Below are positions 1 to 33,457 of a stretch of DNA of 33,457 bases, piece by piece. The stretch comes from Promethearchaeota archaeon. Its GTDB lineage: Archaea > Asgardarchaeota > Lokiarchaeia > Sigyniarchaeales > SOKP01. Within the stretch, counting starts at the first letter, position 1. Every line of letters starts with the position of its first letter. The stretch is from the NCBI GenBank assembly GCA_011364975.1, contig RDOE01000036.1, positions 1-33,457 of the forward strand, given 5' to 3'. A program made the translations under genes and the position numbers. Below the pieces are notes generated by a model. That model had not been told where the DNA came from, searched no databases, and saw only the letters and a program-made list of their open reading frames with translations.

Positions 1-64
1 ATTTGACAAAATCAAAAATAGAAAATAAAAATTGTCAAACCTTCTAAAATTATCCTTGTCAAAT
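1..64. promoter_or_regulatory. Three copies of TTGTCAAA (one inverted, two direct); candidate transcription-factor binding sites
   Basis: TTTGACAA at 2-9 (reverse complement of TTGTCAAA), TTGTCAAA at 32-39 and 56-63, upstream of the first ORF. Confidence 0.4.
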
Positions 65-132
65 TTTTTAAATTACTATCTTCAAACTATTATCTTAGGA
101 ATAATAATTTAATTTATTTGGTGAGTAAAAAG

Positions 133-381
133 ATGGAATGTATAATAAATGACTCGAAAAGCATTAATAATGTTTCAATTTTTAATTCAAATGAAAGTTT
201 TCAGAGAGAATTGGCGCAAGATCATTTTCGCGCATTTATTAATGAAAAACATCGAGAATTAAATCTATATTTAAAGGCTTATAATGAAATAAGTGATAAG
301 GATTCATTTAAAGCTGACTACATTGCTTCTATAATCTATTTGATACGTTCGGAGATTAAAGAGCTACAAAATTTAATTTAA
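133..381 (+). CDS. Small hypothetical protein (~82 aa), predicted helical C-terminal half
   Basis: ORF 118..381; ATG at 133 is preceded by SD-like GGTGA (120-124); a T-tract follows the stop; no recognisable motif. Confidence 0.6.
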   Translation: MECIINDSKSINNVSIFNSNESFQRELAQDHFRAFINEKHRELNLYLKAYNEISDKDSFKADYIASIIYLIRSEIKELQNLI

Positions 382-457
382 AATGTTTTTTATCTTTAAC
401 TTTTTTTATGTAAAAAATAAAAAAATAAGGATAGTATATAAAAATAATTATATAAGT

Positions 458-1306
458 TTACTGCTCTTTATCATAGAGCTGAATTTTCTTTAATAAGGTC
501 TGTTTTGTATTATGAGGAGTTCTCATGACTGTATCATTATATTTTTCAATTTCTCGTGCTTGAACACATAAATCTGCAGCTGTCTTCATCATTTCATGTG
601 CCGCAGCTAGTAATGGCATATATTCTTCTCGTTCTTTTAATACAAAACATGCCTTTCCCGTGATTTTAGAAACTGAGGCTGCTAATTCAAAAGCAGCAAT
701 TGCTTTTGCCCTTGCATATGGATTTGAAAAATTAGCCGCTTCAGTTGCATTCGTAGCATCAATCTCTATTTGGGGTAAAGAGGGAGTTCTTCCTTCCAAC
801 ATATCCATAATTACATTATTTAACTCATTGGTAATTATATTGAGAGCTCCTGTAATAGAAAGTACCTTTAATAAATCTGAATTAAAACAACTCATCTCTA
901 TAGGGTCCAAGAAGGGCCGTCTTGCCCCGATCATTGAATCACAACCTACTATTATATAGCCTATATTCTTCTCTTTTAATTCTTCTATCGCTTTTTTAGC
1001 AGGTGCATCTGAAACTACGATTGTAGGAATTGTTCCAGCCAATTCTCGAGCCGCTTTAGGACCTTTTAGAGCAGCATTTGGACTAGACATTAATATTAGC
1101 TCTGGTTCAAATTCTAAAAGCTTCTTCATAGTTTCTATGCATTCCTCAGGAGGATGCATTTTTGCTCCAGATGTAACTTCTCTAACGCAAATTCTTGTAG
1201 ATTCAGCTCTTTCATCCATAAGAAACGCTAATAACAAAGAGGATCCTATTGTACCATTTTTTAAAATACCGATCTTTAATATTTTATCTTCGCTCATTTT
1301 TGACAT
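458..1306 (-). CDS. mtd: F420-dependent methylene-tetrahydromethanopterin dehydrogenase
   Basis: Mtd motifs KIGILKNGTIGSS, DERA, SGAKM, SPNAALKGP, DSMIGARRPFLDPIEMSCFNSD, FSNPYARAKA, AAAHEMM, RTPH; start may be ATG 1297. Confidence 0.93.
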   Translation of the reverse strand: MSKMSEDKILKIGILKNGTIGSSLLLAFLMDERAESTRICVREVTSGAKMHPPEECIETMKKLLEFEPELILMSSPNAALKGPKAARELAGTIPTIVVSDAPAKKAIEELKEKNIGYIIVGCDSMIGARRPFLDPIEMSCFNSDLLKVLSITGALNIITNELNNVIMDMLEGRTPSLPQIEIDATNATEAANFSNPYARAKAIAAFELAASVSKITGKACFVLKEREEYMPLLAAAHEMMKTAADLCVQAREIEKYNDTVMRTPHNTKQTLLKKIQLYDKEQ

Positions 1307-1395
1307 CCTATTTTTTATTGAAAATCAAAACGATTTGATTATGAATTTTTTAAATTGATAATTTATTAAAATTTTTAGGTTTTCTTTGTTTAAAA

Positions 1396-1407
1396 TTTTA
1401 TATATAA
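1396..1407. promoter_or_regulatory. TATA-box-like element in the divergent mtd/ftr intergenic region
   Basis: TTTTATATATAA preceded by an A-rich stretch, ~60 nt upstream of the ftr ATG; readable on both strands. Confidence 0.4.
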
Positions 1408-1467
1408 TCACGTTCTATTTACATTAGCAATTGTTATTAACTATTCAAAAAAAATATAGGGAAAATT

Positions 1468-2379
1468 ATGAATTTAAACGGAATTGAAATTGAAGATACG
1501 TTTTGTGAAGCTTTTGCAGCAGTTTTTACACGAATTCTAATCACTGCAAAAAATGAAAAGTGGGTAAAAACTGTTGCTCAAATCACAACAGGTTATGGGA
1601 CATCTACAATTCATTGCGATTCCGAAGCAGGAATAGATGTATTTGTTCCATCTGATAAAACCCCAGATAAACGTCCTGGAGTTATCTTGATGTTCTTTAA
1701 AACTAAAAAGGATCAAATGGATAATGTACTACTAAATAGAATTGGTCAATGTGTATTAACATGTCCTACTACAGCATGTTTTGATGCGATGATGGCTTCA
1801 TTAGACCCAGAAAAAGATTTTGAGATAAAAACAGGTTATAAACTCAAATTTTTCGGTGATAAGTTCGAAGAAAAAATAGAAAGTGCTTATCCTTTCGAAG
1901 CTTGGAAAATACCTGTGATGGACGGTGAATTTGTGGTTCAAAGCAATTTTAAAGTGGGAAAGGGAATAGCAGGAGGAAATTTCTTGATAATGGGGGAGAC
2001 CCAAGATGCTGCCTTAGAAGCTGCAGAAAAAGCTGTTGAAGCAATTAAAAATGTTGAAAATGTGATTGCTCCCTTCCCTGGAGGCATAGCACGTTCGGGT
2101 TCTAAAGTTGGTTCGAAATATAGTTTCCTAAATGCATCCACGAATGATCCTCTATGTCCTACATTAAGAAAGAAAACTGAGGGTTCATTATTAGGAGAAA
2201 CTGATAATTGTGTTTACGAAGTAATTCTTGATGGTGCTACAGAAGCTGCTATTAAAGAAGCAATGAAATTAGGGATCCAAGCAGCGGTAAAAGTATCAGG
2301 AGTAAACAGGATCAGCGCGGGAAATTATGGAGGAAAACTGGGAAAATTCCAATACAGATTACATGATATTCTTAAATAG
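1468..2379 (+). CDS. ftr: Formylmethanofuran--tetrahydromethanopterin N-formyltransferase
   Basis: Ftr motifs NGIEIEDTFCEAF, TPDKRPG, RIGQCVLTCPTTACF, GIAGGNFLI, PFPGGIARSGSKVGS, ISAGNYGGKLG. Confidence 0.96.
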   Translation: MNLNGIEIEDTFCEAFAAVFTRILITAKNEKWVKTVAQITTGYGTSTIHCDSEAGIDVFVPSDKTPDKRPGVILMFFKTKKDQMDNVLLNRIGQCVLTCPTTACFDAMMASLDPEKDFEIKTGYKLKFFGDKFEEKIESAYPFEAWKIPVMDGEFVVQSNFKVGKGIAGGNFLIMGETQDAALEAAEKAVEAIKNVENVIAPFPGGIARSGSKVGSKYSFLNASTNDPLCPTLRKKTEGSLLGETDNCVYEVILDGATEAAIKEAMKLGIQAAVKVSGVNRISAGNYGGKLGKFQYRLHDILK

Positions 2380-2418
2380 AAAAAACTTTTACTTTAAAAA
2401 GTAATATAAAAAATTATT

Positions 2419-4134
2419 TTATTTTAATTTTCTTTTTATTCTTCTTTGATTTAGTCGATTTGAATCTTCAGATTTTTCAGAATCAGAAATTTCAGCTTCT
2501 TCTAATTCAGTTACTTTTTCTATAGCTTCTTTTTTTTGTTTCTTTGGTTTTATAACTGAGGTTAATTTTTTGGTTGAAATTTCCTTTCCTTCTTCATATT
2601 TAGATTTGAATTTTCTGTATAAGATACCAATTCCACCTAATAATCCAATAATAACTCCAATAACAAAGCCAACCCAGAGCAGAATTGGAGTAAGTAAATC
2701 AGGAATAATTCTAAGCTCTTGAGGCCCTAAACCAAAATCCGAAGTTAAGTATGTAGTTTCCCCATCAGCATCCGTAATAGAAATATAAACATACCAAACA
2801 CCTGTTAATAATTCTTCAGTTCTTATAATAAATTCCATATTCTGTCGATATGCTTTTGATAAGTTGTACCATTCATTCTCTTCATTTATTAGATGCACAG
2901 AAACATAAGTTATTGAATTTTCTACGTCTGAAACATTAAAAGTGAATATAATATCATCACCATAATCCACTTCAATGCTTTCTTCCATGGAAAAGCCATT
3001 TATAGTATAACTATAAATTTCTGGAGGATTATTTTGGACTGTAATGCTAGATGTATATGAATCAGATCCTCCATATTGGTCTTCAACCTCAATAGTGACT
3101 TGATATATACCTATCGGTTTGTTTGCAGCAATCTTGAATGTTGTGGTAAAACTCCAATCATCATTATTATCTAAAATTATAGCTGATTGAGAGAATCCAA
3201 AGGAATCCTTTATGATTATAGATACAGTAAGATTTTCAGGAACGGTAGCATAGTCATGATCGCTAACATTAAGTGTTAAGATACAATCCTCCGCTCGCTT
3301 TATTGTTGTGGACGAAAACTCAATTGTAGAAATCTCAATTTCTGGATCTGAATTTAGCACGGTAAATGGAAAGTAAGCCGGAACTTTTAGATTATAAGAC
3401 GGATCTGATAAATTTAGTTTAACATAATATATTTTATTTGAAAATTCAAAACGTTCATCGATTTTGAAAGAAAATTGCTGTACATTATTTGATACATGAA
3501 ATAGATTAGCTGCGATGGTTTCATTTTCATTATCTACAACAGTAATATTCCAATTAAAATTATAAGGTTGAGGTTCATCACTTACCATTAACTCTGCATA
3601 AAGATAATTATCCTTATAATATTCAGAACTATTAAAAACCATTAAATAGTTTGTCTTAATTGTAAAATTGGTTATGGGTAAATCTGAACTCAATAGAACA
3701 TTGGAGGTGTTATATATCAAGAAGCTAATGTTATGAAAGCCTAAGGGAGCATTATATCTTGGTGTATAAGTATAGGTGAAATTATGAGTTCCAGAGACAT
3801 ATTGCATATCCAAATTTTCACTGCTACTATCTGAATAATCAATTTTCATTTTTGTATGGTTAGCATATAGGAAACTTGCGGTATTGACATTAAACTCAAT
3901 TGATTCAAAAAGCTTATATACCGAAGTTGTATTCTGATAAAAAGCGGAATAATTCAGAGAAGGTTTACCATTATCAGCCGCATTAATTCTATTAAGTTTA
4001 TCATCAAATTTTTGGATGAGTATATGATTTTCATCCATATGAAAGCTCTCAATGAAAAGAAAAAAATTAGCAAATACAATAGATACAATAATTGTAGATA
4101 AAATAAAGCCTAATTTCTTGTTTTTTTTATTCAT
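2419..4134 (-). CDS. Membrane-anchored cell-surface protein with tandem Ig/cadherin-like beta domains
   Basis: N-terminal hydrophobic helix, beta-rich ectodomain with repeated NSDPEI/NNPPEI, VSDHD/VSDVE and VEDQYGG/ITDADG motifs, many N-x-S/T sequons, C-terminal Gly-rich TM helix and a charged tail. Confidence 0.7.
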   Translation of the reverse strand: MNKKNKKLGFILSTIIVSIVFANFFLFIESFHMDENHILIQKFDDKLNRINAADNGKPSLNYSAFYQNTTSVYKLFESIEFNVNTASFLYANHTKMKIDYSDSSSENLDMQYVSGTHNFTYTYTPRYNAPLGFHNISFLIYNTSNVLLSSDLPITNFTIKTNYLMVFNSSEYYKDNYLYAELMVSDEPQPYNFNWNITVVDNENETIAANLFHVSNNVQQFSFKIDERFEFSNKIYYVKLNLSDPSYNLKVPAYFPFTVLNSDPEIEISTIEFSSTTIKRAEDCILTLNVSDHDYATVPENLTVSIIIKDSFGFSQSAIILDNNDDWSFTTTFKIAANKPIGIYQVTIEVEDQYGGSDSYTSSITVQNNPPEIYSYTINGFSMEESIEVDYGDDIIFTFNVSDVENSITYVSVHLINEENEWYNLSKAYRQNMEFIIRTEELLTGVWYVYISITDADGETTYLTSDFGLGPQELRIIPDLLTPILLWVGFVIGVIIGLLGGIGILYRKFKSKYEEGKEISTKKLTSVIKPKKQKKEAIEKVTELEEAEISDSEKSEDSNRLNQRRIKRKLK

Positions 4135-4141
4135 ATTATTA

Positions 4142-6895
4142 TCATCTTTTTAACAGTTTATGTTTGATTTCTTTATTTTTATAAAATAAGATTATTGCTA
4201 CGGGTATTATAAGCGGAAGCATGTAGAAGACAATTAAATTAAATGCTGATAATTCTAAATCTATAATGTAATAATACCGAACAATAATATCTCCACTAGC
4301 ATCTCTCAATTCAAAAATGTAAGATTTTGATTGAAAATCATATGGATTAAGACTTACAACTACAGATGTACTAATTCTATTAATACCTGGTCCCATCGAG
4401 TTTATATTAGTATTAACCTGCTCTCCATTTATATATAAACTAAATGATTCTGATATCTCTTGATTATTACGAATAAATAAGATAAAAATGGCTGATTCTC
4501 CCGAAGATACTTTATCCGTGAACGAGGCACTTATGATTTCAAATTTTGGGATCACTTCAATTGAAAACTCTTCTGTATAAAAGATTGTTGAACCTTTAGA
4601 TATTTCCATTTTAGCTTCAATCATTTGTGATATTATATTTGAAAAATCTAATAAATAATACATTGTTTTAATTTCATTTTCATTCAAAATAACTTCTCCT
4701 TTATGAATTAAGGATTCTCCCTCAAAGAAACTTATATTTAAGTTCTGGGTATTATTTGGTAAGAAATTTATTAAGCTAACAGAGACATAAGCAGTTTCAC
4801 CTTCTACGATTTTATTTTCAAAAATAAAATTAGTATAATCGAAGGAGTATCCAATTTGAATGTTTTCTAATATTTCTAAATAAGTAATATTAACTTTTGT
4901 CAAAGAAAAATTTATTATGTGAGGACCCACATTAGCGCCAAGAGTGGTGGTGAGATTAAAAGTAACATTTGTTAAAACATTTGAAACAAAGTTAATTGTT
5001 TGGAACTCATTTATTATATCAGCCCCCTCCATAGATACCATTAATTCGACATCATCAAGGCGTGTGTTATTAATAGGTAATGTAATATTTAAGATAGGCC
5101 CTTGATATAATACACTGGGTAAACCTTGAATTGTATTATAGATTAGCCCGGAAATTACATTAAAATTATTGATATTATAGGCTGTTCTGAACATTGTAGA
5201 ATTAGCTATTATAAAAATAGAATAGTCTTGTCCGATTTCCAACTCATCAGTTATGCCATATAATAAAGTAGATGTGTTAGCTATTATTAGTTCTGTTGTT
5301 TGAGAAATAATCTCTTGTTCGGGATTTTTAAAAATATATGTAATAACAGCATCATTTATTATATATTCTATAGTAAACGACTCATATTTCATAGTTGATA
5401 CATTAAAGAATTTACCATTATTTATATAAAAATATGAACTGGTTATATTCATAGTATCCTGATTAAACACATAATTAGGAATCTCGTCTGTAACGTTATA
5501 AAAAGAGACTAATGTTGTACTGTTATAAATGTTAAAAGCGTTAAGATATGCTTCGATCAATTTAAGATTCATATTTAGATTTTTATTATTATCTACAGGA
5601 GAGTCAATTGAGGTGTTATAAGAATTAACAGCAGTATCAAAGAATGAATTTTCAAACGTTTCAAACAATTCCCATGCCCTATTGTAATAGGTAAGATTTC
5701 CAGTAAATTCAAATAGTTTTAAGCAAGCTGACATCATAACTGAATTAGCTTCAAGATTTATTGAGGAATTATCTGAAAGAAGCCAAGTTCCGTCTTTACT
5801 ATATTCATATGCTTTAAAACCGGGATTCCATAAAGCTTCCAAAAGGTTAAATGTAGATATTGCGTATTGCTTATAAATTGAATTACTTTTCATTCCTGTT
5901 TCAATCCAATAATTTAATAAAGTAATTATCGCAATTGCATTAGTCTCCAAATATTTATAATCACTATTTGTATCTGTTGTCCAATCATTCTTCCCAAAAT
6001 ATTCAAAACCTCCCCAGGTGGAATCCCATAATTCATTTATTAATTTTGTCATCGTTAAATTAGCTAGTTCATAGGCTCTATTCTTAATCGTAGTATCGAG
6101 CCCAAGTTCTTCATAATATTTGTGAATTTCAAGTAGAGCAAGAATAGCATAGAAATTGCTTTCTGCGTATTTATAATTTGTTGAATTATGATGGAAAAAA
6201 CCACTATAAGTGTCATCCCAGAATTGATCAGAATCGATTAAGTGGAATATTTCTTCAATAGAATCTGAGGGATATTTGGAGTTTATGGAGAAATCATTAA
6301 TGTGATATCCAATATTTTCTATTAAAAGAAAAATGGGCATTAGATTATCAATTAAATATCGAGTATCATCATAAATTTTTCCTGTAGTATCATCAACGGA
6401 TCGAACAAAACCATATTCGTACGAATTAATGCTACTTTGATACCATAATTTTGTCTCCTGGAGTTTTAAATAAGTATCAAAGGTATCATATTCATCTATT
6501 TGTTCCTTTAATAATGATTTATAAAGCAGTAAATTATCAAAAGAATAAACCTTGTCGCTTAAAATTACACCAATATCGCTTCCAAAACGATAATAAGTAT
6601 TCATATCAATATCTAGCTCAGATTTATATTTAGAGTTAAAAAATGACCAAATTTTACTAAAATTAATTTTAAAGGGATCTTGAAAAATTTCTAAGCCCAC
6701 TGCTGATTCGATATTTGTATCATTAAATTCCGATGGATTTGTATAAATTGAGAATGACTCATTAGCTTGTCTATAATAACTATAAAATTGAGTTATGAAA
6801 AACAAAAAAATAATAAGTAAACACAAACCATCTCTATATCTCAACGTTTTTCTCTTTTTCCAGGGGCTTATAGAGTTACATTTTAAAATCTTCAT
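4142..6895 (-). CDS. Large membrane-anchored surface protein: (alpha/alpha)6-barrel-like domain (AGE/GH76/six-hairpin glycosidase-like) plus beta-sandwich stalk and C-terminal TM
   Basis: N-terminal TM, repeated helix-start motifs (KVYSFDN, RYLIDN, KYAESN, KYLETN, INLEAN, KNLNMN) alternating with FWD..YSGF / LWD..WGGF / LWN.GF / FFD, FEFTGNLTYYNRA, beta-rich C-terminal half, C-terminal TM plus basic tail. Confidence 0.65.
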   Translation of the reverse strand: MKILKCNSISPWKKRKTLRYRDGLCLLIIFLFFITQFYSYYRQANESFSIYTNPSEFNDTNIESAVGLEIFQDPFKINFSKIWSFFNSKYKSELDIDMNTYYRFGSDIGVILSDKVYSFDNLLLYKSLLKEQIDEYDTFDTYLKLQETKLWYQSSINSYEYGFVRSVDDTTGKIYDDTRYLIDNLMPIFLLIENIGYHINDFSINSKYPSDSIEEIFHLIDSDQFWDDTYSGFFHHNSTNYKYAESNFYAILALLEIHKYYEELGLDTTIKNRAYELANLTMTKLINELWDSTWGGFEYFGKNDWTTDTNSDYKYLETNAIAIITLLNYWIETGMKSNSIYKQYAISTFNLLEALWNPGFKAYEYSKDGTWLLSDNSSINLEANSVMMSACLKLFEFTGNLTYYNRAWELFETFENSFFDTAVNSYNTSIDSPVDNNKNLNMNLKLIEAYLNAFNIYNSTTLVSFYNVTDEIPNYVFNQDTMNITSSYFYINNGKFFNVSTMKYESFTIEYIINDAVITYIFKNPEQEIISQTTELIIANTSTLLYGITDELEIGQDYSIFIIANSTMFRTAYNINNFNVISGLIYNTIQGLPSVLYQGPILNITLPINNTRLDDVELMVSMEGADIINEFQTINFVSNVLTNVTFNLTTTLGANVGPHIINFSLTKVNITYLEILENIQIGYSFDYTNFIFENKIVEGETAYVSVSLINFLPNNTQNLNISFFEGESLIHKGEVILNENEIKTMYYLLDFSNIISQMIEAKMEISKGSTIFYTEEFSIEVIPKFEIISASFTDKVSSGESAIFILFIRNNQEISESFSLYINGEQVNTNINSMGPGINRISTSVVVSLNPYDFQSKSYIFELRDASGDIIVRYYYIIDLELSAFNLIVFYMLPLIIPVAIILFYKNKEIKHKLLKR

Positions 6896-7005
6896 AATAA
6901 TTACTATTAGCAGTTTAAGTTATTTTGTAATAAAAGTTATACTTTTTAAAAAAATTTTCATATCATTAAAATTTTATTCTGAAAATCTCTGTTAATTTAA
7001 GATAT

Positions 7006-8508
7006 TTAAACTATATTTTGTTTTAATTGCCTTTGAATAAATTTAATAATTTCGGATATTGCTAATCTTTTCTGCTCCATAGAGTCTCTAAATCTAATAG
7101 TGACACTATCATCTTCGAGAGACTCATAATCAATAGTCACACAGAAAGGTGTTCCCAACTCATCTTGCCTCCTATATCGCTTTCCAATCGACCCGGATTG
7201 ATCAAAATATGACACAATTCTTTCTTGAAGTATTGATTTATGCACTTTTTTTGCAAGATCAAGTATATCTGGTTTATTTTTCACTAAAGGAAAAACGGCG
7301 ACTGTAATGGGCGCAAGATGAGAATCTAAGCGCAAATTAATTCTCTCCTCCTCAACATTGAAAGCAGTCTCCAATAAAGTATAAATAATTCTATCTGGAC
7401 CAAACGCAATTTCGAGGATTTGAGGAATTTCTTTCACGTTAGGATCTGAACCCATGGAAGTTTCAAAGTTTTGGTTAGAGAAAATTCCATGTTGTTTGAG
7501 ATCATAATCAGTCCTATCGTGAACACCACAAATTTCGACCCATCCAAATTGTTGAGTATAAATCTCGAGATCCCAAGCATCATCAGCATAATGAGCCATT
7601 TCATAGGGTGAATGCTGCCTAAATCTAATTATTTCTTCTGGAAAGCCTAACTTTTTAGTCAAATAATGTGCTATAAACAAACAGTACGCGAAAGCAGGTT
7701 TTTTAAGGATTTTTTTTGTAATTGAATCTGCTAAGCTAATTTTATTTGCAATATCTATTTTTTTTTTCTGTAATTTCCAATCTAATAATGGTAATATATG
7801 AGTTTTAAATTCCTCATATTCCTCATAATTCATTTCTTGTTCCTTTCCTATGAATAATTGTATCTCAAATTGATCAAATGCTCTCATTCTTAAAACTTGT
7901 TGCCTTGGAGATATTTCATTTCTGTAAGCTTTCCCATATTGAAAAACTTTGATCGGATATTGTCTTCTAGCATCCTGATTTAAACGGTTAAATAATAGGT
8001 ATGTTGTAGTTGCGGTTTCTGGTCGCAAATAGGCGATAACATCGCTTCCAACAATTGTTTTAAGCATTAAATTATATTCTTCAACTTTCTTTAGAGTTGT
8101 TTCGCATTTCGGACATTTAATTGAAAATTTTTTTATTAATTGATTCATTTCTTCAAATGATAACCCATCAATCATTTGATCTGGTAATTTTTCTTTTAAG
8201 AATTTATCAGCTCGGAGAATATTATTACATTTTTCACATTTGATTACAGGATCAATAAAGCGTTCTAAATGTCCCGAAGCCTTCCACACAATTTCGGGCA
8301 TTATAGTTGGGCATTCTACTTCTACAAACTCGAAGGCTCTAAGTTCGGTTCTAAATAATGATAGAATATTATTTTTTAAAGCCATTCCCGCTGGACCGTA
8401 TGAATAAAATCCCGCTAGTCCACCATATATCTCTGGACTGGGACCCCATATGAAACCACGCCTTCGTATTAAGGAATTAAAGGTTTCAAGATTATCTTCA
8501 ATTCTCAT
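7006..8508 (-). CDS. glyS: Glycine--tRNA ligase, alpha2 (archaeal/eukaryotic) type
   Basis: RRRGF, EIYGGLAGFYSYGPAG, WKASGH, YLRPETA, GKAYRNEISPR, MAHYA, DRTDYDL, SIGKRYRRQDELGTPFCVTID; CxxC..CxxC zinc insert. Confidence 0.96.
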   Translation of the reverse strand: MRIEDNLETFNSLIRRRGFIWGPSPEIYGGLAGFYSYGPAGMALKNNILSLFRTELRAFEFVEVECPTIMPEIVWKASGHLERFIDPVIKCEKCNNILRADKFLKEKLPDQMIDGLSFEEMNQLIKKFSIKCPKCETTLKKVEEYNLMLKTIVGSDVIAYLRPETATTTYLLFNRLNQDARRQYPIKVFQYGKAYRNEISPRQQVLRMRAFDQFEIQLFIGKEQEMNYEEYEEFKTHILPLLDWKLQKKKIDIANKISLADSITKKILKKPAFAYCLFIAHYLTKKLGFPEEIIRFRQHSPYEMAHYADDAWDLEIYTQQFGWVEICGVHDRTDYDLKQHGIFSNQNFETSMGSDPNVKEIPQILEIAFGPDRIIYTLLETAFNVEEERINLRLDSHLAPITVAVFPLVKNKPDILDLAKKVHKSILQERIVSYFDQSGSIGKRYRRQDELGTPFCVTIDYESLEDDSVTIRFRDSMEQKRLAISEIIKFIQRQLKQNIV

Positions 8509-8585
8509 ATCAAATCAGATGGTTCTTTAATGGTATTAAAAATTCTTGATAATATTTGTAGTTTAAGTTTAGCTAAAAATCAAAA

Positions 8586-8595
8586 TTTATATATA
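8586..8595. promoter_or_regulatory. TATA-box-like element midway between divergent glyS and the 7TM gene
   Basis: AAAA-TTTATATATA located ~77 nt from each start codon. Confidence 0.35.
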
Positions 8596-8671
8596 GCTAA
8601 AAGATAGTATTATTATAATTTCGAGATAATATTTGGTTTTAATAATTTAATTACACTCATAGTGTACAGTT

Positions 8672-9526
8672 ATGATTTTGCAAGGAAATTTCCAATTTTT
8701 TGATATTTGGGATTCTGTTGAGTCAAGTCTCTACTATGTAATTATTGGATATTATGTTTTAATATTCTTCTACTTTTTATTAATGAGATTTCGCACTTCA
8801 AAGAAGCTATATTGGCTATATTTTTCATTATTGTTTCTATGTTTAGCTATAGGGCGAGTATTTTTTATAATATACTATTTTTATACTCCCGAGTTAAAGG
8901 GAATTATAAGTGACGCTGAAATTGTTTCACAGTTAATGATCTATTACCGATTAGCTACTTTCGCTACGTGGTTGGGGATTTCGTGTCTTATGGGTGTACT
9001 TGGTACATTAATCTTCCCACCACTGACAAATTCTACAGAGACGAGAATAGGAAATAATTTTGCTGATAAAATTAAACTTTTCTTCCAAAATAAGAGTGTT
9101 CGAAATTTATTGAAATTTCTGTTAATAATTATCCCAATACTTGTGGCAATTTTAGCTCTAATACTTTCAGATGCTTTATTTATGGATCCTGATTTTGTTG
9201 ATGAATATGGTGTTCCTCAATCAAGTTTAATAGTAATTTTTGGATACCCGGTGGGGAGGGCTGTTTTAAACTTTATCTTATTGCCTTTGTTTGTAGCAAT
9301 AATTCCATTCATGTTTATCTATTTAGCGATTAAAACTTTCGGCGTTTTAAGAAGATCCTATGCTTTAAATGCAATAGGCTTTTTTCTATACTTTATTGGC
9401 AGAATATTGCAAGGATTGCTTGATACTATGGGAGCGACTAATACGCGTGCAATATTGCCTCCATTATTAATATTATTATCACTCTTGTTAATAGTAATTG
9501 CTAATAATTATGAACAATTAAAGTAA
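8672..9526 (+). CDS. Stand-alone seven-transmembrane protein of unknown function
   Basis: Seven hydrophobic segments readable in the translation, a long polar loop after TM3, no soluble output domain. Confidence 0.7.
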   Translation: MILQGNFQFFDIWDSVESSLYYVIIGYYVLIFFYFLLMRFRTSKKLYWLYFSLLFLCLAIGRVFFIIYYFYTPELKGIISDAEIVSQLMIYYRLATFATWLGISCLMGVLGTLIFPPLTNSTETRIGNNFADKIKLFFQNKSVRNLLKFLLIIIPILVAILALILSDALFMDPDFVDEYGVPQSSLIVIFGYPVGRAVLNFILLPLFVAIIPFMFIYLAIKTFGVLRRSYALNAIGFFLYFIGRILQGLLDTMGATNTRAILPPLLILLSLLLIVIANNYEQLK

Positions 9527-9653
9527 TTGAAATAGCAATCTTTTCTTTTATCTTATTATTCCTATATAAATAATGAGCTTAAAATTAAAAAGAAATTTTA
9601 GCAATAATTAATTAAAGAATTTTATTTAAAATTATAAATTTTTAATTTGAATT

Positions 9654-11291
9654 ATGTCAATTCATGGAAATCAATATATTTTACCATTATTTAATAGTGA
9701 GAAAAGTATCCCTCCTGTAAAAGAAAATGATGAGTTAGCATTAGCTTTTTTTCTTTTGACGAAAGACTTAAAACCAAATGAGAAGGTACTATCATTTGCT
9801 AAATTATTGTGGCCATTTTTATGTATTCAGGGAGTATTAAGTACCCATATTATATTAGATGGGCTACAGGTTTTTTCTAAAAAAGATAAATTAACTAACC
9901 CCCCAAGACAACCACAAATTGGACATATTTTAAGAAATATTGAAAATCTTTCTAAAATTGAGCAATTAAATAAGATAATCGAGATATTAACATATAAAGA
10001 TAGAGAGGCTGAAGAAATTGGGGAGGGCGAAGAGTCAGAATTTCAAAATTTAGAAATAGGAGGATTAGTAAATCCCAATTTTCTCAAAACCATAACTAAA
10101 TTATTATCATTAATAGAATATAAACCTATTGCGGAGTATATGCCTTTAGAAACAACATTTTCTACTGAAAAAGCTCTTGATATTGCGGAAAAATATCGAA
10201 ATATGGTAAATTACATGAAAGGGAATGCAATAAGATGGGATAGTATAATAGATTTAATTGGAAAAGAAGTTGAAAAATGGCTAATAGATTTAAATGTTCA
10301 ATTTAAGGATATTAGTTTGCGTTTTTCGTCACAAATCACAAAAACAAGTCAAACAATTGATTCTAACCAAATTCGGGACCAACTAGCCGTAGAAAAAGAC
10401 AAAATTGATCAATGGAAAGTAAACGAGAAGAAAAAAATAATAGAAAATATCTCTGTATTATTTAAAACTGGTGAACGAGTGTTAGAGGACATTTTAAAAA
10501 AAAACAAGATGTTTGTTCAGGCAGATAACCTAAAAGGAAGAGTTTTTGAAGAACTCACCAATTCTTTTGAAAATCATTTCAAATACCTAATTGATGAAGG
10601 TAATCATTTTGTTAATACCATTACCTCTTTAACAGAAAAGTATATGGAGTATAAGCAACGAGCATCTCAGATCGAAATAGATGCAGAAAACAATTTAATT
10701 AGTACTAAGAAGTCATTAGAAATGAAACTAAAAGATAGAGATGAGCATTTATCTCAATTCGAAAGAGAAAAGCAAGAACTAATCTCTACAATTGAGGAAG
10801 AAAGAAAAACGATTGAAAACTTATTTTTAGAGATTAAAAATATAATAAAAACAAAAAATGGCAATTGTATTCAAGAATCAAAAGAACTCATTTCATGGTC
10901 ACTAAATGATAGTCAATCTGATTTGTTTTCAAGGCCTATACAATGGATTTATATGCCATTATACATCATGTTTGCGGAAGAAGAGAATTCTGGAGAAGAA
11001 AATATGAAAATTATTTTTCCAGGTAATATTTCTAATAATCCTAATGAGATATACAGCGAATTATCTAATGACTTTGTTCAATTAAAAAATTTAGTATATA
11101 GTAAGATTGATGAAGATATAGCATTGAGGTCCAATTTTGAATTTTCAAGTGAAAATAAGAATCTTCTTGAAGATCAAAATTTGAATAAGAAGATTCAACA
11201 AGGAATTGCAATATTGAGAAATGTTAATATAATTACTAGCGATATTGAACAACAAATAAGAAATAATCTTAGTTTAATATTAAATATCTAA
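9654..11291 (+). CDS. Hypothetical protein with a long central coiled coil flanked by globular N- and C-terminal segments
   Basis: E/K/Q/L-rich helical region with no Pro from ~aa 170 to 425; flanking motifs KLLWPFLCI and WIYMPLYIM; no TM and no Walker A. Confidence 0.75.
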   Translation: MSIHGNQYILPLFNSEKSIPPVKENDELALAFFLLTKDLKPNEKVLSFAKLLWPFLCIQGVLSTHIILDGLQVFSKKDKLTNPPRQPQIGHILRNIENLSKIEQLNKIIEILTYKDREAEEIGEGEESEFQNLEIGGLVNPNFLKTITKLLSLIEYKPIAEYMPLETTFSTEKALDIAEKYRNMVNYMKGNAIRWDSIIDLIGKEVEKWLIDLNVQFKDISLRFSSQITKTSQTIDSNQIRDQLAVEKDKIDQWKVNEKKKIIENISVLFKTGERVLEDILKKNKMFVQADNLKGRVFEELTNSFENHFKYLIDEGNHFVNTITSLTEKYMEYKQRASQIEIDAENNLISTKKSLEMKLKDRDEHLSQFEREKQELISTIEEERKTIENLFLEIKNIIKTKNGNCIQESKELISWSLNDSQSDLFSRPIQWIYMPLYIMFAEEENSGEENMKIIFPGNISNNPNEIYSELSNDFVQLKNLVYSKIDEDIALRSNFEFSSENKNLLEDQNLNKKIQQGIAILRNVNIITSDIEQQIRNNLSLILNI

Positions 11292-11304
11292 CTATTTTTA
11301 TAGT

Positions 11305-11979
11305 ATGATGAGTAACAAAAAGTTGGGATTTAAAAAAAAATTTGATCTTAAGAAAAAGACGCTTCGCACGCTATTCCTTCATATTGAAAAGGATAGCAAA
11401 AAGGGGATACTTGATGAAAGTCAAAAAGAAATCTTAGAAAAAGGTATGGTTTATACGCAGATGAAGTTACCTGTTGACAAAATCACCAAGGAATTCGAAG
11501 ATTCTTTAAAAGATAAAATCGAACATAACATATATAATGCTAAAATTCGAGAAGCTACGGAAAAGGATCTTAATATAGTTAAAGATATTTACAATAAAGC
11601 ATGGTTAACGTCAAATACACCATTTAGACCAATCGAAAAGGAAAGCTTGAAAACGATATTTGATGACCCAGATACTGTATTTCTTATCGCTAAAGTATTT
11701 GGAGTAGATGCAGGTTTTGTTATCTTAGATTTTGAGGGAAAGCAAAAGGAATATGGAATAATCGCTGGCCTTGGAATTTTACCTCGTTATCAACATAAAG
11801 GTTTGGGTACAATATTAGGATTAGCTGCTTGGAATTATTTTAAAGAAAAAGGCTTAAAAGAATTAAGATGTGAAGTATATAAACAGAATCAAAAATCATA
11901 TAACTTCATAAAAGGTCTTAATTTCGAAGAATTTGGAGAACAAGTTTATCGTAAAGAAGATTTTGAATTAAATGAGTAA
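11305..11979 (+). CDS. GNAT-family N-acetyltransferase (paralog 1)
   Basis: KIREATEKDL, acetyl-CoA motif A GLGILPRYQHKGLG, motif B LRCEVYKQNQKSYNFIKGLNF. Confidence 0.9.
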   Translation: MMSNKKLGFKKKFDLKKKTLRTLFLHIEKDSKKGILDESQKEILEKGMVYTQMKLPVDKITKEFEDSLKDKIEHNIYNAKIREATEKDLNIVKDIYNKAWLTSNTPFRPIEKESLKTIFDDPDTVFLIAKVFGVDAGFVILDFEGKQKEYGIIAGLGILPRYQHKGLGTILGLAAWNYFKEKGLKELRCEVYKQNQKSYNFIKGLNFEEFGEQVYRKEDFELNE

Positions 11980-12010
11980 TGAAAATAAACCTTATTATGG
12001 TTTATTCATT
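11978..12010 (+). other. Stem-loop / inverted repeat between the two GNAT genes
   Basis: AATAAACC (11984-11991) pairs with GGTTTATT (11999-12006); extends to AATG/CATT across a 2-nt bulge. Confidence 0.45.
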
Positions 12011-12045
12011 TAGTATTCCATCCAAAATTCGCTTTAATTTTTATA

Positions 12046-12693
12046 ATGAATGAATCTAAACTTAGTTTTAAAAAAAAAGCAGTTAGGAACCTCTTTTTAA
12101 ATTATGAAAAGAAATTTAAAACCGAAGAAGAGATCGAAAAAGAATTAGAAACAACTGGAATGGCATATATCCAAATGAGACTCCCAGTTGAGAAGATCAC
12201 GGAAGAATATGAGGAAATAATAAGGAAAAGAGTTGAAAAGAACATTTTAAGAGCCAAGATTCGGGAGGCAACCAAAGAAGATTTAGATAGTGTAGTCTTT
12301 TTACACAATCGAAGTTGGATGACTTCAAGTACACCGTTTAGCCCTATATCTCATGAAACAATAAAAAAGATATTTGAATATCCTGATACTAAAATCCTAA
12401 TCGCTAAAGTATATGGAACTGATGGAGGGTTTGTAATTCTTGATTTTGAGGGAAATAATAAAGAATATGGAATAATTGCAGGTTTGGGCGTTTTACCAAG
12501 ATTTCAAAGAAAGGGACTTGGAACTGTTATCGGAATGGCTGCTTGGGATTACTTTAAGAAGCGAGGTGTAAAAGAACTTCGATGTGAGGTGTATAAAGAT
12601 AACAATGTTTCTTATAATTTTATCAAATCCTTAGGATTTGAAGAATATGACGTAATTGTGTACAAAGCTCAAGATTTTAATCTTAGTTCTTAG
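12046..12693 (+). CDS. GNAT-family N-acetyltransferase (paralog 2)
   Basis: KIREATKEDL, GLGVLPRFQRKGLG, LRCEVYKDNNVSYNFIKSLGF; colinear with the upstream paralog. Confidence 0.9.
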   Translation: MNESKLSFKKKAVRNLFLNYEKKFKTEEEIEKELETTGMAYIQMRLPVEKITEEYEEIIRKRVEKNILRAKIREATKEDLDSVVFLHNRSWMTSSTPFSPISHETIKKIFEYPDTKILIAKVYGTDGGFVILDFEGNNKEYGIIAGLGVLPRFQRKGLGTVIGMAAWDYFKKRGVKELRCEVYKDNNVSYNFIKSLGFEEYDVIVYKAQDFNLSS

Positions 12694-12697
12694 AAAA

Positions 12698-12711
12698 TTT
12701 AAATATATAAA
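12698..12711 (+). promoter_or_regulatory. Archaeal TATA box for the downstream membrane gene
   Basis: GAAAA-TTTAAATATATAAA ~25-35 nt upstream of ATG 12734, spacing typical of a leaderless or short-leader transcript. Confidence 0.45.
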
Positions 12712-12733
12712 ACCAATTGAATCTGAAAAAGAT

Positions 12734-13873
12734 ATGAATGAATATAGAAATATTGAGATCTTGAAAGGTTTTACTATATTTATCATCTTAATATCTAATT
12801 CAATTAAATATTGGATTGTTTTTCAAGATGAGATTTTAGTCACTTATCTTATTGGTTTCCCTATAATGATTTTTGAATTATTTGGTTCATTTTTATTTAT
12901 ATTTATAAATTCATTTACAGTTACATTTATACTCGAGAAAAAAATGGGTTGTGTTCCAGAGAAAAATAAAAGAAATAAGATAATCAAGCAAGGAATTTTT
13001 TTAATTTTGTTAGGTTTGCCATTTAATATAATCTTAAATCCATTAGTGATTTATCCTTTTAATCTATGGGGCTGGAATATTCTTACGTTTTTAGGTTTTT
13101 CTCAAATAATTTGTTACTTTGCTTATAAATTGGTGAGATGGACACGCATTATAATTGGATTAGCACTCATTTTTTTAACTTTCGGTATAAGAGAATTACT
13201 ATATATATGGAGGGATGTAAACCCGATAGCATATATATTAGACTTTATCATTGTTTCGCCATATCCTAATTATTCTTTATTACCATATGCTTCAATTTGT
13301 TTCTTTTCAACCGTTTTTGGAGAACTTTTTTATGAAGCAAAACTCTTAGATTCTAAAATTGCAGAGATTAATGCCATAACATCAATTTTAAAGTATGGAA
13401 TTGTTTTATTGATTATTGGATTACTTATTCCTATTGCTGAATTCCGACCAGTAATAACCTTAGAGGATTATGATCCAAATAAGTATCCCTTTATCGACAT
13501 ACTTCTAATCCTGAAATCACCATTTCTAGTATATATTCCGAATCTTCCAGGATTTTTACTAAAAGGAACTCCAGCTAATCTTTTTTTTAGTATGGGAATA
13601 GCATTATTATGCATGGGTTTAATTTTTTATTCAAATTATTATAAGCAAAATGCTACTAGAATTTCATATTATTTTACGCTACTTGGAAAGTTCTCCTTCA
13701 CATTATTATTTATTCAATTTATATTTCTTTATTGTTTTTATCATAGGTTATCTCTTCTCATTTTATATCCTTTTGTGCTAATATATCTCTTTTTGATAAG
13801 TATGATAATCTATTTATGGGAAAAATATATGAAGAAATTTCCTTATATTGACAAAATAATTCTAAAATTTTAA
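12734..13873 (+). CDS. Polytopic membrane protein, DUF1624/HGSNAT-like transmembrane acyltransferase family
   Basis: N-terminal RNIEILKGFTIFIILISN resembles the DxxRG..(N/H) motif; FIFINSF, WNILTFLG, YSLLPY, LGKFSFTLLF; about 9-10 TMs. ATG 12734 is preferred over the track's GTG 12656, which overlaps the GNAT gene. Confidence 0.6.
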   Translation: MNEYRNIEILKGFTIFIILISNSIKYWIVFQDEILVTYLIGFPIMIFELFGSFLFIFINSFTVTFILEKKMGCVPEKNKRNKIIKQGIFLILLGLPFNIILNPLVIYPFNLWGWNILTFLGFSQIICYFAYKLVRWTRIIIGLALIFLTFGIRELLYIWRDVNPIAYILDFIIVSPYPNYSLLPYASICFFSTVFGELFYEAKLLDSKIAEINAITSILKYGIVLLIIGLLIPIAEFRPVITLEDYDPNKYPFIDILLILKSPFLVYIPNLPGFLLKGTPANLFFSMGIALLCMGLIFYSNYYKQNATRISYYFTLLGKFSFTLLFIQFIFLYCFYHRLSLLILYPFVLIYLFLISMIIYLWEKYMKKFPYIDKIILKF

Positions 13874-13913
13874 TCCCAATCCAAAACCATTACTTTCTTA
13901 TTATTTATAATTA

Positions 13914-15347
13914 TTAATTAATAGTTTTGTTAGTTATTACTTCTATTTTTTGCGAGATTAAGGATTTATTAATTTCATCATTAATTTCAGAATAATATTT
14001 CAGTGCTTTCTTAAATGATAAAAGCGCTAAGGGTATGTTTTGTTCAATTTTATAAATTTCACCGATCTTATCAAAAATTTCAGCAGATTCTTTAAAATAT
14101 TCTTCAGTTTCATAAATTTCTAACGCTTCCTCATAAAATTTTATCGCTCTTGTAGAATCTTGAAGAAATTCATGGTATATCCTAGCAATTTCTTTTTCAA
14201 TTTCTGCAACCTTGATTTCATTACCATATTTTTTATATATATCAATTGCATAAGTGAAATAATCAATAGCTTTCTCATCTTCTCCCTTAATGGCATAAAA
14301 TTTCGCTAAATTATCGAGTACTAATGCTTCATTGATATGATCTTGTATTTCATAATTTCTTATTGTTTCAAGGCTTTTTAGAAAATAATTTTCAGCTTCA
14401 ATATCATGATCCCATAAAATATGCAACTTAGCGATGTAGAGATAACATTCCCATTCAAGTCTAGCCTTCAAAACTGTTGAGATTTGACTTTGAATTTTTT
14501 TAATTAATGCTATAGCATCATTTAAATACTGATATGCTTGATCATAATGCAGTTCTCCAATATAATAATAGACTTTTCCAAATTTTATGAGAGTTAGAAT
14601 AGTACCATACACATCTTTATGATTTGAAAAGTAATCTAGATTATTTTTTAAAATTCTTATTATTCGGTCATAATCTTTAAGACAAAATAATGTCTCAACT
14701 AAATTACTTGACGTTTTTACTGCTTCTTGTTCCAATTTCTCATTTTCGGCTAAATTTAAAGCTTTTTGGTAATTATTATAAGAATTTTCTAAATCATTTA
14801 ATAGATAATATACATTTCCGATATTGTTGAGAACTTGTATTAATTTTCTTTTGTCTTCACTTTGCTCTAAAATTTTTATAGTTCTATCAAAATGGTATAT
14901 AGCCTGATCAAAATAACCTATTTCTTCATTAATTAAACCCAATTCATTTTGGCATATAGCTATATTTAAGAGATCATTCACTTCTTCAAAGTTTTGAAGC
15001 GCTAATTTCAAATTTTTTATAGCAGAATGAAAATCTCTTTTCTTATAAAATAAACTAGCTTTATTTAATAAAATCGAGCCCATATCTTTGCCAGATTTCT
15101 CAGAATATGAAAGTTTTTTTTCAATCTCCCCTAATTCATCATCTATATCACTATCTTCTATAATATAATCATCATGATTTCCATTCTCTTTTTTAGCTAC
15201 TGTATTATAAAATAGGGATTCAGTCGATGGAAACTCATCTTTAATGATCAAATCTTTTTCAAGATTACTTATGAGAGGTTTATTACAATTATGGCAATAA
15301 CTCCAATACTTTTCAATGGGGCTTTTACAAAATGGACAATACAACAT
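13914..15347 (-). CDS. Zinc-ribbon plus tetratricopeptide-repeat protein
   Basis: N-terminal CPFC-x9-CHNC, acidic linker, then ~40-aa TPR units (NELGLINEEIGYFDQAIYHF, NNIGNVYYLLNDLENS, DNLAKFYAIKGEDEKAIDYF). Confidence 0.85.
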   Translation of the reverse strand: MLYCPFCKSPIEKYWSYCHNCNKPLISNLEKDLIIKDEFPSTESLFYNTVAKKENGNHDDYIIEDSDIDDELGEIEKKLSYSEKSGKDMGSILLNKASLFYKKRDFHSAIKNLKLALQNFEEVNDLLNIAICQNELGLINEEIGYFDQAIYHFDRTIKILEQSEDKRKLIQVLNNIGNVYYLLNDLENSYNNYQKALNLAENEKLEQEAVKTSSNLVETLFCLKDYDRIIRILKNNLDYFSNHKDVYGTILTLIKFGKVYYYIGELHYDQAYQYLNDAIALIKKIQSQISTVLKARLEWECYLYIAKLHILWDHDIEAENYFLKSLETIRNYEIQDHINEALVLDNLAKFYAIKGEDEKAIDYFTYAIDIYKKYGNEIKVAEIEKEIARIYHEFLQDSTRAIKFYEEALEIYETEEYFKESAEIFDKIGEIYKIEQNIPLALLSFKKALKYYSEINDEINKSLISQKIEVITNKTIN

Positions 15348-15452
15348 TTCTTTTTTTCAAATACTAATTATAGTGAAGAAGATAATCTTATCTTTTAAAA
15401 TTATTTAAAATGAGATTTCCGATAACATTTGTACTTTTTAACGAATTAAATT

Positions 15453-16382
15453 TTAGATTTTACCTTCAGAATTCTTCATTTCTGCCTCTATTTGTAAATC
15501 TGATAATCCTAATGACTTTAATAGAATTTTCAATTGTATAATTGAGTTTTTAGCATTAATTCTTTTAGCTAAATTTAGTGCTTTAATGTATTGGTCTTTT
15601 GCTTCTTTTAAGTTTCCTTGATATACCAAAATCTCACCAACATAACTCAAACCTTTAAGAATCAGTTCGATATAATTTGTATCAATAGCTAGATTTGTTC
15701 CTAGTTTGAAGTATCTAATTGATTCTTCATAATCTTGTTTTCTTTTTTGAATAATACCCAAGTTAAAGTAAGAAGTTATAATACCCTTATTATCTCTTAA
15801 TTTCTCAAAAGCTTCTAAAGATTTTATATATAATTCATAAACCACATCCCATTTACCCATACTCTCATGTATGTATACTAAATTTCCCAGGCAATCCAGT
15901 AAATTATAAATATCATTATTATCAGAACATATAGTACTACATTCAATGAATATGTCACACGCGTCGTCTAAATTATTTAATTTTATAAGATTAATACCAA
16001 TACCCTTTAAGCATGCAATTTCCTCGGGTATTTGGTTTAATTCTTTGTAAATATCCAAAGCAATATTATAATTTTCAATAGATTTTTGATAATCACCTCT
16101 TTTAAAGTAAAGGATACCTAGGATAGCATACACAGATGCTTGACCTAATCTGTCGCGCTGATTTTTAAAATGTTTTAAACAAATATTCAAATTAATCTCA
16201 GAATCCTTAAATTGACCTGCCTCTAATTGTAAAAAGGCCAGATTGCTTAACTCTTTTATATATTCGGATGTTTTACCTATTTGATCAAAATCACCTAAGG
16301 TTTTTTTTATTTGAGAAATTAATTTTTCAATTTCCTCTTTTGTTAGATTAACATCTTCATTTAGATACATGGATAAACCCAT
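15453..16382 (-). CDS. Tetratricopeptide-repeat protein
   Basis: TPR units LGILYFKRGDYQKSIENYNIAL, FNLGIIQKRKQDYEESIRYF, VGEILVYQGNLKEAKDQYIKAL. Confidence 0.85.
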   Translation of the reverse strand: MGLSMYLNEDVNLTKEEIEKLISQIKKTLGDFDQIGKTSEYIKELSNLAFLQLEAGQFKDSEINLNICLKHFKNQRDRLGQASVYAILGILYFKRGDYQKSIENYNIALDIYKELNQIPEEIACLKGIGINLIKLNNLDDACDIFIECSTICSDNNDIYNLLDCLGNLVYIHESMGKWDVVYELYIKSLEAFEKLRDNKGIITSYFNLGIIQKRKQDYEESIRYFKLGTNLAIDTNYIELILKGLSYVGEILVYQGNLKEAKDQYIKALNLAKRINAKNSIIQLKILLKSLGLSDLQIEAEMKNSEGKI

Positions 16383-16512
16383 TTTATGAATTTTTTAAAA
16401 TTTAATGCTAATATTAGTTCAATTTAATAAAATTAGGTAAAAATCTTATAAAAAGAATCATCTTTTATTTAATTAAATCAAAGGAATAATTTTTAGAGAG
16501 AGCAATTGTAGC

Positions 16513-17619
16513 ATGAAAATTAAAGCGAGATTATGGGAAGAGTTAGAGGATCATAAGGTTAAATGTCAAGTATGTGCTAATAGATGTGTTGTTTTACCCG
16601 GAAAAGTAGGAATCTGTAGAACAAGAAAGAATTTCAATGGTGAGTTTTACACCCTTATTTATGGTTCTTTGATATCTAGTGGTAGCCTTGATCCAATAGA
16701 AAAAAAACCACTTTATAATTTTTGGCCGGGAGCAACAGCTTATTCAATTGCTTCTATTGGATGTTCCTTTAAATGCCAAAATTGCCAAAATTGGTCAATT
16801 AGCCAAGCAAATCCTTCTGATAATGGAAAGGATGGAACTTACGATTTAGCAGGCTTGGGGAATCGCAGTATGTCATTAATTGAGATGACCCCTGAAGAAC
16901 TGGTTAAAAAAGTTATACGAAGCGGAGCAAAAACCTTAGCATACACTTATAATGAACCTTTAATTTGGCATGAATGGATTATAGATACCACAAGGCTTCT
17001 AAAGAAAGAGAATATTAAAACTATATTAGTAACAAATGGTTATTCCACTCCAGAAGCTACGAAGGAATTAATTGATGTAGGTATCGACGCAGCTAACATT
17101 GATATTAAATCAATGTCCGATGAATTTTATAAAAAAATATGTGGGGTAAAATCCGTCAAACCAGTCTTAGATACAGCTAAAGAGTTTGTCTTAAAAGGTA
17201 TTCATGTTGAAATTACAAATCTAATCATTCCGGATTTAAATGATTCTGAAGATGAAATTAAAGAATTATCAAATTGGATATTAAAAAATCTTGGAAAGGA
17301 TACACCTCTACACTTTTCAGCTTATCATCCAGATTTCAAGGCACCCTCAGAAAAAAGCACACCATATGACACACTAAACCTTGCATTTGAAATAGCAAAA
17401 AGAATAGGATTAAATTTTGTATATGTCGGGAATATTCAACACAATAAAGGGAGCAATACATATTGTCCTAATTGTTCTCACCTGATTCTGGGTAGAAGCG
17501 GTTATAGGTTTACTAAAATTGATATTAAAGATGATCATAAATGCCCCAATTGTAATTATGATTTATCAAAAGCTATAAAAGGAGAGATAAATAGACATCC
17601 TTCACATAGGTTTTTTTAA
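16513..17619 (+). CDS. amrS: AmmeMemoRadiSam-system radical SAM enzyme (PflA-like)
   Basis: CQVCANRC..GICRTR, DPIEKKPLYNFWPG, radical SAM GCSFKCQNCQNWSISQ, AYTYNEP, NIDIKS, PLHFSAYHP, C-terminal CPNC..CPNC. Confidence 0.9.
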   Translation: MKIKARLWEELEDHKVKCQVCANRCVVLPGKVGICRTRKNFNGEFYTLIYGSLISSGSLDPIEKKPLYNFWPGATAYSIASIGCSFKCQNCQNWSISQANPSDNGKDGTYDLAGLGNRSMSLIEMTPEELVKKVIRSGAKTLAYTYNEPLIWHEWIIDTTRLLKKENIKTILVTNGYSTPEATKELIDVGIDAANIDIKSMSDEFYKKICGVKSVKPVLDTAKEFVLKGIHVEITNLIIPDLNDSEDEIKELSNWILKNLGKDTPLHFSAYHPDFKAPSEKSTPYDTLNLAFEIAKRIGLNFVYVGNIQHNKGSNTYCPNCSHLILGRSGYRFTKIDIKDDHKCPNCNYDLSKAIKGEINRHPSHRFF

Positions 17620-17673
17620 CTTTTAATTTAAAATTGAGTTAAAAAAAAATAATAAAATAGAGTAAAAAAAATA

Positions 17674-18345
17674 TTAAAATAATCCAGTAATAGAAACTCC
17701 AATTACGAGAAGTAAAAACCCTTGTAGAAGGCAGAATATCGCGATTATTAATGCTAAAGGAGGCCAAGAAAGCCCTTTAGATATTTTCATCAATCCTCCA
17801 ATATAGAATTTTACTGTAAGAGCAACAATAGCAAAAATAATGATAAAAAGTATTACGAGAAATATTTTTGGATTAATAAATACGGCAATTACCTGAACCA
17901 ATTGATCAGGAATGGACAAACTTATTATCACAATTACTGCTGAAGCTGCAAGTAGCCCTATAACACTAGCAAATGGAAGATCATTTACAGGTTTTAGAAA
18001 AGTTAACAATCCTAATACAATTAGAAAGACAGACGTAAATATACTTGCTGAGTTTTGGGTATTTGCACCATAAGCGACGCTTGGAGGCTCATTTAGAACC
18101 AACCCTCCAACACCACACATAATACTTAAAATTCCAACAAAAAAACCGAGAAAGGTTAAAATCTTCAAAAAGCGAGTTAATTTGTAATCCCAATCTTCAG
18201 TTTTTCTTTCTTTAAATGACCCTCTTCTTTTAGTTTCATATAATGCATAAATAATCCAAATTACACCAAGGATCAATATGAAAAATCCTGCAAATTCTGC
18301 TAGCGGTCTTAAAAAATTCTCTGTAAAATCAAATTGATAGATCAT
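17674..18345 (-). CDS. Hypothetical membrane protein (~6 TM)
   Basis: Six hydrophobic segments; ATG 18345 (MIYQFDF) is preferred over the track's upstream start in AT-rich promoter-like DNA. Confidence 0.7.
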   Translation of the reverse strand: MIYQFDFTENFLRPLAEFAGFFILILGVIWIIYALYETKRRGSFKERKTEDWDYKLTRFLKILTFLGFFVGILSIMCGVGGLVLNEPPSVAYGANTQNSASIFTSVFLIVLGLLTFLKPVNDLPFASVIGLLAASAVIVIISLSIPDQLVQVIAVFINPKIFLVILFIIIFAIVALTVKFYIGGLMKISKGLSWPPLALIIAIFCLLQGFLLLVIGVSITGLF

Positions 18346-18478
18346 TTTTTTCACACAATTAATTTGATTTAAATATATTATTATGAAGAATAACACTTAT
18401 TAAGTATTTATATTATATCTAGTCCAATTTTTAAAATATTTAATATTAAAAATTTTATTAAATAATGAATATAGTAGC

Positions 18479-20173
18479 TTACTTCATAAATGCTACTGTT
18501 TTTTCGATATAATCCAAATATTGGGATATCTCTTTCAGTTTTATTTCATCATCCCATAAATATTCTTTTTGCATAAGATCTGCGACTATATGAGCAGCTT
18601 TAGATACTTCTTTATGATTAATCCATAATGCCATTTCAGTTCTTCGACAAAATACATCGATTAAATGAAGAGTCATCTCATAGCGTAAGGTATATACTAT
18701 TTCAGCTTTAATAAAATTATTGTCTTTAAGAATTCTATCCCCTAATAAATGATCTCCTTTAATTAATTCCAAAATTTTTATAGCGCCTTTTCCATATTGC
18801 TGATAGATATGATCTGCAACCTCACTTTCTATGTTTATTCCTGATTGTTTTAACTTCTTAAGCCACTCATTTTTATTAAAACCTATAATAAACGGTTGTT
18901 TGCTAAAGTCCTTTGGTTTTCTTGCCTTAGGAAAATAATTTTTCTCTAATATATGATTAAATAAGTCTTCAGCCATTGCCCTCCATTCGGTTAACTTTCC
19001 TCCAGTTATGGTAAGTAAACCATCATCCGAGAAAATTATTATATGTTTTCGAGAAATATCACTTTCTGATTTACCCTTTTGCATTACTAATGGTCTAATT
19101 CCAGCGTATGTGGAAAGAATATTTTCATAACTTATTTGAGCATTAGGAAAGTAATAGTTTGTGGATTCAATAAGATAATCAGCATCCTCTTTAGAACAAT
19201 AAGGGTTGACTAATTCTCCTTTATAATCAGTATCAGTTGTACCGATAATAGTAAAATCTTCATCCCTAGGAAGAACAAAGAAGGCTCTTCCATCCTTTTT
19301 GGAAAAAACTATTGCAGCATTATTATTTTTAATATTTTTCCTCCTATATTGCAAATGAACCCCTTTTGTAGGACGGATCAGTGGTTTTGGAATCTCGTCA
19401 GGATATGATTCAAGTAAATTATCAGTCCATACTCCAGTTGCATTTATTACTAATTTAGCTTTTACTCTAAAGTTATAATTATTTTCTAAATCCATGCAAT
19501 TAACTCCGATAATCTTTCCATTATCCTTAAAATAACTAATCACTTTGCAGTAACTTACAGCATCCGCCCCTCTTATAACTGCTTCTTTAATTGTTTCCAA
19601 TGTTAATCTAGCATCGTCTAAATTAGTATCATAATACACAGCACCCCCTAAAACACCCTCCTTTATATAATGTGGCTCAATTTTAAAAATTTCTTCAGGA
19701 GAGAGCATTTGGAATGGTTTATAATTTTTAAACTCTGAATCTTTATCACTTAAAAAATCATAAAGTTTTGCTGCCCCTTTGATATCTCTCTTCTTATACT
19801 TACCACCCTCTAATTCAACGAATAGGAAAGGAATAGGTCGTATTAAATGAGGAATGTGAACTCTCATCCAATTTCTCTCATGTAATGCTTCTTTTACTAA
19901 ATCTATGTCTCCATGAGAAAGGTATCTAATTCCCCCATGACCAAGTTTTGAACTTCTTGATGATGTACCACCTGCAAAATCTTGCATATCTACAATAGCG
20001 ACTCTTAATCCCCTCATAGTAGCTTCTCTAGCGACCCCAGCACCGGTAATCCCTGCTCCGATAACGAAAATATCATATTCAGTTTCCTGTAGATTGTTGA
20101 TATAATGATCTCGATTCTTAAAATTCCAAGATTCATCAAATAATCTTGGTTCTAATTTAACTTCATTCATCAA
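18479..20173 (-). CDS. glpD: FAD-dependent glycerol-3-phosphate dehydrogenase/oxidase (GlpD/GlpA family)
   Basis: IGAGITGAGVA, DFAGGTSSRSSKLGHGGIRYL, DDARL, INATGVW, RPTKGVH, IGTTD, YAGIRPL, GGKLTEWRAMAE, RRTE. Confidence 0.88.
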   Translation of the reverse strand: MMNEVKLEPRLFDESWNFKNRDHYINNLQETEYDIFVIGAGITGAGVAREATMRGLRVAIVDMQDFAGGTSSRSSKLGHGGIRYLSHGDIDLVKEALHERNWMRVHIPHLIRPIPFLFVELEGGKYKKRDIKGAAKLYDFLSDKDSEFKNYKPFQMLSPEEIFKIEPHYIKEGVLGGAVYYDTNLDDARLTLETIKEAVIRGADAVSYCKVISYFKDNGKIIGVNCMDLENNYNFRVKAKLVINATGVWTDNLLESYPDEIPKPLIRPTKGVHLQYRRKNIKNNNAAIVFSKKDGRAFFVLPRDEDFTIIGTTDTDYKGELVNPYCSKEDADYLIESTNYYFPNAQISYENILSTYAGIRPLVMQKGKSESDISRKHIIIFSDDGLLTITGGKLTEWRAMAEDLFNHILEKNYFPKARKPKDFSKQPFIIGFNKNEWLKKLKQSGINIESEVADHIYQQYGKGAIKILELIKGDHLLGDRILKDNNFIKAEIVYTLRYEMTLHLIDVFCRRTEMALWINHKEVSKAAHIVADLMQKEYLWDDEIKLKEISQYLDYIEKTVAFMK

Positions 20174-20267
20174 ATTTGGAAATATTACAATTTAAATTAA
20201 GATTACTAAGAATAATGAAGTATTTAGAGAAAACTTTAGGAAGATTTAATTAATAAATTAATAGCTT

Positions 20268-21452
20268 TTAAGGAATATTAGGGTTATCTTCCAATATGTA
20301 ATCTATATACTTGAATAGGAACTTAGATAATAGATTAAAATTTGGTGATAACCCTGTTCTAACAAATATGGCAGTTAAAGCATTTCCAATCAGAACCGAT
20401 TCCGATGGAGTTAGCTTGCATGATAACCCAAGGGCTACTCCTGAATGAAAATGGTCTCCAGCTCCAACAGTATACTGGGGTCTTGATGTATAACCTTCGG
20501 TAATCCAATAATGGTTATCTTTTGTAGTAATAGTAGCAAAGTGTGGGGAATGAATTACGAGATAAGATAAGTTGATCTCATTATTGAGATGTAAACCTCC
20601 TTCGATATAGTCATTAAAGTTAGGTTTATTTGGGTTTATATCTTTAACATTTTTAAGATTTTTAGAAAGAAGGGATGCCTCTTGATCATTTACACTTAAA
20701 AAAACTGGAACTTGAGTGTCAATAGTCTGTAAAAGTTCTATTAATTCTTTTATGTCCAAAGATTTACGTTTCCTAATATCAGCAATATCTACAAAAAATA
20801 ATTTTTTTTCTAAATTTGTAACGGAAGGAAATAAATCCGATAAAAAATGTTTCCAAATATGATTTAAGTTTGGAATTAAAGCCCAATGGCCAAACCCCAT
20901 TATTTTAGATTTTGTTATAAGGGTGATAAGTTTATCAATGGATATTTTTTCTATGATTTGTTGCCAATCTATTCCTAAAATTGGCTCAAAATCAGTAATC
21001 ATGATTTTCCCATCATCAAATTCCAAACCCAAAGTTTGTCCTGGTTCAGTTATTGAATATGATTCTTCATGAGGGTGATTTTTATATAATTCACTTACTT
21101 TCGGATATCCTAAGGCCCCAACTAAATACGTATGGGCTCCCAAAGCATTCATTGCTCTGGAAGTATTAGGAGCAAAACCTCCAAAGATTTTCTTTTTAAG
21201 AACTCTTTCTATATTACCAGAACTGCCAGAAATGTTTATCAGTAATTCTCCAAAAGTTTTCATGCTCTCCATTCTCGACCACTCTTTTGAATTAATTCTG
21301 TTTTGAACTAGAGAATAGAGCGAATCAATATAACCATCAAATCCTAAAAAAGCAGTTACTTTAGTTAGTTCATTTTTGAAATTAGAGAGTTTACTTTTTA
21401 TTGAGTTATAGGAGTCAAGGGTTACATCATAATCATTTAACTCATTATACAT
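20268..21452 (-). CDS. PfkB/ribokinase-superfamily carbohydrate kinase
   Basis: C-terminal anion-hole motif TVGAGDHFHSG; N-terminal GFDGYID and GGFAPN; LEFDDGKIM; NDQEA. Confidence 0.75.
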   Translation of the reverse strand: MYNELNDYDVTLDSYNSIKSKLSNFKNELTKVTAFLGFDGYIDSLYSLVQNRINSKEWSRMESMKTFGELLINISGSSGNIERVLKKKIFGGFAPNTSRAMNALGAHTYLVGALGYPKVSELYKNHPHEESYSITEPGQTLGLEFDDGKIMITDFEPILGIDWQQIIEKISIDKLITLITKSKIMGFGHWALIPNLNHIWKHFLSDLFPSVTNLEKKLFFVDIADIRKRKSLDIKELIELLQTIDTQVPVFLSVNDQEASLLSKNLKNVKDINPNKPNFNDYIEGGLHLNNEINLSYLVIHSPHFATITTKDNHYWITEGYTSRPQYTVGAGDHFHSGVALGLSCKLTPSESVLIGNALTAIFVRTGLSPNFNLLSKFLFKYIDYILEDNPNIP

Positions 21453-21505
21453 AAATATCGATAATGTTATTCTTTAAAAAAGATTAACCAATAACACTAA
21501 TAACA

Positions 21506-22486
21506 TTATGATTTTTCTAGGAGTTTTTGCAGAATTAATGGCATAGAATAGAGATCCCAATAATTATGGTCAATTACTTCTTTAATCAACCCAATATATC
21601 TTTCAGGTTCCTCAAGGTATTTTTCATAACAAAATCCTACTAAATTACTGGGTAATTCATTATCTCTTTTTAAACTTATTAGGCTTTGTTCCATATCTGT
21701 TAATGTGTATCTGTTATACAGTCCTTTAAACTTCCTTCGACAATTATGATATAAATCAATATGATGAAAACGTGAATTCGATCTTTTATATGGTATTTCT
21801 TCCGCAGAGATCATAGGATTTTCATCAAAGAAATATAAGAGCCGATTAGCGATGTAGGGTATATCAAAACTCTTGCCATTATATGTTATAAAGCATTTAA
21901 ACTGAGGAAGTATTGTTGACTTGAAATGTTCACAAATAGCAATTTCTTCTTCCAGATTTCGAGCAAATAAAATATGAATTTCAAACTTATCATTATTATA
22001 ATAACCTAAACCTAATATAACAATCGGACTATCGTATAAACCTAAAGTTTCAATATCTATAAAGAGTAATTCTTCTAAATTGAAGCAAAAGGCTACATCT
22101 AAATCGTAAATATAACGATTTTTACATAAAACATCATATTGCCTGTTCTTTATCAATCTTAAAAGTTCTAAAGCAGAATTTTTATATTTTAAATTCATTT
22201 TTAAATCATAAAGGGACTTAATCCCTTTTTTATTTAGTTGACGCTCAGTATGTTTTCCAATAAAGTAAACGGTTTTTAAATTATAAAGTAAAGTTAATTT
22301 TGAGAGATGCAGATCCAATGTGGAGGGAAATTGAGTTTCTTCCCATATGAGTTCCATAAATTCTCCCATTTTATTCTTAATAATTTTATGATCTGGAAAG
22401 AGTTCCTTAAGGGTTTTGCGCTCATATAATGAGATTATTTGAGTTATATCAAAGCTTTCGAAATTATAATAATAGTCCATTGTCAT
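21506..22486 (-). CDS. YprB/RNase H-like DEDD exonuclease with N-terminal helix-hairpin-helix
   Basis: FIDIETLGL, TYNGKSFDIPYI, HIDLY, HNYWDL; HhH-like VYFIGKHTERQLNKKGI. Confidence 0.8.
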   Translation of the reverse strand: MTMDYYYNFESFDITQIISLYERKTLKELFPDHKIIKNKMGEFMELIWEETQFPSTLDLHLSKLTLLYNLKTVYFIGKHTERQLNKKGIKSLYDLKMNLKYKNSALELLRLIKNRQYDVLCKNRYIYDLDVAFCFNLEELLFIDIETLGLYDSPIVILGLGYYNNDKFEIHILFARNLEEEIAICEHFKSTILPQFKCFITYNGKSFDIPYIANRLLYFFDENPMISAEEIPYKRSNSRFHHIDLYHNCRRKFKGLYNRYTLTDMEQSLISLKRDNELPSNLVGFCYEKYLEEPERYIGLIKEVIDHNYWDLYSMPLILQKLLEKS

Positions 22487-22637
22487 TGAATATCAAGAAG
22501 AAATATTTAATAATTCAATCTCTGGAAATTTATAATAATTTTAATAATAAGTTGTTGATTTTTTAAGCAGCAAAGATTGTATGTATTGAAGCAACTAATT
22601 CAATAGATTAAATTATTCTTCAGTAATGAGTATATTA

Positions 22638-23900
22638 TTAGTTTTTTGAATTAGAGAACTTAAATACAACTTTGACAGCCTGAGATTCAGATTTATTAGC
22701 TAATGTATTGAATGCATCCTTGTAAGCATTAAGTGGAAACTTATGAGTGATTAGCATCTGAGGATCTATTAATCCTTCTGATAAAAAATTTAAATAATAC
22801 TGAAATGCATGTAAACATTTATCACGGAAAATCTCCACTCCAAATGCATTTGAACCAATAACCTCAAGTTCTTTAAAATAATGAAGCGTATTTTCAAACC
22901 TTTTTGGAGTGCTTACACCAAAAAACACTAATTTACCTTGAGTGCAAAGTATTCTCTCTCCTATTTCAAAAGTTTCTGCTGAAGCGATAGTATCAACTAT
23001 ACCATTCACACCATCTAATGTCCATTTAAGACCCTTTTTAGGAGTATATAAGTCAACATTGTTGTATGCAGCTATTTCTTCAATTAACAAATTACCTGAG
23101 CTTAGAAAAACGTGATCGGCCCCTAATTTAACAGCTAAATCTTTCTGAAATTGATATCTTCCAATCCCTATTATATGCTTTACCCCAAAAATGTTCTTTA
23201 AACAAAGAATTGTTAGCAAACCTATAATACCTAAACCATAAACAAGAATTTGAGAATTAGGGCTTGGATTCAACAATAGTAGAGAATGAAAAGAAACAGA
23301 AAAAGGATCTGCTAACACTGCTTGTTCAAAAGATACTTTTTCAGGTATCAAAAAACATTGCGATTTATGAACTGATATATATGGACTAAAACCCCCATAT
23401 CCGCGTGTAACACCTAAATGCATTCCTGTTGGAATTTTTCCCTTCTGAAAATTTTGACAATGTTTAAAATCACCTAAAGAACATCTTGAACATATTGGTG
23501 AGATTCCTCGAGGAATACATGAAAACCACGGATTAATTACTACACGATCGCCCTTTTTAAACTCTTTTACATTAAGTCCAACGCTTTCTATAATTCCAAC
23601 AGGTTCATGTCCCATTATCTGAGGAAAAGAAATAAAAGAACGTATAGGATTATCCAGCGTCCCTTTAAGTTGTAGTTCAGTCATATCACTGCCACAAATC
23701 CCACAAAAAGTGGTTTTAACAATAACCCAATCTTCTGAGATTAACTTTGGATACGGAACATTTTTTAGAGTTACCGGTCCTCCAGATTTCCAAAATCCTT
23801 TTGGACTTATTTTTCCTTTAATAAATGCTTTCAATAATTTGAAGCTTTTTAATTCGAATATTAATGCAGGGATGCATCCCTTCTCATTTTTTGGTTTCAT
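22638..23900 (-). CDS. Zn-dependent medium-chain dehydrogenase/reductase (paralog 2)
   Basis: CGICGSD, GHE, structural-Zn cysteines C..PICSRC..C, Rossmann VYGLGIIG, ITHKFPL, KVV. Confidence 0.9.
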   Translation of the reverse strand: MKPKNEKGCIPALIFELKSFKLLKAFIKGKISPKGFWKSGGPVTLKNVPYPKLISEDWVIVKTTFCGICGSDMTELQLKGTLDNPIRSFISFPQIMGHEPVGIIESVGLNVKEFKKGDRVVINPWFSCIPRGISPICSRCSLGDFKHCQNFQKGKIPTGMHLGVTRGYGGFSPYISVHKSQCFLIPEKVSFEQAVLADPFSVSFHSLLLLNPSPNSQILVYGLGIIGLLTILCLKNIFGVKHIIGIGRYQFQKDLAVKLGADHVFLSSGNLLIEEIAAYNNVDLYTPKKGLKWTLDGVNGIVDTIASAETFEIGERILCTQGKLVFFGVSTPKRFENTLHYFKELEVIGSNAFGVEIFRDKCLHAFQYYLNFLSEGLIDPQMLITHKFPLNAYKDAFNTLANKSESQAVKVVFKFSNSKN

Positions 23901-23919
23901 ATGAATTTTTGCTCATAGA

Positions 23920-25179
23920 TTAATCAAAATAAAAATTAACTTTAATAGATTTAAATTTCTCTTGATTTCTTGCAACCACAAACGCTTTTTTATAGTCTCT
24001 TAAGAGAAATTTATGTGAAATTATTGGTGTTGGATTAATTCTCCCCTCTTCTAATAATCGAAAGTAATGATAATATGCATGATCTCGAGTGCCTTCAAAA
24101 TTTTCTATTGCAAAGGCATTACTACCAATAATATTTATCTCTTTAAAATACCATGGTGTCCATTCAAATTTCTTAGGAACATGGACTCCTGTTAAGACAA
24201 TTATTCCGGATTTCTCCTTATTATTCTTAAAATCTACTAATCTTGATTTTACTATACGTAAACCTGTTTCTAATGTTTCTGCAGATGCAACAGTATCAAA
24301 CAAAAAATCAATTCCTTCTAATAACCAAGGGTGCTTTTTTTTTAAATAATATATATCACAATTCAAATAATCTCCAACACGTTCGATGACTCTGCTTGCA
24401 GGAGATGATTTGATTACTAAATCTGCACCAAATTTCTTTGCCATTTCTATTTGATGGGGAAATCTAGCAATAGCAATTACTGTTATATCTTTATAAATAC
24501 TCTTTAAAAAGTGAATTGTTAGTAACCCAAGGTTTCCACACCCATAAACCCCACAAATCGATCCTTCCCAAAGATCAACTTTGAGTATAGAATGAAGCAC
24601 CACAGAAAAAGGATCTGATAGAACAGCTTGCTCCAATGAAACTGAATCAGGTATTTTTATTGCCATGGTTTTATGTGCTGGGAAAAATTCTGCAAATCCC
24701 CCTGTAGCATCACTACTATTACCTGTATGAATTCCAGAGCTGAGAATGCCTTTTGTAAAGTTTCTGCAAAGATATTTATTTCCTTCAACACACGGACTAC
24801 AAATAGGTTCAATTTCTCGTGGTTCGCAACTAATCCATGGATTTAAAGCAATTCTATCACCTGGTTTTAAATTTGAGGATTTTCCGGCTTCATCGACAAT
24901 CCCAACAGCTTCATGTCCTAAAATTTGGGGCCATGAAATTAAGGCAGTTATGGGATTATCAAAATTTCCATCAAGAAAGATTTGTTTCTGATCGGAACCA
25001 CATATCCCACAATATTTCGTCTTCACAATTACCCAGTTGTTAGTTTTAAGCTTTGGAAAAGGAACTTCTTTCAATTGTACTGCTCCAAGTTTAGAAAGAT
25101 AACCTTTAAGATATAATGTTCCCAATATTCGAGATAATGCTAATCTGTAAAGTTTGTAATCAAAAACGAGTGCTTTCAT
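23920..25179 (-). CDS. Zn-dependent medium-chain dehydrogenase/reductase (paralog 1)
   Basis: CGICGSD, GHE, C..PICSPC..C, VYGCGNLG, ISHKF, IKV. Confidence 0.9.
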   Translation of the reverse strand: MKALVFDYKLYRLALSRILGTLYLKGYLSKLGAVQLKEVPFPKLKTNNWVIVKTKYCGICGSDQKQIFLDGNFDNPITALISWPQILGHEAVGIVDEAGKSSNLKPGDRIALNPWISCEPREIEPICSPCVEGNKYLCRNFTKGILSSGIHTGNSSDATGGFAEFFPAHKTMAIKIPDSVSLEQAVLSDPFSVVLHSILKVDLWEGSICGVYGCGNLGLLTIHFLKSIYKDITVIAIARFPHQIEMAKKFGADLVIKSSPASRVIERVGDYLNCDIYYLKKKHPWLLEGIDFLFDTVASAETLETGLRIVKSRLVDFKNNKEKSGIIVLTGVHVPKKFEWTPWYFKEINIIGSNAFAIENFEGTRDHAYYHYFRLLEEGRINPTPIISHKFLLRDYKKAFVVARNQEKFKSIKVNFYFD

Positions 25180-25311
25180 AATCAGTATTTATTTGGGGTG
25201 GTATATGCAATTAGATTTTTAATAATTAATGATGTCTAGTTATTAATAAATTTGTTTCCCTTAAAAATGAAAGAGTTAATTATATAGGTATCTTTTATAA
25301 TAATCTAATAA

Positions 25312-26646
25312 TTAGTAATCAATTTTTGTAATGTAATCTTCATATTTACTTTTTGGAGGCTTATATTTAAAGAATCGACGCGATTCACTATCTTCTAAAA
25401 CGTAATTACTCCCCCCGCCATGAAGCATGCAATAGGAGTCAAGAAGTCCGATTTCATTAGCATATTGTCTAGTAAATCCACGTCCACCAAGGGTTCTAAA
25501 GCAATGAATTGAACTTTCAAATCCTAACTCGGTTGCACTAATCTTTAAACCCATTGCATTTGCTGCCATTAATTTAGATCCTCCCAATTCAGGTCTGTTA
25601 TCCATTTCTCTTGCATATTGAATTAATGCAGAGAGCATTAAATTTAATTCTCGAATCTTCTGTGATATTGGAAACCGAATTACTTGATACTGATGCAATC
25701 TTTTCTCGAATTGTCTACGTTGAAGAGCATAAGCATGTGAATATAATAATTTTTTCATAGCATCCCCAAGTGCTTCAGCGCTAATGACTAACCGTTCTTC
25801 GGTAAGTTGATGAAAAGCAATATCTAAACCATGCCCATGCAGCATATTTTCCTTTGGAATTTCAACTTTATCAAAAATTAATCGACTTACAAATGCATCA
25901 GTCATACCATAAGTCATCACTCGAGTACTACGGAAATTCTTTAATTGTTGATGCTCTGTATCCACTACAATAGCTCCTAATTGTCCATTATCAAGTCTGC
26001 CGTAGAGCACTATATAATCAGCAATCATCCCATTTGTAATGAACAATTTTTTTCCTTTAGCAACTATATTTTCATTTTGATCATGCAATCGCATTTCCAT
26101 TCGAAAAATGTCAGATCCTGCATTGAATTCGGTCATAGCTGAAGCTCCAATTTGGCCATCCTCTGCAACTGGGTTTAGGAATCTTTTCTTTTGAGAATCA
26201 TCAGAAGCATAATTAACAGGATTACAATATAAGGTTCCCCCAGCTAATCTTCCCATCTCTATGCTATAATTTCCGGCAATATATTTTTCACTATATTCAC
26301 TCCATCTTCCTCCACACAATGCATAAGCAATAAGTGCATTTCTCGTAATTCTACCAATTTCATAGTCTTCCGTATTTAGAATGGTTGAATAATAACCACT
26401 TTGCGCTAATTTTTTCATAATCTCTACTACTATTTCCTTTTTCTTATCCTGGGTCGGTTCTTCTACAAGGTAATTTAACTCTTCTAATTTTTTCAATTCA
26501 GGATCCAGTTCTTTTTCCATAAACTCGTATAATTCAGCAAGAAAATCTTTTTCCTTAGCATTAAGTATAGGATTCGTTAATAAATCCAATTCTGTTACAT
26601 ATCGTATAATTTGAATTGGATTAAATTCTGATATTCGTGTGTCCAT
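25312..26646 (-). CDS. Acyl-CoA dehydrogenase family protein
   Basis: AMTEFNAGSD, GKKLFITNG, FDKVEIP, EERL, RRQFEK, LGGRGF, GGGSN. Confidence 0.88.
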   Translation of the reverse strand: MDTRISEFNPIQIIRYVTELDLLTNPILNAKEKDFLAELYEFMEKELDPELKKLEELNYLVEEPTQDKKKEIVVEIMKKLAQSGYYSTILNTEDYEIGRITRNALIAYALCGGRWSEYSEKYIAGNYSIEMGRLAGGTLYCNPVNYASDDSQKKRFLNPVAEDGQIGASAMTEFNAGSDIFRMEMRLHDQNENIVAKGKKLFITNGMIADYIVLYGRLDNGQLGAIVVDTEHQQLKNFRSTRVMTYGMTDAFVSRLIFDKVEIPKENMLHGHGLDIAFHQLTEERLVISAEALGDAMKKLLYSHAYALQRRQFEKRLHQYQVIRFPISQKIRELNLMLSALIQYAREMDNRPELGGSKLMAANAMGLKISATELGFESSIHCFRTLGGRGFTRQYANEIGLLDSYCMLHGGGSNYVLEDSESRRFFKYKPPKSKYEDYITKIDY

Positions 26647-26756
26647 AATATATCACTACTTACAAGAAATTTTAAAATTTACTTCTTTTTGAAAATAGGA
26701 AAATAATCCCATTACGATTTTTTAAATCAATTAGTAATCTTTTAATCATAATCATA

Positions 26757-26780
26757 ATAGACTTTAAGTATAAAGTCTAT
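26757..26780. promoter_or_regulatory. Perfect 10-bp inverted repeat (operator candidate) overlapping TATA-like boxes in the divergent ACAD/thiolase promoter
   Basis: ATAGACTTTA-AGTA-TAAAGTCTAT; contains TTTAAGTA (+) and TTTATACT (-). Confidence 0.65.
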
Positions 26781-26836
26781 AACAAAAATGGATTTATTTT
26801 AAAAAAGTCATTAAAATTTGATTAAGGGAAAATGAA

Positions 26837-28258
26837 ATGATAAAATTTAGCGATAAACAATTAAAGATACCTAAATTAATGCGTCCAGTTTATTTAGCCA
26901 CAGTTGGGATGTCAAAATTTGATCGTGCATTCCCAGAAACGCGAACGGAGGAGCTTTGCATAGATGCATTTACTGCTGCTGCTGATTTTGTTAAAATGAC
27001 ACCTGCTGAGTTGAAATCATATATACACACTTGTTATTATGGTCATTTTGCCGATCATTTCGGAGATCAATTACTTGGAGAAGCAGTAATTCATGATAGG
27101 CTCGGTTTGGACCCATTAGGAAACATAGGAGTAAAAACAGGGGGTGCTACAGGAGGTTCTGCTATGTGGGAAGCCGTCAAGGCAGTGGCTTCAGGTTATA
27201 GTGATTGTACTTTAGCTTTAGGATGGGAGAGAATGGATGAAGTGCCAACAGATGAGGGAAATCATCTTATCTCTTGTGCTGCTGATAAGGATTGGGAGAC
27301 TCCTTTAGGGCATATTTACACTGGTTATTATGCGGTTATGGCGCAAAGATATTGGAAAATTTTTGGAAAAGAAGAAGAATCATTTAGACGTACAATGGCA
27401 GAAATTGCTGTTAAAAATCGCGGTTATGCAAGAATGAATCCTCATGCACAGGGACCCTTAAAGATCACAGTAGAGGATGTTCTTAACTCGCCAATTGTTG
27501 CTTATCCACTTCGAGCTTTGGATTGTTGTTTGATGAGTGTAGGTTCTTCATGTGGTATTGTGTGTGATGAGAAGACCGCATATGAAATTACTGATAAACC
27601 ACTAAGAATTTACATTGCTGCAGGAAGTCATACCTTAAGAGTAGCTGATCGCCGTGATATGAAGATCCCACTCTTACCTAACGAATCGAAAGGTCAATAC
27701 GATGATTTGGGAAAAAGATTTCCTGGTGGCGATCGATATCCTGGATTTAGTAGTTTTTTAGCTGCGAGAATGTCAGCTTATTATGCTTACAATATGTCTG
27801 GTGTTGTTGATCCAAGTGAAGATCTTGATCTTGTTGAGCTTCATGATGCATTTACGATAAGTGATATCCAAACTTATGAGGATATTGGAATTAGACCTTA
27901 TGGAGAAGGTAGAAATTATATTGAAAGTGGCGATGCATATATCATAAACCCAAACACTAAAAAACCGGGAAAGTTACCAAGTAATCCAAGCGGTGGATTG
28001 ATTGGTTGTATGCATGCTGTAGGGGCAACCGGTCTTATGCAGATCGCAGAAATTGGATATCATATTTGGAATCGTTGGGATGAAATTCATGAACCTGAAG
28101 CAAAATGGAAAGCATTCAATCGAGAAAAACCAAAGGATTGGACTAGTTTACAAGTAAAAGGAGCAAAGAGAGGGTTAGCTATTAGTCATGCGGGTGTAGG
28201 GTCTCATGTAACATGTACAATCTTAATGGATCCAAATAAATTAATAAAGGAGGAGTGA
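26837..28258 (+). CDS. Thiolase-superfamily (SCP-x/archaeal type) protein lacking the N-terminal catalytic Cys
   Basis: VGMSKF, VKTGGATGG at the usual ACASG site, GWERM, IAVKNRGYARMNPHAQ, LDCC, VELHDAF, NPSGGL..HAVGATG. Confidence 0.88.
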   Translation: MIKFSDKQLKIPKLMRPVYLATVGMSKFDRAFPETRTEELCIDAFTAAADFVKMTPAELKSYIHTCYYGHFADHFGDQLLGEAVIHDRLGLDPLGNIGVKTGGATGGSAMWEAVKAVASGYSDCTLALGWERMDEVPTDEGNHLISCAADKDWETPLGHIYTGYYAVMAQRYWKIFGKEEESFRRTMAEIAVKNRGYARMNPHAQGPLKITVEDVLNSPIVAYPLRALDCCLMSVGSSCGIVCDEKTAYEITDKPLRIYIAAGSHTLRVADRRDMKIPLLPNESKGQYDDLGKRFPGGDRYPGFSSFLAARMSAYYAYNMSGVVDPSEDLDLVELHDAFTISDIQTYEDIGIRPYGEGRNYIESGDAYIINPNTKKPGKLPSNPSGGLIGCMHAVGATGLMQIAEIGYHIWNRWDEIHEPEAKWKAFNREKPKDWTSLQVKGAKRGLAISHAGVGSHVTCTILMDPNKLIKEE

Positions 28259-28262
28259 AGAA

Positions 28263-28862
28263 ATGCCAAAAACAGAAAATGAAAAAGGTATTGTTGAGAT
28301 TGTTGATGGAAAATATAAACCGAGTGGAACATTTCATATCATAGAAAAAAATCAACCAATATTTGATAAAGATGCTAATAAATTAGCAGGAGTCACCAAT
28401 CCAAGAGATATGACATATATTCACTCATATGGCGGAGAAGCTATGTTTTTTGAATCTTTAGGTAAAGGAAAACTCATTGCTACTAGATGTGATAATGATA
28501 ATTGCGAATTTAAAGGTTCTATATACATGCCTTTTAGAATATATTGTCCAGATTGTTTAAGAAAAATGACACCATTAAATTTAACGGAAATAGCAAGAAA
28601 AACCGCAAAGGTACATTCTTATATCATCACTCATCGATCTGGAGCATTTAACACACTTGATCTACCTATAAAGTTTATAAATGTTGAATTCGATAATGTC
28701 GTAACAATTTTGATGAGTTATCTTGTTGTAGGTGAACCTGAGATTGGAAAACGAGTTGTACCTATTTTTAGAACAAAAAACCCAACCTATACAATAACAG
28801 ATCTTGCATTTGTTCCTGAAGGAACATTAAAATCCGAATTACCCGAAGGTTTTACATTCTAA
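28263..28862 (+). CDS. DUF35-family Zn-ribbon/OB-fold protein
   Basis: FFESLGKGKLIATRCDNDNC..PFRIYCPDC, VHSY, INVEFD, IGKRVVPIF; 4 nt after the thiolase stop, with SD AGGAGG. Confidence 0.85.
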   Translation: MPKTENEKGIVEIVDGKYKPSGTFHIIEKNQPIFDKDANKLAGVTNPRDMTYIHSYGGEAMFFESLGKGKLIATRCDNDNCEFKGSIYMPFRIYCPDCLRKMTPLNLTEIARKTAKVHSYIITHRSGAFNTLDLPIKFINVEFDNVVTILMSYLVVGEPEIGKRVVPIFRTKNPTYTITDLAFVPEGTLKSELPEGFTF

Positions 28863-28867
28863 TTAAC

Positions 28868-28876
28868 TTTTTTTTT
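28868..28876 (+). terminator. Oligo-T archaeal terminator after the thiolase-DUF35 operon
   Basis: T9 run beginning 6 nt after the stop codon, in a convergent intergenic region. Confidence 0.5.
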
Positions 28877-29090
28877 GTTATTTACATTGATTAATCTTAT
28901 CTTAGAATTGAGATGAGGTGTCTCTTAAGTATTTCACTTTTTATACTGGAAAGAATTATTTTTTGAGAGGAAAAACATATTATTTTCCACATTTTAATTC
29001 GATTGCATTATTTATTTAGCATGAATTCATACATTAAAGAAAAAAAAGATGAAAAGAAGATGTTTTAGTTTTTATTGACTGTTTCAGTTC

Positions 29091-29993
29091 TTATAAATCT
29101 ACATGTTCTTTCTTTAAATGAAAAATCTTTCTAGCTTCGTCACCTTGAGCAATTTTGCGTCCTGCTGCTTCAGCTACCTTTCTTGCCCAAGCTACTTGCT
29201 CATAACTTCCTTTAGCCAGTTCACCTGTTACAACACGAGTATTATCTTCTAAACCAACTCTTATATGACCACCTAACGCTGCAGCACAAAGTCCCGCTTG
29301 AAATTGTTGTTTAGAAACACCACATACGCTCCAAGTAGAATCTGGAGGTATAAGATCCAATAACAGTGAGAGATTTTTAGGGGAGAAGGGAATTCCACCG
29401 AGAACGCCCCAAACAAATTGGAAGTGAAGTGGTTGAGTAAATGAATCTTCTGATCTATTAAGAAATAGCATATTATACAATCCTCCCAAATCATAGATTT
29501 CCATTTCTGGTTTCGTTCCTACTTTCTTCATTTCTTTTGCAAATTTCGAAATTGTTTTAAAGGTATTCGCAAAGATATTATCCGCTCCCATACCAACTTT
29601 TCCCGTCCTATAATCACCTACTGCGAAATTCATCGATGCAGTATTTAGGGAGGCTAATGGTGGCTTAAAAGTTTGAACTGGTGCAATTCTTTGCTTATCC
29701 GTGGCGACTGAACTAATAGCAGTGCTTAAATTTATTATTATGTCAGGAGCTTTTGATTTGATGTTTTCCAGTACTGCTTTTATTAAATCTAACTCATGAG
29801 TTGGATTACCTTTTTCAGGATCTCGAGCATGAATATGGACTATTGCAGCACCAGCATCATAACATTTTTTCGCTTCATCGCCAAATTCTTCTGCGGTGTA
29901 AGGAACGCTTGGATTATTAGCCTTAGTTGTAATAGCACCAGCTAAAGCTGCTGATATTACTAATTTATTTTCTGGATTTGATTCTTCCGACAT
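29091..29993 (-). CDS. Beta-keto acid cleavage enzyme (BKACE/DUF849, 3-keto-5-aminohexanoate cleavage family)
   Basis: ALAGA, NPSVPYTAEE, AGAAIVHIHAR (HxH), STA, SMNF, KPEMEIYD, GGHIRVGLED; ATG 29993 follows AGTGATAAAA (the track starts at GTG 30002). Confidence 0.9.
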   Translation of the reverse strand: MSEESNPENKLVISAALAGAITTKANNPSVPYTAEEFGDEAKKCYDAGAAIVHIHARDPEKGNPTHELDLIKAVLENIKSKAPDIIINLSTAISSVATDKQRIAPVQTFKPPLASLNTASMNFAVGDYRTGKVGMGADNIFANTFKTISKFAKEMKKVGTKPEMEIYDLGGLYNMLFLNRSEDSFTQPLHFQFVWGVLGGIPFSPKNLSLLLDLIPPDSTWSVCGVSKQQFQAGLCAAALGGHIRVGLEDNTRVVTGELAKGSYEQVAWARKVAEAAGRKIAQGDEARKIFHLKKEHVDL

Positions 29994-30032
29994 TTTTATC
30001 ACTTTTTGGGTTATTTTACCTCTTTTTCAATT

Positions 30033-30065
30033 AGATTTGATCTTTATTAAATAAAGATTAAATTT
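30033..30065. promoter_or_regulatory. Inverted repeat in the divergent BKACE/thiolase promoter
   Basis: ATCTTTATT-A-AATAAAGAT perfect at 30040-30058; extends to 30033-30065 with two G/T mismatches. Confidence 0.5.
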
Positions 30066-30214
30066 CTTTGTATTTAAAGTTTAAAACGGGAAAAAAGTGA
30101 TTTTTACAATTATTTACTTTTTTGGTGATAATTTAAGAATAAAAGATTTTTATAGATTGAATAAAATATAATATTAATTTTCATATTTAAAGAACATAAA
30201 TAGAGAATCCAAAA

Positions 30215-31357
30215 ATGGATAAAATAGCTATAGTTGGTTGTGCTCAAACTAAATATGAAGCTGAAAAAATCGATTTAACAATCTCAGAACTCGTTTTTCA
30301 AGTTGTTAAACAACTTTATATGAATTTGGGTATAACTAATGATGATGTTGGATGTGTAATAACCAGCTCGAATGATTTTAATGATGGAAGAACTATCGCA
30401 AACATGGCGATACAAGATGCTGTAGGGTCTGTTCGAAAGTCTGAATCCAGAGTCTCTGGAGATGGGGCATTTGCTTTTATTTATGGAGCAATGAGAATTC
30501 TTTCTGAGTCATATGATACCGTTTTGGTTGTATCTCACTGTAAATGTTCTGAAGCAAACCAATATCTCGTTAATAATTCGATTTTTGATCCATATTATCA
30601 AAGACATCTAGGTTTAGATCAATTATCAGCATCAGGATTAATGGCAAATGTATATATGAATAAATACGGAATTAATGAAGAACAAGCAGCTAGAGTAGTG
30701 GTAAAAAACAGGACTAATGCTCTAAATAACCCATATGCTCATTTACAAGAACAAGTTTCTGTTAAAGATGTTCTTGACTCTAAAATGATGGCATTTCCTC
30801 TTAAAGAGTTGGACCTTCCTCCCTTTTCGGATGGGGCTGTTGCTATGTTATTAGCGAAAGAAAAAATCGCGAAAAAGATGACACACAATCCTGTATGGCT
30901 TAAAGGGTATGGAAGTTGTACCGATGCATATTATTTAGGACACCGAACCATGACAGATTTGATTGCATTAGAATTAGCAGCTAAAAAGGCATATCAAATG
31001 GCAGAGATTAGAAAACCTAAAGAAGAACTTGATTTTTGCGAAGTAAGTGAAAATTTCAGTTTCCATGAATTAATGATTTACGAAGCTTTAGGTTTGTGTA
31101 AAAAAGGAGAGGGAGGGAAATTTATTGAATCTGGAGAAACTCAGATGAGTGGAAGTATTCCAGTCAATCCTTCTGGGGGTGTCTTATCAAGCAATCCATC
31201 GATGGCTAATGGTTTAATTCGGGTAGCAGAGTGTACATTACAATTAATGGATAAAGCGGGCAAACGACAGGTACCCGATGCAAAAACTGGTTTAGCATAT
31301 GGCATGAATGGATTATGTTCACAAGGAAATTGTGTTATTATTTTAGGAGGTGAATAA
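30215..31357 (+). CDS. Thiolase-superfamily protein, Ltp4-like (no catalytic Cys)
   Basis: AIVGCAQT, SNDFNDG, SESRVSGDGAFA (cf. Ltp4-type ESHVEMDxAWA, from memory), NPYAHL, SDGAVA, VNPSGG.LSSNP. Confidence 0.8.
   Translation: MDKIAIVGCAQTKYEAEKIDLTISELVFQVVKQLYMNLGITNDDVGCVITSSNDFNDGRTIANMAIQDAVGSVRKSESRVSGDGAFAFIYGAMRILSESYDTVLVVSHCKCSEANQYLVNNSIFDPYYQRHLGLDQLSASGLMANVYMNKYGINEEQAARVVVKNRTNALNNPYAHLQEQVSVKDVLDSKMMAFPLKELDLPPFSDGAVAMLLAKEKIAKKMTHNPVWLKGYGSCTDAYYLGHRTMTDLIALELAAKKAYQMAEIRKPKEELDFCEVSENFSFHELMIYEALGLCKKGEGGKFIESGETQMSGSIPVNPSGGVLSSNPSMANGLIRVAECTLQLMDKAGKRQVPDAKTGLAYGMNGLCSQGNCVIILGGE
31345..31353 (+). promoter_or_regulatory. Strong Shine-Dalgarno site
   Basis: AGGAGGTGA 7 nt before ATG 31361, inside the last codons of the upstream gene. 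Confidence 0.7.
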
Positions 31358-31360
31358 AAA

Positions 31361-32527
31361 ATGCCTAAGCATGATGTTGCTGTTGTTGGAATAGGTCAAA
31401 TGAAATATAGAAGTAAAAGGATCGATGTAAATATTCCTGAAATGATTTATGAAGCTGTAAAAAATGCACTTGATAATGCCAAATTAGGACCAGAAGATAT
31501 TGATGCCGTCCTAATTGGAAATATGGACCATTTTGAAGGCATTAATTTTTCTGAGTTGTGGTGTGGAATTGATGCTGCACCAGGTTATTTGAAGCCTGTT
31601 GTAAAAATAGCAACGGGAGGAACAACAGGATCCTCATTAGCTATAAGTGGTTATCATAATGTTGCGTCTGGTATTTATGATAAAGTTTTAGTTGTAGGTT
31701 GGGAGAAATTGAATGAAGGAGGTGCCACTACAGGAATTATAACCGCGTTTGATCCCGTTTGGGAAAGACCATCATTAGCGGGAGCGTTAGGACCGTTGGC
31801 TTTAATGGCAAGCATGTATTCAGCAAAATATGGAATTACTTCAGAACAAGCAGCAAAAGTAACCGTTAAAAACCGAAGTAACGCTGCTAATAATCCATAT
31901 GCCCATCTACAGATGCCAGGTATAACGATTGATTATGTAATGAACTCACAAGTCATTTCATATCCCCTTAGATTGCATGATTGTTGTCCTCAAAGTGAAG
32001 GAGCCTGTGCTTTAATATATGCAAATGAAAATGAAGCGAAAAAGATAACAGACAATCCCGCATGGTTTCAGGCAGTCGAGACCGCACATTATTACACTTT
32101 TGGAACTGATGACGTGATGTTTGACCTTCCAACAGCTAAGATAGCTTCAACAAAAGCATATAAAAAAGCAAACATAAGAAATCCATTAAAGGATTTAGAT
32201 GTTGCTGAAATTTATGAACCTACTTCTTGGAGTGAATTATCTTGGACAGAAGCTTTAGGATTTGCCGAACCTGGAAAGGGAGGTAACTTGTTAGACGAAG
32301 GAATAACCCAAATGAGCGGTGAACTCCCCGTTAACCCTTCTGGGGGAGTTCTTAGTACAAATCCAATAGGAGCTACTGCTTTAATAAGAGTTGCAGAAGC
32401 AGCAACTCAGATTATGGGTCAGGGTGGAAAACGACAAGTTCCTGATGTTGAAAAAGCTCTAGCAATGGGATTTGGAGGTAGCTTATGGACCGAAATAATG
32501 ATCTTAGGAAATGAACCTATGAGGTGA
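31361..32527 (+). CDS. Thiolase-superfamily protein, Ltp3-like (no N-terminal catalytic Cys)
   Basis: VAVVGIGQ, DHFEG, KPVVKIATGGTTGSS, GWEK, NPYAHL, DCCPQSEGACA, AEIYEP, VNPSGGVLSTNPIGATALIR. Confidence 0.82.
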   Translation: MPKHDVAVVGIGQMKYRSKRIDVNIPEMIYEAVKNALDNAKLGPEDIDAVLIGNMDHFEGINFSELWCGIDAAPGYLKPVVKIATGGTTGSSLAISGYHNVASGIYDKVLVVGWEKLNEGGATTGIITAFDPVWERPSLAGALGPLALMASMYSAKYGITSEQAAKVTVKNRSNAANNPYAHLQMPGITIDYVMNSQVISYPLRLHDCCPQSEGACALIYANENEAKKITDNPAWFQAVETAHYYTFGTDDVMFDLPTAKIASTKAYKKANIRNPLKDLDVAEIYEPTSWSELSWTEALGFAEPGKGGNLLDEGITQMSGELPVNPSGGVLSTNPIGATALIRVAEAATQIMGQGGKRQVPDVEKALAMGFGGSLWTEIMILGNEPMR

Positions 32528-32532
32528 TAAAA

Positions 32533-33024
32533 ATGAGTAAAAAAAAAGGAAAAAAAGATTATTTTGAAATTAAATGGAAAACAGATTTGAAGTACCGCTA
32601 TTCTATTGGTAAGCTCGCTGTTAAATTTTTTGAGGAACTCAAGAAAAATAAAAAAATACTAGGAAGTAAATGCCCAAAATGTAATAAAGTACATTTTCCT
32701 CCAAGGGCTGTTTGTGCAGAATGTTTAGTTGAGATGACAATTGATGATATGGTTGAATTACCTCCAAAAGGTACTTTAGCGGGCTTTACAGTAATAAATT
32801 ATCCCTTTACTGATCCTTCAACAGGAGGAATTCGCCCATTTCCATACGGTTATGCATTATTTAAACTAGATGGTGCTGATACTTATACTATGCATTTTAT
32901 TAATGAAACAGATATTAGTAAGATGAAGATAGGGCAGCGAGTTGAGGCTGTGTTTAGTGAGAAACTAAAAGGGGATTTTACAGCAGATATTCCTTATTTT
33001 CGAATTATTAAAAAAGAGGGATAA
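32533..33024 (+). CDS. DUF35-family Zn-ribbon/OB-fold protein
   Basis: KFFEELK..ILGSKCPKC..PPRAVCAEC, GTLAGFTV, LFKLDGAD, IGQRVEAVF; ATG 32533 with SD GAGGTGA at 32521-32527. Confidence 0.9.
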   Translation: MSKKKGKKDYFEIKWKTDLKYRYSIGKLAVKFFEELKKNKKILGSKCPKCNKVHFPPRAVCAECLVEMTIDDMVELPPKGTLAGFTVINYPFTDPSTGGIRPFPYGYALFKLDGADTYTMHFINETDISKMKIGQRVEAVFSEKLKGDFTADIPYFRIIKKEG

Positions 33025-33040
33025 GAGAGGTGTATAAAAA

Positions 33041-33457
33041 TTGACAGAAGAATTAGAGAAAAAAGTATATCGGGGAAGAATTAAGGTTACGTATAAACAT
33101 ACTGGTGGAGCCTATGTTGAAAAATTTATAACTGCTATTGGCAAAGAACAAAAAATTATGGGGATTAAATGCCCTAAATGCCTAAAAGTTCAAGTACCAC
33201 CCAAAATGATTTGTTTCAAGTGCTTTGAGAAAATGGATGAATGGGTTGAATTAGGAAATGAGGGAACGCTTAAGGGATTCACAGTAGTCACTCATTCTAC
33301 ATCTGTAATGCCATTAGAACCACCCTTTGCATATGGTTTAATTAAGCTTGATGGTGCAGATACCGATTTCGTACATGTTATTAAAGAAAGTGATCCTAAG
33401 AACCTTCAAATTGGAATGAGAGTAAAGGCCGTTTTCAATGAAAAACCACGTAAAAGA
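33041..33457 (+). CDS. DUF35-family Zn-ribbon/OB-fold protein, 3'-truncated by the window edge (absent from the ORF track)
   Basis: Hand translation from TTG 33041 (SD GAGGTG at 33027-33032): MTEELEKKVYRGRIKVTYKHTGG..IMGIKCPKC..PPKMICFKC..GTLKGFTVV..LIKLDGADT..IGMRVKAVFNEKPRKR; no stop before the end. Confidence 0.88.
   Translation, partial: MTEELEKKVYRGRIKVTYKHTGGAYVEKFITAIGKEQKIMGIKCPKCLKVQVPPKMICFKCFEKMDEWVELGNEGTLKGFTVVTHSTSVMPLEPPFAYGLIKLDGADTDFVHVIKESDPKNLQIGMRVKAVFNEKPRKR

Follow-up and report, generated by a model that had tools for sequence, protein, structure and literature searches.

The window, the whole 33,457-nucleotide stretch of Promethearchaeota DNA that we analyzed, carries at positions 22638-33457 a set of genes defined by open reading frame (ORF) calling and a Pfam search. 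On the minus strand lie two Zn-dependent medium-chain dehydrogenases, MDR1 (420 aa, 22638-23900; Pfam ADH_N, ADH_zinc_N) and MDR2 (419 aa, 23920-25179; Pfam), and the acyl-CoA dehydrogenase ACAD (444 aa, 25312-26646; Pfam Acyl-CoA_dh_M, Acyl-CoA_dh_1). Divergent from ACAD-MDR2-MDR1, on the plus strand, are THL_A (473 aa, 26837-28258), a Cys-less SCP2-type thiolase fold recognized by Pfam and its motifs, and DUF35w (199 aa, 28263-28862), a divergent DUF35 protein with a zinc ribbon and an OB fold, assigned with hhalign. A BKACE family enzyme (303 aa, 29091-30002, minus strand; Pfam PF05853) is divergent from a second plus-strand unit. This unit consists of THL_B (380 aa, 30215-31357) and THL_C (388 aa, 31361-32527), both Cys-less thiolase folds assigned by alignment to solved thiolases, followed by the zinc-ribbon/OB-fold partner DUF35a (166 aa, 32524-33024; Pfam zf-ChsH2, OB_ChsH2_C) and a second such partner, DUF35b (33041-33457; Pfam), which is cut by the contig end. 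Gaps or overlaps inside both plus-strand units are 3-16 nt, and the start of DUF35a overlaps the end of THL_C by 4 nt. This gene content, the two-unit divergent layout, and the lack of an HMG-CoA synthase (HMGS) in the ORF and Pfam annotation of the window are all as an earlier note on this DNA had described them.

That note also held that none of the three thiolases has a Cys at the nucleophile position, which HMMER alignments to the solved thiolases 6ESQ and 7YVY confirm. The motifs TGGATG, VSGDGA and TGGTTG, present in the translations of THL_A, THL_B and THL_C, respectively, map to the nucleophile loop. THL_A and THL_C have Gly in place of the Cys; THL_B has Val/Ser there, in a loop that is 3 residues shorter. 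The acid/base Cys of HDCF is lost in all three as well, and THL_B and THL_C have, in addition, neither of the two thiolase His residues. Normal Cys-nucleophile chemistry is thus closed to all three folds. Another Cys might serve as the nucleophile of otherwise ordinary thiolases, either Cys209 or Cys216 in THL_C and Cys231 in THL_A. Cys209 is invariant in 109 of 109 THL_C homologs, Cys231 in 121 of 121 THL_A homologs, and the CP motif is retained in C24, Streptomyces and Rhodococcus relatives. However, the combined loss of the HDCF Cys and, in two of the proteins, both His residues means that the whole thiolase apparatus is missing, not a single residue. The D-C-C-P segment, moreover, presumably lines the CoA-binding groove, far from the thiolase catalytic centre, and we regard an alternative Cys nucleophile as highly improbable.

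Among seven full-length paralogs in the genome, only the one on contig C146 keeps ACASSG/HDCF/GHP. A Cys-bearing thiolase (YCASG) follows an HMGS-DUF35 fusion on C81, and C89 has a fragment of a classical thiolase (NEAF/GHP/CxG). All the thiolase folds encoded on C135 and C54 lack the Cys. The genome also encodes 9 homologs of 3-hydroxyacyl-CoA dehydrogenase elsewhere; together with the Cys-bearing thiolases, these mean that no thiolase-free route is forced on the cell. The claim that only non-canonical C-C cleavage enzymes are present is therefore true of the window and fails for the genome, given the Cys-bearing thiolases on C146 and C81.

The cluster does not end with the contig. Contig C54 opens in frame 0 with IKYFEPVN and a stop codon, the DUF35b C-terminus, matching the G071 ortholog, and so continues the window. 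It carries an enoyl-CoA hydratase-type crotonase (ECH), an Fe-ADH, SCP2, an FNR-like reductase, a CrtI-family flavoprotein, a second ECH and a long-chain acyl-CoA ligase. Past a set of ABC-transporter genes, C54 has another THL_A-type thiolase fold, again with a DUF35 of its own, and a third ECH. The earlier note had proposed reading downstream for a hydratase and a CoA ligase; both are found, here on C54, and close relatives have them directly downstream of the cluster or inside it. The ECH that follows DUF35b has its best NCBIfam match in EchA19, whose cut-off of 400 bits it misses by a wide margin (162 bits). An acyl-CoA island of about 23 kb is conserved in Asgard archaea, and positions 25312-33457 make up its first part.

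The core of the island is the operon THL_B-THL_C-DUF35a-DUF35b. Of 151 genomes of the Asgard phylum, 20 have a copy with at least 75% identity, a count that takes in G000 and two partial copies. THL_B lies directly upstream and DUF35a directly downstream of THL_C in 13 of 13 orthologous loci examined; DUF35b comes next in 12 of the 13 and is fused to DUF35a in three, all from one genus. DUF35a has four invariant Cys. The earlier description of an archaeal route has to be given up, as the same four-gene module occurs in many anaerobic bacteria: Thermodesulfobacteriota, Syntrophaceae, Desulfomonile, Desulfatibacillum, Chloroflexota, Acidobacteria, Spirochaetota and Planctomycetota. No description of this gene system was found in our literature searches.

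Neighbours were counted within 9 kb of THL_C in 26 bacterial loci and in 32 archaeal loci of at least 10 kb, the latter mutually related, so that the synteny counts are not independent. DUF35a is present in 32 of 32 archaeal and 25 of 26 bacterial loci, and the bacterial loci have THL_B in 26 and DUF35b in 24. The archaeal neighbours are BKACE (25), FNR-like (24), ECH (21-22), CrtI-like (21), acyl-CoA ligase (20), ACAD (19), Fe-ADH (14), SCP2 (13) and AOR (7). BKACE and ACAD, which the earlier note had placed in the cluster, are thus co-conserved with the thiolase pair; ACAD reaches no NCBIfam equivalog cut-off. MaoC hydratase, with which Ltp2 and Sal pair, is near THL_C in 0 of the 32 archaeal loci, a point against an aldolase reading. 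A search with a FadA-type reference found a Cys-bearing thiolase in none of these Asgard loci (0/32). Around the bacterial modules we find acyl-CoA ligase (11 of 26), ACAD (8), MaoC hydratase (8), FadA-type thiolase (7) and BKACE (5), with TetR regulators and complete beta-oxidation sets on the flanks. Since a FadA-type thiolase sits beside 7 of the 26, the module accompanies true thiolases there and is not a substitute for them.

The two Zn-dehydrogenases had been counted as cluster members, which the neighbourhoods contradict. MDR1 is near THL_C in 0 of 32 archaeal and 0 of 26 bacterial loci, MDR2 in 0 of 32 and 2 of 26, and a set of 16 orthologous loci has neither. The MDR1-MDR2 tandem recurs in unrelated contexts in G049, G154 and G065. 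NCBIfam matches of MDR1 are all far under their cut-offs, with polyol/threonine dehydrogenase types at the top. MDR1 and MDR2 are a travelling cassette of their own, an unrelated insertion beside the island.

THL_C has the signature TGGTTG, Y285-E-P, T-N334-P-IGAT and C209. Across 109 homologs (54-100% identity), 136 of its 388 positions are at least 97% invariant, among them TGGTTG, Y285, E286, P287, N334, C209 and H182. The invariance of Cys209 counts against an aldolase reading. All 39 C-type sequences, from Asgard and bacterial loci, have Gly at the nucleophile position, Tyr at the HDCF His and Asn at the GHP His, and 37 of the 39 have Pro for the HDCF Cys. Y285 aligns with the HDCF His of 6ESQ. 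According to PMC12329534, Y294DHF in TcLtp2 and Y302DCY in CtSal replace the thiolase HDCF, the Tyr is essential in each, and the former nucleophile position of Sal is Gly. We therefore counted the invariant Tyr of THL_C, at the Ltp2/Sal catalytic-base position, in favour of an aldolase. The second catalytic residues of these enzymes are missing: THL_C has Pro where Sal has Cys304 and Ltp2 has His296, and Ltp2 Tyr344 cannot be placed residue by residue at the GHP position, which is Asn. The AlphaFold2 model of THL_C has a moderate pLDDT of 76.6, with active-site loops 85-88 and 333-336 below 50, and Foldseek does not discriminate, since thiolases, Ltp2, Sal and SLP all match with TM scores of 0.77-0.85. 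Sequence scores do: 140-161 bits against 6ESQ, 7YVY and 4YZO, compared with 82 against Ltp2 (6OK1) and 78 against Sal (9MYR). Membership of THL_C in the Ltp2 or Sal clade was ruled out on this difference (about 80 against 140-161 bits). THL_C is probably the catalytic subunit.

THL_B, with motifs VSG-DGA, SENF and SSNP, varies at all former catalytic positions; the HDCF His position is Tyr in 20 of 39 sequences, Ser in 8 and other residues in 11. It is probably a non-catalytic or auxiliary subunit. On the same 26 gene pairs, 81 of 380 positions of THL_B and 101 of 388 of THL_C are invariant, so both are constrained. A model of the THL_B/THL_C heterodimer scored 0.95, against 0.00 for the best of three controls, and the score mark is one that 116 of 157 solved complexes and 2 of 215 mismatched pairs reach. 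Model runs share at least 95% of contacts, with partner pLDDT of at least 93, and the modelled interface is the canonical thiolase dimer interface. The pass may stem from likeness to solved thiolase dimers; with that qualification, the model supports a predicted THL_B-THL_C heterodimer.

The variability of THL_B raises the idea that the Cys-less proteins have no catalytic role and serve as scaffolds or regulatory pseudo-enzymes, organising or tuning Cys-bearing thiolases, hydratases or BKACE much as DUF35 complexes do for HMGS or reductases. The FadA-type thiolases directly beside some bacterial modules would fit, and bioRxiv 10.1101/2024.07.05.601840 and PMC12329534 describe DUF35 complexes that hold a second or third enzyme. 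However, the Asgard island offers no Cys-bearing thiolase to tune, THL_B is constrained along with THL_C, and THL_C and THL_A are too conserved in pocket-type polar residues. We consider scaffolding quite unlikely.

THL_A and DUF35w form a different pair. THL_A has the motifs TGGATGG, HDAF and GCMHAVGATG and scores 681.7 bits against NCBIfam PRK06365, below the cut-off of 695. Its 121 homologs (76-95% identity) come from Archaea and from many phyla of Bacteria, and at 221 of 473 positions they are at least 98% invariant. Both oxyanion-hole His are retained (HDAF, MHAVGATG). DUF35w matches Pfam DUF35 weakly (E 6.5e-4, below cut-off), and profile-profile comparison identifies it as DUF35 (97% probability, E 1.2e-10, over 133 columns that take in the zinc ribbon). 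In 73 of 78 metagenome loci it is the gene immediately after THL_A, and ACAD is the upstream divergent neighbour of THL_A in 42 of the 78. The pair is a separate, independent and very strongly conserved Cys-less unit.

Taken together, the island very probably encodes a conserved complex of thiolase folds and DUF35 proteins that is non-thiolytic and works within acyl-CoA metabolism. Whether its chemistry would be retro-aldol cleavage is evenly balanced. The aldolase-like reading of the earlier note gains from the THL_C Tyr and loses from the absence of this Tyr from THL_A and THL_B and from the place of THL_C outside the aldolase clades. The neighbouring ECH, ACAD and ligase genes are consistent with 3-hydroxyacyl-CoA as the substrate. 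In the scheme we propose, ACAD and the crotonase hydratases would turn an acyl-CoA into a 3-hydroxyacyl-CoA, which THL_C, within a THL_B-THL_C heterodimer capped by two zinc-ribbon/OB proteins, would split into a short acyl-CoA and an aldehyde or ketone. Tyr285 would act as the base, and the backbone at Gly86/87 would stand in for the lost Cys. Fe-ADH or aldehyde:ferredoxin oxidoreductase (AOR) and the acyl-CoA ligase could bring the carbonyl product back into the CoA pool, and BKACE could handle a beta-keto-acid intermediate using acetyl-CoA. We infer which way the reaction runs and what BKACE, AOR and the ligase do in it. AOR is nearby in just 7 of 32 archaeal loci, which counts against the scheme. 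SCP2, the CrtI-like flavoprotein and the long-chain ligase allow the guess of a lipophilic, possibly branched chain; nothing in the data shows the branched, isoprenoid or steroidal substrate that had been suggested.

Other non-thiolytic acyl-CoA chemistry, such as decarboxylation of a beta-keto or malonyl-type thioester, hydrolytic retro-Claisen cleavage or acyl transfer like that of PhlABC/MucABC, has several points in its favour. PhlABC and MucABC, heteromeric systems of thiolase folds and DUF35, are among the structural and sequence matches, the recurrent BKACE suggests beta-keto compounds, THL_A has both oxyanion-hole His with no Tyr, and PMC12329534 reports that Cys-less TbSLP (YDCF) slowly decarboxylates malonyl-CoA. 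But Cys88 of PhlC-type acyl transfer is missing here, the THL_C Tyr sits exactly at the aldolase base position, and the neighbours suit 3-hydroxyacyl-CoA; we judge such chemistry unlikely.

Aldolase reactions are reversible in principle, and the complex might run in the synthetic direction. An aldehyde made from an acid by AOR would be joined to acetyl-CoA by THL_B/THL_C, then dehydrated and reduced, avoiding the unfavourable thiolase condensation. AOR, Fe-ADH, ECH, a FabK/NMO-like enoyl reductase and OYE-type reductases occur in or near the island in several genomes, and fatty-acid synthesis with KT/DUF35 complexes is proposed for Sulfolobus in bioRxiv 10.1101/2024.07.05.601840. However, catabolic pathways are where ACAD and an AMP-forming long-chain ligase typically belong, AOR is infrequent, and TetR regulators and beta-oxidation sets surround the bacterial modules. 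Synthesis seems very unlikely to us. An aldolase-type cutting of acyl-CoA, the reading we prefer, is probable, so "thiolase" annotations in the island are better not tallied as ordinary beta-oxidation enzymes.

The steroid side-chain retro-aldolases Ltp2-ChsH2 (6OK1) and Sal-Shy (9MYR) share with this system the SCP2-thiolase fold, Gly for Cys, Tyr for the HDCF His in THL_C, a DUF35 zinc-ribbon/OB partner and a setting of ACAD, hydratase and CoA ligase genes. Unlike them, THL_C has the motif Y-E-P-T, without the His or Tyr344 of Ltp2 or Cys304 of Sal, and belongs to a separate clade. The predicted heteromer of two different thiolase folds, stand-alone DUF35 proteins with no MaoC fusion, the use of crotonases as hydratases in Asgard, and the anaerobic hosts also set the module apart. 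The Cys-using thiolases with DUF35 are the closest solved sequence relatives, with the same fold and DUF35 partnership (bioRxiv 10.1101/2024.07.05.601840); they differ in keeping the nucleophile Cys and HDCF Cys and in having an adjacent HMGS. The present genome has its HMGS-DUF35 fusion on C81, together with the Cys-bearing thiolase that goes with it. The best solved match is ST0096 of Sulfolobus tokodaii (4YZO; THL_B 167 bits, THL_C 161 bits, about 30% identity), whose nucleophile loop, TSGSGGS in the alignment, also lacks Cys. Our literature search found no functional study of ST0096, only one paper that mentions it.

The island BKACE matches PF05853 over its full length (302.6 bits, cut-off 24.8) and belongs with the family of Kce, the 3-keto-5-aminohexanoate cleavage enzyme. 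Unlike the named BKACEs, it falls under all four NCBIfam equivalog cut-offs (Kce, for example, 265 against 382). Only 4 BKACE paralogs occur in this genome of 3.74 Mb, and no linkage of BKACE to a Cys-less thiolase/DUF35 module was found in the literature searched.

Finally, actinobacterial Ltp3/Ltp4 with a tandem-DUF35 protein reportedly act in the degradation of C24-branched sterol side chains; to our knowledge the evidence is genetic only. The Asgard island differs in having BKACE, SCP2, CrtI-like and FNR-like genes and no genes for steroid ring degradation. We compared it with a plasmid locus of Streptomyces clavuligerus that encodes a 340-aa tandem OB-fold protein and thiolase folds of 355 aa and 389 aa, the latter with YVPF and ANPIGA. 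Identity is about 40%. Both have two adjacent unlike thiolase folds and two DUF35 modules, and in a quick tree the large S. clavuligerus subunit falls within the C-type clade (SH-aLRT 94).

The DNA at 22638-33457 carries a conserved heteromeric module of Cys-less thiolase folds and DUF35 proteins, set among genes for an acyl-CoA dehydrogenase, a hydratase, a ligase, SCP2 and BKACE. All ten genes that the earlier note listed here were found by open reading frames and Pfam. On the minus strand lie two Zn-dependent medium-chain dehydrogenases, MDR1 (22638-23900) and MDR2 (23920-25179), and the acyl-CoA dehydrogenase ACAD (25312-26646). The plus strand then encodes the thiolase fold THL_A (26837-28258) and a 199-aa partner (28263-28862). 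Past the PF05853 enzyme BKACE on the minus strand (29091-30002), it encodes two further thiolase folds, THL_B (30215-31357) and THL_C (31361-32527), and their zinc-ribbon/OB-fold partners DUF35a (32524-33024) and DUF35b (33041-33457, truncated where the contig ends). Genes within the plus-strand units are 3-16 nt apart or overlap. Pfam found no HMG-CoA synthase (HMGS) anywhere in the window, as the note had stated. The window is the whole of contig C135 of an Asgard genome, and the closest relatives of its proteins bear the names Promethearchaeota, Promethearchaeia or Hodarchaeota. No RNA data set was listed among the sequencing runs that contain 29091-33457.

The other window genes are unrelated to this group and include a class II aminoacyl-tRNA synthetase, GNATs, TPR proteins, G3P dehydrogenase and ketohexokinase. 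Methylene-H4MPT dehydrogenase (Mtd) and formylmethanofuran:H4MPT formyltransferase (Ftr), archaeal methyl-branch genes of the Wood-Ljungdahl pathway, stand at the contig start (458-2379). A 326-aa RNase H-superfamily/PolB-exonuclease-like open reading frame at 21506-22486 is a conserved neighbor of ACAD in related genomes; 12 of 32 archaeal loci have it no more than 9 kb from THL_C, with no obvious acyl-CoA link.

THL_A, THL_B and THL_C all have the SCP2-thiolase fold, with Pfam Thiolase_N and Thiolase_C_1 domains. HMMER alignment to the archaeal thiolases 6ESQ and 7YVY puts the motifs singled out in the earlier note on the nucleophile loop. At the position of the nucleophilic Cys (ACASG loop, N-terminus of helix N-alpha-3), THL_A and THL_C have Gly; THL_B has Val/Ser, in a loop three residues shorter. 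The paralog alignment gives TGGATGG, HDAF and MHAVGATG for THL_A, which keeps both His and has lost the HDCF Cys, SG-DGA, SENF and SSNP for THL_B, and TGGTTG, YEPT and STNP for THL_C. Thus two residues of a competent SCP2-type thiolase, the nucleophilic Cys and the acid/base Cys of the HDCF loop, are missing from all three proteins, and both thiolase His residues, that of GHP included, are missing from THL_B and THL_C. Among the seven full-length paralogs aligned from this genome, only the one on contig C146 keeps ACASSG, HDCF and GHPVGATG.

Of the 388 positions of THL_C, 136 reach 97% invariance or more in 109 homologs with 54-100% identity; TGGTTG, Y285-E286-P287, N334, C209 and H182 are among them. 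In all 39 C-type sequences compared, drawn from Asgard and bacterial loci, Gly replaces the old nucleophile, Tyr the HDCF His and Asn the GHP His; in 37 of them Pro replaces the HDCF Cys. One rival explanation holds that the Cys-less proteins are scaffolds or pseudo-enzymes; by its sequence, THL_C looks like an enzyme. Another is that a displaced Cys serves as nucleophile, and C209 does belong to the invariant set of THL_C, as does C231 to that of THL_A.

The THL_C signature recalls known thiolase-fold aldolases. According to PMC12329534, TcLtp2 has Y294DHF and CtSal Y302DCY in place of the thiolase HDCF, both Tyr are essential, and Gly occupies the former nucleophile site of Sal. Y285 of THL_C aligns with the HDCF His of 6ESQ; its equivalence to the aldolase Tyr is transitive, by way of that paper and not of a direct alignment. 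Of the window proteins only THL_C has this Tyr (Ltp2 Tyr294, of YDHF), THL_A having His and THL_B Ser. The position of Ltp2 His296 and Sal Cys304 is Pro in THL_C, and Asn334 takes the place of the GHP His.

Against solved structures, THL_C matches true thiolases and ST0096 (4YZO), itself Cys-less, at 140-161 bits, compared with 82 bits to Ltp2 (6OK1) and 78 bits to Sal (9MYR), so Ltp2 proteins are not its closest sequence relatives. An AF2 model of THL_C (pLDDT 76.6, with both active-site loops below 50) gives TM 0.84-0.85 to 6HSP, 7YVY and 6ESQ. Foldseek against the PDB does not separate thiolases from aldolases for this protein, all matches having TM 0.77-0.85. Because THL_C is nearer to thiolases and ST0096 by score and the fold does not discriminate, it would at best function like an aldolase while standing outside the Ltp2 and Sal families.

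THL_B varies at its former catalytic positions. We considered whether it is a decayed subunit and rejected this, as its conservation comes close to that of THL_C: in one common set of 26 gene pairs, 81 of 380 positions are invariant in THL_B and 101 of 388 in THL_C. Both proteins are under constraint. A softer reading is that THL_B may be an auxiliary subunit with a variable former active site. Structure prediction supports a THL_B-THL_C heterodimer, with a score of 0.95 (best of three controls, 0.00). Of 157 solved complexes, 116 attain this mark, as do 2 of 215 mismatched pairs. At least 95% of contacts recur between runs, with a partner pLDDT of 93 or higher. Since the predicted interface is the one through which thiolases usually dimerize, the score may just mirror likeness to solved thiolase dimers.

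The zinc-ribbon/OB-fold partners are part of the same arrangement. DUF35a and DUF35b each match Pfam zf-ChsH2 plus OB_ChsH2_C and carry four invariant Cys. The two are fused in one Asgard genus as proteins of 319-332 aa (L042 8056-9051, L045 8058-9014, L048 8039-9034), which argues that they act jointly on the THL_B/THL_C pair. A weak-evidence search for longer proteins containing DUF35a returned three, all tandem DUF35 of 317-332 aa. No open reading frame in 80 genome-contig loci joins DUF35 to BKACE or another reference family.

Among 151 genomes of the phylum that were searched, 20 have a copy of THL_C at least 75% identical, counting the window's own genome and two partial copies. THL_B is directly upstream of THL_C and DUF35a directly downstream in all 13 orthologous loci examined, and DUF35b comes next in 12 of them. 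A pattern search with one genome per species found at least 602 stretches, at least 568 of which encode relatives. Beyond Asgard, the matches listed include Thermodesulfobacteriota, Syntrophaceae, Desulfatibacillum alkenivorans DSM 16219 and Desulfomonile, as well as Acidobacteria, Spirochaetota, Chloroflexota and Planctomycetota. THL_B occurs in all 26 bacterial loci that span 10 kb or more, DUF35a in 25 of them and DUF35b in 24; the usual gene order there is DUF35b-THL_B-THL_C-DUF35a. In one Asgard family (f19: G028, G047, G064, G070 and G088, with Jordarchaeia/Freyarchaeota names), each genome has 8-12 THL_C-like matches, a large expansion of Cys-less pairs.

A quick-search tree of 34 rows, with SH-aLRT support only, places THL_A and THL_A2 with the Cys-bearing thiolase of C146 in an A-type clade (support 99). 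Its C-type clade (support 94) unites THL_C with its bacterial counterparts and with the large subunits encoded at plasmid loci of Streptomyces and Rhodococcus. The B-type group is partly resolved, and the small subunit of Streptomyces clavuligerus is unplaced.

The module sits in a larger acyl-CoA island. The earlier note had proposed reading downstream for a hydratase and a CoA ligase, and both are present in same-genus loci and on contig C54 of the window's own genome. In same-genus genomes an enoyl-CoA hydratase (ECH) directly follows DUF35b, and an AMP-forming ligase lies within the cluster. C54 (L056, 1-15137) continues the window, its first codons being the C-terminus of DUF35b. It goes on with ECH, Fe-ADH, SCP2, an FNR/PaaE-like reductase, a CrtI-family flavoprotein, a second ECH and a long-chain acyl-CoA ligase. 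Past an ABC transporter follow a DUF35 protein with a second Cys-less THL_A-type protein, a third ECH and an FabK/NMO-like reductase. The CrtI/phytoene-desaturase-family flavoprotein (~517 aa) is paired with the FNR/PaaE-like 2Fe-2S reductase (~395 aa) at L056 2989-5733 and L040 13255-15996; this pair might serve to desaturate or saturate a chain of unsaturated or isoprenoid type.

Neighbors were counted up to 9 kb from THL_C in 32 archaeal and 26 bacterial loci, each 10 kb or longer. The archaeal loci contain BKACE (25), the FNR-like (24) and CrtI-like (21) proteins, ECH (21-22), ligase (20), ACAD (19), THL_A (17), Fe-ADH (14), SCP2 (13) and aldehyde:ferredoxin oxidoreductase (AOR, 7), and neither MDR1 (0) nor MDR2 (0). 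The bacterial loci contain ligase (11), ACAD (8), MaoC (8), FadA-type thiolase (7), BKACE (5) and 3-hydroxyacyl-CoA dehydrogenase (3). The presence of the bacterial module beside true thiolases and dehydrogenases argues that it performs a special step out of reach of ordinary beta-oxidation, for example at a branch point. In 7 of the 26 bacterial loci, a protein of ~271 aa (268-297 aa) follows DUF35a (L120 10681-11493, L117 10635-11525, L124 10682-11485); it has no Pfam or NCBIfam match and no homolog in the archaeal loci.

BKACE scores 302.6 bits to PF05853 over profile positions 1-274 of 274. It falls below the NCBIfam cut-offs of characterized equivalogs: Kce at 265 bits (cut-off 382), the 3,5-dioxohexanoate enzyme at 238 (430) and the 3-oxoadipate enzyme at 181 (350). 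Since the window's genome has only four BKACE paralogs in 3.74 Mb, the linkage of BKACE to THL_C is far above chance. The five bacterial cases come from different phyla and are the more independent evidence, because the archaeal loci share ancestry.

MDR1 and MDR2 are outside the conserved system, though they lie downstream of ACAD on the same strand here. They are absent from all 16 THL_C loci compared by gene order. The MDR2-MDR1 tandem (window 22638-25179) is a cassette found beside unrelated genes in some related genomes only (L232, L233, L234), adjoining a split TPP enzyme and a family-III CoA-transferase in G049 and unrelated genes in G154. A role as enoyl-CoA reductases was considered for the MDRs and rejected: in NCBIfam they score 55-60 bits to acryloyl-CoA reductase, whose cut-off is 500, the match to crotonyl-CoA carboxylase/reductase has an E-value of 2.7e-4, and synteny is lacking.

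The THL_A-DUF35 pair is unusually conserved across domains. Homologs of THL_A that are 76-80% identical over 473 residues occur in Planctomycetes, Marinimicrobia, Cytophagales, Krumholzibacteria, Gammaproteobacteria, Desulfobacterales and Thermoplasmata. Of the 473 positions of THL_A, 221 reach 98% invariance or more, among them those of TGGATGG and HDAF as well as H393 and C231. It scores slightly below the cut-off of NCBIfam PRK06365 ('thiolase domain-containing protein'). Its 199-aa partner has a weak Pfam match and was identified as DUF35 by profile-profile comparison (hhalign, 97% probability, E 1.2e-10). This partner directly follows THL_A in 73 of 78 metagenome loci (L142-L221), and a divergent ACAD is upstream in 42 of the 78. 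Outside Asgard the pair has no constant neighbors and sits among unrelated genes.

Taken as a catabolic route, the island would begin with ACAD and ECH, which would make a 3-hydroxyacyl-CoA. THL_C, with Tyr285 as base, may split this by retro-aldol cleavage, releasing an aldehyde or ketone along with a short acyl-CoA. The carbonyl product would be recycled by Fe-ADH or AOR together with the ligase, and BKACE would act on a beta-keto acid with acetyl-CoA. Two rival explanations bear on these steps: that the Cys-less proteins run some other non-thiolytic chemistry, and that the island runs in the synthetic direction. Should THL_B/THL_C prove to be a retro-aldolase, a means of breaking carbon chains that has not been described so far would be common to anaerobes as far apart as Asgard archaea and sulfate reducers.

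A bolder extension, which we regard as a long shot, is a thiolase-free two-carbon cycle in which 3-hydroxyacyl-CoA dehydrogenase and thiolase give way to AOR and a thiolase-fold complex of aldolase type. If it were true, the cycle run forwards would shorten acyl chains and produce low-potential reduced ferredoxin. In reverse, it would build longer chains out of an aldehyde and acetyl-CoA, avoiding the unfavorable Claisen condensation. It would be an unrecognized fatty-acid route in archaeal relatives of eukaryotes and in syntrophic anaerobes.

Thiolase folds in the genome, those of the window included, are mostly Cys-less: six of eight SCP2-type thiolase-fold genes lack the catalytic Cys, and four of six thiolase/DUF35 sets are Cys-less, including a cassette on contig C24 and the THL_A-type pair on C54. 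Cys-bearing thiolases are found on C146 (with DUF35), on C81 and, as a classical NEAF/GHP/CxG fragment, on C89. On C81 (L059, 2849-4813), a 480-aa HMGS with a fused C-terminal DUF35 OB domain precedes a YCASG thiolase cut by the contig end, probably a mevalonate-pathway set. The C24 cassette (L058, 2739-6165) is second and diverged, DUF35-THL_B2-THL_C2-DUF35 (VEM-DGA; TGGTTGG, YAPF), and is flanked by a tagaturonate-epimerase-like gene and an alpha-amylase.

Several sources label proteins of the THL type 'acetyl-CoA C-acetyltransferase', and annotation-based reconstructions would therefore presumably count Cys-less proteins as the thiolase step of beta-oxidation. A recent preprint gives an average of 3.8 'ketothiolase/DUF35 pairs' per Asgard genome, read there as capacity for fatty-acid synthesis (bioRxiv 10.1101/2024.07.05.601840). 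Such counts would need to be split into Cys-bearing and Cys-less pairs. An experimental entry point exists, since the module is carried by the cultured D. alkenivorans DSM 16219 (L117) and by a Desulfomonile tiedjei MAG (L123).

Thiolase-fold aldolases with DUF35 partners are already known; judged by sequence, THL_B/THL_C appears as a separate, widespread clade with its own catalytic signature and heteromeric build. We found no published account of this module in the literature on Asgard thiolases, DUF35, BKACE, ST0096 and Ltp3/Ltp4, and no link of BKACE with DUF35 among the papers listed. On thiolase-like DUF35 systems of anaerobes, the Sal paper alone came up. What joined Ltp3, Ltp4 and DUF35 was confined to ltp3/ltp4 knock-outs tested for another step. 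In the archaeal thiolase/HMGS/DUF35 complex, HMGS is encoded beside thiolase and DUF35, whereas the window has no HMGS and the genome encodes its HMGS fusion on C81. Sal (YDCY, Tyr302 and Cys304, Gly) shares the Tyr and the Gly with THL_C, but Pro replaces Cys304 in 37 of 39 C-type sequences. The S. clavuligerus locus has a tandem OB-fold protein (340 aa) and two thiolase folds (355 aa; 389 aa with YVPF and ANPIGA), with an acyl-CoA synthetase nearby; we take this layout to be that of the ltp4-ltp3 locus of actinobacteria, which is required for sterol side chains branched at C24. With an Ltp3/Ltp4-type heteropair and its tandem DUF35, the window shares two adjacent, unlike Cys-less thiolase folds and two DUF35 proteins, a likeness to the named Mycobacterium or Rhodococcus proteins that is drawn through the S. 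clavuligerus stand-in, whose large subunit groups with THL_C in the quick-search tree (SH-aLRT 94).
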